Shown: positions 1-64,000 of the stretch, one piece after another
How the letters are laid out: every line of letters starts with the position of its first letter
Position numbering within the stretch: position 1 is the first letter of the stretch
Made by a program: the position numbers and the translations under genes
Notes under the pieces: generated by a model
Seen by the model: the letters and a program-made list of their open reading frames with translations, nothing else
Told to the model about the DNA's origin: nothing
Databases searched by the model: none
Source: Longimicrobiales bacterium
Lineage (GTDB): Bacteria; Gemmatimonadota; Gemmatimonadetes; Longimicrobiales; Gaopeijiaceae
Length of the DNA stretch: 64,000 nucleotides
Direction: 5' to 3'
Assembly (NCBI GenBank): GCA_965248195.1
Contig: CBDFIQ010000001.1
Span: 1-64,000, forward strand

Positions 1-893
1 AAGCGCTCGTCGCAAGCGGCCCGGACCACAGGGATCAGAACCTCCATGTACTCCGGCTCGCAGCCCGCCATCACCGCGTTGGCTGCGATCTTCTCGATCG
101 TAGCGGACCCGTAGCAGGGTGGGACCAAACCCACCACACGATCCGGTGGATGTGGGATCACCGCCAAGAAGGCGTCCACCCGCTCCGCCGTGGGCGGGAG
201 CACGGGAAGGAAGGGCGAGAAGCCGGCCCTCATGCAGTACTCGTACGGATCCTGGTCCTCAGCCAGCGTGAGCCGTGAGGCCCGCGGCGCTCGCTCGGGA
301 AGCAGATCGATCGGCTCGGGCGGTGCCTCGACAGACGCCCTCTCAGATGCCCCGCCTAACGCCTCGACCGACCCGACGGCCATGGCCGACTCGAGGTGGC
401 GGGAGGCACACCCGGGCTTCATCAGGGGAGCCCCGTCGTCGAGGTCGGCCACTGTCCGCACCGGGAGTCCGAGGTCAGAGAGCATTCTCTCCGCGGCCGA
501 GTTGAGGTCCTCCTTGTGGAAGCCCACCTCGGAAAACTCGACCTGTCCCCCTTGGCCCACGAGGAACAGCGCCGGGACGCTTGGGGGATCGTAGCTTCGA
601 GACGCATCCAGATCCACGTCCAGGAGCACCGGGAAGCTCACGTCATAAGCCTCCGCCAGCTCTCGGGATTCGGGGCCACCGTCCTGCGAGATCACGACGA
701 CCCGGTGGCCCTCGGGGCCGAGCGCCTCGGCAAGGTGCTTGAGGTATGGGACGGTGAGGCGGCAGGTGGGACAGTCGGTCTCGATGAAAGCGAGGAGGAG
801 GGGACCCTCGGCCGCCGCCTCCTCGAGTCGCCAATCGGCGCCGTCCAGCCGGGCGAGTGAGAAGTCCGGTGCCGGGTCCCCCGAAGCAAGCAT
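1..893 (-). CDS. Redoxin/TlpA-like domain (CPTC) fused to a C-terminal domain of the kind found next to UGSC-type (seleno)proteins; partial, runs off the window
   Basis: Manual translation from ATG 893: MLASGDPAPDFSL...ETDCPTCRLTVPYL...KPGCASRH...FLPVLPPTAERVDAFL...ATIEKIAANAVMAGCEPEY. Absent from the ORF track because it has no stop in the window. Confidence 0.8.
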   Translation of the reverse strand, partial: MLASGDPAPDFSLARLDGADWRLEEAAAEGPLLLAFIETDCPTCRLTVPYLKHLAEALGPEGHRVVVISQDGGPESRELAEAYDVSFPVLLDVDLDASRSYDPPSVPALFLVGQGGQVEFSEVGFHKEDLNSAAERMLSDLGLPVRTVADLDDGAPLMKPGCASRHLESAMAVGSVEALGGASERASVEAPPEPIDLLPERAPRASRLTLAEDQDPYEYCMRAGFSPFLPVLPPTAERVDAFLAVIPHPPDRVVGLVPPCYGSATIEKIAANAVMAGCEPEYMEVLIPVVRAACDER

Positions 894-895
894 GG

Positions 896-979
896 TCAGG
901 TCACGTCCGCCGCGTCAGGATCGGAAAGGAGAGCAGTGAGACGGTCGAGCGCTTCATCTAGCTCGACGGCGCTCAGCAT
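896..979 (-). CDS. Small 27-aa ORF upstream of the redoxin gene
   Basis: GAGGA RBS 5 nt before ATG 979. Reads MLSAVELDEALDRLTALLSDPDAADVT-TGA, ending 2 nt before the redoxin ATG. Confidence 0.45.
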   Translation of the reverse strand: MLSAVELDEALDRLTALLSDPDAADVT

Positions 980-1002
980 GCGAATCCTCGACACAGGTGG
1001 CC

Positions 1003-3363
1003 TCAGAGCAGCGCGTCCAGATACAGGTCGATCCGGAACTGCTTTTCGGGACCCGTGAGCCCGTGGGAAAGGTCCAAGCGGAAGAGGCCGTCGAAAACGC
1101 TTCCGCCCACCCCGACTCCGTAGAGCAGATCGTCCGCGTCGAAGTCCGTTCGGGGGCCGGCCCAGCCGACGTCGCCGAAAATGGTCATGGTGCCGATGTC
1201 GAATGTCCGGGCCAGGTCCACCCGGCCCCGAGCGAACGACGATCCCATCGTGGCCGAGGCGGGATATCCACGGAGCGTGCGGGCCCCGCCCAGGAACCAG
1301 CTGCGTTGGATGGGTGCGTCGCCCCAGGTCGTTCCACCACCCACCTCCAAGCCCAGGCGCCAGGTGGGATAGACCAGGGGTATTGCCGCCCGCAGGACGG
1401 CACTGGCCCGCGCATAGTTCGTCGCGGCGCTCTCCCCCGTAGTCCTCCAGCGAGCCCCGTGCGCGTACAGGTCGAGCCCGAGCTGGGTGCGGAACGGGTC
1501 GCCACCAAGCCACGGAGAGAGCCGAAGTTCGGCTCCACCCTCTTCCACTTCGCCGGCATCGATGTTGGGGCGGAATTGCCAGCTTCCGTTGAACACACGA
1601 AACAACGCAAAGCTGGACTCCGTCGCGACCGAGGCCTGACGCTCCGCGTACGCCCTGAACTCGAACGACTCCCGAGCCCCGACCGGCGGACGCCACGTGA
1701 AGTCCGTGCCCGTGGCCCGGAAGTATTCCCCCTCGTCTCGGCCGAAGAGGAAGGCGTACATCGAGTTGCCGAATCCCAGGTACCGGCCCCGTGGATCGGT
1801 GGCGGTGAGCTCATGGTAGACGCCCAGTGCCAGGCGCCGTCGAACGGAAGTGCGCTCGAAGTTCAACCGCGCTTTGGGGCGGAGATCGGCGAATCCAAAA
1901 AAGCCGCTGGCATCGAGCGTGTACGGCCCACCCAGACTGGCCTCGAACCGACCCCCAACAGCCGGCCCCTCCACCCGGTTGTAGCGGAGCAGATCGGGAC
2001 GGGCCCAACCCCAGTTCGCCGCCCAGGGTATGCCTTGGATCCTCGGCGCTGGCAGGGCCGCCAGGGTGCTGAAGTAGTCCTCGAGCTGATCGTCCGACGG
2101 GAATCCCGCAGCGTCCTCCCAGATCGGGGGAGGAAGATGCGGACTGGTGGCCACCATGCTCCGCACTTCCGGAACGATCATGAACTCATTTCGCTCATCC
2201 TCGAACTCTTCGAGGGCCGCCTCGTACTCGACCTCATCATCCTCGGACAACAGTTGGGCGATGAAGGCCATGGCTTCGGCGCGGCTCTCGAAGTGCCGCT
2301 CGACGAGTCCCGCCTGCTGGGCCGTCTCGGGCTGGACCAGATCGGACTGGGTGGTCACCGACTCCATCCGATACGACAGGTCCATCGAGACCGGCATCTT
2401 GAGAATCCCCGCACCCACCTCTCCCTCCATCCGCATACTCCGGAGGAGCCAGACCTCGAAGTTCCAGAGGCTATAGTCGACGGCCACCATCGTCAGGTCG
2501 AACGTCCAGGGTTTGAACAGGCCCGGCACGTACCTGAACGATCCCCTCTCCTCCTCTTCCTGGAGCTCCGCAACATCACGTATGGCATCGAATTGTCTGC
2601 TCAGCCGATAAACCGCCCGAACCAGCGCGCCGGACTCGGGCTCGATCCACAGTGTGCCGGTGATGCGGCGGGAGTCGGCTTCCCGGGGGAGCACGTCCAA
2701 CTGAATCGTCTGGAGTCGCCGTCCGTCGGGGAGGCTCAGCGTCAGCGTGTCCCCGCTCTCGTAGCGGTAAAGCGAGTCGGCGCCGTGAGCCAACGGGTGA
2801 GCGATCCAGAGGTCGTTGTCCTCCCATTCGTCTTGGTCGCCCAGCCCGAGAAGGAGGCGCTCCCCGCCCGGCTCGAACGGTTCCTCGAACGGGAGGTCGT
2901 CCAACCAGTCCAGATCACCCTCGCGCACCGCGATCGACCGGCCCGGATACTGGGAATGCGTGCCCAGAACCTGGACGACCGCGTCGTAATCTTGATCCCA
3001 GAAAGCACGCACTGCCGTCTCGTTCCGGTAGATGATCCGATCCTTGAGCGGAGTCCGAATCGCCGCGGCGATCCTCTGCTGGATGAGGGCGGTGTAACGA
3101 ACGACGGATTCGTCTACGGACGCCCAGTTCGTCTGGGCCGCTTCGAACAGGATGCCCGCCACAGGATCGACGAACGCATCCGATACGGTTTGCGCCGAGC
3201 GGCTTTGCGCCGAGTAGGTTTGAGCCGGGGCGATCTGCGCAGAGGCGCTTTGCGGCTGAGCAGTCTGCCCCGTGGCAGCCTGCCCCCTAGCGATTTCGAC
3301 TCCGAGAGCGAAGGTGGCGAGAACCCACGCTCCGAAACACACCATCGCGAGCGGCCGTGTCAT
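1003..3363 (-). CDS. Outer-membrane beta-barrel protein (Omp85/ShlB-like C-terminus)
   Basis: Signal peptide, alternating beta-strand pattern, LRGY motif, C-terminal FRIDLYLDALL. Confidence 0.65.
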   Translation of the reverse strand: MTRPLAMVCFGAWVLATFALGVEIARGQAATGQTAQPQSASAQIAPAQTYSAQSRSAQTVSDAFVDPVAGILFEAAQTNWASVDESVVRYTALIQQRIAAAIRTPLKDRIIYRNETAVRAFWDQDYDAVVQVLGTHSQYPGRSIAVREGDLDWLDDLPFEEPFEPGGERLLLGLGDQDEWEDNDLWIAHPLAHGADSLYRYESGDTLTLSLPDGRRLQTIQLDVLPREADSRRITGTLWIEPESGALVRAVYRLSRQFDAIRDVAELQEEEERGSFRYVPGLFKPWTFDLTMVAVDYSLWNFEVWLLRSMRMEGEVGAGILKMPVSMDLSYRMESVTTQSDLVQPETAQQAGLVERHFESRAEAMAFIAQLLSEDDEVEYEAALEEFEDERNEFMIVPEVRSMVATSPHLPPPIWEDAAGFPSDDQLEDYFSTLAALPAPRIQGIPWAANWGWARPDLLRYNRVEGPAVGGRFEASLGGPYTLDASGFFGFADLRPKARLNFERTSVRRRLALGVYHELTATDPRGRYLGFGNSMYAFLFGRDEGEYFRATGTDFTWRPPVGARESFEFRAYAERQASVATESSFALFRVFNGSWQFRPNIDAGEVEEGGAELRLSPWLGGDPFRTQLGLDLYAHGARWRTTGESAATNYARASAVLRAAIPLVYPTWRLGLEVGGGTTWGDAPIQRSWFLGGARTLRGYPASATMGSSFARGRVDLARTFDIGTMTIFGDVGWAGPRTDFDADDLLYGVGVGGSVFDGLFRLDLSHGLTGPEKQFRIDLYLDALL

Positions 3364-3372
3364 TGCCCCTCC

Positions 3373-4722
3373 CTACTCCTGCCCACCACTACGGGCCGTC
3401 GCATCGGTCCGGAAGCGGATCTCCCGGAACTCGTCCCAGGTGACCACACGCCACCGGGATGGGTTGGCGCTGCCGTTGGCTGTGCTTGTGCCGCTATCAT
3501 CCAGCGGGGCGATGAGGATCCCCTTGTTGTCCCAGTCGACGTCATTGGAGTCGTCCAGCGGGGAGGTGCGTCCGTCCAGCTCGAGAGTGCGTCCGTCCAA
3601 CCCGAAGGTGCGTCCGTCCAGAAGAGTCACCGTGGCCCCGAAGGCTTCCCCCCGTTCGATCCGGCTCACGTTGCCGAGCTCGATGGTGAAGTCCACGTCG
3701 TCCGCACGACCGTTCAGCATCTCCCACGACGCTGCTTCGTCCGCGTCCCAACGAATCAGGCCGTCGATCTCCTCCCCCGACTGCGTGACCACGGTACCGA
3801 CCAAGAGCCGGCCTCCATCGAAGGCGTCGTAGCCAACGACCTGTTCCGGCTCATGGAGTCGCAACATCCGGAACTCAGACCACTCGACCTCCACCCTGCC
3901 AAGCCCCATGTCCGAAATCTGAATGCCCCGGTTTCGGCGGCCCACGTCCCTCGTGCCCGTGAGGTCCCGCTCGACTCCATTGACCAGCACGATCCGAGCT
4001 CCGCCCGGGACCCGGGCGATCGACGCGATCTCGTCGAAGCGAATCTGCCGCTCGTCGCCGCCATCCACGTCTTCCCCTTCCAGCACATCAGACGTCAGAA
4101 TCTCGTCCCGGTCCCATGATACGTAGCCTGTGTAACGATTGCCTTGCCGGTCCTCGACGGTTCCGTGAAGCCGGCGGGCGGAGCCCCTGGCCCCGGATGG
4201 CACGGCGGAGAAGTGGATCTGGTCGAATTCGCTCCGGTCCAGCTCTACCCGGCCCCGCCCGGCAACGTCCACCGAGATTTCGCGGATCGAGCGCCGGACC
4301 GCGCCGCCCTCGAGGTCCAGCAGCTCCCCAGAGCGCAGCGCCAGCTCGACGTGGTCCCGCCCGATCACGCGGAGGGACGACAGATGGCCGAACCGGATGC
4401 CCGACGCCGAGGTCGACGGGAAGTCGGGGTCGGCCTCTTCCCACGAAATCCGGAACCCGAGCAGGTCGATGGTGCGGACGGGTGGTTCGTCGCCTCTCGA
4501 TTCGAGCCAAGCCAGGTAGTTCTCCCCAGGGACCTCCTTGGAGCCCTCCAAAATGTCCACCCAGCTGACCTGGTTCCGGTCCCAGCGGATGAACCCCTCA
4601 TGGACCTCGCCGGATGTGGTATGGACTCGGCCCCAGATTCGGTCGGCATCCTGCGCCCACACCGGACCGGAAAGGCCCAGCGCACACAACAATGCACAGC
4701 CGAACGCACGGAAATGCGCCAT
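3373..4722 (-). CDS. Secreted hypothetical protein with three repeated GxVxT...G.IRWD modules
   Basis: Signal peptide ending AQD; repeated G(F/Y/L)(I/V)xWD modules. Confidence 0.75.
   Translation of the reverse strand: MAHFRAFGCALLCALGLSGPVWAQDADRIWGRVHTTSGEVHEGFIRWDRNQVSWVDILEGSKEVPGENYLAWLESRGDEPPVRTIDLLGFRISWEEADPDFPSTSASGIRFGHLSSLRVIGRDHVELALRSGELLDLEGGAVRRSIREISVDVAGRGRVELDRSEFDQIHFSAVPSGARGSARRLHGTVEDRQGNRYTGYVSWDRDEILTSDVLEGEDVDGGDERQIRFDEIASIARVPGGARIVLVNGVERDLTGTRDVGRRNRGIQISDMGLGRVEVEWSEFRMLRLHEPEQVVGYDAFDGGRLLVGTVVTQSGEEIDGLIRWDADEAASWEMLNGRADDVDFTIELGNVSRIERGEAFGATVTLLDGRTFGLDGRTLELDGRTSPLDDSNDVDWDNKGILIAPLDDSGTSTANGSANPSRWRVVTWDEFREIRFRTDATARSGGQE
3563..3622. repeat. Three copies of a 21-bp in-frame tandem repeat (LDGRTxx)
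   Basis: GTGCGTCCGTCCA recurs with a 21-nt period. Confidence 0.85.
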
Positions 4723-5028
4723 GTATTTTCCTTCTGGAGAGCCGGGCCTGGGACGCGACTCATCCTACGGCGCCGCCGGAGGAAGGTTTCAGACCCTCCT
4801 CGACCTCGAAACCGGATCGGGCTGCCGGTCAACCTGGGGGAATCGGTTCAACCGGCCGACGCATTCGTCCACGACATCATCGGGCATGGGATCGCCGCGC
4901 AGGCGGTCTACGGCCCATCCCTGAACCCCGGCGCCACAAGGGCAGACTTTGTGGCGGCCGGCTTGATCGATCCCTAGTCCACCCGGCCGGGCTCCCGGCC
5001 AGGGCCCCTGAGGGACTCGAACCCCGGG

Positions 5029-6675
5029 CTAGTCCCTCAGTCCGAATGTGTAGAGGACGTTGCCCGCGGCGACCGCCACGTATTGTTTGCCGTCGATCAT
5101 GTAGCTCATCGGTGCGGCGTGGACTCGCGAGCCGACGTTGATATGCCAGAGCTCTTCTCCGGTCTCGGCGTCCAGCGCGAAGAAGAAGCCGTCGATCGTT
5201 CCACTGAAGACGAGGTCGCCCGCGGTAGAGAGCACCCCCGCGGTGGATCTCGCCTTCACTTCATACTCCCATACCCGCTCGGCGGTCTGCGGCGAGATGG
5301 CTCGCACGGCACTCACGTAGTGGTCCTGCGGGAGGGGTGTCTGTCCACCGCCGCCGCGGAACGGCTCGCCCGCCACGTATTCGTCGTCGCGAATGAAGTA
5401 GGTGGTCTCGCCGTCGTACGCCATGACGTAGAGGAGATCGGTGCGGGGGCTGTAGCTCGGAGACCACCAGTTCGATCCACCTCCGATAGACGGCGAGACG
5501 GTGGTCCCTTCCACGCTCGGGAACGTATTCGGAATGCGGATCGGTCGACCCGTTGCGTCGAGACCCTCCGCCCACGTTTGCCTTGCATAGGGCTCGCCGA
5601 GCAGGAATTCTCCAGTCTCACGGTCGAGCACATAAAAGAAGGCGTTCCGATTCGGAAATAACATCAGCTTACGCTGCCGCCCGCCGAACTCGGAATCGGC
5701 CAGGATCGGAATCTGCGTGCTGTCCCAGTCATGAACGTCATGTGGCGTGAACTGGAAATACCACACCATCTCACCGTTGTCCGGGTTGATCGCCAGCACG
5801 GCGTCGGAGTACAGGTTGTCACCCATCCTGACGTCGCCGTTCCAGTCTGGGCCGGGATTGCCCGTGCCCCAATAGACCAGATTCAACTCAGGATCGTACG
5901 AGCCGGTCATCCAGCTCGATGAGCCTCCCGTGCGCCAGGAGTTACCCGCCCACGTCACGTTGTCGGGATGGTCCGGGCCTGGGATCGTGTAGAGTCGCCA
6001 CGCGAGTTCCCCTGTCCCTGCCTCATACGCGTCGACGAACCCGCGTATCCCGTATTCTCCACCGCCGACCCCGGTCATGATCTTGTCCCCGACGATGAGT
6101 GGCGCGCCGGTGATGCTGTAGCCCGTTCCCTCGTCGGCTACTTCCGTATCCCAGAGAACGCTGCCGGTCTTCGCATCGAGGGCGACGATGTGCGCGTCCA
6201 GCGTGGTCATGTACAGGCGGTCACCCAGGACCGCGACGCCACGGTTGTTCCGACCGCAGCAGAAATTCATCTCCTCGGGCAGCTCGTGGTTGTAGCGCCA
6301 GTACTGACTGCCGGTGCGTGCATCGAGCGCGATGACGTTGCTCGGCGATTCGGTCACGTACATCACACCGTCGACGACGAGGGGTGTCGTCTCGGCCCGG
6401 TCCAATGCCTCCAGCTGGAACGCCCACAGCATCTCGAGCTGCCCCGCGTTCTCCTTGTCGATCTGGCTCAGCCTACTGTACCGCTGAGCGAAGTAGTTGC
6501 CCGAGTACATGAGCCAGTTCTCCGGCTCCGCGTCGGAATTGAGCAGGCGTTCGTGTGTTACAGGGACGAACGACGGGGCGGGCGTGATCGTCGCTCGGTC
6601 TCCGGACCGTTGCTGCGCGGCCGATGCCGGGATCGCGAATAACAACAGGGTGAAAAGCGCATACCGTTTCATCAT
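5029..6675 (-). CDS. PQQ-dependent dehydrogenase, methanol/ethanol family
   Basis: Signal peptide, vicinal CC (FCCGRNNRG), GGGEYG, GTGNPGP, HDWD and W-docking repeats. Confidence 0.92.
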   Translation of the reverse strand: MMKRYALFTLLLFAIPASAAQQRSGDRATITPAPSFVPVTHERLLNSDAEPENWLMYSGNYFAQRYSRLSQIDKENAGQLEMLWAFQLEALDRAETTPLVVDGVMYVTESPSNVIALDARTGSQYWRYNHELPEEMNFCCGRNNRGVAVLGDRLYMTTLDAHIVALDAKTGSVLWDTEVADEGTGYSITGAPLIVGDKIMTGVGGGEYGIRGFVDAYEAGTGELAWRLYTIPGPDHPDNVTWAGNSWRTGGSSSWMTGSYDPELNLVYWGTGNPGPDWNGDVRMGDNLYSDAVLAINPDNGEMVWYFQFTPHDVHDWDSTQIPILADSEFGGRQRKLMLFPNRNAFFYVLDRETGEFLLGEPYARQTWAEGLDATGRPIRIPNTFPSVEGTTVSPSIGGGSNWWSPSYSPRTDLLYVMAYDGETTYFIRDDEYVAGEPFRGGGGQTPLPQDHYVSAVRAISPQTAERVWEYEVKARSTAGVLSTAGDLVFSGTIDGFFFALDAETGEELWHINVGSRVHAAPMSYMIDGKQYVAVAAGNVLYTFGLRD

Positions 6676-6763
6676 CTCGCTCCCTCTTTTCGTTCAAAGC
6701 ATTCGCGAACAGGACGGGGGCGCTGAACGACGTCAGCGCATGGGGATGCCATCGGATTGGCGA

Positions 6764-7567
6764 TCACGGGTCTCCCCGGGTCAACCCATACAGATACGCG
6801 ACCAGATCTTCCAGCTCGCCCTCGGTCAACGTGCCCGCGTAGGCGGGCATGGACGACGTCTGTATGCGTTCGCTCTCGCGTAGGTCTCGTTTCTCGAACG
6901 ACCACAGGTTGTCCTCCGCATCGAGGATTCTGACCGAGAACGTGCCCTCGTTCATCCTCAAGCCCTCGACCCGGGTGCCGTCGAGATGTGTCACTCGCAT
7001 CGTCCACCAGCGCGGCTGCACACGTTCATCGGGATCGACCAGATCCGAGAGGAGCTCGTCGGGTGAACGGCGATCGCCGATGGTCGAAAGCTCGGGGCCC
7101 TGTCGGCCACCCTCACCGTCGATCAAATGGCAACCGCTGCAGTCGCCCCTCCCACGAAAGAGACGCTCCCCAGCCGAGGCGTTGCCAGCCACCGCAACGC
7201 GCTCGCCGCCCGACACAGAGCGGAGGTATGCCACGATCTGCCAGACGGACTGATCGGTCCGCGTCGCATTGATCCCCATCATCGCGGTGTTCGGTATGCC
7301 CTCGGAGATCAAGTTGAACAGGCCAGCGTCGGTGCTCGCGTGCTGAAAATCACCGGTCGTCAAATCCGGACCAACCTCTCCGCCCGCCCCGCCCTCGCCG
7401 TGGCAAACCGAACACTGTCTGGCGAACAACAGCTGGCCGGCTCGCACGTCCGGTACTGCGGTGAAGGGGTTCGCTCGCTCCTGCGCGGGCAGGCCACCGG
7501 CGAAGACCACCGTCAACCCGGCGATGAGGACCCCCACGGCTCCCAATGGAAGATTCTTGCGCAACAT
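6764..7567 (-). CDS. Di-heme c-type cytochrome, probable electron acceptor of the PQQ enzyme
   Basis: CSVCH and CSGCH; C-terminal SSMPAY...LEDLVAYL. Start taken at MLRKNL. Confidence 0.85.
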   Translation of the reverse strand: MLRKNLPLGAVGVLIAGLTVVFAGGLPAQERANPFTAVPDVRAGQLLFARQCSVCHGEGGAGGEVGPDLTTGDFQHASTDAGLFNLISEGIPNTAMMGINATRTDQSVWQIVAYLRSVSGGERVAVAGNASAGERLFRGRGDCSGCHLIDGEGGRQGPELSTIGDRRSPDELLSDLVDPDERVQPRWWTMRVTHLDGTRVEGLRMNEGTFSVRILDAEDNLWSFEKRDLRESERIQTSSMPAYAGTLTEGELEDLVAYLYGLTRGDP

Positions 7568-7819
7568 ACCCGATCCTCTCGGCAACGAATGACGTGCTGT
7601 CGCTTTTCCAGGGAGCATTATAGTGACTCAACTGCCGCTTCGCTTGCGCTCACCCCCGCACGCACCTCACCGGCGGACGGAGGATTGAATCGAGATCGCT
7701 CGACGACTTCCCACGTCGGGGTGCTGGACTAGGTCCCTGGTCGTGCGATATCCTTCCTCCGGAAGCGACGTACCTCTTGCACGCCCTTGTTATTCAACCT
7801 CGCCTGCCCGGAGAAATAC

Positions 7820-8290
7820 ATGTCAGAAGTCGCCTACGAATCGCGAGTCGAGATCCGACGTCTGGGAGGCCCCACGCGGTCGGCCACGCTGCCCGCGGAG
7901 AGCGAGCCCGTGCTTTTCGGTACTCACGGGGCGATCGCGGAGCATTACGGCGTCGACGTGACGAGGATCGAGCCGCATGCCACGACCATCGACTACGTCG
8001 TTGCGGCGGCAGGCGGCTGACTAACGGGCACATTTGCCGGCGCGCTGGGTGCGTGCGAGATAAAGGTCAAGCCCGAGGATCTCATCGCAGAGGTGGTTGG
8101 CGAGATCGAGAAGGAGGACGGCGTGCTCGTCATTCGGCGGATCCATGTGAATTACAAGCTGCGCGTGCCGGACCCGGATGAGGTGCGCGATACGGTGGCC
8201 CGGGTGCTGGAAATGCACGTGGACAAGTGTCCGGTAGCCAGAAGCGTCAAGGGGGCAATCGAGGTCACCACGGGGGTGGAATTCCAGTAA
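7820..8290 (+). CDS. OsmC-like selenoprotein (Sec at codon 67)
   Basis: GGAGA RBS, ATG 7820, in-frame TGA 8018-8020 in VAAAGG-U-LTGTF, then an open frame to the OsmC C-terminal KCPVARS. Hairpin downstream of the TGA. Confidence 0.85.
8040..8056 (+). promoter_or_regulatory. Putative bacterial SECIS hairpin
   Basis: GCGCGC-TGG-GTGCGT can pair (with G-U pairs); G-containing loop about 25 nt after the TGA. Confidence 0.5.
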
Positions 8291-8300
8291 CGACGGGCGA

Positions 8301-8573
8301 CTAATCGTCGTCGAGCGTCGCCACCGAAACGGAGGCGTAGCCCTCCCCATCGACTTTGACGCGCACGAGCCAGGGGCGGCAGCAGACGTCGCAGTCCTGG
8401 ACATACTCCTGGATCGCGCCGCCGACGAGATCGACCGGCAGCTCGCTCGCCTCCCCGCAATAGGGGCACGAAACCCGTGCCGTGTCGTTGAACTCGGCAC
8501 TCAGGTCGCCGTCGGGCGCATCTTGCGATTCTTGCGATTCGTGTTCGTGCGATTCGTACATGTCGAAATCCAT
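8301..8573 (-). CDS. CPXCG-motif cysteine-rich small protein
   Basis: CPYCG...QEYVQDCDVCCRPW. Confidence 0.85.
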   Translation of the reverse strand: MDFDMYESHEHESQESQDAPDGDLSAEFNDTARVSCPYCGEASELPVDLVGGAIQEYVQDCDVCCRPWLVRVKVDGEGYASVSVATLDDD

Positions 8574-8601
8574 GCCACAGGGTGCCGTCCCCTCTCGGCC
8601 C

Positions 8602-9645
8602 TTACCTCATCGGCTGAAGCGTCACCCGCTGCACCCGCCAGTTCCCTAGCTCGCCCACGAGTAACTCATTCTCCTCCCGGCAGTCAATCGCATTCACGGT
8701 ACCGAACTGCCCGATCATTTTCCCGGCCGTCCCGAATCTCCCAAGAATGGTGCCGTCGAGTGCCACCCTATAGATCTCGCCGCCCACATCCAGATTGTCG
8801 GGAGGATTCGAGTTCGACACGTACATGACCTGGTTCGGGCCCGGGGTGATGCAGATCGCCATGGGGGCGCCGAAGCCCCTCATTTCTCTCCGGAAATTTC
8901 CCCTCGTGTCGAAGACCTGGATCCGCTCATTCGCGTAGTCGGCTACGTAGATGTTGTCGTTGGCATCGATCGCGATCCCCTGGATGACATCGAACTCCCC
9001 GGGACCGGTGCCTCTTATACCCCAATTCATGGTCCACCGGCCGTTCGGCTCGTACTTCGCGATCCGAGCGTTCCGGATGCCATCGGCCACGTAGAAATTC
9101 CCCTGGGAATCCCACGCAACATCGGTGGGACCTTGGAAGGACTCCCCTTCCCGACCCTCGCCGGTGGTCCTCTCCGGCTCCCGCTCTGGCAAGCGCATCG
9201 TTTCCGGCTTCCGGCTCATGACCATCACGATCCTTCCGTCCGGATCGAACTTGATCACCTGACCGGACATCTGATCCACCGTCCAGATGTTGTCCCCGGG
9301 GTCTACGCGCACCTGTTGTGCGTAGAGAGTACCGTATGTGTTCTGTCCGATCTCGCGCTCGAACTCGCCGTCCGAGTCGAACTGAAAGAGGCGCGCGCCC
9401 CCGTGTGACACGTAACGCGAGGTACCGAGGGAAATGGTGGGGTTTCCTGTACGTGTGTAGACGAAGATTTCACCATCCGAGTTGCGCGCCACGCCCGCGG
9501 CTTCACCCATATGGATGTCATCCGGGAAGTCGCTCAAGGCGTCCTCTGCCTGGTACTGGATCTGGGGCACCTGCGCCTGCGCCGGAAACGCCCCCGCGGC
9601 GGTGAACCCAGCGACGACCAACAGGAGCTGCATCGAACGTTTCAT
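8602..9645 (-). CDS. NHL-repeat PAL-like (peptidyl-alpha-hydroxyglycine lyase family) protein with catalytic residues replaced
   Basis: Signal peptide, NHL repeats, clear paralog of the adjacent gene. Confidence 0.8.
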   Translation of the reverse strand: MKRSMQLLLVVAGFTAAGAFPAQAQVPQIQYQAEDALSDFPDDIHMGEAAGVARNSDGEIFVYTRTGNPTISLGTSRYVSHGGARLFQFDSDGEFEREIGQNTYGTLYAQQVRVDPGDNIWTVDQMSGQVIKFDPDGRIVMVMSRKPETMRLPEREPERTTGEGREGESFQGPTDVAWDSQGNFYVADGIRNARIAKYEPNGRWTMNWGIRGTGPGEFDVIQGIAIDANDNIYVADYANERIQVFDTRGNFRREMRGFGAPMAICITPGPNQVMYVSNSNPPDNLDVGGEIYRVALDGTILGRFGTAGKMIGQFGTVNAIDCREENELLVGELGNWRVQRVTLQPMR

Positions 9646-9715
9646 CTGACTCTCCTGATCGCCGTTCGCGATCTCAGTGTGGTGTTCGAGACACCGCACA
9701 AGTTGTCGCACATGA

Positions 9716-10780
9716 TTAAAAGACGGGCTCCGAGGCCACGCGGATCTTCTGCACCCGCCAGGCGGAGATCTCCGCTATGATCAGCTCGTTGGGATTCCGG
9801 CAGTCCATCCCGTGGATCGTTTGAAACTGACCGGCCGCCTTCCCGGCCTCGCCGAACCTGCCGATGATGGTCCCGTCCAGCTCCATCTTGTAGACCTCAC
9901 CGCTTATGTCCCACGATGCCGCGGGGTTGCTGTCGGAGTTCGAGTTCGACACGAAGAGGTACTGGTGCGGACCGGGGGAAATGCAGATCTCCCACGGAGC
10001 CCCGGTGTCTTCGTACATCGCCTGGAGCTCGAGATCACTGTTGTAAACCTTCACGCGCCGGTTTCCACGGTCACCGACGTAGATGTTGCCTTGGTCGTCT
10101 GAAGCGATGGTGTGCGGCGTGCTGAACTCGTCGATCCCCGACCCTCTTTGCCCGGTCCCCACCTGCTTCACATACCGGCCGTCGGGGGTGTATTTCACGA
10201 CGCGGTGGTTGAAGTAGCCGTCAGACACGAAGATGTTGCCCTCCGTGTCCCAGGTGACATCGGTTGGCCGAGCGAAGAGGTAACGCTCATCCGGGCCCGG
10301 TCCACCGGACTGCCCCCAAAATGCCGCTGGGCCGAAAGCAGCCGCCCCGGCAACGGCCGGCGGCCGGTATCCGAGCACCATCGTCACCCTGCCCTCGGGG
10401 TTGAACTTGATGACCTGGTTCGATCCTTCATCAACCGCCCAGATGTTGTCGTCCTTATCGACCCGGACTTTGTGCGCGAACTCGAAGCCGTAGAGTCCGG
10501 CACCGATCTCGCGGACGTAGTCCCCGTCCTCATCGAACTCGAAAAGCCGTGTGTCTTGGCTCCGGGTGTAGACGAAGACGTGACCCTGGGAGTTCGTCGC
10601 CACCCCGATGCCCTCGCCGAAGTACAGCCCCTCGGGGAGTTTGATGAAGCCCTCGACGGGCTCGATCTGGATCTCGGGAACGTTCTGGGCCAGCGCTTGG
10701 GCGGCGTCGAGGGAGCCCGCCCACACGAAAGTCAAAGCCGCCGCGACAGCCACGAAGTACCGACTGGAGTGTTGCCTCAT
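9716..10780 (-). CDS. NHL-repeat PAL-like protein
   Basis: FAHKVRVD, SDGY, TPHTIA, GDRGN and TIHG motifs. Confidence 0.82.
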   Translation of the reverse strand: MRQHSSRYFVAVAAALTFVWAGSLDAAQALAQNVPEIQIEPVEGFIKLPEGLYFGEGIGVATNSQGHVFVYTRSQDTRLFEFDEDGDYVREIGAGLYGFEFAHKVRVDKDDNIWAVDEGSNQVIKFNPEGRVTMVLGYRPPAVAGAAAFGPAAFWGQSGGPGPDERYLFARPTDVTWDTEGNIFVSDGYFNHRVVKYTPDGRYVKQVGTGQRGSGIDEFSTPHTIASDDQGNIYVGDRGNRRVKVYNSDLELQAMYEDTGAPWEICISPGPHQYLFVSNSNSDSNPAASWDISGEVYKMELDGTIIGRFGEAGKAAGQFQTIHGMDCRNPNELIIAEISAWRVQKIRVASEPVF

Positions 10781-11022
10781 GGGAATCTCCGAACAGGGTT
10801 TATTCAAGCCCTGCAGTGTTAGGAGAGTGACCGGTATTGTCAAATTGCGCCGGGGCCCCGGAGGAGTCGCTGATGTGGCTCCGACAAACAATCATCGGCC
10901 AGTGATCGAACCAAAGGCCGAGTCTCCGTCCGTCTTGCGGGTAGCGACGTGCCCGATAAGGTTGACGTGGGAGGCCAACAATGAGCCCCCGTGACTCCCA
11001 TCCCTGATGTGGGGAGAAGCAT

Positions 11023-12082
11023 TATGAGTTTACGCATGGTACGGTTCGCTGTAATCCTCTCGATCATCGCCGGCTCGTCTACCTCAAAGGCGTTCGCGCA
11101 GAACGTCCCAGCCTCGCGGGACTTCAACGCGGAAATTGAAGCCGCGCTGCGATCGGCCAAGAGCGCGGCGGGTTTCGAGTTCCTCGGTACTCTGAACCGG
11201 AATTGCCTGCTTCCCGCGAGCGGCGGCGTTAACACGAGCAACAACCTGCCACGGTACGTCAGGGACCCCACCAACGTCCCCCCACGCGAAGTCTGGTACG
11301 CATCAGCCGCCAAAGTCTTCGACAACCTCTACTTCGTCGGCGGCAAGATTCACACCTCGTGGGCGCTGACCACGAGCGAGGGCATCATCATCATCGACAC
11401 GGCCTACCCTTATAACTCCGAAGAATTGATCATCGGCGGGCTGGAACGGCTCGGCCTCAATCCCGAGGACATCCGATACGTCATCATCTCCCACGCCCAT
11501 GGCGACCACATCGGCGGCTCCCAAATCCTGCAGGACCGTTTTGGCGCACAGGTCGTCATGGGCGGCCCGGATTGGGACCTCGTCGAGACCTACCCGAACC
11601 GGTACGCCTCCATGGCCCCGACGCGCGGGATCGTGGCGACCGACGGTATGGAGCTTACGCTAGGCAACACCACCGTGACGATCTGGGAGACCCCGGGACA
11701 CACGCCGGGGACGCTGTCGTACACGTTCACGGTTTTCGACAATGGGAGGCCGGTGAACGTGGCGTATTCGGGCGGCACGGCGTTCAACTTCGTCAACAAC
11801 ACACCGGATCCGGGCATCGAAAACTTCCAGAGCTATATCGACGCGCAGCAGCACATGGCGGAGCAGGCCGCAGCCACTGGGGCGAGCGTGCTTCTTTCGA
11901 ACCACTCGGAGTTCGATAACGCGGTCAACAGGAACCGCATGCTCGCCGGGCGCGGTGACGGTCCCCACCCCTACGAGCTCGGTGAGGAGTGGGTGCAGCG
12001 CTACTTCCAGGTCATGCAGGGCTGCGCCCGGGCGGCCCAACTCCGGCTGGAGCAAGAGCAGGCCGAAGGGCCCGTGTTTTGA
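11023..12082 (+). CDS. Secreted metallo-beta-lactamase-fold hydrolase (B3-like)
   Basis: HAHGDH, TPGHTPG and SNH motifs; signal peptide. Confidence 0.85.
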
Positions 12083-12151
12083 CCCCTCTCGGGGCCATCT
12101 CGTAGCAAGGGGCTCGACACCTCCCGACGATCACGGGAGTAGCCGCTGGCC

Positions 12152-14206
12152 CTACTGTTCCGCCGATTTGGGCACGATGCTGATGGGGCGGCCCACCATC
12201 ATGGGCTCCCGACCGGCGAGCTCGATCTCCACCGTGAGGGTGTAGTCGCCGGGCTCCAGATCCGGCAGATTCAGCTCTACCGCCCTGAACACGGTCCCCA
12301 GGACGTCCGGGCCCGCCTCTTCATAAGTCATGACGACGGGCTCGTTGGGCTCCAGGACGCGCAGGAACTCCCCCAATCGCCTCGCAAGACTAGTTCGACC
12401 GCGGTTCACCCCGATCCGGACGCTGGCCGACTCACCCACCCGGAGCCCGTACAGCTCCCAGGCCACCTTGAAGGCATCACCCGCTTCGATCCTCACGGCC
12501 GGAAGGGCCCTGGGAACGGCTTCGTCCAGCGACGTCGGAACCTCTCCCCCTCCCTGTAGGATCAGCAGGTCCGAGATGGCCGCGAGCCCCGAAGCGATAG
12601 GATCCTGCCAGAGGCCGTGCCGATCCCGCCACGCCTTCTTCGCGTGGGGGCTGTAGGCCTCCAGGCCGAGAACGTAATGCCCGTTGGGCACCTGGAGCTG
12701 GAAGGCGCCCGTCCGCCCCTCGCCCCGAACCTGGTACCGCTTGCCGCTGTTGGAGTCGATGACGAAGAGCCCCGACTGGATATTCTCCTCGGCCACCTCG
12801 GGCATGAACGGCACAGGTGCCTCACGCACTTCACCGAACGGGTTGGTGCGCCTCTGCTTGGCGGACCGGCTCTCGTTCCGTTCCTCCCTCAGGTCCCGGC
12901 CGTCGGGCGTGCGCGGCGCGGGTGGCGGCATGGCGGAGGGATCCCTCCTCTCCTCCGGCTTCGGAGCGAACGCCCCTGCCACCAGGAGCGAGTCGCCTCG
13001 CCGGAAACGCGCCACCTGGGTCTCGAGGATTTCGAGCTCCGGCGCATAGGGCGCCGTATATCCGGTCCGAGGCCCGGATCTGATGATGCCATCGCGAATG
13101 ATGCCACTGAGATCGATGGAACCCCCGACGGGGTTGCTGGACTGGGTCAACGCCTCGAGCAAGCCGGCGTTGATGAGCGGATCCACGGGTGTGCCCCCCT
13201 CCCTGAGCTCCAGGCGCGCCCGGTCTCCGAGCGTCCACTCACCCGGGGCCATCTGCGACGGATCCTCCAACGCCTCGACCGGGGGCAGGAACTCCTGCCC
13301 GCGGCGGTGGCTCACCATGCGACGGGAGTCGAGCAACGTGTCCCCCGTCGGCACATCTCGCTCTCGGGACCAGGCCTCGGGCGCTCCCCAGCGAAGGGTG
13401 ATCTCCTCCAGGTCGTCGTCCCAATCCAGACCCGTGCCGTTGACGGCCTCCGCACGAATCCGGATGAGGACCTGCCGCGCGTAATGCTCTGTCTTACGGT
13501 CGTTGCCCTCGACGAGGTAGAGGGGGTCGGAGAGTATCCATAGCCGCTTCTCCAAGCTCTCTTTGTCTGTCGCCTCCTCATAGATCTTCCACGCCGAGTC
13601 CCCCAGCAGGTGCTCGGGGGCTCGCCAGAGGGCGGCCGTATCGGGTGGCATCTGCTCGAGTGCCTGGCCGAAGGCCTCATCCGCCACAGTCCAGAATTCC
13701 CTCGCGTGATGCACATACGCGGTCAAGGCCGTGCACCACCAATGGATTCGGCCGCCGCATCTCCTGGCCAGATCGGTGGCGTTCGTCCAGGCACCCATGT
13801 CGGTCAGGTAGTAGACCCGCTGACCGAGGATCCAAAGGTCCCCCGGAATCTTCCGGGCTATGTCACTGAGATCCCTGAGCACCCGAGTCCGGGCTAGCTC
13901 GAGCTCCACAGGCTGCTCGGGGGCCCGCCAGTCGTCGACGTCCAGGTGGTCCGGAAAGCGAAAGCAGTAGCGCCCAACGATCTCGTCGCACCGACGGCTG
14001 AGGTCGGCCAGGCCGGGCGCGGTGCGCTGCTCGCGATAGCGCTCGTAGCGCGCCTGGACGTCCTTGGCCTCTTCTAGAAGCTCGAGGGAGTCGGCGACGT
14101 TGAGCGCCGCAAGCTGTCCGGACAGAGCTCGCACAGGGAGGGCGAGTGCACCGAACAGCATGAGCGAGGAAGCCAGCGTGGTGAAGCGTATCACGACAAT
14201 TCTCAT
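12152..14206 (-). CDS. Large secreted hypothetical protein
   Basis: Long ORF with a signal-like N-terminus and an Ig-like C-terminus ([10 protein letters not shown]). Start uncertain. Confidence 0.7.
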
Positions 14207-14413
14207 CGGAAGCGACGGGTATCTAGCGTATGGATGCCTCTCGGGCGTCTTCTCGTTAAAGCCGCCAGCGGCCCCAACGGGTCCAGCATCCCACTCTGTG
14301 AGGGTAGCGCTGGCGACCCTCAACGCGCAGGTTTCTTCACCGAACGCGATCGCTTCGGCGAGGCGTACAAGACCCCCGCGTACCCGGTAATTCTCGACCA
14401 AAGAGGTTCAGCC

Positions 14414-14937
14414 ATGCCGAAGTTCACCCTCAACGGAGAAGCTCGGGAGGTCAACGTCCCGGGGAACAATCCTCTGCTTTGGGTCCTGCGCGAGTCGCTC
14501 GCGCTCACGGGCACCAAGTTCGGGTGTGGGATCGGCCAGTGCGGGGCCTGCACGGTCCTTCTGAACGGCCAGCCGATCCGGTCGTGTCGGTTTCCGGTAA
14601 GCGGCGTCGAGGGGGCGGAGATCACGACGATCGAGGGCCTCTCTCCCGATGGCGGTCACCCGGTACAACGGGCCTGGGTGGAAGAGCAGGTTCCGCAGTG
14701 CGGATACTGCCAATCCGGACAGATCATGTCGGCGGTGGCACTGTTGGCCACCCGCGAGCGGCCGACCGACGCGGACATCGACGCCGCGATGTCCGGCAAC
14801 GTGTGCCGGTGCGGGACATACGGGGCGATCAGGCGTGCGATTCATCGGGCCGCCGATCTCCAGGCGGATGATCCCGAAGCGGGCGATCTCGCGACGCGGG
14901 CGATCGCGACCGGCGGTGGCGACGCGGGAAGTGACCG

Positions 14938-14941
<4 letters not shown>
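14414..14941 (+). CDS. iorA: Isoquinoline 1-oxidoreductase alpha-like 2Fe-2S subunit
   Basis: [20 protein letters not shown] and CRCGTY motifs. Confidence 0.9.
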
Positions 14942-17097
<2,156 letters not shown>

Positions 17098-17232
17098 GAC
17101 ACCGTCCCGGTGTCTCCGGCGCTGGTGCATGGCTCCTGGTGGCGGAAGCTCGCGTTCTCGGCTGCATACTCGGCACGGCCATCGGGGACTCGATCGGGCT
17201 GCCGTACGAGGGTTTGTCTCGTCGCGCATGAG

Positions 17233-17841
17233 CTAGACGATCAACTCGGCTTTGGCGCGTTCGTAATCTGCCGGCACGTCCAGATCGGTAAGCGCCGCGG
17301 GATCCCACTCGACGACCACGGCGTCGTCGCGATGACGCCGGACGATGTGCTTGCCACACCCTTCTCCGTCAGGCCCCTCGAATTCGGGAAATAACACCCG
17401 GCCATGCAGCATCGGAGGGGCGTTGACGTCACCATAGCGTGATATCACGAGCGGCGCGTCGCTCTCGCGGTAACGCGCCATCAGCGCCTCGAGCATGGAC
17501 GTCGTCACAAAGGGCATGTCCGGAAGCATCACCACCGCGCCGATCGCTTGATCGGGGACTGCAGCGATTCCGAGTTGGACCGAGCTGTTGATCCCCGCTT
17601 CGAATTCGGTGTTCACGACCTCTCGATGCGCCAGGCCCGAAAGAACCTCCCGGACCCGATCCGCCTCGAAGCCCAGCACGACGATGACCGGGGAGAGGCC
17701 AGCGTCGATCGCTCGCCCGACCGCACGCCGGATCAGCGGTTCTCCATCCAGCTCGAGCAAGAGTTTGTTGCGACCCATTCGCGTCGAGTTGCCGGCAGCC
17801 AGCACAACGCCGGCAATCGGCCCGCTGCGCTCAGATGACAT
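17233..17841 (-). CDS. mocA: Molybdenum cofactor cytidylyltransferase-like nucleotidyltransferase
   Basis: VLAAGNSTRMGRNKLL, DMP and DLDVPADY motifs. Confidence 0.8.
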   Translation of the reverse strand: MSSERSGPIAGVVLAAGNSTRMGRNKLLLELDGEPLIRRAVGRAIDAGLSPVIVVLGFEADRVREVLSGLAHREVVNTEFEAGINSSVQLGIAAVPDQAIGAVVMLPDMPFVTTSMLEALMARYRESDAPLVISRYGDVNAPPMLHGRVLFPEFEGPDGEGCGKHIVRRHRDDAVVVEWDPAALTDLDVPADYERAKAELIV

Positions 17842-18898
17842 CGACCGCCACCTCTCGCTGAGGCAAGTGACCGGGTTCCCGCAGCGACCGCACCGCGAGC
17901 AGCTCGGCCACGATGCACAGAGCGATCTGCTCCGGGCCGTCGGCACCGATATCCAGTCCCACCGGCCCAAACACGCGCTCCGTCGCTTCACCACCCACCT
18001 TCTCGAGAACCCTGTCGGTACGAGTCCGCGGGCCGAGGAGTCCGACATAGGCAACGTCCGTACGAAGAAGGTGGCCGACCCATCCGAGATCGTCCGCGAA
18101 CGAGTGAGTCATGACGACTGCATAGGTCTCCGGCCCGAATGGAATGTCGTGGACGCCTTCTTCGGGACGCCTTGTGACCAGATGCCCGGCCTGTGGGAAC
18201 CGTTCCGGCTGGAGATAAGCCGGTCGATGATCTACAAGCGTCACGCGAAAGCCAATGTGAGAGGCGAACTCTGTCAGGGGCATCGCGTCGTCGCCGGCTC
18301 CGAAAATCACCAGGCGAGGGGGTGGCTCGTACACTTCGGTGAACACCCTCGCGGAATCGTCACCCCACTGCGTCGACTGGCCCCGGGCGAGGTATTCTTT
18401 GCTTCGTGCGGCCACGTCTAGATCGGGCCGGGCGGTCGAGCCATCCGCCACCCCATCGGGGTCGACGAGCACGACACGGCCCGCCGCATCGCCACTCAGC
18501 ACAGTCGATACCGCAAAAGGCCGGTCGCCGTCCAGCAACGCGCGCACCCGGCTCAGCACCCCTCTGGTATCCCCCGTCAAGGCCTGCACGAGGATCTCGA
18601 CCGAGCCATCGCATCCCAGTCCGAACCTCCATACGGTGTCTTCATCGGCTCCAGTCTCGTAGTGTCGAAGGCGGCAGTGGCCGTCTCTGAGCACCGCGAG
18701 TCCCACCTCCCGGACATCTGCCTCGAGACATCCACCGCTCACGCCACCCAACGTGGAGCCCCCATCATCGATCAAGAGCTTGGCACCTGGCCGGCGGTAG
18801 GACGAGCCCTCGATTTTGACGACGGTGGCAAGCGCGAGCGGTTGGTTGCTTCTCTCGACGCGTTCAAGGATTTCCCACGTCTCTTGCCACTGTTTCAT
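17831..18898 (-). CDS. xdhC: XdhC/CoxI family Moco maturation factor
   Basis: GSSYRRPGAK, SGGCLE, GLGCDG, FGAGDDA and GPVGLDIGA motifs. Confidence 0.9.
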   Translation of the reverse strand: MKQWQETWEILERVERSNQPLALATVVKIEGSSYRRPGAKLLIDDGGSTLGGVSGGCLEADVREVGLAVLRDGHCRLRHYETGADEDTVWRFGLGCDGSVEILVQALTGDTRGVLSRVRALLDGDRPFAVSTVLSGDAAGRVVLVDPDGVADGSTARPDLDVAARSKEYLARGQSTQWGDDSARVFTEVYEPPPRLVIFGAGDDAMPLTEFASHIGFRVTLVDHRPAYLQPERFPQAGHLVTRRPEEGVHDIPFGPETYAVVMTHSFADDLGWVGHLLRTDVAYVGLLGPRTRTDRVLEKVGGEATERVFGPVGLDIGADGPEQIALCIVAELLAVRSLREPGHLPQREVAVDVI

Positions 18899-19266
18899 CG
18901 GGAGCTCTCGTTTGGAAACAACCGAGCTTGACAGGTGCGACTCGCCCGTCTTCCAGGGCATGAGCAAAGGAAAGGAACGCCCAGGCCTCCGGTCGGCAAG
19001 CCGTGATTCAGCCCTGCCACTCCCTGGACCGCAGCGTCATCGTGGGGAGCTGTTGGTGCTGTTCGGAAGTCAGACTGTAATGCCGGCTCTCCATCCCCAA
19101 GGCAATCGACTACGCCGTCGGTTCCAGGACGCGGCCCATGAACAGCACTGCTCCATGGGCCCTCCTAGTCGGCAACGGGGCGTATTCGCTCCCTCCCAGC
19201 TATTCTAAGGTGGTTTTTCGGAGGTTCGTCACACTAGGCTCGTCCTGATGAGGAGCGATACGGCTA

Positions 19267-19806
19267 ATGGAGAACCCGCCCAGCCCAGGGGATTCGCCCG
19301 GCGGCCTCGAGCGGCAGGAGATCATCGACACGCTCGAGCGCGTGCGCGATCGTCCACCCCCCACGGACCCGAGCTCCGCGGGGTGCGTCGCCGCGATCGT
19401 GGCCATCATCACGCTCGTGCTCATGCCCTTCATCGGCCGGGGCTTCGACCTGAGCAGCGGAGCCATGCTGCGGATCGGGATCGGGCTCGGCGTCGTGGCG
19501 CTCATTGGGGGCATTTTCGGGATCTTTGCTGGCGCGCTCCCCAGAGGAGCAATCCTCGCAGACGTGGAGGAGGCCATTCAGGAGCTGATGGTCGAATGGC
19601 CCGACGGCGATCCAGCCGTGATCCGCGAGGCGGCGATCAGGATTCTCGACCAATCGACAGTCAGCACAGGACCGGCGACCGTCGAGACCTTCGACACGAA
19701 AGAGGTCGCGATCCGCCTCGGACCGGCATTGGACTACGTGCTCGGCATCGAGCGATTCCTACTCGAGCGCCAGGAGATCTACCCGGTGTTCACGATGCTT
19801 GGGTAG
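19267..19806 (+). CDS. Hypothetical membrane protein (two TM segments)
   Basis: AGGAG RBS and two hydrophobic segments. Confidence 0.65.
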   Translation: MENPPSPGDSPGGLERQEIIDTLERVRDRPPPTDPSSAGCVAAIVAIITLVLMPFIGRGFDLSSGAMLRIGIGLGVVALIGGIFGIFAGALPRGAILADVEEAIQELMVEWPDGDPAVIREAAIRILDQSTVSTGPATVETFDTKEVAIRLGPALDYVLGIERFLLERQEIYPVFTMLG

Positions 19807-19883
19807 GAAGCCACGTCGTGGACGATAGCCTTCCCCGGCCCCTGGGGGGCCAGCTTCTTCCTTGCCGTTCCCCTGGCGGCCCG

Positions 19884-20057
19884 AATACCTCCGTGGTGGA
19901 CAAGTTCCATCGCACGCATGACGTGCCCAACCTCTTCTTGTGCGACGGCAGCAGCCTTGTTACGGGCGGCCGAGGTCAGCCTACGTGCACGATCCAGGCG
20001 TTGGCGTACCGTGCCGCCGACCACATCAGTCAGTTCGCGCAGCGGGGCGAAATCTAA
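19884..20057 (+). pseudogene. C-terminal remnant of a GMC oxidoreductase
   Basis: SVVDKFHRTHDVPNLFLCDGS...QPTCTIQALAYRAADHI; no N-terminal part is present. Confidence 0.8.
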
Positions 20058-20069
20058 CCCCGAACTTCG

Positions 20070-21901
20070 GCTCTACGCCCCCCGCGACGGCGCTTGCGAA
20101 GTAACGGTCCAAACCCCTCCTGCTTGCAGTGATGTCATGCTGCGTGTATTATCCGTTCTATCCCCCCCAGGCTAAGACAGGAAGGTCATTGCTTTGATTC
20201 TCGCTCCGGGGAGGCACCGTCGTTCTTCCGCTTCGGCCATGTCACGTCGCCAACACGTGTGGATAGGACGATCGTCGGTGTCGTGGGTGTGGCCGCTTGC
20301 AGCGACGGCGGCGTGGCGCCGCCCCCTACGCGCCCGGATTTGTCGGCGACCGCCTCGTCCTCCCTGCTCCATGGTGGTAGCACCGCCGAATTCGGCCGGG
20401 TGGAGCCTCCGGGACCCTCCCGGGCGGTCCAGGAATCTGCCCGCAACACAAGTGTCACAATGAGGATCCCTATCCCTAAACAGCAAGGAGCAAACGCGTG
20501 AAGCGATTCTCGGTTTTCTCGCTAATGGTGGTGCTTATCGCCGGTTGTGAAAATGGGGCGACCAACCCAGAGCTGCCACCGACTGTGGCGGTGCACTCGA
20601 TTCAGAACCTGACATCCGCGGTTGGTGCAGGTCTGCTATTGGCCACGACCAACGCGGGGGAATTGGTCGAAATTGATTTGGACGCGGGCACCGCGCATCT
20701 CGTCGGAGCTGCTGGCGGCGGCCTCGGATGGACCGGATTGTCGTTTGATCCGCTGGGCAACCTCTTTGTCACGAGTAACCGTAAATCTGGGACGACCCCT
20801 GAGTGCGAGGTTGCCTCGGGAACTTCTGGTAGCTGCGCCCATCTCTACAAGGTGAACCCTACAACGGGGGCGGCGGAAGAGGTCGGCAACACCGGTATCG
20901 GGTTCCTTTCGGATATAGACTTCGCGCCTGACGGCACGTTGTACGGAAACTTCTTCATCAATGAAGTACTCCTCGAGGGCGGCGGTACCCTGGCGACCTT
21001 TGATCTGAGCTCGCCAGAGCCAACCGCAAGCCCGGTCGGGGAGGGATTTGGCCCTGGCTCTGGCACGCGTGATTTGGAGAATGGCGGGCTGTCGAGACAC
21101 CCACAGACTGGCGAGCTCTGGGGGGTGGAATCCAATTTCAGTCCAGCACCAAGCATTTTCAGAATTGACCCTGAAACGGGACTCGCCTCCGACGTTGTTC
21201 GCCTTGGCCTCGGTGGAGACGCAACACCCTTCGGCTTGGACGCACTGGAGATTCTTCCAGACGGAAGGTTCATCGGTTTGAGAGGTGGGGGTTGGAGCAC
21301 CCTATACGAAATCGACCCGACCCCCGACCCGGTTACTGGCCTGGCTGAGCTTACCCTCGTTGATCTGTCGATCGATACAGATATTCAGGGGGACCTGAAT
21401 GGGCTGGAGAGTCCCCGGCTACATCCGGCCGCGGCGGTCGAGGCGACAATTGCTGAGATCCGCGAGATCGTCGACCCGGGCACGCAGTTGGCGGATAAGT
21501 TGGAAGATGTGATCGCGAAGCTGGAGGCCGCCTTCGCCGATTTCTTCAAGACCCCGCCCGATAATCAAGCAGCCTTGGGAAGGATTGAAGGCGCCGTTGG
21601 GGATCTCGAGGCGGCCGCCAATGATGGCCTGGATTCGGACGAAGGCGCTCAACTCATGGATGAACTTGCAGGGATCGCCCGGCAGATGGCGGTAAATGCC
21701 CGGAATGAGGCGATGGCCCGAGCAGGCGACCCGAGCGCGATCGCGGACGCTCAGCAGTACCTGGACGATGGTGATGCGCTGAGGGCGTCGGACGCGTTCA
21801 AGGATGCGATTGCCAAATACAAGGATGCACTAGCCAAGGCGGAGGGCGCCTAAACGGCGGAAACAGACAGTGGCGTGAAGCTCTACGCCCCCCGCGACGG
21901 C
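20070..21901. repeat. 22-bp direct repeats bounding a 1.8-kb islet
   Basis: GCTCTACGCCCCCCGCGACGGC at 20070-20091 and 21880-21901. Confidence 0.85.
20498..21853 (+). CDS. Lipoprotein with a beta-propeller-like region and a helical C-terminus
   Basis: AAGGAG RBS, GTG start, lipobox IAGC, repeated LYxIDPxTG motifs. Confidence 0.75.
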   Translation: MKRFSVFSLMVVLIAGCENGATNPELPPTVAVHSIQNLTSAVGAGLLLATTNAGELVEIDLDAGTAHLVGAAGGGLGWTGLSFDPLGNLFVTSNRKSGTTPECEVASGTSGSCAHLYKVNPTTGAAEEVGNTGIGFLSDIDFAPDGTLYGNFFINEVLLEGGGTLATFDLSSPEPTASPVGEGFGPGSGTRDLENGGLSRHPQTGELWGVESNFSPAPSIFRIDPETGLASDVVRLGLGGDATPFGLDALEILPDGRFIGLRGGGWSTLYEIDPTPDPVTGLAELTLVDLSIDTDIQGDLNGLESPRLHPAAAVEATIAEIREIVDPGTQLADKLEDVIAKLEAAFADFFKTPPDNQAALGRIEGAVGDLEAAANDGLDSDEGAQLMDELAGIARQMAVNARNEAMARAGDPSAIADAQQYLDDGDALRASDAFKDAIAKYKDALAKAEGA

Positions 21902-22950
21902 ACCCGCATCAAATACGGCTCGAGTCCCTTCAGATTGTGCTCGATCTCATCGATCTGCACTTGGGAAAGTGAATAATCGCGGCCACGCTGAGTGCGCGTC
22001 GTGAAAATGCCCCTTCGCTGCAGGAGGTAGCGACCCGCCCCGGGAATCCCCGTCTCGCAGGTCAGCATCACGAGCAGGTTCCCGTGAATGTCGCGCACCG
22101 CATCCCAGTCGCCCTCTCGCGACGCGGCCCACATCCGAGCGAAGACCTCGGCGTACATCGACATGCCACTGACCAGCCCATCCACACCCAAACGCAAGTC
22201 GTAGGCGAAGTAGCGCCCCCGCATTGCCGAGTACACGCGCTTGATCTGTGGCTGTCCGACGAGGGCTTGAATGCGATCGAAGACGGGCTGGGCCTCCTCC
22301 TTCACGTAGCCGAGGTTCGGATACTTGTCCGCGAGCTCTAGCATGAAGTCGGTCTCGAACACCACTCCGGGAAGATTCGGCTGCGTCTGGATCATGATGG
22401 GCCGCGAGGTGACCTCCGCCAGCGCGGAGTAATACTCCCGGTAGTCGTCCAGGGAGTTCCCCACCTTCGGCGGCATCGCGATCATCATGTCGGGCTCGAG
22501 CCGCTCGGCGAAGGTGGCCAGCTCCACCAGCTCCCGTGTGGAGTCCTGCTGCACCCCCAACACGAGCGTGAGGGACCGTCCCCGGTTGGCGCGGGTGAGG
22601 ACCTCCATTCCCCGCTTGATCTCCTCGGTGGTGAGCCGCGGATAGTCGCTCGAGTTCTGTGGCCACACGAGCCCGTGCGCCCCGGCGTGGTCGAGCCACT
22701 CTACCTGGAACGCCAGGTCGTCGTAATGGACCGCACCCGACTCGGTGTAGGGAGTCGACAGGATGACGAAGATGCCGCGCATGTCTTCGGCGGCGCGCAA
22801 GGCTTCGGCCGCGCCAATGCCACCGGGCCCGATGACTCGCGCTCGATCCGTCTGAGCCGCCAACGGCTGAGCACGCACGGCCACTTGCGACCCGACGACC
22901 GCGGATCCCATGAGTTTGAGACTGTCGCGACGGGTGTATGTCTTCTTCAT
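21883..22950 (-). CDS. Tat-exported DapA/NanA (dihydrodipicolinate synthase) family protein
   Basis: TRRDSLK Tat motif; class I aldolase pattern with YVKEE. Confidence 0.8.
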   Translation of the reverse strand: MKKTYTRRDSLKLMGSAVVGSQVAVRAQPLAAQTDRARVIGPGGIGAAEALRAAEDMRGIFVILSTPYTESGAVHYDDLAFQVEWLDHAGAHGLVWPQNSSDYPRLTTEEIKRGMEVLTRANRGRSLTLVLGVQQDSTRELVELATFAERLEPDMMIAMPPKVGNSLDDYREYYSALAEVTSRPIMIQTQPNLPGVVFETDFMLELADKYPNLGYVKEEAQPVFDRIQALVGQPQIKRVYSAMRGRYFAYDLRLGVDGLVSGMSMYAEVFARMWAASREGDWDAVRDIHGNLLVMLTCETGIPGAGRYLLQRRGIFTTRTQRGRDYSLSQVQIDEIEHNLKGLEPYLMRVPSRGA

Positions 22951-23209
22951 TGGACCATCCCCTCATGCACGAATAGACGGGACCAGGCCTGGGCGGACCG
23001 GAGCCGGGATCAGGATCGGGATGAGGGTAACCGGGTCTGAGCGGCCCGCGCAATCATTCGACGGGACGGCATCGGAACTGCGCTGGATGCGTTCGCTCTC
23101 CCGGATGATCGCCCGTAAGTTTCCGGCCTGCCGGGTCGGCTTGCGACGGGAACGTGGCTGGCTCATTTTTCTAGGGATTCTTGGGGGACGTTTCTCAACG
23201 GAGTTTGTG

Positions 23210-24682
23210 ATGAACGCCAGACATCTTCTCGCCATATCAGTCATGGCGTTTCTGATGATGCCACTCGCTCTGGGCGCCCAGGCCCATGACGCCAGTGTCG
23301 CCAATCATGAGCCCCATCTTTTCGCGGCGGCGGACTTCGGCATCGATCCGGGAGAAATCACGTTCACCAAGGACATCGCTCCCATCCTTCAACGGAGCTG
23401 CGAGAACTGCCACCGTGTCGGCGGCGGAGCACCGATGGCGCTCACCACCTACCGGGAGGTGAGGCGTTATGCCACGAGGATCAAGGACCGCACGGCCATC
23501 AGGGACCGGATGGGCGCCATGCCGCCGTTCTTCGTGGAGAAGGAAATAGGGATCCACCATTTCAAGGACGACCAGTCCCTCAATGATGAAGAGTTGGCCA
23601 CGATCCAGGCCTGGGTGGACAACGGGGCCCCCGAGGGAGATCAGGCCGATATGCCGGCGCCGCTGAGTTGGGATAACAGCGGGGCGTGGACGATCGGGGA
23701 GCCGGACCTGGTCCTGCGGTCCATCGACATGACGGTTCCGGCCGTTGGGCCCGACCGGTGGGACGATATTGGCATGGTGCCGACGGGCCTCACCGTCGAC
23801 CGCTACGTGCAGGCGGTCGAGGTTCGGGAGATCAACGACATTCCGGCGGACCAAACGAGCAGTACGGTGGGCGGACGCTACATCTTCCACCATATGACGT
23901 ATTCCAGTGGGGTCCCGGGTGAGAACGGGACCAGCATCGACGGCCCGTCCACGCGGTGGCCCATTCACGAAGTCGGGCGCAACGCGGACATCTTTCCCGA
24001 CAAGGCGGGCAGGCTTTTGCGGGCGAATTCGGCTCTGCATCTCGGCGCGTCCCATGTTCACTCGAATGGCCGGGAAACCACCGGGCATCTCGAGTTCGGA
24101 TTCAAGTTCTTTCCTTTGGGGTACGAGCCGGAATACCAGCGCGGAGGCGCGCTTCTCGGCAACGGCGTCGACATCGACGTAAAGCCGAATCTGGCCGGTC
24201 AGGAATTCCATTCGTACAGCGTGCTGCAAGAGCACACCAAGATCGTCGCCTTCGAGCCACACCTTCACGCACCGGGGGTGCGCATGTGCCTGGAGGCCAT
24301 CTGGGGCCACAACCAGTTCACGCTCAACTGCGTGGGCTACGATCACAACTGGGTCAAGCAGTACGTGTACCAAGACGAGTACGCGCCGCTGCTGCCGAAG
24401 GGCACCATCCTGCACATCGTGGGCTTCCTGGACACCACGGAAGCCAACGAGAACATAGCGGACGCCAGAAACTGGGCAGGCGGCGGCCGACGGTCGGTCT
24501 CGAACATGTTCATCGACCTCGGCTATTCGGTCACGCTCACGGAGGAGCAATTCCAAGCTGAAATGGCCGAGCGACGCACGATGATGAAGGACAGGAACGA
24601 CTACGACGTCGGGTGTCCGCTGTGTTGGGCCCCGGCAATGGTGGCAAGCGCGCCAACCTTGGATGGAGGCGGCGGCCAGTGA
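23210..24682 (+). CDS. Cytochrome c fused to a copper type II monooxygenase-like (PHM/DBH-like) domain
   Basis: TFTKDIAPILQRSCENCH; FHH, SHVH, PHLH and NM candidate Cu ligands. Confidence 0.75.
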   Translation: MNARHLLAISVMAFLMMPLALGAQAHDASVANHEPHLFAAADFGIDPGEITFTKDIAPILQRSCENCHRVGGGAPMALTTYREVRRYATRIKDRTAIRDRMGAMPPFFVEKEIGIHHFKDDQSLNDEELATIQAWVDNGAPEGDQADMPAPLSWDNSGAWTIGEPDLVLRSIDMTVPAVGPDRWDDIGMVPTGLTVDRYVQAVEVREINDIPADQTSSTVGGRYIFHHMTYSSGVPGENGTSIDGPSTRWPIHEVGRNADIFPDKAGRLLRANSALHLGASHVHSNGRETTGHLEFGFKFFPLGYEPEYQRGGALLGNGVDIDVKPNLAGQEFHSYSVLQEHTKIVAFEPHLHAPGVRMCLEAIWGHNQFTLNCVGYDHNWVKQYVYQDEYAPLLPKGTILHIVGFLDTTEANENIADARNWAGGGRRSVSNMFIDLGYSVTLTEEQFQAEMAERRTMMKDRNDYDVGCPLCWAPAMVASAPTLDGGGGQ

Positions 24683-25671
24683 CGTTGGGCCGTACCTTTC
24701 GGTTCGGGTGGAGGGGGGCGGGGCTCATGCTCGCCCCCGTCGCGGTTCTCTTTCTGGGCCAGACGGCCGACGCTCAGACTCGTTTCATGTACTTGAACGG
24801 CCAGACCGTGTCGCCCGCGTTCGAGGGGTGGTGGCCGAACGACGACGGGACGTTCACGTTATTCTTCGGGTATATGAACTCCAACTGGGAGCAGGAATTC
24901 GACGTCCCGATCGGCCCAGCCAACTATTTCACGTTCGCTGAGCCTAGGGAGCTCGACGACCTCGAGCAGGACGCCTACAACCGTTCGACAGCCGATCAGG
25001 GACAGCCCACGCACTTTTACCCGCGACGGAACCCATTCCTGTTCACGATCCGCGTGCCGAGGGATTTCGACACCACGGAGTTGGTCTGGACTCTCGAGAC
25101 CCGCGGGAAGGTCCATCGTGCGTACGCCTCGCTGGAGTCCGATTACCGGATCGACCCGCAGGTGATCTCGACCGAAGTAGGAGGGGCCTTTGACAGCCTC
25201 AGCGACGCCCTTCGTTACAACATCCCTCCGGACCTCGAGATCGAAGGGGACAAACATCGCAGAATAGTCGTCGGGGAGTCACTGACGGTGGTCGCAATTG
25301 CAAGCGATCCCGACAGTCTTCCGATGAGAAGCACCCGAAGCCGAGTTCCCACCAATCTGGACGAGCTGTATCGGCCTCCCTCGTCTGTGGTCGTTTTGAG
25401 CGGACCCGGTCTACGGCTGTCGTGGATCGTTTACCGGGGCTCTGCCCGGACTGTGACGTTTTCACCGGTCCAGATGAAGACCTGGACGGACTCGCGGATG
25501 TACGGGAACTCTCCATGGTCGCCTCCGTGGATCATTCCCGAGCCGCCTCCGGATGGCAGATGGGTCGCTGAAGTGACCTTTCAGGAGCCGGGCGACTACC
25601 TCCTCCGTGCGGTCGCTAGCGACGGCTCCATGTTCAGCTACGAAAACCTCGCCGTCACCGTGAAGCCGTGA
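24679..25671 (+). CDS. Secreted hypothetical protein with a C-terminal Ig/PKD-like domain
   Basis: Overlaps the upstream stop; FQEPGDYLLRAVASDG. Start uncertain. Confidence 0.7.
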   Translation: MTLGRTFRFGWRGAGLMLAPVAVLFLGQTADAQTRFMYLNGQTVSPAFEGWWPNDDGTFTLFFGYMNSNWEQEFDVPIGPANYFTFAEPRELDDLEQDAYNRSTADQGQPTHFYPRRNPFLFTIRVPRDFDTTELVWTLETRGKVHRAYASLESDYRIDPQVISTEVGGAFDSLSDALRYNIPPDLEIEGDKHRRIVVGESLTVVAIASDPDSLPMRSTRSRVPTNLDELYRPPSSVVVLSGPGLRLSWIVYRGSARTVTFSPVQMKTWTDSRMYGNSPWSPPWIIPEPPPDGRWVAEVTFQEPGDYLLRAVASDGSMFSYENLAVTVKP

Positions 25672-25673
25672 CG

Positions 25674-25934
25674 ATGCCAATCTTCGAGTATCATTGTTCC
25701 GCGTGTGGGGATAAGTTCGAACTTCTCGTGCTCAACTCGTCGCCTGTTCCGGGATGTCCCTCGTGCGGAAGTGAGGACCTCGAGAAGATGATGTCGATAC
25801 CATCCGTGAGTTCGACGGAGACCCGGAGGCGCGCAACTCGCGATATTCGAGCGAGGAATCGAGCGCTGAGGAAAGATCACGACCATGAAGAAGTGAAACG
25901 ACTCGAATCGCACGCTAGCGATCATGACGACTAG
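25674..25934 (+). CDS. FmdB family zinc-ribbon protein
   Basis: MPIFEYHCSACG...CPSCGS. Confidence 0.88.
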   Translation: MPIFEYHCSACGDKFELLVLNSSPVPGCPSCGSEDLEKMMSIPSVSSTETRRRATRDIRARNRALRKDHDHEEVKRLESHASDHDD

Positions 25935-28494
25935 GAAGCTCTACGCCACCCTTGGGTGCGCCGGTGTTGGGCACTGCGGTCTCGGGAGCCCCAGGGCCGG
26001 GCACGCCTCGCTGGCTGCGCTCCTCGTGGTGGGTGGGGTCGCGATGGTACTATTCGGCGCGCACCCCTCCTCTACCGATCTTGCGTTCGCGGGTCCGATT
26101 ACACCCCACTTCGCTCCGACGGACGCGGAAGACGCCCGGGAGATCCTCGACGCCTACTGTGTATGGTGTCACAACGAGACGCGCCTCACCGGTGGACTGG
26201 CGCTCGACGTGTTGGACGTCGAAGACCCGGGTGCAGCTGCCGGTACCTGGGAGAAGGTCATCCGGAAGCTTCGAACCGGCACCATGCCGCCGGGCGGCGT
26301 GCAACGACCCGATCCCGCCGAATATGATCTCGTGGCGAGCTGGCTGGAGACGGGAATCGACGGAACGGCCTCGGCCGCCGAGCCCAACCCAGGTAGGACG
26401 AATGCGATCCACCGTCTCAACCGCCTGGAGTACAACAACGCCATCAACGACCTGTTCGTGCTCGACGTGGATGTCAGGTCGCTTCTGCCGGGCGACGAGA
26501 CGGCGGATGGCAGCTTCGACAATTTCGCCGACGCTCTCTCCATCACGACCACCCATATGGAGCGGTACATGTCCCTGGCCCGTCAGGTGACACGTCTCGC
26601 GACGGGCCTCCCTCCCGCAGCTCCCAGCGTGGCAACCTTCGAGGTTCCGCTGCACGTGGTACAGGACCAGCGTCAGAGTGAAGACCTCCCCTTCGGGTCA
26701 CGAGGCGGTACTGCGGTTCGTTATGATTTCCCGGTTGACGGTGAATACCTGATCAAGATCCAGCTCCGCAGGCAGTACCAGGACTACCTGATGGGCATGG
26801 GATGGTCGCAGCAGCTCGACGTCAGGCTCGACGGAGAGCTCCTCGAGAGGTTCACGGTGGGCGGGGGAGCCAGCGAGTTCAGGCCCGCGGCCGCCAGCTA
26901 CGCGGGTGCGGGGGAGCCGGGTTCGGCTGGTTCTCCCGAGTGGGAAGAGTACATGCAGTCGACAGGAGACGCTCATCTGGAGGTTCGCCTGACGGTCGAG
27001 GCCGGGCCTCGTGTGGTCGGCATATACTTCGTCAGAGAGCAGTGGGAGCCGGAGCTACTGCCGCAGCCGCGTCAGAGAGGGAGGGTCCTGACGAACGATC
27101 AGATCTACATGGACGCCGCAAGCGTACACTCGGTTCAGATAGCAGGCCCGTACGAGATCGCCGGCGCGGACAGGGACACCCCAAGCCGTACGGAAATTTT
27201 CGGGTGCCGTCCCGAGCCCGGCGCGGAAGAAGAGCCTTGCGCCACGCAGATCCTCTCGAAAATGGCCCGACGCGCCTATCGCCGTCCGGTCACGGACCAG
27301 GACGTGCAGGTATTGCTCGAGTTCTTCCGCCAGGGTCGCTCGGAGGGGGCCAGCTTCGACGCCGGGATCCAGCTCGCATTGGAACGACTCGTTGTCGATC
27401 CGGAGTTCCTCTTTCGCATATATCGGGCGCCCACCGGGGTCGATCCGGGCGACGTCTATGCCCTCGACGACGTGGCCATCGCCTCCCGGCTGTCCTTCTT
27501 CCTGTGGAGCAGTATCCCCGACGAGCCCTTGCTCGAGCTAGCGGAGGACGGGCGCTTGACGGATCCCGCCGTGCTCGAGGAGCAGGTTCGAAGGATGTTG
27601 GCGGATCCACGCGCCATCGACGCGCTCGTCGACGGCTTTGCGGCTCAGTGGCTGAACCTTCGCCTGCTTCCCGAGAAGCTCGCCGATCCCCTCAAGTATC
27701 CCGATTTCGACGACAGTCTCCTCGAAGCGTTCCAACAGGAGACGGAGATGTTCGTCGCGAGCAATCTGCGTGACGATCGCCCCATTCCGGAGCTACTGAG
27801 CGCAGACTACACGTACGTAAATGAGCGATTGGCGAGGTTCTATGGGATCCCGGGTGTCTACGGCAGCCGCCCGCGCCGAGTTACGCTTCCGAATCCCGAT
27901 CAGCGGGGAGGCCTGCTCGCGCACGGAGGGCTGATGGCGATTACCGCTTACCCGGACCGCACCTCGCCCGTGTTGCGAGGCAAGTGGCTTCTGGACAATA
28001 TCCTGGGCGCGGATCCGCCACCGCCGCCCGCCAACGTGGACACCAGCCTGGATCAGGGCCCGGAGGCGGAAGCGCTCGGCATCCGCGAGCGACTGGAGCG
28101 GCACCGAGCCGATCCTCTCTGCGCCAGTTGCCATACGCTCATGGATCCCCTGGGGTTCGCGCTCGAGGAGTTCGATGCCGTGGGAGCGTGGCGGGATACC
28201 GATGAGACAGGGGGTCCGGTCGATAACCTCGGGACCTGGCCCAGCGGTGTAGAGCTAAATGGGGTGCGGTCGCTGAGGGCACTCTTACTCGACTACGATG
28301 ACCAGTTCGTACGCACGGTCACCGAGAAACTCATGTCTTACGCTCTGGGACGTCCGCTTGAATATTTCGATCAGCCGACCGTACGTCAGATCGTACGCGA
28401 TGCGGAAGACGGCGGTTACCGCTGGTCATCAATCGTACTTGGAATCGTAAAGAGCCCGGCCTTTCTCATGCGCCGGTCCGCAGAAGCGATCTGA
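25924..28494 (+). CDS. DUF1592/DUF1588/DUF1587/DUF1595/DUF1585 cytochrome c protein
   Basis: CVWCH, HRLNRLEYNN, ASRLSFFLWSS, TSPVLRGKW and CASCH motifs. Confidence 0.9.
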   Translation: MTTRKLYATLGCAGVGHCGLGSPRAGHASLAALLVVGGVAMVLFGAHPSSTDLAFAGPITPHFAPTDAEDAREILDAYCVWCHNETRLTGGLALDVLDVEDPGAAAGTWEKVIRKLRTGTMPPGGVQRPDPAEYDLVASWLETGIDGTASAAEPNPGRTNAIHRLNRLEYNNAINDLFVLDVDVRSLLPGDETADGSFDNFADALSITTTHMERYMSLARQVTRLATGLPPAAPSVATFEVPLHVVQDQRQSEDLPFGSRGGTAVRYDFPVDGEYLIKIQLRRQYQDYLMGMGWSQQLDVRLDGELLERFTVGGGASEFRPAAASYAGAGEPGSAGSPEWEEYMQSTGDAHLEVRLTVEAGPRVVGIYFVREQWEPELLPQPRQRGRVLTNDQIYMDAASVHSVQIAGPYEIAGADRDTPSRTEIFGCRPEPGAEEEPCATQILSKMARRAYRRPVTDQDVQVLLEFFRQGRSEGASFDAGIQLALERLVVDPEFLFRIYRAPTGVDPGDVYALDDVAIASRLSFFLWSSIPDEPLLELAEDGRLTDPAVLEEQVRRMLADPRAIDALVDGFAAQWLNLRLLPEKLADPLKYPDFDDSLLEAFQQETEMFVASNLRDDRPIPELLSADYTYVNERLARFYGIPGVYGSRPRRVTLPNPDQRGGLLAHGGLMAITAYPDRTSPVLRGKWLLDNILGADPPPPPANVDTSLDQGPEAEALGIRERLERHRADPLCASCHTLMDPLGFALEEFDAVGAWRDTDETGGPVDNLGTWPSGVELNGVRSLRALLLDYDDQFVRTVTEKLMSYALGRPLEYFDQPTVRQIVRDAEDGGYRWSSIVLGIVKSPAFLMRRSAEAI

Positions 28495-28526
28495 GACGGG
28501 AACAGAACAAACTTGGGAGGCACCAG

Positions 28527-29870
28527 ATGCTAAGAATACTGACCGGGAAAACGCTCCCCCGACGCACGCTTCTGAAGGGGCTCGGCGCCAGCGTGGCGTT
28601 ACCGTTTCTCGACTCGATGTTCCCCGCTTTCGGGCTCCGGGGACAGGCCGCGCCCAAGCGCGTGCATCGGTTCCAGGCGTTCTACGTACCGAACGGGATG
28701 GCGATGGAGTACTGGTCTCCCAACGGGGAGGGGCGAGATTTCGATCTCCCCCCCATCCTCGAGCCCCTGGCCCCGTTTAAGGATCAGATGCTGGTCCTTT
28801 CGGGAATCAGAGCGAACTGGGTCCAGATCCACGCCGGCGCTTCTGGATCGTTCCTGACTGGCATTCCTCAGGGCGGGCGCACCGAGACTGAAATCTTCGC
28901 GGACGTTTCGATGGATCAGCTCCTGGCGCGAGAGTTCGGCCGGGAGACTCAAGTGGCCTCGCTGGAGCTCTCCATGGACGCCTCGGCGAACGCGGGGGCC
29001 TGCAGCAGCAACCTCAGTTGCGTCTATACGCATACGCTCTCGTGGCGTGGCCCGACGCAGCCCCTACCGACCGAGTACAATCCGCGGGCCGTGTTCGAGC
29101 GACTGTTCGGCGATGCCGGCTCCACGGAGCGCTCGGCTCGAGAGGCGAGGTTGAAACAGCAGTCGAGCATACTCGATTCCGTGACGGACAAGATAGCCGC
29201 CCTCAGCCGGGAGATCGGGGCACAGGATCAGATCAAGGTGGAGCAATACACGGAGGCCATCCGAGACGTCGAGCGGCGCATTCAGAGAGCCGAGGAGCAG
29301 ATCGATATCGAGCTGCCCAACTTCGAGCAACCCGAGGGTGCGCCGGGTGTGTTCGAAGACCACTTGGAGTTGATGACGGACTTGAAGGTTCTGGCGCTTC
29401 AGGCCGATTTGACCCGGGTCATCACGTTCATGATCGGCAAAGAGCAGAGCCCGCGGCCCTACCCGCAGATCGATGTGCCGGACGCTCACCATCCGCTTTC
29501 GCATCACAACAACCAGCCGGAGCTGGTCGAGCGCATGTCGAGAATCAACCGTTACCACACCGGGCTCTTCGCACGGTATTTGGCCAAGCTCGAGGCAACC
29601 CCCGACGGCGACGGAACGCTGCTGGACAACATGACGATCCTGTATGGCGCCGGGATCTCCAACAGCACACGGCACTCCGGCCAGAACCTTCCAATCCTCG
29701 TGATGGGAGGTGGCGCGGGAACCCTCCGAGGCGGTCAACACCTCACGTACTCCGACGACCCGGGCATGGCGAACTTGCTTGTCACACTCATGGACAAGCA
29801 GGGTCTGCCGGTCGATAGGATAGGAGCAAGCACCGGAGCGCTGCAGATCGATGCGCTCCCAGGGATCTGA
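28527..29870 (+). CDS. DUF1552 family protein (Tat-like signal)
   Basis: LPRRTLLKG...LPFLDSM, YVPNGM, HHPLSHH. Confidence 0.9.
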   Translation: MLRILTGKTLPRRTLLKGLGASVALPFLDSMFPAFGLRGQAAPKRVHRFQAFYVPNGMAMEYWSPNGEGRDFDLPPILEPLAPFKDQMLVLSGIRANWVQIHAGASGSFLTGIPQGGRTETEIFADVSMDQLLAREFGRETQVASLELSMDASANAGACSSNLSCVYTHTLSWRGPTQPLPTEYNPRAVFERLFGDAGSTERSAREARLKQQSSILDSVTDKIAALSREIGAQDQIKVEQYTEAIRDVERRIQRAEEQIDIELPNFEQPEGAPGVFEDHLELMTDLKVLALQADLTRVITFMIGKEQSPRPYPQIDVPDAHHPLSHHNNQPELVERMSRINRYHTGLFARYLAKLEATPDGDGTLLDNMTILYGAGISNSTRHSGQNLPILVMGGGAGTLRGGQHLTYSDDPGMANLLVTLMDKQGLPVDRIGASTGALQIDALPGI

Positions 29871-29876
29871 TCTCGT

Positions 29877-31244
29877 ATGCATAAACGGAGTGTGGTGGGA
29901 CGACGAGGAGCGGCAACGCTGATCCCGTTGGGCTTGGCCCTGGTTCTGGTGGGAGCCGGCTTGGCCGACCCACCGCCCCTGATCGAGGCGGCAAAGGGTG
30001 GGGATTGGGAAGCGGTCCGGACGCTGCTCGAGCAAGGGGCGGACGTCACCGCCACGGCACCCGACGGGGCGACCGCCCTTCACTGGGCGAGCTATTGGGA
30101 CGACGTCGAGACCGCCGAACTCCTGATTCGTGCGAGCGCAGACGTAAGCGCGGCAAACGATCTCGGCGCCACGCCCCTCTGGATCGCGAGCTTGAACGGA
30201 AGTGCGTCGATGGTCCGGATCCTGCTAGAGGCGGGAGCGGATCCGACCGCCGCGCTCCTCTCCGGGGAGACCCCCACCATGACAGCGGCTCGCACAGGCA
30301 GCCCCCAGGTGGTGGACCAGCTACTCGCCGCCGGTGCCGACCCTAACGCCCGCGCCACGCGCGGACAGACCGCGCTCATGTGGGCGGCCTCCCAGGGGCA
30401 TTCCGACGCGGTCGGCGTGCTGCTCGAATACGGAGCGGACATCCACGCCCGGTCGGAGACGTGGAGTCAGGTCATGGCCGTCCCCCCCCACACGGCAAAC
30501 CAACAGGCCGTCCCTCACGGAGGGAACACGGCGCTCACCTTCGCGGCCCGGGTGGGTGATCTCGCCTCGGCCAGGACGCTCGTGAATGCGGGTGCCGACG
30601 TGAACGATGCCGATGCGCGTGGCGTCAGCACAACGGTTCTTGCCGCCCACTCCGGATTTGGGGATCTGGTAGAGCTCTTCCTTGACGAGGGCGCGGACCC
30701 GAATGCCGCCGAGGCTGGGTTCTCCGCTCTCCACGTCGCGATCATGCGTCGGGACGAAGGGCTGGGTCGTATGCTTCTCGCCCACGGGGCCGATCCGAAC
30801 GCTCGAATCACGAACTGGACGCCCACGCGTCGCGCATCGGCCGATTGGTCCTTTCACCCCGCCCTTATCGGAGCGACGCCTTTCTGGCTCGCGGCACGGC
30901 TCACCCAACCCAGGTTCATGCGCCTTCTCGTGGGCCACGGAGCCGATCCGCTCTTCGTGCACCGGGTCCACTACGTGGCATCCTCCGGGTCGTACGGGGC
31001 CGGCGGTACGGACGAAGCGACCACCGCCCTCATGGCTGCGGCCGGGATGGGTGGCCCGAGAAGGGTGCGTGGCTTCGTCAATCCGGACCCCGCCGAATTG
31101 GAGTTTCTCACTCTCGAAGCCGTAAAATTCGCGGTGGAGCTGGGCATCGACGTCAACGCCACCAACCTGGATGAGCAGACGGCTGCGGATGCCCGGACCT
31201 TCGACTCGGTGAGGGAGTTCCTGGTTGCGGAGGCCGCCCGCTAA
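29877..31244 (+). CDS. Secreted ankyrin-repeat protein
   Basis: Multiple GxTAL/TPL...LL..GAD repeats. Confidence 0.92.
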   Translation: MHKRSVVGRRGAATLIPLGLALVLVGAGLADPPPLIEAAKGGDWEAVRTLLEQGADVTATAPDGATALHWASYWDDVETAELLIRASADVSAANDLGATPLWIASLNGSASMVRILLEAGADPTAALLSGETPTMTAARTGSPQVVDQLLAAGADPNARATRGQTALMWAASQGHSDAVGVLLEYGADIHARSETWSQVMAVPPHTANQQAVPHGGNTALTFAARVGDLASARTLVNAGADVNDADARGVSTTVLAAHSGFGDLVELFLDEGADPNAAEAGFSALHVAIMRRDEGLGRMLLAHGADPNARITNWTPTRRASADWSFHPALIGATPFWLAARLTQPRFMRLLVGHGADPLFVHRVHYVASSGSYGAGGTDEATTALMAAAGMGGPRRVRGFVNPDPAELEFLTLEAVKFAVELGIDVNATNLDEQTAADARTFDSVREFLVAEAAR

Positions 31245-31329
31245 GACTTGCCATTTTACCCGATCCGTGCCTGGCACGGATCGACAACATCCATTTCGTC
31301 TTGGGCGCGGCAGCCCAGAGGAGCAAACC

Positions 31330-31773
31330 ATGACAACGAGGAAGCGTTTCGTGTTCGCCGGCGTGGCGATCGTTTTTGGAGCGGGTTTCATGCTGGGCAG
31401 CACGACGCAGGGCATCCAGGACGCCCAGGCGCAGTCCGCCGACCGCATCTTCGAGCTCAGGACCTACACGGCTCCTGAAGGCAAGCTGCCCAACCTACAA
31501 GCCCGCTTCCGCGATCATACGATGGATCTGTTCGAACGGCATGGAATAACGAACATCGGTTACTGGACGCCCCAGGACGAGCCGAACTCCTCGAACACCC
31601 TGGTCTACATCATCGCCCACGCCAACCGTGAGGCGGCAGCGGCGAGTTGGGACGCATTCCGAAACGATCCCGAATGGCGGGAGGTGAGCCGCGTGTCCCA
31701 GGTGGACGGCCGAATCGTGAGTAACGTGGAGTCGGTGTTCCTCGATCCGACGGACTATTCGCCTATTCAGTAA
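31330..31773 (+). CDS. NIPSNAP family protein
   Basis: FELRTY...GKLPNLQARFRDHT...FRNDPEW. Confidence 0.88.
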   Translation: MTTRKRFVFAGVAIVFGAGFMLGSTTQGIQDAQAQSADRIFELRTYTAPEGKLPNLQARFRDHTMDLFERHGITNIGYWTPQDEPNSSNTLVYIIAHANREAAAASWDAFRNDPEWREVSRVSQVDGRIVSNVESVFLDPTDYSPIQ

Positions 31774-31796
31774 CGGGCCCTGACAAGCGGCCGGAC

Positions 31797-31822
31797 GCCC
31801 GGGACAGAGAGGTGTCCCGGGC
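31797..31822. terminator. Hairpin between convergent genes
   Basis: 10-bp stem GCCCGGGACA/TGTCCCGGGC. Confidence 0.55.
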
Positions 31823-31886
31823 GATCAGCCTTTGGGCTCGGCAGCGTCGAAAAAGGTAGGGGCCGGCGACTTCCCGGGTTGCCGCG

Positions 31887-32903
31887 CTAAAAACCCACGC
31901 CCTTCACGTTCAGTCGAACGCGCACCAAGCGCGTATTGGCCGTGATGAACAGTGTGAAGCCATCTTCACCGAACGTGGCGTTGGACGTCCTAGGCGGCGC
32001 CATGATCGAGCCCAGGTGCTCCCCGCCCGCGTTGATGATCAACACTCCACCCCCTGGGCCGGTAAGGTATACGTTCCCCTGTTGATCGACGGCCATGCCG
32101 TCGCCCCACGAATCGAAGAAGACGCGACCATTGCCGAGGTTGCCGTCGGGCTCCACGTCGTACGCCATGACGACGGGCTGATTCGCCCCATCCGAGTTGG
32201 CCACGTAGAGGACGGATTGGTCGGGTGAGAACGCGATGCCGTTCGGCCGAGAGAGATCGTCGACCTGCAGGGTCAAAGATCCGTCAGCAGCCAACCGGTA
32301 CACGCCCTGAAAGTCGAGCTCCTTCGGTTCGTTGCCCCCTTCCAGTCCGTACGGTGGGTCGGTGAAGTACAGATCTCCGTTATTGCGCGGCGCCACGTCG
32401 TTGGGCGAATTGAAGCGTTGTCCCCCGTACTCCCCGGCGAGGGTCTCGAAGTTGGACTCGGGTGCGTCCCAGGGAGCGTTCATACGGGCGATGCGCCGAT
32501 CACCGTGCTGGGCCAAGACGAGTCTTCCCTGCGCGTCCAGGGCCAGGCCGTTGGATCCGCTCTCCCCTTCCCTGGGCATCTCCCCCGTGTATCCCGCCGG
32601 TTGCAGCCAGAGCGACGCCCCTTCGCCCTCGCTCCACCGGTAGACGGCGTTGTTGGGAATGTCCGAGTAGAGGATCGACTGGAGCTCCGGAACCCAAACG
32701 GGTCCCTCGACCCATTCGTGGCCCTCGGAGAGAACCTCGATCACAGCGTCCAGGGGAACGATGGCGTCCAACCTCGGATCGAGACGCTCGATGCTACCGG
32801 TGGTCGGTAACGGGCCCGAGGTCGCGCCCTCATCAGCCGGCTCGGCGCCCACGCAAGACAGCATCGTCGCCAGCCCGAAAAGGAACGCCAAATGTCTATT
32901 CAT
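31887..32903 (-). CDS. SMP-30/gluconolactonase family lipoprotein
   Basis: WVEGPVW, FNSPND, YFTDPPYG, PNGIAFSPD and DGMAVD motifs. Confidence 0.9.
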   Translation of the reverse strand: MNRHLAFLFGLATMLSCVGAEPADEGATSGPLPTTGSIERLDPRLDAIVPLDAVIEVLSEGHEWVEGPVWVPELQSILYSDIPNNAVYRWSEGEGASLWLQPAGYTGEMPREGESGSNGLALDAQGRLVLAQHGDRRIARMNAPWDAPESNFETLAGEYGGQRFNSPNDVAPRNNGDLYFTDPPYGLEGGNEPKELDFQGVYRLAADGSLTLQVDDLSRPNGIAFSPDQSVLYVANSDGANQPVVMAYDVEPDGNLGNGRVFFDSWGDGMAVDQQGNVYLTGPGGGVLIINAGGEHLGSIMAPPRTSNATFGEDGFTLFITANTRLVRVRLNVKGVGF

Positions 32904-32975
32904 CTCGCGAGCCTCCAAAGTCTACCGCGGCGCGAGGAGTCGCCGCTCGTTCTCCCGCACATCTGACAGGAGCCT

Positions 32976-33767
32976 CTAGCTGTTCGCCGCGCCTCCGCTG
33001 GAGTGCAGCGCAAACGCCGCCCCCTGTGTGTCTATGCACTGTACGACCCGATCCCCGCCCGGTACGTCCATGGGCCCGTTGAGCACCTGGCCACCCAGTG
33101 ACTTCACCGTTTCAGCGGCAGCGTCGACGTCGGGCACCGTGGCGTAGAGGAGCCAATGCGGGGGGGCAGGAATGTTGGGGCCCAGGTTGTACATGCCCCC
33201 CAACTCGTGCCCTCCGCTCCCGTACATCTGGTAGACTCCCATCCCTTCGCCCATGTCCATGGCGTTGGTCTTCTCCCAACCGAAAAGAGCCGAGTAGAAG
33301 TCGAAGCCGGCCTCGTAGTCGGAAGTCGCGAGCTCGTGCCACGAGAACTCGCCGACCTGGGGAGGCCCGTCCCGCCCGGGGGAATCACTAGCGGCCGTGA
33401 ACACAGCGAAGACCGCCCCCTGCGGATCGCTGAGCACGGCCATGCGTCCCACCTCGGGAATGCTCATGGGCTCCACGAGGACCTTGGCCCCCAGCTCCTT
33501 GGCCTGTTCGACGGTGGCGTCCGTGTCCGGGGTGGAGACGTACGCCAGCCAGTGGGGAGGTGCGCCACCGGCCCTGGCCTCTTCGGGAAGGTCCATGATT
33601 CCTCCCACCGGGGCTTCTCCGATGGTGAACATCGTGTAGGCCTGCTCCCCACCCTCCATCTCCTGCGTGTCCCACCCGACAACCCGTTTGTAGAAGTCGA
33701 TGGTGGGGCCTTTGTCCACAGTGAGCATCTCGTACCAGACGAAACGACCGTGAGGCGACTCGGCCAT
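32976..33767 (-). CDS. Two-domain VOC/glyoxalase family protein
   Basis: FVWYEM and FSWHEL repeats; DPQGA. Confidence 0.88.
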   Translation of the reverse strand: MAESPHGRFVWYEMLTVDKGPTIDFYKRVVGWDTQEMEGGEQAYTMFTIGEAPVGGIMDLPEEARAGGAPPHWLAYVSTPDTDATVEQAKELGAKVLVEPMSIPEVGRMAVLSDPQGAVFAVFTAASDSPGRDGPPQVGEFSWHELATSDYEAGFDFYSALFGWEKTNAMDMGEGMGVYQMYGSGGHELGGMYNLGPNIPAPPHWLLYATVPDVDAAAETVKSLGGQVLNGPMDVPGGDRVVQCIDTQGAAFALHSSGGAANS

Positions 33768-33962
33768 TGCCACCCTCCCATCCGAAGTAGCAGCCACGGG
33801 TCGGGCCTCGCTGAACAGGCTGACCCGGAAAGGATCTGAAGGTACGGCGTTTGAAGTCAAGCGGAAACGACGCGGCCCATCGAGCGCCGGGTTAGGTACC
33901 ACCCCAGCAGCTAAGCGATGATGTTGTTGGTGCCGAAACAAGTGAGCTCCCACCGCGGATAC

Positions 33963-34277
33963 CTAGCCATCCAACCGACCCCAACGGTCGAAGTCTCGTC
34001 GCTGGTGGAGCACACCCAGAATCGAGACCTCTTCCTCATCGATATGGTACAGGAGCCGGTAGGGGCCGACGAGGAGTTCACGGACCGTTGGGTCGTCCAA
34101 CTCTGGCACGACTCGCCCCCGGTCGGCCATGGAATCAAGCGAGTCTGTCGAGTGGAGGATGTCTTCGAGCAAGCGGATCGCGCCCTCGAGCGATTCGTCC
34201 GCGACGAAGGCTATAGCGGCGTCAAGCTCGCGGCGTGCTCCCTCAGTCCAAACTATCCGGCGGCGCCGAGGACCCAT
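33963..34277 (-). CDS. RelE/ParE family toxin
   Basis: IVWTEGARRELD...GRVVPE...RELLVGPYRLLY...LHQRRD. Confidence 0.88.
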   Translation of the reverse strand: MGPRRRRIVWTEGARRELDAAIAFVADESLEGAIRLLEDILHSTDSLDSMADRGRVVPELDDPTVRELLVGPYRLLYHIDEEEVSILGVLHQRRDFDRWGRLDG

Positions 34278-34450
34278 TTACGCCGGAGTTCCTCGGCAAC
34301 CTGCTCATGAGGAATTGTCCTACCCGCCTCCGCGTCCGCCAAGCCGCGGTCCACGGCCTGCAGCACATAAAGGTGGTAGAGCACCTCATCGAGGGAGCAG
34401 TCGTCCGGTAGGCGGTCCAATACTTCCTGGACCCTCTCCTTTGTTGTCAC
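34253..34450 (-). CDS. Antitoxin partner of the RelE/ParE toxin
   Basis: LPDDCSLDEVLYHLYV...RGLADAEAGRTIPHEQV; GGAGG RBS; overlaps the toxin gene. Confidence 0.85.
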   Translation of the reverse strand: MTTKERVQEVLDRLPDDCSLDEVLYHLYVLQAVDRGLADAEAGRTIPHEQVAEELRRKWVLGAAG

Positions 34451-34572
34451 ACTACCTCCTCAGCTCTTCCGACGGAAACGCATGGGCCATACACTAAAGA
34501 TAGGCTCGGGGTCGACTACCGCCATGTCCATCTGGGACTGAACTCAGCCCAAAGCGGGCACCCTGAAACGCA

Positions 34573-34666
34573 CCCTAACGTCTCTGCGATTTGCTGCGCG
34601 TCCAAGATGCTCTCCGCGAGCGTAGCGCACGACCCTAATGCCTACCGCGACTGCAACAATCGCTTG
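34573..34666 (-). other. attC site with its R'' box disrupted by an IS110 element
   Basis: R' GTTAGGG and arms nearly identical to the attC at 45654-47213. Sequence stops at AATCGCTTG where GTT is expected. Confidence 0.75.
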
Positions 34667-34724
34667 ATTCTACCAAGAAGGACCTGCCGGCCGCACCATG
34701 CGGCAACCCCAACCGGGAGGTCCG

Positions 34725-36697
34725 ATGCTCTACACGGGAATCGATCTACACAAGCGCACGGTCGTGATCGGTAGTGTCCCTAGATTTGTGTAAAAGCGGA
34801 TAAGCTGGACAGGAGGGAAAGAAAAACGGAAGCTCCTCTGTTGTTGTTCACTGTCACATGAACCCGGGAGTCCGGGTCTGCAGAGCAGGCTCGGAACCGG
34901 AGAGGAGCTTCCGATGCAAGAGATTGTGGAGATCGGTCGGGCCACGCAAGACGAGCTACGCGATGATTTGCGCGAGCTGTTTCAAGGCGCGATCCGGCTG
35001 ACGCTCGAGATGGTGCTGGAAGAGGAGCTGAAGGCCATGGTAGGTGCACGCCGCTTCGAGCGGGTGGGAAGCCGGAAGGACCATAGGAACGGCACATACC
35101 TGAGGCGGCTGCTGACGAGCCTGGGGCAGATCGAGGTCGCCATGCCCCGGAGCCGGGACAACGGTTCGCCGGCCGACGTGATCGGCCGCTACCAGCGCAG
35201 GAGCCCCGAGCTCGACGAGATGATGGTCGAGGCGTATGTGAGCGGCGTGTCACAGCGCAAGATGGGCGACGTCACCGAGGCGCTGATGGGCGAGCGTGTT
35301 GGGCGCTCGACGGTGAGTCGTGTGGCAAAACGGCTCGACGAGGCCGTGGAAGGGCTGCGCCGTGCGCCGATCGAGGGGCCTCACCCCTATCTGTACCTGG
35401 ACGCCACGTTCTTGGACGCCCGCTGGGCCCGCAAAGTCGAGAACGTGAGTGCGCTCGTGGCGTATGCAGTGGGCCCTGAGGGTCACCGACGGCTCCTGGC
35501 CGTCACGCTGGGCGCTGAGGAGTCGCAGCAGAGCTGGTCGGAGCTCCTCGAGCAACTCCAGGACCGCGGCCTCGGCGGTGTCGAGCTCGTGATCGCCGAT
35601 GAGCACGCAGGCCTGGCAGCTGCGGTCCGCCGCTTCCTGCCCGAGGCACGCCGTCAGAGGTGTACGGTCCATCTGCAGCGTAATGTGGGGGCGAGGGTCC
35701 CCCACCGCCTACGCAAGCGCGTGGCGCGTGAGGTCTCGGTGATCTTCCAGACATCCGGACTCGCCGAGGCGAAGAAGCTCCTGGGCGAGTTCGGCGCACG
35801 CTGGAAGAAGGAGCTGCCCGAGGCCGTGGAGGTCCTGGAGCGGGGCTTCGGGGCAGCGACGCAGTTCTACGCGTTCCCCGAGGCGCACTGGCCCCGGCTG
35901 CGTACCACCAACAGCCTCGAGCGGCTGCACGGCGAGATCAAACGCAGGATCAAGGCCGCCGGCGCCTTCCCGGACCGGGCCAGCGCCCTCAGGCTCATCA
36001 CGGCCGTCGCACTCAGGACCACACACGTCTGGGGCGACCGGCGTTACCTCGACCTCTCACTCCTCCAGAAACAGGAGGTCGCCCAAGCAGCCTAGCCGAA
36101 GGCGAGGAGCTTCCTCCGCTTTTACACACAAATCGGGACTTGACCCTCGTGATCGCCACTGTTGATGAGACGGGTAAGGTTCATTCGGAGGCCTCGCTTC
36201 CGACTTCTCGGTCGGCCGTGGCCCGCTACTTCCACTGGTTGCCGGAACCCACGGTGGCGACGGTGGAAGCGACGTCGTCCTGGTACTGGCTGCGCGACTT
36301 GTTCGAGCAGCAGGACGTGCCTCTGACGCTGGCGCATGCCAAGTTCGTGAAGGCCATCGCCTACGCCAAAGTGAAGACGGATGCGGTCGATGCGTTGACA
36401 CTGGCGCAGCTACACCGAGCCGACCTGATCCCACGGGCCCACATGGTCAGTCCCGAGCTCCGACCTCTCCGTGCCTTGCTGCGCACGAGACTGCACCTGG
36501 TGGAGAAGCGGACCAGTGCGAAGAACTCGGTCCAACGGCTGCTGGAGCAGTACAATGTGCCCGAACCCCATCGGCTACCGGACGAGGCCACGCTTCAGGC
36601 GTCGCTCTATGCGGAGCAGATCGAGTTGCTGGGTGATCAGATCCATCGTATCGAGCAGCAGCTCCAGCCCGAACTCATCCCCAACCCCAATACGTAG
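34725..36697 (+). pseudogene. IS110-family transposase interrupted by IS256 and 3'-truncated
   Basis: MLYTGIDLHKRTVVI|ATVDE...VEAT...KTDAVDA rejoins in frame after removing IS256. The C-terminal domain is missing. Confidence 0.88.
34770..36145 (+). mobile_element. IS256-family element, copy 1 (transposase 34914-36095)
   Basis: IRs GGTAGTGTCCC.../...GGGACTTGACC; flanking duplication (g/c)TCGTGATC; YLDAT, QRCTVH and RTTNSLER motifs. Confidence 0.95.
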
Positions 36698-36728
36698 CCC
36701 GTGTTGCACTTCAAAGTTGATCCTGAGT
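36695..36728 (+). repeat. IS30-like terminal sequence, copy 1
   Basis: TAGCCCGTGTTGCACTTCAAAGTTGATCCTGAGT, 32/34 identical to 39144-39177. Confidence 0.65.
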
Positions 36729-36813
36729 CCGCTCCTGAAGTCCTCGCTGGCGATCACGCGCCCCCGCTGAAGGAAATTTTTCTCTGACCCCGATTTCTCT
36801 AAGGCCTGTTCGT

Positions 36814-38466
36814 TCAGCTATCGAAGTGTGAGTGGAAATCGGCGATCGAATCGATCCCCCCGTGTCCCCCCGCGATCCACTCCACGTCCCAGTCAAACGT
36901 CGGGAGCGTTTCCCTCAAGCCCTGGCTCCACTCGCCGAAGGGCTCCGGTAGCGGCTGCCCCACCGGAAACACGGCGGGCATGTAGATGTCGCTCACGAAG
37001 AGCAGCCGAGTCTCCGGCACGTGAACGACCAGGAGGTCCTCATTGTGGATCGTCGGCACGTGCCGGGCCTTTACGGTCCGCCCGCCCCCTTCGAGGCTGA
37101 ACTCCTCGTCCGGCGCCACCGCTTCGATGTGCCACTCGGGGCTCTCCACTCCGGCGAGTTCGTCCGCCACCAAGGTGTGGGGAGAGGACAGCGCCGCCTC
37201 CACGTAGGCGCGGTTCAGGGCACTGGTCACGATCGTGGCACCCCGTGCCGCGTAGGTTCGAATGCCCCCCATATGGTCGTAATGGTGGTGTGTGAGGATC
37301 AGGTGAGTAACCGGAAGCCCCGGCCACAACTCTTCCACCTTGGCCAGCACCGCCTTTGAGCGGGCCTCATTGAGCGGCGGTTCGACCACGGCAACGCCAT
37401 CGCCGAGCCTGATCGCCAGTGAGTTGTGGGTTCCCCCAGTCAGATGGTAGATCTCGGAGTCGCCGGCCACCGCTGTGGCAGCGACGAACGTTTGATCGTC
37501 ATCGGCAGGCACCCCAATGGCGTGCCAGCGGGTGTGGTATTGGGCATTCAGCGCCCCGCGCTGGGCCGCCGCCGGGTCGACTTGGGTGCGCGGCTCCTCT
37601 GGGAGGGCAAAGGCGTCGTCTGCGAACTCCGGGTTGACGACGACGTCGGTCCGGCTTTCCGCGTGCAGGGTCTGGCCGGAGACCGCCAGCTCGACCCGGT
37701 GGGGAAACTGCAAGGGGCTGCCCTCGGGCGAGGACCAGTCTCCGTAGGAAACCTCGATCTCCACATCACCCCCGATGTGGTCGTTCTGGAGGGTCTTGAG
37801 CATCGCTACCCGCCCGCTTTCCGCGTCGACGATCAGCTCCACCGGATACGACGGGTCAGCCACCTCGATCACGTGGTGGGTCCGCCCGTCGTGCTCCACG
37901 TCGGCCTTGATCGTGGCCGCGCCCTCGGTCAAGGCCGCCGTGCGGAGGTAGAGCAGCGGATTCAGAAGGCGGAATTCTCGCCGAACCGCGGCGTTGCGCC
38001 CGGAAGTGAGCGCCCGGTCCGTGGACGCATCCGGCGGGTTGAGGACGTTGTCGTCTCCGGTCTGGTAGCCGAGATCTCCGTCGATAACGTCCTTGTAGGC
38101 GAGCGCACCACGGAGCGGGTCGAAGATCTGCCGCCGCCAATCGAAGCTCCACCGGTCGTTCTCGACGTCACACAGAAGCGAGAGATCGAACGAGCTGGCG
38201 CGGATGGGGTCGGTTTCGGGGTTGAGACCCTGAGCGGCCTCGAAGCGCTCGCCGGCCGACTCGTACCCGAAGCCCCGGAGCTCAAGGAGAACCTCTTGGC
38301 CGCCTACCGCGTCGAATGCCTTCTGTAGGGGGTCCGGACGCCCGGTACAGCCACCGATCGCCGTCAGGCAAAGCGTCAACATCAGAGCCGAAACGAAGAG
38401 CGGAGCACGAATCAGACCTTGCGCTCCTGTCCGGCGGAACACTTGGTGCAAGTTGCTCTCGTTCAT
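36814..38466 (-). CDS. MBL-fold hydrolase lipoprotein with an N-terminal beta-rich domain
   Basis: Lipobox-like GGC, THHHYDH, HNED, VSD and GGHG motifs. Confidence 0.85.
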   Translation of the reverse strand: MNESNLHQVFRRTGAQGLIRAPLFVSALMLTLCLTAIGGCTGRPDPLQKAFDAVGGQEVLLELRGFGYESAGERFEAAQGLNPETDPIRASSFDLSLLCDVENDRWSFDWRRQIFDPLRGALAYKDVIDGDLGYQTGDDNVLNPPDASTDRALTSGRNAAVRREFRLLNPLLYLRTAALTEGAATIKADVEHDGRTHHVIEVADPSYPVELIVDAESGRVAMLKTLQNDHIGGDVEIEVSYGDWSSPEGSPLQFPHRVELAVSGQTLHAESRTDVVVNPEFADDAFALPEEPRTQVDPAAAQRGALNAQYHTRWHAIGVPADDDQTFVAATAVAGDSEIYHLTGGTHNSLAIRLGDGVAVVEPPLNEARSKAVLAKVEELWPGLPVTHLILTHHHYDHMGGIRTYAARGATIVTSALNRAYVEAALSSPHTLVADELAGVESPEWHIEAVAPDEEFSLEGGGRTVKARHVPTIHNEDLLVVHVPETRLLFVSDIYMPAVFPVGQPLPEPFGEWSQGLRETLPTFDWDVEWIAGGHGGIDSIADFHSHFDS

Positions 38467-38944
38467 GACGTCCTCCTCGGTGCGGTTGTTGCCTGGTGTG
38501 TACAATCAGAAGGCTGCTGTTGGAAATTCACGTGGGATTCACGTGTGCACTCTCGACGGTCTTCTAGGAAAATGGGGACAGACTTATTTTCTTACTGCCT
38601 GCCATTGCGAGCATAACGCGTTGTCGGAGTGCACGCCATCGGTTTGCTGCCGTCAGGAACCTCGCGATGCCTACGTGTTGATCGAGGGCAAACTGGGGAA
38701 CTAACGGCTGGTGGGATGAAGCCAAGAGCTTTGCGGGTCATGTTACCGATGCGCTCGGTAGAACAACCGCTCGTTTCGATCCTGAAGCGCCCGCAGCGCG
38801 ATACCCGGCGGCGTTTGATTCTAGGTTTCGTTCTGTGCGGTGACAAACTTCGGGTTCATCGCGAACGACGTGGTCACCACCGAAGAGGCCGTGGAGGCGA
38901 TGGAACAGTCCGGAAGCGAGAACTGACCCCTATTTGGACAGGAT

Positions 38945-39075
38945 TTGGGGTGACCTCGCGATCGAGGTGGGCTGGACCCACCTGGCTCAGGTACAGGAGG
39001 AGATCCTGCGCGTATGCGAAGCCGCCCATGTTCCGGTCGTGTGGGCCACCCAGGTATTGGAGGGACTCGCCAAGA
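38945..39075 (+). pseudogene. Pyruvate kinase fragment
   Basis: GDLAIEVG...[26 protein letters not shown] matches the pyruvate kinase RGDL...ATQML signature. Confidence 0.75.
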
Positions 39076-39177
39076 ACCGACTCCTGACCCGACCCAGGAA
39101 GCGTTTAGGCTACCGCACCCCCGAGGAATGTTATGGACACATTTAGCTCGTGTTGCACTTCAAAGTTGATGCTGAGT
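39076..39177 (+). mobile_element. IS30 3' remnant
   Basis: [13 protein letters not shown] followed by a GTTGCACTT...AGTTGA end. Confidence 0.7.
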
Positions 39178-39199
39178 GGCGCCAGGCCACAAAGACAAC

Positions 39200-39229
39200 G
39201 GGCCGCCCCGACAAACTCGGGACGGCCCG
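39200..39229 (-). terminator. Intrinsic terminator of the csp gene
   Basis: GGGCCGTCCCGA...TCGGGGCGGCCC hairpin followed by GTTGTCTTT on the minus strand. Confidence 0.6.
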
Positions 39230-39253
39230 CAGGTTTCGATCAGTTAGTCTGAT

Positions 39254-39460
39254 CTAGAGCGCGACAACGTTCTCCGCCGCCGGCCCTTTTTCTCCCTGCA
39301 CCACGTCGAACTCCACTTGAGCTCCCTCAGCGAGGGTCTTGAAGCCCTCCGCCTGAATCGAGTTGTGGTGGACGAAACAATCGTTGCTTCCGTCGTCCGG
39401 CGTGATGAAGCCGAAACCCTTTTGGTCGTTAAACCACTTCACTGTTCCCTTGGTACGCAT
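39254..39460 (-). CDS. cspA: Cold-shock protein
   Basis: [15 protein letters not shown] and CFVHH; AAGGAG RBS. Confidence 0.95.
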
Positions 39461-39696
39461 CTATGCGCTCCTTGGTTGTGCGAGTCGGAGCTACGATGAC
39501 ACGTACATCCCGACTGCCTGACATGCGCGGAACGTCCGCGCGGTGTGTGACCGTCCTGGTCACAAAAAAAAGAGGGGGTCGGTCTCCAAGAACGAAACCG
39601 CCGCCCCCATCAGAGTCTGTGCACCCCTTTCGGGGCTGACCCATGATGCTCGCGGAGTCTGATGACGCTGTCAACTGGCAACAGCCCAAGGATGAG

Positions 39697-39772
39697 GCGC
39701 CATCTTGTATGTCGACGAATCGACATGTTCGGAGACAGAATAAGGTGCGACAGTAGCAATCGCTTGTTAGAA
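39697..39772 (-). other. Half attC (R''-L'' arm) belonging to the VOC cassette
   Basis: TTCTAAC-AAGCG-ATTGCTACTGTCGC; the R' arm is missing. Confidence 0.7.
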
Positions 39773-40935
39773 CGCGCTGCGGTACGCTGACCCATGATAG
39801 GTAACACTTTGCTGAACCATGATGGGTGACAGTCTCAGATCCTAACATGGGCCTCCACAAGGAGGCGCCATGCCATGGTTGGAGACCGATCCCATGAACG
39901 AACGAAAGCGATTCATTCTCGAAGCTGCCGCCGGCCTGTTCTCGCACACGGAGCTCTGCCTGCGTCACGGCGTCAGCCGTAAGACCGGCTACAAGTGGCT
40001 CGAACGCTACGAGTCTGAGGGACCCGACGGCCTCGGAGATCGCCCTCATCGTGTCCGGGCGCATCCACACACCACCGAGCCACACGTAGTCGATGCCGCC
40101 TTGGAACTCCGCGGACAGCGGCGACGCTGGGGTGCCGACAAGATCCGCGCTCGGCTGCTGACTCTGCACCCTGACTGGAGTGTCCCCTCCGCCCGCATCC
40201 TCCACAAGTACTTCCTCCGCGGGGGACTCGTGAAGAAGCCGCGCAGGAGTCGTAGGCGTCCGCATCCAGGCAAGCCCACAGCTCCCTTCGACGCACCCAA
40301 CGCCATCTGGTCGGCTGACTTCAAGGGTCAGTTCAAGACCCTCGACGGTTGTTACTGCTACCCACTCACCGTCCAGGATGGCTTCAGTCGTTATCTGCTC
40401 GCCTGCCAGGGGCTCGAGGGCACCACCTACTCCGCCTCCCGTCGCGTCTTTACTCGCCTTTTCCGTGAGTTCGGCCTGCCCCAGCGCATCCGCACCGACA
40501 ACGGGACACCCTTCGCTTCCATTGCTCTCGGCCGCCTCTCCCGACTCTCCGTCTGGTGGATCAAGCTCGGTATCCTGCCCGACCTCATCGAGCCCGCCTC
40601 ACCCCAACAGAACGGCCGTCACGAACGCATGCACAAAGACCTCAAGGCCGAGGCCACCATCCCGCCTGCCGGAAACCGTTCCGCCCAGCAGAAGCGCTTC
40701 AACTTCTTCCGCACCGACTTCAACCAGATCCGTCCTCACGAAGCCCTAGGCCAGAAGCCGCCTGCTTCCGCATATCAACCCTCCACCCGCTCGTTCCCGA
40801 CGAAGCTGAGCACACCCGACTACCCTGCTCACTTCGAAGTCCGCAAAGTCTCAACAAACGGAGGTATCCGATGGCACTCCGTCTGGATCAACGTCTCTCA
40901 CCTGCTCGGTGGAGACTACATCGGTCTCGAAGAGA

Positions 40936-42310
40936 GGTCAAGTCCCGATTTGTGTGTAAAAGCGGAGGAAGCTCCTCGCCTTCGGCTAGGCTGCTTGGGC
41001 GACCTCCTGTTTCTGGAGGAGTGAGAGGTCGAGGTAACGCCGGTCGCCCCAGACGTGTGTGGTCCTGAGTGCGACGGCCGTGATGAGCCTGAGGGCGCTG
41101 GCCCGGTCCGGGAAGGCGCCGGCGGCCTTGATCCTGCGTTTGATCTCGCCGTGCAGCCGCTCGAGGCTGTTGGTGGTACGCAGCCGGGGCCAGTGCGCCT
41201 CGGGGAACGCGTAGAACTGCGTCGCTGCCCCGAAGCCCCGCTCCAGGACCTCCACGGCCTCGGGCAGCTCCTTCTTCCAGCGTGCGCCGAACTCGCCCAG
41301 GAGCTTCTTCGCCTCGGCGAGTCCGGATGTCTGGAAGATCACCGAGACCTCACGCGCCACGCGCTTGCGTAAGCGGTGGGGGACCCTCGCCCCCACATTA
41401 CGCTGCAGATGGACCGTACACCTCTGACGGCGTGCCTCGGGCAGGAAGCGGCGGACCGCAGCTGCCAGGCCTGCGTGCTCATCGGCGATCACGAGCTCGA
41501 CACCGCCGAGGCCGCGGTCCTGGAGTTGCTCGAGGAGCTCCGACCAGCTCTGCTGCGACTCCTCAGCGCCCAGCGTGACGGCCAGGAGCCGTCGGTGACC
41601 CTCAGGGCCCACTGCATACGCCACGAGCGCACTCACGTTCTCGACTTTGCGGGCCCAGCGGGCGTCCAAGAACGTGGCGTCCAGGTACAGATAGGGGTGA
41701 GGCCCCTCGATCGGCGCACGGCGCAGCCCTTCCACGGCCTCGTCGAGCCGTTTTGCCACACGACTCACCGTCGAGCGCCCAACACGCTCGCCCATCAGCG
41801 CCTCGGTGACGTCGCCCATCTTGCGCTGTGACACGCCGCTCACATACGCCTCGACCATCATCTCGTCGAGCTCGGGCTCCTGCGCTGGTAGCGGCCGATC
41901 ACGTCGGCCGGCGAACCGTTGTCCCGGCTCCGGGGCATGGCGACCTCGATCTGCCCCAGGCTCGTCAGCAGCCGCCTCAGGTATGTGCCGTTCCTATGGT
42001 CCTTCCGGCTTCCCACCCGCTCGAAGCGGCGTGCACCTACCATGGCCTTCAGCTCCTCTTCCAGCACCATCTCGAGCGTCAGCCGGATCGCGCCTTGAAA
42101 CAGCTCGCGCAAATCATCGCGTAGCTCGTCTTGCGTGGCCCGACCGATCTCCACAATCTCTTGCATCGGAAGCTCCTCTCCGGTTCCGAGCCTGCTCTGC
42201 AGACCCGGACTCCCGGGTTCATGTGACAGTGAACAACAACAGAGGAGCTTCCGTTTTTCTTTCCCTCCTGTCCAGCTTATCCGCTTTTACACAAATCTAG
42301 GGACACTACC
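40936..42310 (-). mobile_element. IS256 copy 2 with a 1-bp frameshift
   Basis: Both IRs present; 1375 bp versus 1376 bp; G-run shortened near 41875. Confidence 0.92.
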
Positions 42311-43258
42311 CTTGCGTAGGCGGTGGGGGACCCTCGCCCCCACATTACGCTGCAGATGGACCGTACACCTCTGACGGCGTGCCTCGGGCAGGAAGCGGCG
42401 GACCGCAGCTGCCAGGCCTGCGTGCTCATCGGCGATCACGAGCTCGACACCGCCGAGGCCGCGGTCCTGGAGTTGCTCGAGGAGCTCCGACCAGCTCTGC
42501 TGCGACTCCTCAGCGCCCAGCGTGACGGCCAGGAGCCGTCGGTGACCCTCAGGGCCCACTGCATACGCCACGAGCGCACTCACGTTCTCGACTTTGCGGG
42601 CCCAGCGGGCGTCCAAGAACGTGGCGTCCAGGTACAGATAGGGGTGAGGCCCCTCGATCGGCGCACGGCGCAGCCCTTCCACGGCCTCGTCGAGCCGTTT
42701 TGCCACACGACTCACCGTCGAGCGCCCAACACGCTCGCCCATCAGCGCCTCGGTGACGTCGCCCATCTTGCGCTGTGACACGCCGCTCACATACGCCTCG
42801 ACCATCATCTCGTCGAGCTCGGGGCTCCTGCGCTGGTAGCGGCCGATCACGTCGGCCGGCGAACCGTTGTCCCGGCTCCGGGGCATGGCGACCTCGATCT
42901 GCCCCAGGCTCGTCAGCAGCCGCCTCAGGTATGTGCCGTTCCTATGGTCCTTCCGGCTTCCCACCCGCTCGAAGCGGCGTGCACCTACCATGGCCTTCAG
43001 CTCCTCTTCCAGCACCATCTCGAGCGTCAGCCGGATCGCGCCTTGAAACAGCTCGCGCAAATCATCGCGTAGCTCGTCTTGCGTGGCCCGACCGATCTCC
43101 ACAATCTCTTGCATCGGAAGCTCCTCTCCGGTTCCGAGCCTGCTCTGCAGACCCGGACTCCCGGGTTCATGTGACAGTGAACAACAACAGAGGAGCTTCC
43201 GTTTTTCTTTCCCTCCTGTCCAGCTTATCCGCTTTTACACAAATCTAGGGACACTACC
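42311..43258 (-). mobile_element. IS256 copy 3, 5' part only
   Basis: Left IR through codon ~RLRK. The 9-bp duplication TCGAAGAGA flanks the combined copy 2 plus copy 3 unit. Confidence 0.9.
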
Positions 43259-43442
43259 TCGAAGAGATCGACCACGACATCTGGGCCGTCTACTTTGGCC
43301 CCGTCTCGCTCGGCTGGCTGCACATAAGAAAAGGTGCCATCCTCGACCACAATGGCTCCTCTTCTCGTAACCCAAAACTGTAACCCATCAAGGTTCAGTT
43401 TTTGTTACCCATCAGGGTTCGGGCTCAGACGGTGACTTAGCA

Positions 43443-43847
43443 TCACCGAACCTCGCTGATCTCCAAGAGATGTCCGTCGGGATCTCGGAAGAAGCAGCGG
43501 ACCTCGCCACCGCGGTCGACGGGAGGTGTCAGGAATTCGGCGCCGCGAGACCGCAGCACGTCGTAGGCTGCCTGACAGTCGGGGACCCGCATCGTCAGCT
43601 GATGGCTGACGCGGTCGGGGTCCGCTGGCGGAGCGAAAGTCACGGTTGGCTTGCCCTCGGTTGGACCGCCGCCGGTAACGAGGAGGAGCCATTTGCCCTG
43701 GAACTCCAGTACGGCTGAGGTGCCCTCATATTCACGGAACAGTGTGGCGCCGAGCACGCCGGTGTAGAAGGCTCGTGAGCGCACGATGTCCTCAACCACG
43801 AGGAGGAGAGTCATCTCAACACCCTCAACGGGAAACTCAGACGACAT
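43443..43847 (-). CDS. VOC/glyoxalase protein (gene cassette)
   Basis: GGAGG RBS; FFRDPDGHLLEI. Confidence 0.88.
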   Translation of the reverse strand: MSSEFPVEGVEMTLLLVVEDIVRSRAFYTGVLGATLFREYEGTSAVLEFQGKWLLLVTGGGPTEGKPTVTFAPPADPDRVSHQLTMRVPDCQAAYDVLRSRGAEFLTPPVDRGGEVRCFFRDPDGHLLEISEVR

Positions 43848-43875
43848 CGTACCTCCCACCGACGATGGACTCGCA

Positions 43876-43992
43876 CTCTAACGGATCTGGGTTTCTGCTG
43901 CAGGACCACAATGCCGACCCGGAGCGCGAGCCGCCAGGCGAGTGCTGCCGGACCTCGCAGCTTACCCTGTCAGCAGCAAACCCTTGTTGGGC
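43876..43992 (-). other. attC site (117 bp)
   Basis: GCCCAAC-AAGGG-TTTGCTGCTG...GCAGCAGAAACCCAGATCC-GTTAGAG. Confidence 0.85.
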
Positions 43993-44097
43993 TGCTCTCG
44001 CTTCGCCGTAGGCGCCCCTCCCAGGAGCCCTAGGCCCGGACCCGCTCGCCGTGTTCCGCCGTCAGAATCGGAGCCTCACATCCCCGGCCCGGTGTCA

Positions 44098-45198
44098 TCA
44101 CCCGTCGATCACGAGTGTCTCCGCGCCACGCCTGGGGCCGCGGCGACTCGGTCGCCACACGAGAAGCAACACGACGGCGAGAAGAAACGCATTCGCCATC
44201 CACATGGCGACAAACGGCGAGATCACCTGCCGGTCAGCGAGCGCCTCGCCCGCATGGAGCAAGGCATAATACCCGGTGAACACGAAGCCGCTCGTGCCGA
44301 GCACGAGCCCGACGCCGCCGTGCGGGAAGCGAAGCGCGGTCGCCGCGGCGGCCAACGCCAGGACCACGCACGCGGCGGCGAGAGCGAACTTCTTGTGGAT
44401 CTCGACCTCGTACGCGGCCACGCGCACGGCCGCGTCCGGCCCCGTCTCAGTTCGAGCCCGCCCTGCCGCCCCCCGCAGTTCGCCGATGGTCATCGTCCGG
44501 TCGGTCGGCTCCCGTGGAGCGCCCTTGATCACCTCCGCGAGCCGCGCGTTCGCGCGGGGAAGGACCTGAGTGTTCGAGACGAAGGTCAACGTAGCGATGA
44601 CAGCGGCAGCGCCCAGCACGGGAGCGACCAGGCGGCGGACCCCGTGGCGTTCTCGCCTCGCGGATGCGAGAACACCTTCCGCGCCCAGCCGCGTGAATAC
44701 CCACGAGACGGCAAGGAAGACGGCCATCGGGATCGTCAGTGCCAGCGTGAACGGCACCGCGAGCATCAGCACCTCGACGGTCACGCCGGCCGGGACTCCC
44801 CTCTCGCTCAGTTGCGGCAATTGCTGCACGGCGTAGTTGGCAAGCAGGATTACCGTCAGCGATCCGCACGAGAGGGCGAAAGGAGTGACGTGGCGGCGCA
44901 GCAGCTGCCGGTGCGTGAGCTTCGACATCGATGGACCTCCGGGGTTTGGGCCGTCCTCTGGCTCCCTGACGCCGACGGATCGACCCGGCGCACGGATAGT
45001 GGTTCGGATGTACCCGCTCAGCGCCAGGCGAGCGATGGCAGCGATTGCGCCCAGCGCGAAGCGCGTATGCTCGGTGGGATCAGCAATCGAGTCGAGTTCC
45101 GCCACCATCCCTCGTGCCAGCTCGCGGTGCCGCGGCGGGGAGAGTTTCACCATGCGCTCGACGATGCGCTCGAGCGCGAGGGGAGAGCGTCGCGGCAT
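44098..45198 (-). CDS. Membrane protein with an LptF/LptG-like permease domain (cassette)
   Basis: TIPMAVFLAV...RLGAEG, EIHKKFALA and AMWMAN motifs. Confidence 0.7.
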   Translation of the reverse strand: MPRRSPLALERIVERMVKLSPPRHRELARGMVAELDSIADPTEHTRFALGAIAAIARLALSGYIRTTIRAPGRSVGVREPEDGPNPGGPSMSKLTHRQLLRRHVTPFALSCGSLTVILLANYAVQQLPQLSERGVPAGVTVEVLMLAVPFTLALTIPMAVFLAVSWVFTRLGAEGVLASARRERHGVRRLVAPVLGAAAVIATLTFVSNTQVLPRANARLAEVIKGAPREPTDRTMTIGELRGAAGRARTETGPDAAVRVAAYEVEIHKKFALAAACVVLALAAAATALRFPHGGVGLVLGTSGFVFTGYYALLHAGEALADRQVISPFVAMWMANAFLLAVVLLLVWRPSRRGPRRGAETLVIDG

Positions 45199-45200
45199 GT

Positions 45201-45503
45201 TCACGCCTTGCGGGTGTGGGGAGGTCGGAGCCACGACGCCTGTGCGCGTTCCAGCGCATGGCGCGCCTGAATCCGACCAGTGGCGGTGAGGCGGTACAGC
45301 TGTCGCGGCGGCTTTCCAGGAAGCTCGGATGCTTCCCATCGCGACTCGAGCCAGCCGTCTTCGGTGAGTCGCGCGAGGAGCGGGTACAGTGTGCCTGACG
45401 AGATGTCGGCGACCTTCATCAGATCGTAGCCGTAGCGCCAGCTCCTCGGCGCCTCCAGAAAGGCGATGAGCGTGCGAGTCGTGGTGCGGGTGAGCCGTTG
45501 CAT
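45201..45503 (-). CDS. PadR family transcriptional regulator (cassette)
   Basis: YGYDLMK...SGTLYPLLARL...PPRQLYRLTATG. Confidence 0.9.
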   Translation of the reverse strand: MQRLTRTTTRTLIAFLEAPRSWRYGYDLMKVADISSGTLYPLLARLTEDGWLESRWEASELPGKPPRQLYRLTATGRIQARHALERAQASWLRPPHTRKA

Positions 45504-45767
45504 GGCCTTAATCTACATATGTCGTATTAGACGCGCAAGGCCGGAGATGCTCACCCACCGCCGCCGCCACGGCGTCAGGCTCGCCACCTCCGCATTCGTG
45601 CCGGTGGGCCAGGAGCGTCGATCACTTCGAGAACGCAGCGCTCAGGCAGAGCAGCCTAACGGATCTGCGATTCTGATCTTATAAGGCGAAAGGCTGACCT
45701 CACTCGAGCGTGGCGTTACGCTGATCTTGCTCAAAGGCCTGCGGCACCCAACCCAAGGAGGCCAGCC

Positions 45768-46805
45768 ATGTTTGTCGCAGGAATCGATGCTCACGCAACG
45801 TATTCGGTGATCGCCATCGTGAGCAACACAGGTCAGCTCGTTGCCGGACCCATCCGGATCAAGAATACGCAAGAGGATCGGCTCAATGATCTACTGGAGC
45901 AGTATCAGCCCCTGGAGGTGGTCGTCGAGACGAGTCCGGCCTGGCCGTGGCTCTTCGATCGACTCCAAGAGCGGGGGATCGACTTCGTGCTCGCTCACGC
46001 CAAGCGGCTCCGAGTCATCGCCGAGTCCAACTACAAGAGTGACGACATCGACGCCGAGTTGTTGACCCGTATGCGACTCGCGGGCCTCATCCCCGAGGTC
46101 CATCCGAAGTGCGTCGAGCAGCGGGAGCAGGCGGTACTGCTACGCAACCGGGCACGACTCGTACGCGAACGCACACGCATGGTGAACCGCATCCATGCCC
46201 AGATCCACAACGTCGGGCTTCATCTGGAGCGTGGGCGTCTGCTCACCCAGGATGGACGCCAGTGGGTGCATGACGTGGCGTGGCCGCTGCTCGGAGCCGA
46301 GCGGCGTCTGTTCATCGACATGCAGTGGGAACTCATCGACCAGATCGTGCCGATGATCAAAACGCTTGATCGCAGGGTTGAGCACGTAGGCCGCAAGGTC
46401 CCCGCTGTAGCTCTGCTCGAGACCATCCCGGGCGTCGGTTCCTATCGGGCATTGCTCATCGCCACCGAGACGTTGCCCATCAAACGATTTCGTACACCGG
46501 GGCACCTGGTCAGCTACGCCGGTCTAGCCCCTCGCTCCTCACAGTCAGGGCTCCGGCCCATCCGCCACGGATCGATCCCCGCCGGGGCCAACCGTTGGCT
46601 GAGGGGCACCTTCGTCCGGACCGTCGTGAGCCACGTCACTCACGCGCCCGACAGCTGGCTATCACAGTCGTACGAACTGATCAGGCAACGGCTCGGGTGG
46701 CAGGTCGCTCGGGTCGCTACCGCTCGGCGCCTCGCTCGTGCTGTGCACGCGATGCTCCGTACGGGTGAGGTCTGGCACGATGAACCCGTGGCTCGATCAA
46801 ACTGA
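45768..46805 (+). CDS. IS110-family DEDD recombinase/transposase
   Basis: GIDAH, VET, KSDDIDA, TIPGVG and YAGLAP..SQSG motifs. Confidence 0.93.
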   Translation: MFVAGIDAHATYSVIAIVSNTGQLVAGPIRIKNTQEDRLNDLLEQYQPLEVVVETSPAWPWLFDRLQERGIDFVLAHAKRLRVIAESNYKSDDIDAELLTRMRLAGLIPEVHPKCVEQREQAVLLRNRARLVRERTRMVNRIHAQIHNVGLHLERGRLLTQDGRQWVHDVAWPLLGAERRLFIDMQWELIDQIVPMIKTLDRRVEHVGRKVPAVALLETIPGVGSYRALLIATETLPIKRFRTPGHLVSYAGLAPRSSQSGLRPIRHGSIPAGANRWLRGTFVRTVVSHVTHAPDSWLSQSYELIRQRLGWQVARVATARRLARAVHAMLRTGEVWHDEPVARSN

Positions 46806-46829
46806 GATGACACACGATGATGGACCGTA

Positions 46830-46995
46830 CCACGACAGGGGTGAGCTCCGCGCGCAGCATGTCGCACGACGACCCTCAGATTCTGATTGAGCCCCCCGCT
46901 CGCATAGCAGATCTTCGGACATCCCCGCGCTGGGATGAAACCTGAATAGATGCCTGAGTTCCTCGTGAGAGGAGACTCACCCAAGATCGGACGCG
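46830..46995 (+). ncRNA. Putative bridge/seek RNA; boundaries approximate
   Basis: Contains target-matching CGCGCAGCA and GATTCTG and donor-matching ATAGATG and AGATC within hairpin structure. Confidence 0.7.
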
Positions 46996-47207
46996 ACGTT
47001 GGTACTGAAGGATGAAAAACGGAAGATGATCACGCAGGCCTTGAGCTACAGACCAGTGGACCGAGCCACCCCTCCGGGACCCCGGACGGGTAAGGGAGGG
47101 CTACGCCCTGTTGACTCCCTTCACCTTATAGATGCTGCGCGTCCAAGATGCCGACCGTAAGCGTAGCGCGCGAGCCTGATGCCTACCGCAACTGCAGCAA
47201 TCACTTG

Positions 47208-47729
47208 TTAGGGGGCTGACGACTTGGCTGATTCAGCTTCAGAGAATCCTGCGATGACCACCACCGTTACAGCTGCGACAAGGGACTTCAGCATCCCACC
47301 CATAACAAATGGGGCGACCCCCTGCCAGAATGCGGGGGTCGCCCCCAGCATCCAGGCGAGCCTCAACCACCCAAGAGCTAGAATCAGCGCATGACCGCAG
47401 ATCATGACGGCAATGGCAGGGCCGAACCGGCGGAGCAGGCCGCGGTCGGCTAATCGACCGGCCGCTGCAGCTGCCGCGACAAAGCCCAGTAGATACCCGG
47501 CGGTCGGCCCTACGAAGTGCGCCCACCCCGACCCACCTCCGGCAAAGACTGGGACGCCGATTCCGCCGACAATGAGGTAGGCGGTCAGTGTCAGGGCGCC
47601 GTCCCGAGCGCCAAGGAGGGAGCCGACGACCAGAACGGCCAGTGTTTGCGCACTCTGGGGGACGTCCGCGCCTGGGATCGTCGCAGTCACTCTCGCAGAG
47701 AGTGCAACCACCACAACACCAACGGTCAT
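47208..47729 (-). CDS. bioY: Biotin transporter BioY (cassette)
   Basis: VPQSAQTL, G.PVFAGG and GPTAGYLLGF motifs. Confidence 0.88.
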   Translation of the reverse strand: MTVGVVVVALSARVTATIPGADVPQSAQTLAVLVVGSLLGARDGALTLTAYLIVGGIGVPVFAGGGSGWAHFVGPTAGYLLGFVAAAAAAGRLADRGLLRRFGPAIAVMICGHALILALGWLRLAWMLGATPAFWQGVAPFVMGGMLKSLVAAVTVVVIAGFSEAESAKSSAP

Positions 47730-47809
47730 CAGCGAGAGACGCCGGAGCCATCCGGTGTTCGGTGCGGTGGTGTGTGGTGGTGTTTCGATGCTCCCCCCTC
47801 AGCCCAGCC

Positions 47810-47911
47810 CCCTAACGTCTCTGCGATTCTGCTGCGTGGCTAATGTGGTGACCGCAAGCGAAGCGCGCGAGCCTCAAAGCCTACCGCGACAGTAGCAATC
47901 GCTTGTTGGAT
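47810..47911 (-). other. attC site (102 bp)
   Basis: ATCCAAC-AAGCG-ATTGCTACTG...GCAGCAGAATCGCAGAGAC-GTTAGGG. Confidence 0.88.
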
Positions 47912-47945
47912 GGCCCTTCGGGACGTCGTACTAAGCCGGACGCAC

Positions 47946-48401
47946 TCAGCCTGGTGCTGCCAGAACGTACGCGCGCGCGCTTCTTACGCGATCTCCAGAC
48001 CATTCGATGATCTCAGTGGCGAGCCCAGGACGGTCTTGGGTGCCGATGAGGAACTCGTACTCCACAACCGAAGTGGATTGGGTCTCAAGTACCCAGGTGA
48101 CCCTGTACCTCAGCGTGCCCTTGACCGGAGCGTAGGACGCAACGAATTCTCGGATGGCGGCGGCCCCTCGCACCGTAGCATCAGTGACGTCCGGTACACG
48201 TCCGATGACGCCAGGACCCCGATGTGTGCCGCCCTCGAGGTACTGCTGGCTTACCGATTCCGGATCAAGGCTTACCCATGCCCCTAGATAGGACTGCAGG
48301 CGCTCGCTCACCGCAACGCTTGTCTCGAGCTGTTCGCGCACCGGCTACGCCAGGGCCATGACCGGCGGGAGGACTACAAGAACCTTGTGAGTGCACCGCA
48401 C
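47946..48401 (-). pseudogene. SnoaL/NTF2-like cassette gene with an in-frame TAG after a signal-like peptide
   Basis: RGAAAIREF...ATEIIEWSGDRVRSARAY; TAG at 48345-48347. Confidence 0.55.
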
Positions 48402-48433
48402 CTCAACCCCCCTAAGCAACGTGAACATGGGCC

Positions 48434-48470
48434 ATCTAACTTTCAACTGTACTGCGAATCCTCTTGATCT
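48434..48470 (-). other. Putative attI site
   Basis: ...CAGTTGAAA|GTTAGATGGCCC is complementary to the first cassette's R'' GGGCCATCCAAC. No attC arm upstream. Confidence 0.55.
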
Positions 48471-48772
48471 TCTAAAGCGGATCCGTTGCGTGGATGGCAA
48501 CGTAGGAGAGACCAAGAGGGCCCGACAGACCCGGTGCAGTCCGCCGCTTGTGGCTTCTTTGCCCTCGGGTTTGGGTTGCCCCGGAGACGTGTTGGTTGCG
48601 TCGGGGAGGCTGTCGGTCGGTGGCAGCCTAGATACCAGAAAACAAACGGGCTCCCGCCTCCGGGCCGTGCACCAGCTCCGCGACTCGAGTAGACTGTCCG
48701 CGGGATTACGGTGACCATGACACCGAGCTGCCATCGTGGCAGCGTGCTGAAGTTTCATACCCGGGAGATTCC

Positions 48773-49474
48773 ATGGACCTCAGAGATACCGTTGCGCTGG
48801 TGACCGGTGGCAGCGAGGGGATCGGTCGCGCCATCGCTGAGGCGCTGATTGAACAGGGATGCAAAGTCACCGTTATGGGCCGTCGTGAGGATGCCGTTCG
48901 GAAGACCGCCGAGGAGTTGGGACTGGACTGGATCGTGGGCGACGTGGGAAACGAGACGGATGCGGCTCGCACCGTGACCTCCGTGATCGAAAAGCACGGG
49001 CGCCTCGACATTCTGGTCAACAACGCCGGATATGGAATCTTCAAACATCTGGTCGACACGACCCTCGAGGAATTGGAGGGCGTGTACCGCACGAACGTGT
49101 TCGGCCCATTCCTCATGTCGCGGGAAGCGGCTCGCCAGTTTATCAAACAAGGCAGCGGCGAACTGATCAATATTGCCTCTACCTCAGGCCTCAAGGGCAG
49201 TGCCGGGCGTACCGCGTACGGTTCCTCGAAGTTCGCGTTGCGCGGGATGACGGAGTGTTGGCGGGATGAGCTTCGACGGCACAACGTGCGCGTCACGTTG
49301 GTGAACCCGAGCGAAGTGATGACCAACTTCGCTGCGAAGGCTGGCGTCGAGCGGGAGCTTTCCGAGAAGAAGCTGCGGCCTGAGGAAATCGCCAACGCCA
49401 TCGTTGGAGCGCTCAACGTGGATAGCCGGGGCTTCATTCCCGAGTTCTCAGTGTTTGCGACGAATCCTTTTTGA
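48773..49474 (+). CDS. SDR family oxidoreductase
   Basis: TGGSEGIG, NNAG and YGSSK motifs. Confidence 0.92.
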   Translation: MDLRDTVALVTGGSEGIGRAIAEALIEQGCKVTVMGRREDAVRKTAEELGLDWIVGDVGNETDAARTVTSVIEKHGRLDILVNNAGYGIFKHLVDTTLEELEGVYRTNVFGPFLMSREAARQFIKQGSGELINIASTSGLKGSAGRTAYGSSKFALRGMTECWRDELRRHNVRVTLVNPSEVMTNFAAKAGVERELSEKKLRPEEIANAIVGALNVDSRGFIPEFSVFATNPF

Positions 49475-49505
49475 GGACCGGATGGCATCATCGAGAGAAG
49501 GTGAG

Positions 49506-49955
49506 ATGACCAAAGATGAGCACTTCGTGGCTCTCCAGAACATGTATCTCGCCGCGCCGATCAGTGAGCTTTACCACCCGAGTATCGAAATATCCGATTC
49601 CGAGGCGACGATCGAGATAGAGGTGTCGGAGCAGTTTTTTCATGCTGCCGGAGCGCTCCACGGCTCCGTCTATTTCAAAATGCTCGATGACGCGGCGTTT
49701 TTCGCCGCCAATTCGCTCGAAAGAGACGTGTTCGTCCTGACGACTTCCTTTACGACGTATCTCACCAGGCCGGTCTCGTCGGGCACGCTTCGTTCGGTGG
49801 GGCGTGTGGTCAATCGCAACAACTCCCAGTTCATCTCCGAAGCCGTTCTGCACGATTCAGAGGGAAACCAGATCGGACGGGGGAGCGGCGTCTTCGTGCG
49901 AAGCAAGCTTCCGCTGAGTGGAACTCGCGGGTATGCCACCGGGGACGCACCCTGA
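49506..49955 (+). CDS. PaaI family thioesterase
   Basis: HAAGALHGSVYFKMLDD. Confidence 0.88.
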   Translation: MTKDEHFVALQNMYLAAPISELYHPSIEISDSEATIEIEVSEQFFHAAGALHGSVYFKMLDDAAFFAANSLERDVFVLTTSFTTYLTRPVSSGTLRSVGRVVNRNNSQFISEAVLHDSEGNQIGRGSGVFVRSKLPLSGTRGYATGDAP

Positions 49956-49957
49956 TC

Positions 49958-50533
49958 ATGGGTCGGACAATCACATCCCTGATCGATGCGGAGTACCGGC
50001 GGTACAAGGGCTTGGGAGAGGGCGCCCTGGAGCAGCTCGATGCCCAGGAGCTACTCGTGGATGCCGAAGGGGTTAACTCGGTCGCCACGATCGTCTGGCA
50101 CATCGCCGGAAACCTCGAGTCGAGGTTTACCGACTTCCTGGAGACGGACGGGGAGAAGCCTTGGCGTGATCGCGAGTCTGAATTCGAGCGGCGGCTTGCG
50201 ACGCCGGCCGAGGTCCGGGCCGAATGGGAGAAGGGGTGGGGGGTGGTTCTCAATGCCCTCGACCAGCTCGCGGACGAAGATCTCTCCGGTACCATCACCA
50301 TCCGCGGTGTTCCTCTCAGGGTGGACGAAGCGCTCTTTCGTTCCCTCGCCCACACCAGCTACCACGTCGGACAGATCGTGCACATCGCAAAGGGTCTTCG
50401 GGCGTCGTCGTGGAAGTACCTCAGTATTCCGCCGGGAGGATCAGCTGCATACAACGCCGACCCCGCGTTGGAGAAGGCCGCTGGCCATGCCCAAGCCCTC
50501 GAGCGACCTCAGTCTGGCTCGAGCGGTGGCTGA
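49958..50533 (+). CDS. DUF1572/DinB-like protein
   Basis: NSVATIVWHIAGNL.SRFTDFL..DGEKPWRDRE; YHVGQI. Confidence 0.85.
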   Translation: MGRTITSLIDAEYRRYKGLGEGALEQLDAQELLVDAEGVNSVATIVWHIAGNLESRFTDFLETDGEKPWRDRESEFERRLATPAEVRAEWEKGWGVVLNALDQLADEDLSGTITIRGVPLRVDEALFRSLAHTSYHVGQIVHIAKGLRASSWKYLSIPPGGSAAYNADPALEKAAGHAQALERPQSGSSGG

Positions 50534-50606
50534 GGTTTTCGTGGAGCACGCCGGAGCGTAACATTCGCTCCACATCGATTCTTCCCCGCCATATCCGGGA
50601 GGGCCC

Positions 50607-51930
50607 ATGCAGGGTCTCATGATGAACCGGCAGTTGCTCATTTCTTCCCTTGTCGAGCACGGGGCCACGGCACATCACGATCGCGAGATCGTGTCGCGGA
50701 CCGTGGAGGGTCCGATCCATCGGTACACCTACGCGGATCTTCGGCGCCGCAGCAAGCAGTTGGCCGGCGTCCTCACCACACTTGGGGTGAATGCGGGAGA
50801 TCGGATCGCGACGCTGGCATGGAATGGATACAGGCACGTGGAGCTTTATTTCGGCGTTTCCGGGATGGAAGCCATCTGCCACACGCTCAACCCGAGACTC
50901 CACCCCTCACAGTTGAGCTACATCCTCAATCACGCAGAGGACCAATATCTATTTGTCGATCTCACCTTCGTACCCCTAGTCGAGGCGATAGCCGAGCACT
51001 TGAAGACGGTGAAAGGCGTCGTGGTCATGACGGACGCCGCTCACATGCCGGAGTCGGGGTTGTCGAACCTGCTGTGTTATGAGGATCTCCTGAGTGCCGA
51101 GGGGGACGACTTCGTGTGGCCGGAGTTCGATGAAAACACCGCTTCTTCGCTTTGTTACACCTCCGGAACTACGGGACATCCCAAGGGCGTGCTGTACAGT
51201 CATCGGTCCAGCGTGCTCCACGCGTTCTGCATCTCGCTCCCCGCCGTTCTGGAGCTTTCGGAATCCGAAGCGTTCTTGCCGGTCGTGCCCATGTTTCACG
51301 TCAATGCCTGGGGAACTCCCTATGCCGCGCCCATGACCGGCACCAAGCTCGTAATGCCAGGTCCCGCCTTGGACGGCGCCAGCCTCACCGAGCTGATGCG
51401 TGAAGAAGGCGTCACCAGTACGGCCGGCGTACCTACGGTTTGGGCGGGACTGCTGGACTATTGGCGCGAGCATGATACCAGTGTTCCTACCCTCAAGCTC
51501 ATGATCGTTGGCGGGGCCGCGGTGCCGCGCTCGATGGTGGAGGCCTTCGACAAGGAGTTCGGCGTCGAGCTACGGCAGGGTTGGGGCATGACGGAAACGA
51601 GCCCCATCGGGTCGGTGAACGTGCTCAAGCCCGAGCAGCGCGCCGCCCCCGCGGCGGAGCGCTACGATCTCCAGATTCGTCAAGGACGGGCTGTCTACGG
51701 CGTGGAGATGAAGATCGTGGACGCCGAGGGCAACACGCTGCCCCGGGACGGAAAGGCCTTCGGAGAGCTCAAGGTACGTGGCCCGTGGGTGAGCCGTGGC
51801 TACTTCCGAGATGAGAAGAGTGGAGTTGTCGACAGTGAGGGGTGGTTCGCGACGGGGGACGTCGCGACCATCGACAGCGATGGGTTCATGCACATCACGG
51901 ACCGGATAAAGGATCTGATCAAGTCAGGAG
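50607..51930 (+). pseudogene. Acyl-CoA synthetase (DmdB/AlkK-like) truncated by IS256
   Basis: YTSGTTGHPKG, WGMTE and TGD motifs; ends at KDLIKSG where the IS begins. Confidence 0.88.
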
Positions 51931-53306
51931 GGTAGTGTCCCTAGATTTGTGTAAAAGCGGATAAGCTGGACAGGAGGGAAAGAAAAACGGAAGCTCCTCT
52001 GTTGTTGTTCACTGTCACATGAACCCGGGAGTCCGGGTCTGCAGAGCAGGCTCGGAACCGGAGAGGAGCTTCCGATGCAAGAGATTGTGGAGATCGGTCG
52101 GGCCACGCAAGACGAGCTACGCGATGATTTGCGCGAGCTGTTTCAAGGCGCGATCCGGCTGACGCTCGAGATGGTGCTGGAAGAGGAGCTGAAGGCCATG
52201 GTAGGTGCACGCCGCTTCGAGCGGGTGGGAAGCCGGAAGGACCATAGGAACGGCACATACCTGAGGCGGCTGCTGACGAGCCTGGGGCAGATCGAGGTCG
52301 CCATGCCCCGGAGCCGGGACAACGGTTCGCCGGCCGACGTGATCGGCCGCTACCAGCGCAGGAGCCCCGAGCTCGACGAGATGATGGTCGAGGCGTATGT
52401 GAGCGGCGTGTCACAGCGCAAGATGGGCGACGTCACCGAGGCGCTGATGGGCGAGCGTGTTGGGCGCTCGACGGTGAGTCGTGTGGCAAAACGGCTCGAC
52501 GAGGCCGTGGAAGGGCTGCGCCGTGCGCCGATCGAGGGGCCTCACCCCTATCTGTACCTGGACGCCACGTTCTTGGACGCCCGCTGGGCCCGCAAAGTCG
52601 AGAACGTGAGTGCGCTCGTGGCGTATGCAGTGGGCCCTGAGGGTCACCGACGGCTCCTGGCCGTCACGCTGGGCGCTGAGGAGTCGCAGCAGAGCTGGTC
52701 GGAGCTCCTCGAGCAACTCCAGGACCGCGGCCTCGGCGGTGTCGAGCTCGTGATCGCCGATGAGCACGCAGGCCTGGCAGCTGCGGTCCGCCGCTTCCTG
52801 CCCGAGGCACGCCGTCAGAGGTGTACGGTCCATCTGCAGCGTAATGTGGGGGCGAGGGTCCCCCACCGCCTACGCAAGCGCGTGGCGCGTGAGGTCTCGG
52901 TGATCTTCCAGACATCCGGACTCGCCGAGGCGAAGAAGCTCCTGGGCGAGTTCGGCGCACGCTGGAAGAAGGAGCTGCCCGAGGCCGTGGAGGTCCTGGA
53001 GCGGGGCTTCGGGGCAGCGACGCAGTTCTACGCGTTCCCCGAGGCGCACTGGCCCCGGCTGCGTACCACCAACAGCCTCGAGCGGCTGCACGGCGAGATC
53101 AAACGCAGGATCAAGGCCGCCGGCGCCTTCCCGGACCGGGCCAGCGCCCTCAGGCTCATCACGGCCGTCGCACTCAGGACCACACACGTCTGGGGCGACC
53201 GGCGTTACCTCGACCTCTCACTCCTCCAGAAACAGGAGGTCGCCCAAGCAGCCTAGCCGAAGGCGAGGAGCTTCCTCCGCTTTTACACACAAATCGGGAC
53301 TTGACC
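51931..53306 (+). mobile_element. IS256 copy 4 (transposase 52075-53256)
   Basis: Same 1376-bp length and protein as copy 1; flanks are not duplicated. Confidence 0.95.
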
Positions 53307-53563
53307 ACGCCACCCAAGTGATCAGCGTCATAGTGTGTCACCAAGAAGGCATCCAGTTGGGTAATGCCACGGCCCTGGAGGAAAGCGGCTACCTCGTCAC
53401 CTTGATCGTTGAGGCCAGCGTCAATTAGAAGCGTGCTACCGTTGGGCGTGACGACGAGTGTGGCGTCGCCCTGACCAACGTCGATGTGGTGAATTTCTAG
53501 CTGCTGTCCGGCGATGGGAGCGGCTACGAGGACGCTGAGAAGGAGAAGTCCTGTCCGGTGCAA
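53307..53563 (-). pseudogene. ComEC/Rec2-like MBL hydrolase, N-terminal fragment truncated by IS256
   Basis: IDVGQGDAT, LIDAG and THYDADHLGG, then IS sequence. Confidence 0.85.
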
Positions 53564-53806
53564 TTCTACCTTCTATGTAGGAGCCAGGGGGGACAATGCC
53601 AGATTAGCCGCATGCTGTTCAATGGGCAATGAGTGCTGCTTAGCCCCTCTGTTGCCTTCAACCCCGATCGGGGACACCTTCGGGTCTAGCCCTCCTCCCA
53701 CGGCCGCTCGGTCGGTCGGGCTCCCCAAAGTGGAAAGCGATGAATCGAATCAAAGGAAAAACCGCCGCAGTCCTCCACCGAGAGGGCGCGTGAGGACCCC
53801 ACGCCC

Positions 53807-55030
53807 TTGATCCAAGCGAAAGCCTCCCCCGGCATCATCGTCTTCGCCCTCTGGCTTCTGGTCTTCGCCGCCAGCAGCCAGATCATGATCATCACGCCGA
53901 TCCTCCCACGGATCGGCGAGGAGCTCGGTATCGGCGAGTCCGCCCTGGGGACGCTAGTCTCGGCCTACTCGATCATGGTCGGGATCTTCGCGATCGTCGC
54001 GGGTCCCATCTCGGACAAGATCGGGCGCCGCCGGATCCTGCTCCTCGGCACGGGCGTCATGACCGGCGCCCTCCTGATGCACCATTTCGTGGTCGGTTAT
54101 TACTCTTTCCTGGCCGTTCGGGTGGGCGCCGGCTGCGCCGGGGGAATTCTCAGCGGCTCGGCCGTCTCCTATATCGGAGATTACTTCCCGTATAACCGGC
54201 GAGGGTGGGCCACCGGTTGGGTGATGAGCGGGATGGCCTTCGGCCAGATCGCCGGCATCCCGATCGGCATCGTCCTGGCCGGGGCGTACGGGTTCAAGGT
54301 GCCCTTCTATCTCTTCGCGGTCGCGATGGCTGCGACCTTCGCCTTGATCTGGTTCCGGGTCCCTCAGCCGGACGTCCAGCTTGCCGAGGGCCCCCTCACC
54401 GTTGCGAGCGCGGTGCGGAACTACCGGGCGATGCTCGCGCGAAGAGAGATCGCCGCTGCGGCCGTCGCCTACTTCACGATGTTTCTCGGCGTCTCATTCT
54501 TTGTGGTCTACCTGCCTTATTGGCTGGAGCAGTCCTTGGGCGCAACCCCCAATGCGATCGCCACCCTGTTCGTGGTCGGCGGGATCGCAAACGTCCTCAC
54601 CGGTCCGCAGGCCGGAAAGCTGTCGGATCGGATCGGCCGGAAACCCGTCATCCTTCTGTCCTGCGTCGGCCTCTCCATCGTGATGCTCCTGACGACCGTA
54701 CTCGTCCGTGAGTTCTGGGCCGCCTATTTCCTCTACTTCATTATCATGGTCCTGGTGGCAATGCGCCTCAGTCCTTTCTCGGCGTTGCTGACGGCGCTCG
54801 TGAGTGATGAACGCCGTGGCTCACTGATGAGCATGACCCTTGCTTTGGGTCAGATCGGCTTCGCGGTGGGTGCCGCCGCCGCGGGCCCGCTCTACAGCCG
54901 TTTCGGATACGGAAGCAACACGGTGCTCGCCGCCGCCGCCGTACTGATCATGGCCGGTATCGTCGCCTACCTCGTGCCGGAACCGGCACCCCAAGACGAT
55001 ACATCCCCGGTTCGTGTAACGGTGTCGTGA
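53807..55030 (+). CDS. MFS transporter
   Basis: About 12 TM segments; SDKIGRR and SDRIGRK motifs. Confidence 0.92.
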   Translation: MIQAKASPGIIVFALWLLVFAASSQIMIITPILPRIGEELGIGESALGTLVSAYSIMVGIFAIVAGPISDKIGRRRILLLGTGVMTGALLMHHFVVGYYSFLAVRVGAGCAGGILSGSAVSYIGDYFPYNRRGWATGWVMSGMAFGQIAGIPIGIVLAGAYGFKVPFYLFAVAMAATFALIWFRVPQPDVQLAEGPLTVASAVRNYRAMLARREIAAAAVAYFTMFLGVSFFVVYLPYWLEQSLGATPNAIATLFVVGGIANVLTGPQAGKLSDRIGRKPVILLSCVGLSIVMLLTTVLVREFWAAYFLYFIIMVLVAMRLSPFSALLTALVSDERRGSLMSMTLALGQIGFAVGAAAAGPLYSRFGYGSNTVLAAAAVLIMAGIVAYLVPEPAPQDDTSPVRVTVS

Positions 55031-55100
55031 CCGAGTGTAGCCGCGCCAGCGCCCTAGTCATTACCATTAGAGAATCGCAAATACCGACTGGAGGGCGACG

Positions 55101-56087
55101 TTGGCCGGATCGCCAAGGCTTGACTTCGAGCGTGACATCATGGAAGTCCAAGGACAGATCGATGGGCTCGTGGCTTCGGCCGAGCGCAGCGGCTTCGAGG
55201 TTTCCGACGAACTCAAGGAGCTCCGGACGAAATTGGATGCCCTCAAGGAATCCACGTACCAGAACCTCACCCCCATGGAGCGGGTGCAGGTTGCGCGCCA
55301 CCCGGAGCGCCCCTACACGCTCGATTACATCGAGCGGATTTTCACGGACTGGGTAGAGTTGCACGGAGACAGGGCCTTCCGGGACGACGAGGCGATCGTC
55401 GGAGGCTGGGCGGCACTCGGAGGCACTCCCGTCATGGTGATCGGCCACCAGAAAGGGCGCGACATGAAGGAGAACCTCCGCCGGAACTTCGGTATGGCGC
55501 ACCCGGAGGGCTACCGGAAGGCCTTGAGGCTCATGCGACAGGCAGAAAAATTCGGGAGGGCGGTGGTCACCTTCATCGACACCCCCGGTGCCTACCCCGG
55601 GCTCGGCTCGGAGGAGCGTGGGGTGGCGGAAGCCATTGCGATGAACCTACGGGAGATGGCGCGCCTCAGAATCCCGCTCGTGTCGGTGGTCGTCGGGGAA
55701 GGTGGCTCGGGAGGGGCGCTCGGTCTCGGTGTGACCGACCGCATCTTGATGCTCGAGCACGCCGTGTACTCTGTGATTTCGCCCGAGGGCTGTGCCGCCA
55801 TCCTGTGGCATTCTCGAGACTTCAAGGCCGAGGCGGCGGCAGCGCTCAAGATGACGTCCAAGGATCTGGTCGCGTTGGGCGTGGCCGACGAGGTCATTCC
55901 CGAACCGTCGGGAGGGGCGCATTCGGACTGGGACGCCACGGCCGCGTCCGTGAAGGAAGCCCTTGAGCGCACCCTCGAGGAACTGGGCCGGGTCAAGACA
56001 GACCGGCTGCTGAAGGCACGCTGGGCGAAGTACGAAGGGATGGGGGCGTGGGGCGAGGCGGTGGCTGATACGCCCGCCGGCGCCTGA
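55101..56087 (+). CDS. accA: Acetyl-CoA carboxylase carboxyltransferase alpha subunit
   Basis: ARHPERP, PEGYRKA, DTPGAYPG and SVISPEGCA motifs. Confidence 0.96.
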   Translation: MAGSPRLDFERDIMEVQGQIDGLVASAERSGFEVSDELKELRTKLDALKESTYQNLTPMERVQVARHPERPYTLDYIERIFTDWVELHGDRAFRDDEAIVGGWAALGGTPVMVIGHQKGRDMKENLRRNFGMAHPEGYRKALRLMRQAEKFGRAVVTFIDTPGAYPGLGSEERGVAEAIAMNLREMARLRIPLVSVVVGEGGSGGALGLGVTDRILMLEHAVYSVISPEGCAAILWHSRDFKAEAAAALKMTSKDLVALGVADEVIPEPSGGAHSDWDATAASVKEALERTLEELGRVKTDRLLKARWAKYEGMGAWGEAVADTPAGA

Positions 56088-56102
56088 GCAGCGTCCAGAT
56101 CC

Positions 56103-56936
56103 ATGGCCGGATTCGCCGAGGTTCGCTTCAAGGGTACCCGTAAGGGCTACTTCGCATACGAGACTCTCGACCTCGCTCCTGGAGCCAAGGTCATCGTTGA
56201 AGCGGATCGCGGCGAGGATCTCGGTGAGATCACCGCGCTCGGTTCGATCGCGGAGCGTAAGTGCTCGTCTTCGGGGGGGTGCTCCACACCCCTTCCCCAA
56301 ATGCGCGTTCTCCGGGTGGCCCGCGAGGCCGAAGGTGTCCGGATCGAAGAACTTCGGGCCGATGAGAGCCGCGTCCGTACAGAGACCCGTGAGCTCGTCG
56401 TGCGGCACAAGCTGAACATGAAGGTTACCGAAGCCGAGTGGCAGTTCGACAAGAACAAGTTGATCATCTACTTCACGGCGGAACGACGGGTCGACTTCCG
56501 GGCGCTGGTTCGGGATCTCGCGCGCACGTTCCGGACCCGAATCGAGCTCAAGCAGATTGGGGTCCGTGATGAAGCAGCGCTTCTGGGCGGGGTCGGGCGC
56601 TGCGGACGTGAGCTCTGTTGCTCGACCTGGTTGCCCGAGTTGAAGCCCGTGAGCCTGCAACTGGCCAAGGACCAGCTCCTGTCGCTGAACCCGGCTCAGA
56701 TCTCGGGCTGCTGCGGGCGCCTCATGTGCTGTCTCATGTACGAACACAAGACCTACGTGGAGGCCCGCCGCCGCTTCCCCAGGGAGGGCAAGACCGTTCG
56801 CACCTCCTTGGGCGAAGAGAAAGTGGTCGGAGTCGACATCCTGCGGGAGACCGTCACGCTCCGATCCGACGATGGGGAGCGCCGCACGGTATCCCTTGGA
56901 GACCTCAAGCACGAGGTCTCCGCCAAGCCCGAATGA
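56103..56936 (+). CDS. PSP1/RicT (YaaT)-like Fe-S protein
   Basis: RVDFRALVRDLA, CGRELCC and SGCCGRLMCCL motifs. Confidence 0.92.
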   Translation: MAGFAEVRFKGTRKGYFAYETLDLAPGAKVIVEADRGEDLGEITALGSIAERKCSSSGGCSTPLPQMRVLRVAREAEGVRIEELRADESRVRTETRELVVRHKLNMKVTEAEWQFDKNKLIIYFTAERRVDFRALVRDLARTFRTRIELKQIGVRDEAALLGGVGRCGRELCCSTWLPELKPVSLQLAKDQLLSLNPAQISGCCGRLMCCLMYEHKTYVEARRRFPREGKTVRTSLGEEKVVGVDILRETVTLRSDDGERRTVSLGDLKHEVSAKPE

Positions 56937-58465
56937 ATCGCCGATACCTCACGACTCCCATCTACTACGCCACGGGCGATCCCCACTTGGGGCACGCGTA
57001 TACGACCGTGCTCACGGACGCGCTGGCCCGGTACTATCGGCAGACGGGAGCGGATGTGCTTTTCCTGACCGGCACCGACGAGCACGGCCAAAAAATGCAG
57101 GAGACCGCGGCCAAGAAGGACATGACTCCCATCGAGCTCGCCGATCAGATGGCGGAGTCTTTCGACGCGGCGTGGAAGGATCTGAACATTTCGTTCGATC
57201 GTTTCATCCGGACCACCGAAGGCGAGCACGTCGGGGTCGTCACGACCTTCCTCGAGCGCCTCTGGGCCAAGGGACAGATCTACGACGACCTGTACACCGG
57301 CTGGTACTGCATCCACGAAGAACGGTACTGGACGGAGAAGGAGGTCGGAGAAGAGCACCTCTGCCCGGACTGTAAGCGCCCGGTCGAATTCGTAGAAGAG
57401 AAAAACTACTTCTTCCGCATGAGCGACTACCAGGAACGCCTGATCCGGCATATCGAAGAGCACCCTGATTGGATCGTTCCCGCGACACGCCGCAACGAAG
57501 TTCTCGGGTTCCTCAAGCAGCCCTTGCAGGATCTCTCGATCTCTCGACCCAAGTCGCGCCTTTCGTGGGGCATCACGCTCCCGTTCGATCCCGATCACGT
57601 CTGCTACGTGTGGGTGGACGCGCTCATCAACTATGTCACAGCCTCCGGTGTGTTGGACCCCGATGGCGGTCCCGATCAACCGGGCTTCACGGATCCCGGG
57701 GATTCCTGGTGGCCTGCGAGCCTGCACGTCATGGGCAAGGACATCATCACGACACACGCGGTTTACTGGCCGACGCTTCTCATGGCCGCGGGCCTTCCGC
57801 TGCCGGAGCGAATTCTCGCGCACGGCTGGTGGGTGATGGACGAGGCGAAGATGTCCAAGTCGATGGGCAACGTCGTCGACCCTCTGGCGCTCCGTGAGGA
57901 CTACGGTACCGACGGCGTCCGCTGGTACCTGCTCCGCGACATGCCCACCGGGTCGGACGCGTCGTATACGCCCGAGCGCTTTCAGGCGCGCTACGACGAA
58001 ATCGCCAACGTTTTCGGCAACCTGGCCAACCGCGCCATTTCCATGATCGACAAGTACCGGGACGGGATCATCCCGGAGTCGGCGGGGGGCGGCTTGGACG
58101 GAGAGATCGCATCGACCTTGAGTGCGGTGACCGAGCACATGAATGCACTGCAGGTCCATGACGCCATGGCCGCGGGCATGGAGCTAGCCAGGACGGCCAA
58201 CGGCTACGTGGACAGCCGCAAGCCGTGGGCGCAAGCCAAGGACGCCTCCCGTGCGGACGATCTCGACGAAACCCTCGCAACGCTCGCCCGGGTGCTGACC
58301 GTTCTGAGCGCTCTTTTTCTTCCCGTGACACCGCAAAAAATGGCGGTCCTCGCCCGCCATTTGGGTTTGGAGTCCGTGCCGACCTTCGAGCAAGCTCGCT
58401 CCATACCGCTCGGAGGTCTGAGGGTCGAAAAGGGCGCCCCCCTCTTCCCTCGGCCGGAACGGTAG
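56933..58465 (+). CDS. metG: Methionine--tRNA ligase (short form)
   Basis: TTPIYY, HLGH, GTDEHGQK and KMSKS motifs. Confidence 0.96.
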   Translation: MNRRYLTTPIYYATGDPHLGHAYTTVLTDALARYYRQTGADVLFLTGTDEHGQKMQETAAKKDMTPIELADQMAESFDAAWKDLNISFDRFIRTTEGEHVGVVTTFLERLWAKGQIYDDLYTGWYCIHEERYWTEKEVGEEHLCPDCKRPVEFVEEKNYFFRMSDYQERLIRHIEEHPDWIVPATRRNEVLGFLKQPLQDLSISRPKSRLSWGITLPFDPDHVCYVWVDALINYVTASGVLDPDGGPDQPGFTDPGDSWWPASLHVMGKDIITTHAVYWPTLLMAAGLPLPERILAHGWWVMDEAKMSKSMGNVVDPLALREDYGTDGVRWYLLRDMPTGSDASYTPERFQARYDEIANVFGNLANRAISMIDKYRDGIIPESAGGGLDGEIASTLSAVTEHMNALQVHDAMAAGMELARTANGYVDSRKPWAQAKDASRADDLDETLATLARVLTVLSALFLPVTPQKMAVLARHLGLESVPTFEQARSIPLGGLRVEKGAPLFPRPER

Positions 58466-58599
58466 CGGGGCCCGCTTGACACTCTCCAACGGCCCCGAAT
58501 ATCTTTCCCGCCCTTCACCGACGGAGCACCTATTGGTGGGGGAGCGCTTCGCCCTCGATGGACCGAGAGACTCGGCCCGCGATCAGGACAGACCCGACT

Positions 58600-59541
58600 A
58601 TGACGAATCCACGGTGGACCTTTCTCTGCGTCACAGAGAAAGACCCTCACGTGCGGCAGTTCAGCTTGTCTGCCGGTGCGGTACGCTATTTTCCATCTCT
58701 GGCGGCCGCCGCCGTCACGGTCCTGACCGCACTGGGCATGATCGTCGCTATCGACGGGGCGGCCCGCCTCGAAGTCGGAAAGCTTCGCGGCGAAAAGGCC
58801 GCGATCTCGCGAGAAGTCGAGTCGATACGGACACGGGTCAGCGCGATGGAAGGGTCCATCGATGGATTCGTCGAGACCAACGAGCAGTTTCGGGTTCTCG
58901 CAGGTCTAAGTCCGATCGACGCCGAAATTTTCGAAGTGGGCGTCGGTGGACCGGGCATGACGACGCCCGTGTCCCATCCGATGTGGGAGACGGATCCGTT
59001 GACCGCCGAGGCCGTCTTCACCACGGCTTACGACCTCGGGGCCTTGGAGCGGCGAGCTACTCTCCTCTCGCAGAGCATGGCGCAGGCCATGGAAAGCCTC
59101 GTGACGAACTACGCTCTTCTCGAGGCGACTCCCTCCATCGTGCCGACCGCGGGTCAGGGAATCGAAAGGGTCAGCAGCGGCTTCAGCCGAGCCCGATTAC
59201 ATCCCCTCTACCACGAGGCGTTGCCGCACGTCGGTATCGATCTGAGCGCGGTGGAGGGCACGCCGATTCTTTCGGCCGCGAAAGGAGTCGTCTCATATGC
59301 GGGCTGGAAGTCGGGGTACGGATATACCGTCGAGGTCGATCACGGCTTCGGATACATGACTCGTTATGCGCATGCCTCCAATCTTCTCGTAGCGCGGGGG
59401 CAAGCGGTGGCACGGAACGAGGTTGTCGCTCAGGTCGGCAGGAGCGGCACGGTTACGGCAAGCCATCTCCACTACGAAGTCTGGGTGGATGGCGTGGCCG
59501 AGGACCCCTTCGATTACATTCTGCAGGGAGTGATCCCCTAG
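58600..59541 (+). CDS. M23 family peptidase
   Basis: HVGID, YAH and HLHYEV motifs; TM plus coiled-coil N-terminus. Start may be 58558. Confidence 0.9.
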   Translation: MTNPRWTFLCVTEKDPHVRQFSLSAGAVRYFPSLAAAAVTVLTALGMIVAIDGAARLEVGKLRGEKAAISREVESIRTRVSAMEGSIDGFVETNEQFRVLAGLSPIDAEIFEVGVGGPGMTTPVSHPMWETDPLTAEAVFTTAYDLGALERRATLLSQSMAQAMESLVTNYALLEATPSIVPTAGQGIERVSSGFSRARLHPLYHEALPHVGIDLSAVEGTPILSAAKGVVSYAGWKSGYGYTVEVDHGFGYMTRYAHASNLLVARGQAVARNEVVAQVGRSGTVTASHLHYEVWVDGVAEDPFDYILQGVIP

Positions 59542-59558
59542 CGTGAATCTTACCGGAG

Positions 59559-60341
59559 TTGGACATGACGCATAGCAAGTTTCTGCTGGCCCTTCTGGGG
59601 ACGGCGCTTCTCTCCGCTTGCGGCCCTACGCAGGTTGTGGTTACCGCGGAGATCGGCGCGGAGGACCCGAGCCAGGGTGCCGAGCCCAGGGCGTTGGGCG
59701 ACCTCGAAATTCGCATGTTCCCGTATGATCGGGACGCCATTTTCGATTCGTTGACGGCCGCGGCCACGACTCCCGAGCCAGCGATACCGGACTCGGTAGT
59801 CGATGCGCAGAATCAGGTGGCCGCAGCTCAGCAGGCCTGGCGCGACATGGAGGCCCGGTGGAACGTCCTTCGAGACACCCTTCAGACCCTGACCGAGGAG
59901 CTCGACCAGTTGAGCCGTGGTCAGGCGCAGTACCGAGTTCTCTTCCTGGATTTTCAGGAGTTGGACGAGGAGTACGCAAGAGTGGAACGGCAGCGCGACG
60001 CGACATTTGAAAACTTCACGTCCCTCCAATCCGCCTCCGTAGCGGCCGCTGAAGAGAGCCGTTTGCTCCGTGAGCAGTGGGCGGACGAGGCGTTCGCCGA
60101 CGTCGGCGCGGCGATGGTCCTGCACGAACGGGCCAGCGGACTCCTGACGCTTTACGATACGACGGATGCCAGTGGCATCGCCGACGGGTTTGAGGCCGGG
60201 GCCGGAGATTATTGGATAACGGCCCGGTACGAGCTCCCCTACACGGAGCTGTACTGGAACGTCGCCGTAACGGTGGTCCGCGGCGAGCCCGCACAGTTCC
60301 GCCTCACGCGAGAGAACGCCTCGGTCCGACCGAACTTGTAA
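59559..60341 (+). CDS. Hypothetical lipoprotein
   Basis: Lipobox LSAC; coiled-coil middle region. Confidence 0.75.
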   Translation: MDMTHSKFLLALLGTALLSACGPTQVVVTAEIGAEDPSQGAEPRALGDLEIRMFPYDRDAIFDSLTAAATTPEPAIPDSVVDAQNQVAAAQQAWRDMEARWNVLRDTLQTLTEELDQLSRGQAQYRVLFLDFQELDEEYARVERQRDATFENFTSLQSASVAAAEESRLLREQWADEAFADVGAAMVLHERASGLLTLYDTTDASGIADGFEAGAGDYWITARYELPYTELYWNVAVTVVRGEPAQFRLTRENASVRPNL

Positions 60342-60362
60342 ACATTCGGGAGACTCGACCGC

Positions 60363-60402
60363 GAGAAGCCCCGCGGGCCCTGAGCGGCCTCCGGGGTTTT
60401 TC
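60363..60402 (+). terminator. Putative intrinsic terminator
   Basis: AAGCCCCG...CGGGGTTTTT hairpin with a T tract. Confidence 0.55.
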
Positions 60403-60415
60403 AATAGCTTAGGCC

Positions 60416-62590
60416 ATGAGCACGCACCCTTTGCCCGACACCAATCCGACGCTTCACGTCGACGAGAAGGGGGTCGCCTGGATCACGTTCGACGACCCTG
60501 AGCGGAAGGTGAACGTGCTCACGGAGCAAATACTTACACGTCTGGATGAGCAGCTCGGTGAGCTTCGGAATCTGGCGCTTCACAGCAGGGTGCACGTGGT
60601 CGTGCTTTTGAGCGGGAAGAGCGGGTTCTTCGCGGGAGCGGACCTCGCAGTAATTGAAGCCCTCGAGGACCCGGCGGAGGGCGCGGAGGGCTCCCGGTTC
60701 GGACAGCGAATCTTCCGTTCCCTGAGAGAAGTGGGCGTCCCGACCGTCGCGGCGATACACGGGATCTGCCTGGGTGGCGGGCTGGAGATGGCGCTCGCCT
60801 GCAGTCATCGCGTGGCTTCTGACGCACCCTCCACGAAGATGGGTCTGCCCGAGGTACTCCTCGGAATTCTTCCGGCGTGGGGAGGCACCACCCGGCTCCC
60901 CCGCCTGATCGGGGTCCAGGCGTCCTTGGATCTGATGCTGAGCGGGCGTCAGGTGTCGTCTTCGGCGGCGCGGCGCATGGGGCTCGTGGACGAGGTCGTA
61001 CCGGCGGATCTCTTCCGAGACAAGGTCACCGCGTTCGCAGCAGCGGCGGCCGCGAGCCCAACCAAGAGATCATCTGTGCAACGCCCTCTCCGGAAGCGCC
61101 TGATGGACGATACTGGCCTGGGCCGCCTGGCGGTCCTGGCTATCGCGAAGAAGCGGGTCATGGCGCAGACGGGTGGCCACTACCCGGCGCCCTTGAAGAT
61201 CCTCGAGGTCGTGGGCCGGAGCGCGAACAAGCGAATTGGGAAGGCCCTCGAGATCGAAGCGAGAGCCGCCGGAGAGCTCGTCGCAACCCCCGTCAGCAAG
61301 AATCTGATCCACGTCTTCCACCTCCGAGAGGAGGCACGCAAGAGGACCGGCGTCGACGACGAGACCGTCGAGCCCGGGCGGGTAGAGTACCTTGCGGTGC
61401 TCGGGGCCGGCGTCATGGGCGGCGGAATCGCGCAACTCGCCGCCTACCGGGGCGTTCACGTGCGCATGAAGGACATTCGCCACGAGGCGGTCGCGAGCGG
61501 CCTTCTGCACGCCCGGAAGCTTTTCACCGGACTGGTGAAGCGCAGAAAGCTTCGGCGCCGCGAGGCCGATCAGCGAATGACGCTCATCTCCGGTGGTCTC
61601 GGATACGACGGATTTGAGCGGCAGGACCTGGTCGTCGAGGCGGTCGTGGAAAAGATGGACATCAAGCGGATCGTCCTGAGAGAGATAGAGGATGCGGTTC
61701 GGAGAGGGTGCATCTTGGCCACGAACACATCTTCACTGTCCGTGGACGAAATGGCGTCTTCCTTGGCCCGGCCGGAAAACTTCGTGGGCATGCACTTCTT
61801 CAACCCTGTCCACCGAATGCCCCTGGTCGAAGTCGTACGCGGGGCGCGGAGCAGTGACCTCGCGGTAGCAACCACGTATGCGCTCGCACTCACACTCGGC
61901 AAAGTACCGGTGGTGACCAACGACGGACCCGGCTTCTTGGTGAATCGCATTCTGGGCCCGTACATGAACGAGGCGGGCTTTCTACTCGCGAACGGAGCCA
62001 GTATCGAAGCCGTGGACCGCGCCGCCAGGAAATTCGGAATGCCCATGGGCCCGCTGCGACTGGTGGACGAGATCGGCATCGACATCAGCCGGCACGCCGG
62101 GCAGTCGCTGTATGAAGCGCTCGGCGACCGGTTGACTCCCTCCGCGCCGCTCGTGGCGCTAGCCGACAGTGGGCGTTTGGGGAAGAAGGGGGGCCTCGGC
62201 TTCTACCGTTACGAGAACGGCAAGGAGAAGGGGTCCGATCCAGAGATTTACGCCGTCCTCTCCAGAGCCGTGCCGAAAGTTCGTGCGACTCTAGGGGAGC
62301 GCGAGATCCGTGGCCGTCTTGGCCTCGCGATGGTGAACGAGGCCGCTCGGGTTCTGGAGGAGGGCATCGTCCAACGAGCGAGTGACGTGGATCTCGGGAT
62401 GATCATGGGGACGGGATTTCCGCCTTTCCGTGGCGGCCTTCTCCGGTTCGCGGACACGATTCACACCCGGACCATCTTGAGCCGCTTGGAGGAGCTCGAG
62501 GAGCGGCACGGCGCCCGTTTCGCTCCCGCCGAACTCATTCGCCGTCTCGCCCGGGAGAACCGTGGGTTCTATGAGTCGTTCCCAAGCTGA
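60416..62590 (+). CDS. fadJ: Fatty acid oxidation multifunctional enzyme (enoyl-CoA hydratase/3-hydroxyacyl-CoA dehydrogenase)
   Basis: FFAGADL, GGGLE, GAGVMGGGI and GMHFFNP motifs. Confidence 0.9.
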   Translation: MSTHPLPDTNPTLHVDEKGVAWITFDDPERKVNVLTEQILTRLDEQLGELRNLALHSRVHVVVLLSGKSGFFAGADLAVIEALEDPAEGAEGSRFGQRIFRSLREVGVPTVAAIHGICLGGGLEMALACSHRVASDAPSTKMGLPEVLLGILPAWGGTTRLPRLIGVQASLDLMLSGRQVSSSAARRMGLVDEVVPADLFRDKVTAFAAAAAASPTKRSSVQRPLRKRLMDDTGLGRLAVLAIAKKRVMAQTGGHYPAPLKILEVVGRSANKRIGKALEIEARAAGELVATPVSKNLIHVFHLREEARKRTGVDDETVEPGRVEYLAVLGAGVMGGGIAQLAAYRGVHVRMKDIRHEAVASGLLHARKLFTGLVKRRKLRRREADQRMTLISGGLGYDGFERQDLVVEAVVEKMDIKRIVLREIEDAVRRGCILATNTSSLSVDEMASSLARPENFVGMHFFNPVHRMPLVEVVRGARSSDLAVATTYALALTLGKVPVVTNDGPGFLVNRILGPYMNEAGFLLANGASIEAVDRAARKFGMPMGPLRLVDEIGIDISRHAGQSLYEALGDRLTPSAPLVALADSGRLGKKGGLGFYRYENGKEKGSDPEIYAVLSRAVPKVRATLGEREIRGRLGLAMVNEAARVLEEGIVQRASDVDLGMIMGTGFPPFRGGLLRFADTIHTRTILSRLEELEERHGARFAPAELIRRLARENRGFYESFPS

Positions 62591-63197
62591 AATCTGGGGG
62601 GTGATTCCCTGCTCCGGCAGTTCGACCCGGATGGGCACGCCCAAGGCGATGCTCGACGCCGGAGGACAAACGTTCATCGAACGTGTGATTCACGTACATC
62701 GAGCCGGGGGCTGCAGTCGGGTGCTCGTCGCACTCCCGACGCTGGATGGGCCGGTAGCCGCCAAGGCCGTCGAGGCGGGCGCTCAAGTTGTGGAGAACCC
62801 ATCCCCGGAGGACGGCCCAATCGGGTCACTGCGGGCGTCACTCCGGGTCCTCGATGAAACAATCGAGGGCATTTCATTTTGCCCGGTAGATCATCCCTTG
62901 ATCCACGAAGACACCGTAAAAAAACTCATCGACGTGTTTCGGCAGACCCAGGCGCCGCTGGTCGTGCCTGCCTTCAACGGCAAGCGCGGTCATCCCGTGC
63001 TCTTCAGAAGGATGCTCTTCGAGGAGCTCCTGAATGACGCCCTACCGGAGGGAGCCCGCACCGTGGTGCACAGGCATCTCGACGACACCGCGTCGGTCCC
63101 GGTCGACGATGAAGGCACCGTCATCGATATCGACGATATGACCGCGTACCGCCGTCACTGCCCCGACCCGTATCGCCTTCACGTCCAAGGCCGATGA
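62571..63197 (+). CDS. MocA/MobA-like nucleotidyltransferase
   Basis: GSSTRMGTPKA, VDHP, GHPVLF and DIDD motifs. Confidence 0.85.
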   Translation: MSRSQAEIWGVIPCSGSSTRMGTPKAMLDAGGQTFIERVIHVHRAGGCSRVLVALPTLDGPVAAKAVEAGAQVVENPSPEDGPIGSLRASLRVLDETIEGISFCPVDHPLIHEDTVKKLIDVFRQTQAPLVVPAFNGKRGHPVLFRRMLFEELLNDALPEGARTVVHRHLDDTASVPVDDEGTVIDIDDMTAYRRHCPDPYRLHVQGR

Positions 63198-64000
63198 CCG
63201 ATCCTGGTGACGCCCCACTCACGCCCGTGGAGGCGACGGCAGAAGTGCTCGATGCCCAGAAGGCTCGCCATCCGATTGCGCTCATGGTTGCCGTGTCCGG
63301 CGCTTCGCAGCTCGTAGGCAAGCGGGTGGTCGTCCGTCAGGCGAAGGGCGGGGCCAAACGCCTCGTGGGTTCGTTCGGCGACGCCGATCTCGACGACGGG
63401 GCGTTGGCGCTGGGCACGCAGAGGCTCGAGGACCGGAGAGTCTCCACGCAAGGTGTGCACGAGCTGAAAACGGCTTCCGGCCCGGCGATCCAGGTGTATG
63501 TCGAGGCGCATTACCCCCACCCGGAGCTGGTGATCGTCGGCGCCGGCCATATCGCACAGCCTCTGTGCTCCATGGGTGCGTTGATGGGCTTTCGCGTCAT
63601 CGTCGTGGACGATCGGCCCGACTTCGCCACCCGGGAGCGCTTCCCCGAAGCCGACCGCGTGGTCGGGGTCGATTTCAGGGATCCATTCGCGGACGTCCCC
63701 ATCCACTCGACGAGTTACGTCGTGCTGGTGACCCGGGGCCACAAGTACGACTTCGAGTGCCTGCGCCACTTGCTGAAAACCGAGGTGGAGCCACCTTACG
63801 TGGGCATGATCGGAAGCCGGCGGCGCATACGAGCGGCCTACTCACAGCTCCAAGGCGAAGGAATGCCTAAGGATCGGCTGTCCCGGGTACGTGCCCCGGT
63901 TGGTCTGGACATCGGGGCCGAGACCCCCGTTGAAATCGCCGTCGCAGTCGCGGCGGAGATCGTCCTGCAGTGGAGAGGCGGCACCGGCGCCCCTATGGCG
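63194..64000 (+). CDS. XdhC family protein, partial
   Basis: Manual translation: IVGAGHIA...DDRPDFATRERFP...TRGHKYD...GMIGSRRR...APVGLDIGAETPVEIA. Confidence 0.9.
   Translation, partial: MTDPGDAPLTPVEATAEVLDAQKARHPIALMVAVSGASQLVGKRVVVRQAKGGAKRLVGSFGDADLDDGALALGTQRLEDRRVSTQGVHELKTASGPAIQVYVEAHYPHPELVIVGAGHIAQPLCSMGALMGFRVIVVDDRPDFATRERFPEADRVVGVDFRDPFADVPIHSTSYVVLVTRGHKYDFECLRHLLKTEVEPPYVGMIGSRRRIRAAYSQLQGEGMPKDRLSRVRAPVGLDIGAETPVEIAVAVAAEIVLQWRGGTGAPMA

Follow-up and report, generated by a model that had tools for sequence, protein, structure and literature searches.

A marine-sediment Gemmatimonadota genome carries an IS1111-type element of the IS110 family, 1.46 kb long, that very probably chooses its insertion site via an RNA from its own 3' non-coding region. 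The element lies at positions 45674-47134 of the stretch of DNA analysed (64,000 nucleotides, hereafter the window), where it interrupts an integron attC site. The original prediction, of an RNA-guided recombinase programmed for the attC family of this lineage, is supported in our sequence analysis by the family assignment, by the insertion site and by covariation between guides and flanks. That the matches between guides and target exceed chance is shown by this covariation in relatives, and not by the window alone. The features of the element and its surroundings are listed in Table 1.

Table 1. Positions of the element, its predicted RNA and the adjoining attC sites in the window
Feature	Position	Strand	Description
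IS body between both TG cores	45676..47132	+	1457 bp; six more full-length copies in the same genome (99.2-99.8% identity)
TG core, left copy	45674..45675	+	Single TG in empty sites; TG at both ends when occupied
TG core, right copy	47133..47134	+	From sequence and comparison of occupied and empty sites
Left subterminal inverted repeat	45680..45693	+	TATAAGGCGAAAGG; 4 nt inside the core
Right subterminal inverted repeat	47117..47130	+	CCCTTCACCTTATA; 2 nt inside the core
Transposase gene	45768..46805	+	345 aa; DEDD/RuvC-like N-terminal and IS110-type C-terminal domain
Predicted seekRNA/bridge RNA, target-binding loop	46838..46897	+	In the consensus predicted by RNAalifold from 27 sequences
Outer stem P1	46838-41 and 46845-48 with 46889-92 and 46894-97		GGGG/GCTC with GAGC/CCCC
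Inner hairpin P2	46861-64 with 46870-73		
5' guide	46851..46859	+	CGCGCAGCA; 9 nt, reverse complement of core and right flank; would pair with the top strand
3' guide	46879..46885	+	GATTCTG; 7 nt, identical to left flank and core; would pair with the bottom strand
Candidate donor-binding loop	46899..46953	+	5' side ...CATAGCAGATCTT; stem P4; 3' side AATAGATGC
Stem P4	46916-18 with 46941-43; upper hairpin 46920-25 with 46932-37		
Hairpin P5	46955-60 with 46974-79	+	Conserved, followed by conserved AAGATCGG up to 46990; two pairs change on both sides
Interrupted attC, left arm	45654..45673	+	GCCTAAC box, spacer, GCGATTC (left target flank)
Interrupted attC, right arm	47135..47213	+	CTGCGCG ... 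GTTAGGG; matches the attC profile from position 24 onwards (nhmmer, E 6.8e-20)
Neighbouring uninterrupted attC, same family	47807..47920	+	Profile E 7.3e-32; target GATTCTGCTGCGTG, one mismatch

The element and its transposase

The ends of the element could be fixed because uninterrupted copies of its target exist elsewhere in the genome. In empty sites the sequence is ...GATTC TG CTGCGCG..., the TG being present once; exact uninterrupted 16-mers of the target are found at C1:489073 and C1:1100248, and the window has another, with a single mismatch, at 47823. The subterminal inverted repeats and the TG core at both ends, proposed in the original prediction, are borne out by the sequence and by the empty sites, and its 3' non-coding region of about 330 nt measures 329 nt, with 92 nt on the 5' side of the gene. 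The span put forward for the element, 45654-47213, is that of the interrupted attC; the IS itself covers 45674-47132 plus the repeated TG.

The element has the hallmarks of the IS1111 group. Its subterminal repeats match at 12 of 14 positions, and equivalent repeats are carried by its relatives; their length of 14 nt and the terminal extensions of 4 and 2 nt agree with the repeats of 7-17 bp and short extensions typical of the group. The long 3' non-coding region and the length of the transposase (345 aa, where 330-350 aa is expected) also agree, and comparison of occupied and empty sites shows that insertion is site-specific, with a short core in common and no conventional target duplication. 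The transposase gene is preceded, 6 nt upstream of its ATG, by AGGAGG. Its product matches PF01548 (3.8e-15), PF02371 (2.5e-15) and NCBIfam NF033542 (191 bits, cut-off 140), which, together with these hallmarks, supports the assignment as an IS110/IS1111 recombinase.

Among 13 relatives, residues Glu54, Asp92, Asp95, Ser260 and Gly261 of the transposase are invariant and Asp7 is at least 90% conserved; Asp7, Glu54, Asp92 and Asp95 all align with the motif positions of ISCro4. The C-terminal motif, GLAPRSSQSG, fits the GL-P----S(t)G pattern described for the IS1111 group (PMC11187229). A search of the PDB with the transposase as a single sequence returned no match, and a profile of relatives was required to find the transposases of ISCro4 (2.4e-15) and IS621 (2.8e-14). 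From the open reading frame, the conserved catalytic residues and the seven near-identical copies, we infer that the element is intact. No IS110-family protein encoded on PLSDB plasmids is more than 34% identical to the transposase; the best matches (30-34%) are mostly to haloarchaeal genes, including an ISHvo10-family transposase, and to alphaproteobacterial IS110-family genes (Rhizobium, Pseudosulfitobacter).

Insertion in attC sites near an integron-integrase remnant

The window copy is inserted at GATTC-TG-CTGCGCG (GATTC, 45669-73; CTGCGCG, 47135-41) within an attC repeat of about 100 bp, exactly where the original prediction had placed it, and the empty copies confirm the ends. There are 14 loci of the element in the genome, seven of them full-length (99.2-100% identical) and three with the copy itself interrupted. 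GATTC directly precedes the TG at all 13 readable left junctions, 11 of which are preceded by the same attC left arm, a part of the attC profile. TG-CTGCGCG is present at nine of 11 right junctions, the remaining two differing by one base each. The cassettes flanking the full-length copies differ from copy to copy; judged from the sequences, such near-identical copies in different surroundings point to recent spread. A scan of the window for the 14-mer target with up to three mismatches gave no enrichment (13 matches, 11.2 expected); the only real attC among these matches is at 47825.

The target is a true attC-type repeat; its cassette arrays lie next to the remnant of an integron integrase. 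RYYYAAC ... GTTRRRY boxes surround an imperfect palindrome with unpaired extra bases, and the repeats are found at cassette-sized spacing with typical cassette genes between them (MazE/MazF, ParE, RibD_C and small unknown ORFs). The genome contains 36 matches to the attC profile, clustered at C1:468-506 kb and 1081-1104 kb; ten are occupied by the element, often in successive cassettes and in one orientation. A simple box-to-box pattern (GCCTAAC...GTTAGG) found no match in the window because the attC boxes vary; the profile search succeeded instead. The uninterrupted attC of the window is predicted to fold into a long imperfect hairpin. As single-stranded DNA, three of four attC strands fold into a long bulged hairpin, the + strand of C1:489073 folding otherwise; the fold energies are no better than those of shuffled sequences. 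The cues to which strand of attC is recombined conflict, the extra unpaired bases pointing to one strand and most cassette ORFs to the other.

The integrase remnant (180 aa, C1:1112697-1113260) is cut at both ends and adjoins an IS256-type transposase gene; its TIGR02249 score, 237 bits over positions 124-303, falls short of the full-length cut-off (265). Insertion of the element splits the attC hairpin; therefore, an integron integrase would probably be unable to use the affected cassette boundary.

The predicted RNA and its target-binding loop

All the motifs of the original prediction are present where it had located them (46851-59, 46879-85, 46946-52, 46909-13 and 46983-88). In the consensus of 27 sequences, the two target guides occupy the opposing strands of an internal loop, whose two closing stems are conserved with compensatory changes. 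The stretch matching the top strand is 5' of that matching the bottom strand and the two overlap at the core, the order of IS1111 seekRNAs as reported for ISEc11, ISPa11 and ISKpn4 (PMC11187229). The consensus pairs are formed in 94.6% of cells, compared with 31-48% after sliding of the partners; changes on both sides affect seven pairs, and none of 500 shuffles reached the observed value.

The internal loop claimed from the window sequence is thus found in the consensus but not in a single-sequence fold, from which it is absent, being recovered only from the alignment of relatives. Folding the 3' non-coding region as a single sequence, proposed as a check of the prediction, did no better than folding shuffled sequences (z -0.48 over its full length, +0.94 over 46830-46935). 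An Rfam scan of 44000-49000 with E-values up to 1 returned a spurious miRNA match and no curated family.

Covariation of guides and insertion sites

The relatives compared are 26 elements from Gemmatimonadota metagenome-assembled genomes, with 50-91% protein identity. Across these, the RNA scaffold is constant (column identity 0.89-0.96) and the only variable stretches are the two guides (0.55-0.58). In relatives with 57-65% protein identity, the non-coding region can be aligned only at positions 28-115 or so; the target loop is within this best-conserved stretch.

For comparison of guides with flanks, 34 of 36 elements could be parsed; 23 have both flanks, representing 15 guide classes. Over these classes, the covariation of guide and target that the original prediction had named as a test held: the summed matches of guides to their own flanks amount to 158 of 180, and none of 20,000 permutations was as good. 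The 5' guide matches its own right flank at 5.93 of seven positions (2.64 in cross-pairings) and the 3' guide its own left flank at 4.6 of five (2.1 in cross-pairings). Instead of inserting at sites unrelated to these motifs, homologues have guides that track the flanks of each element. Single-base co-changes are seen within the close clade, in L036 (C to T in the guide, G to A in the target) and also in L037, and a sister lineage (L051 type) hits the same attC at a point 3 bp further on, both of its guides being shifted.

The insertion sites of the relatives comprise about ten unrelated sequences. Other attC places are used in the clade, namely the corresponding position in another attC family and the central region of the hairpin, as are unrelated repeats outside attC sites. 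Insertion outside attC can still match the guides, as for L060 at GGTTC-TG-CTGCACG. The 5' guide fails in two of the 23 elements (L059 and L060, both 0/7), and the right end of L060 adjoins a further, incomplete copy of the element's own non-coding region. Near-cognate sites with one or two mismatches are used by L050, L054, L067 and L068.

The donor side

A second loop downstream of the target loop is a candidate for binding the ends of the element itself. One pair in the lower stem of P4 changes from GC to AU in seven of the 27 sequences, a compensatory change. On the 3' side of the loop, the AATAG-N-TG of the RNA tracks the right end plus core, with a match at the core-adjacent position in 26 of 27 elements, three states and about three independent changes. 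AGATC, proposed as guide for the left end, shows no covariation with the left ends (ATCT, ATCC or ACCT). Pairing between the GATC stretches at 46909-14 and 46983-88 holds in no more than 84% of cells, and in 13 of 25 sequences it is lost at the variable position. The matches to the circle junction in the original prediction thus divide: ATAGATG (46946-52) follows the right end, while AGATC (46909-13) has no such covariation. Together, these alignments partly support a donor-side guide role of the RNA. The donor side may involve several loops, as noted for IS1111 orthologues (PMC11208160).

Transcription and circular forms

In RNA libraries (four runs from three studies), covering contigs come from relatives at 90-99%. 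They span 46747-47141, carry no information on strand or ends and may derive from DNA carry-over; they include relatives of the element as well as empty attC sites. No circle-junction joint is present in the contigs of the four runs, although contigs cannot exclude one. A simple scan for a sigma-70-like promoter or an intrinsic terminator gave no candidates. A promoter formed by joining the ends was also considered and rejected: once the circle is joined, TTGAC of the right end and TATAAG of the left end would be separated by 22 nt, which exceeds the spacing of a standard sigma-70 promoter.

Comparison with known systems

For the attC-targeting IS1111 elements ISKpn4 and ISPst6, seekRNAs or bridge RNAs have been shown experimentally (Siddiquee et al. 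2024, PMC11187229). Like ISKpn4, ISPst6 and ISPa25, the element described here has the IS1111 layout, with a long non-coding region 3' of the gene, always enters attC (in their case of gene cassettes) at one place and in one orientation, and has an RNA, here a predicted one, with the top-strand match 5' of the bottom-strand match and an overlap of both at the insertion point (PMC11187229). Their hosts are Proteobacteria, whereas the host here belongs to the Gemmatimonadota; the target here is a different, chromosomal attC family of about 100 bp, and the RNA is predicted rather than purified. Members of the IS1111-attC lineage (ISPa21, ISKpn4, ISPst6) have transposases that are 46-89% identical to each other (source-data table). 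The identity of at most 34% to PLSDB proteins argues for a separate lineage that may have reached attC independently.

With IS621 and ISCro4 of the IS110 group (PDB entries 8wt6 and 9t56), the element shares a DEDD recombinase with a C-terminal serine, a target loop of which the two strands read both DNA strands around a 2-nt core and, as a candidate, a second loop for its own ends (PMC11208160). In those elements, however, the RNA is encoded 5' of the gene and not 3', the guide types come in the opposite order, subterminal repeats are not long as they are here, and the proteins resemble that of our element at profile level only. ISPa11, of the IS1111 group, also targets a repeated, hairpin-forming sequence via a seekRNA from its 3' non-coding region, but its target is a REP element and not an integron site. 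Group IIC-attC introns are likewise mobile elements homing into attC, but they are retroelements with an entirely different mechanism (PMC3001079).

Discussion

Site choice could instead lie with the transposase, the protein itself reading the attC sequence or hairpin and the matches in the non-coding region being incidental or, for example, regulatory. Most sites in this genome are one structured repeat, so structure and sequence are inseparable here, and the subterminal repeats and a conserved TTGAC box near the right end are possible protein sites. In relatives, however, a near-constant scaffold and 57-65% identical proteins go with about ten unrelated targets, the loop stretches match each element's own flanks, and insertions outside attC, like that of L060, match the guides, which makes recognition by protein very improbable. 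The least probable of the alternatives is that the matching stretches are fossils of target sequence taken up by the non-coding region, and not guides. One stretch does read in the sense of the target, and misplaced IS ends sometimes cause target sequence to be counted as IS (PMC11187229), but the stretches are 248-283 nt inside the right end, have opposite senses, are split across the sides of a conserved loop and change with the target in relatives.

Nor is it at all likely that a now inert element was multiplied along with attC by cassette shuffling or homologous recombination. The element does sit inside a recombination site, the arrays are rearranged, the integrase is a remnant and some copies are interrupted. 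The sequences outside attC, however, differ at every locus, the attC arms beside the copies differ too (GGATCT versus GTCTCT spacers, variable right arms), copies are present at degenerate or non-attC sites (C1:1106413 and C2:1762335), and the frame and catalytic residues are intact.

For the preferred reading, RNA-directed insertion, a mechanism can be transposed from the work on IS1111 seekRNAs and the IS621 bridge RNA. The DEDD transposase would bind the RNA, and the element would excise as a circle joining its ends as ...ATAGA-TG-ATCTT... (junction ...TTATAGA-TG-ATCTTATAAGG...). The second loop, with AATAGATGC and probably AGATC, would hold the circle junction while the first loop holds attC, and strand exchange at the TG core would lead to insertion in one orientation.

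It is conceivable, if rather unlikely, that the clade diversified purely by rewriting the two guides and that the element acts as an integrase-independent mover of cassettes where the integrase is dead; if this were true, IS-cassette units would be excised and then re-inserted at any cognate attC. The mechanism is already known; what is new is the distant element using it, which would add a distant phylum and a probably deep-branching transposase lineage to the known range of RNA-guided attC targeting by IS1111-type elements. The clade provides a natural data set, in which a constant scaffold is combined with about ten pairs of guides and their targets, including a register shift of 3 bp, useful when deriving the rules by which IS1111-type recombinases pair and when selecting new orthologues. 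For the host, it suggests that a single IS can split about a quarter of the attC sites of a genome once the integrase has decayed.

Target site and ends of the element

In this genome of 4.86 Mb (two contigs, G+C 63%), BLAST finds 17 pieces of the element, corresponding to 14 loci. Of these, seven are full length and 99.2–100% identical to the window copy, three are split by further insertions and four are truncated. At all 13 readable left junctions GATTC precedes TG-ATCTTATAAGG, and right junctions read ...CCTTATAGA-TG-CTGCGCG in nine of 11, the remaining two each being one base off. Empty sites read GATTC-TG-CTGCGCG, with TG present once; there are two exact 16-mers in the genome, and an uninterrupted site with one mismatch at window position 47823. 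Comparison of occupied and empty sites places the insertion sequence (IS) body between two TG cores; the span of the original prediction, 45654–47213, describes the interrupted target and not the IS itself. The ends, repeats and non-coding lengths are hallmarks of the IS1111 group, as given in PMC11187229 and PMC11208160. Most relatives conserve a TTGAC box (47111–47115 in the window) that lies upstream of the right subterminal repeat by 1–3 nt. Were the ends joined in a circle, 22 nt would separate this box from the left-end TATAAG, a spacing too wide for a standard promoter.

Features of the element and its surroundings (window coordinates)
Feature	Position	Strand	Remarks
attC-type repeats, same family	34573–34668, 43876–43998, 47807–47920		further to the occupied site
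PadR-type regulator gene	45201–45503	minus	one side of element
TG core copies	45674–45675 and 47133–47134
IS body	45676–47132		between TG cores
Subterminal inverted repeats	45680–45693 and 47117–47130		12 of 14 positions match
Transposase gene	45768–46805	plus	345 aa; lone long open frame between PadR and BioY genes
Non-coding regions			92 nt (5' side), 329 nt (3' side)
Outer stem	46838–46841 + 46845–46848 with 46889–46892 + 46894–46897		RNAalifold, 27 sequences
Inner hairpin	46861–46864 with 46870–46873		RNAalifold, 27 sequences
Later hairpin	46955–46960 with 46974–46979		RNAalifold, 27 sequences
Added stem	46916–46918 with 46941–46943		added to the three RNAalifold helices
BioY gene	47208–47729	minus	other side of element

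The placement of the element inside an attC arm is borne out by its setting. Its flanks belong to a repeat of about 100 bp, bounded by RYYYAAC and GTTRRRY-type boxes and forming an imperfect palindrome with an asymmetric spacer and extra unpaired bases. A profile made from seven empty copies gives 36 hits in the genome, most of them in two arrays on contig 1 (C1; 468–506 kb and 1081–1104 kb), and 10 of the 36 begin exactly at an IS right end; four are in the window, at 34573, 43876, 47133 (occupied) and 47807. The arrays contain cassette-sized units between sites (MazE/MazF, ParE, a RibD_C protein and small unknown ORFs), and the second adjoins a 180-residue integron-integrase remnant (G000:C1:1112697–1113260; minus strand, 14710–15249 of locus L073), matching TIGR02249 with 237 bits over positions 124–303 and XerC with 118 bits. 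Together, the boxed repeat, arrays and cassette-sized units uphold the reading of the target as attC. Two cues to which attC strand recombines, namely unpaired bases and the orientation of cassette ORFs, disagree with each other.

The remnant, in which the integron-specific insertion is retained, is truncated on both sides: it lacks its N-terminal side and ends early. It lies beside a 393-residue Mutator/IS256-type transposase gene that is present in two inverted copies; the integron integrase of this genome appears to be dead. The attC repeats of the window look like a small cluster without an integrase. Between them are units containing an LptF/LptG-like permease plus the PadR regulator (44098–45503) and BioY, all encoded on the strand opposite to the transposase. 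A chance two-mismatch match to the target motif at about 40600–40700 (minus strand) is part of another multi-copy sequence, probably a different mobile element; five to six genomic places share more than 100 identical nt of it (copies at C1:486135, 1096619 and 1098294, and C2:3175217).

The transposase

The transposase contains both IS110-family domains (Pfam PF01548, 3.8e-15; PF02371, 2.5e-15) and scores 191 bits with the NCBI model "IS110 family RNA-guided transposase" (cut-off 140). A single-sequence search of the PDB gave no match; a profile of 13 relatives retrieved the ISCro4 (E 2.4e-15) and IS621 (E 2.8e-14) transposases. In the alignment of 13 relatives, E54, D92, D95, S260 and G261 are invariant and D7 is at least 90% conserved. 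The ISCro4 motifs align with D7, E54, D92 and D95, while S260-G261 is the serine-glycine of GLAPRSSQSG.

The predicted guide RNA

All motifs of the original prediction are present where it placed them. Folded alone, the 3' non-coding region gives nothing out of the ordinary (z −0.48 and +0.94); what decides is comparison with relatives. Scanning one genome per species yielded 40 loci encoding relatives (47–91% identity), all but one from Gemmatimonadota/Longimicrobiales MAGs. The exception, L036 (83% identity), is from a MAG labelled Deltaproteobacteria, which could reflect mis-binning or transfer.

At 57–65% protein identity, only non-coding positions of about 28–115 (46833–46920) still align. 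In the alignment, a near-constant scaffold is broken by exactly two variable stretches, the proposed 5' (46851–46859) and 3' (GATTCTG, 46879–46885) guides. Column identity is 0.89–0.96 in stems, linker and donor loop and 0.55–0.58 in the guides, despite a single guide class accounting for 11 of the 27 rows. With the added stem, 94.6% of cells are paired, against 31–48% with slid partners; seven pairs are changed on both sides, and the observed covariation was matched by none of 500 shuffles. No Rfam family covers the predicted RNA. The copies at C1:497274 and C1:1101020 have T for C at the equivalent of 46851, the outermost 5' guide base, which would still wobble-pair with the target G.

The variable stretches and own flanks of each element were taken from the collected loci (34 of 36 parsed, 23 with both flanks, 15 guide classes). 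With the core left aside, the 5' stretch agrees on average at 5.93 of 7 positions with the reverse complement of the right flank of its own element, against 2.64 for flanks of other classes; the 3' stretch matches its own left flank at 4.6 of 5 (other classes, 2.1). The summed own match, 158 of 180, was reached in none of 20,000 permutations, a conservative test because five classes target the same attC; about 10 different target sequences are represented. Single-base co-changes also occur inside the close clade (L036, L037). At the level of sequence comparison, this covariation upholds the proposal that the two stretches guide target choice.

The L049/L051 lineage (64% protein identity) targets the same attC family 3 bp rightward, TTCTGC-TG-CGCGACCA, with both stretches shifted to suit. 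Judged by eye from their flanks, L050, L054, L067 and also L047 occupy the same relative position in a different attC family, L058 the central part of an attC, and L048, L057 and L052/L053 repeats other than attC sites. Near-cognate sites are seen for L050, L054, L067 and L068. In two exceptions, L059 and L060, the 5' stretch matches at 0 of 7 positions. L060 (3541–4121), an 88%-identical copy in a related genome, sits at the non-attC near-cognate site GGTTC-TG-CTGCACG, and its right end runs directly into part of a second copy of its non-coding region. This second region begins just past 3' guide DNA (GATTC-TG, then ACTGAG...), which suggests that one copy may once have inserted into the guide-encoding DNA of another. 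In L052 and L053, from one genome, the left junction has TG and the right AG, in the perfectly palindromic target GTTTC-AG-CTGAAAC; a donor-target core mismatch may have been kept after insertion.

As for the donor, the expected circle junction is ...ATAGA-TG-ATCTT..., and AATAGATGC of the RNA (46945–46953) equals right end plus core. Of the two donor matches originally proposed, ATAGATG has some comparative support: in 26 of 27 elements, all but L058, the base next to the core agrees with that of the right end, be it A, G or C; independent changes number only about three. The AGATC stretches, though conserved, do not track left ends among the relatives compared, and the two GATC stretches could instead pair together, weakly. 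According to PMC11208160, IS1111 orthologues often put donor-binding bases in a multi-loop.

Contigs of four metatranscriptome runs (three studies, marine sediment) cover the whole element. Those spanning 46747–47141 are 116 to 385 nt long with 90–99% likeness, their strand and ends being unreadable and DNA carry-over possible. Some contigs skip the IS at attC, representing empty sites; no circle joint was seen in the contigs of these four runs.

Relation to known elements

According to Siddiquee et al. (PMC11187229), the attC-targeting IS1111 elements ISKpn4 and ISPst6 produce a seekRNA from the 3' non-coding region, which co-purifies with the transposase and has its top-strand match 5' of its bottom-strand match; the seekRNA of ISEc11 is required for movement and can be reprogrammed. 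Durrant et al. (PMC11208160) were able to predict a bridge RNA for 93% of IS1111 elements. The present element very probably works in the same way. It differs in host phylum, in the attC family targeted, in its distant transposase (at most 34% identity to anything in 72,556 plasmids) and in a predicted RNA without Rfam family. Judged by title or abstract start, none of the papers found on gemmatimonad attC sites and integrons deals with such an IS, and, judged by title, none of those found on IS1111-attC elements concerns this phylum.

The original observation is confirmed and its interpretation supported: the evidence favours a new, distant case of an already known RNA-guided, attC-targeting IS1111 mechanism, the main value of which is a clean natural series of guide-target pairs.
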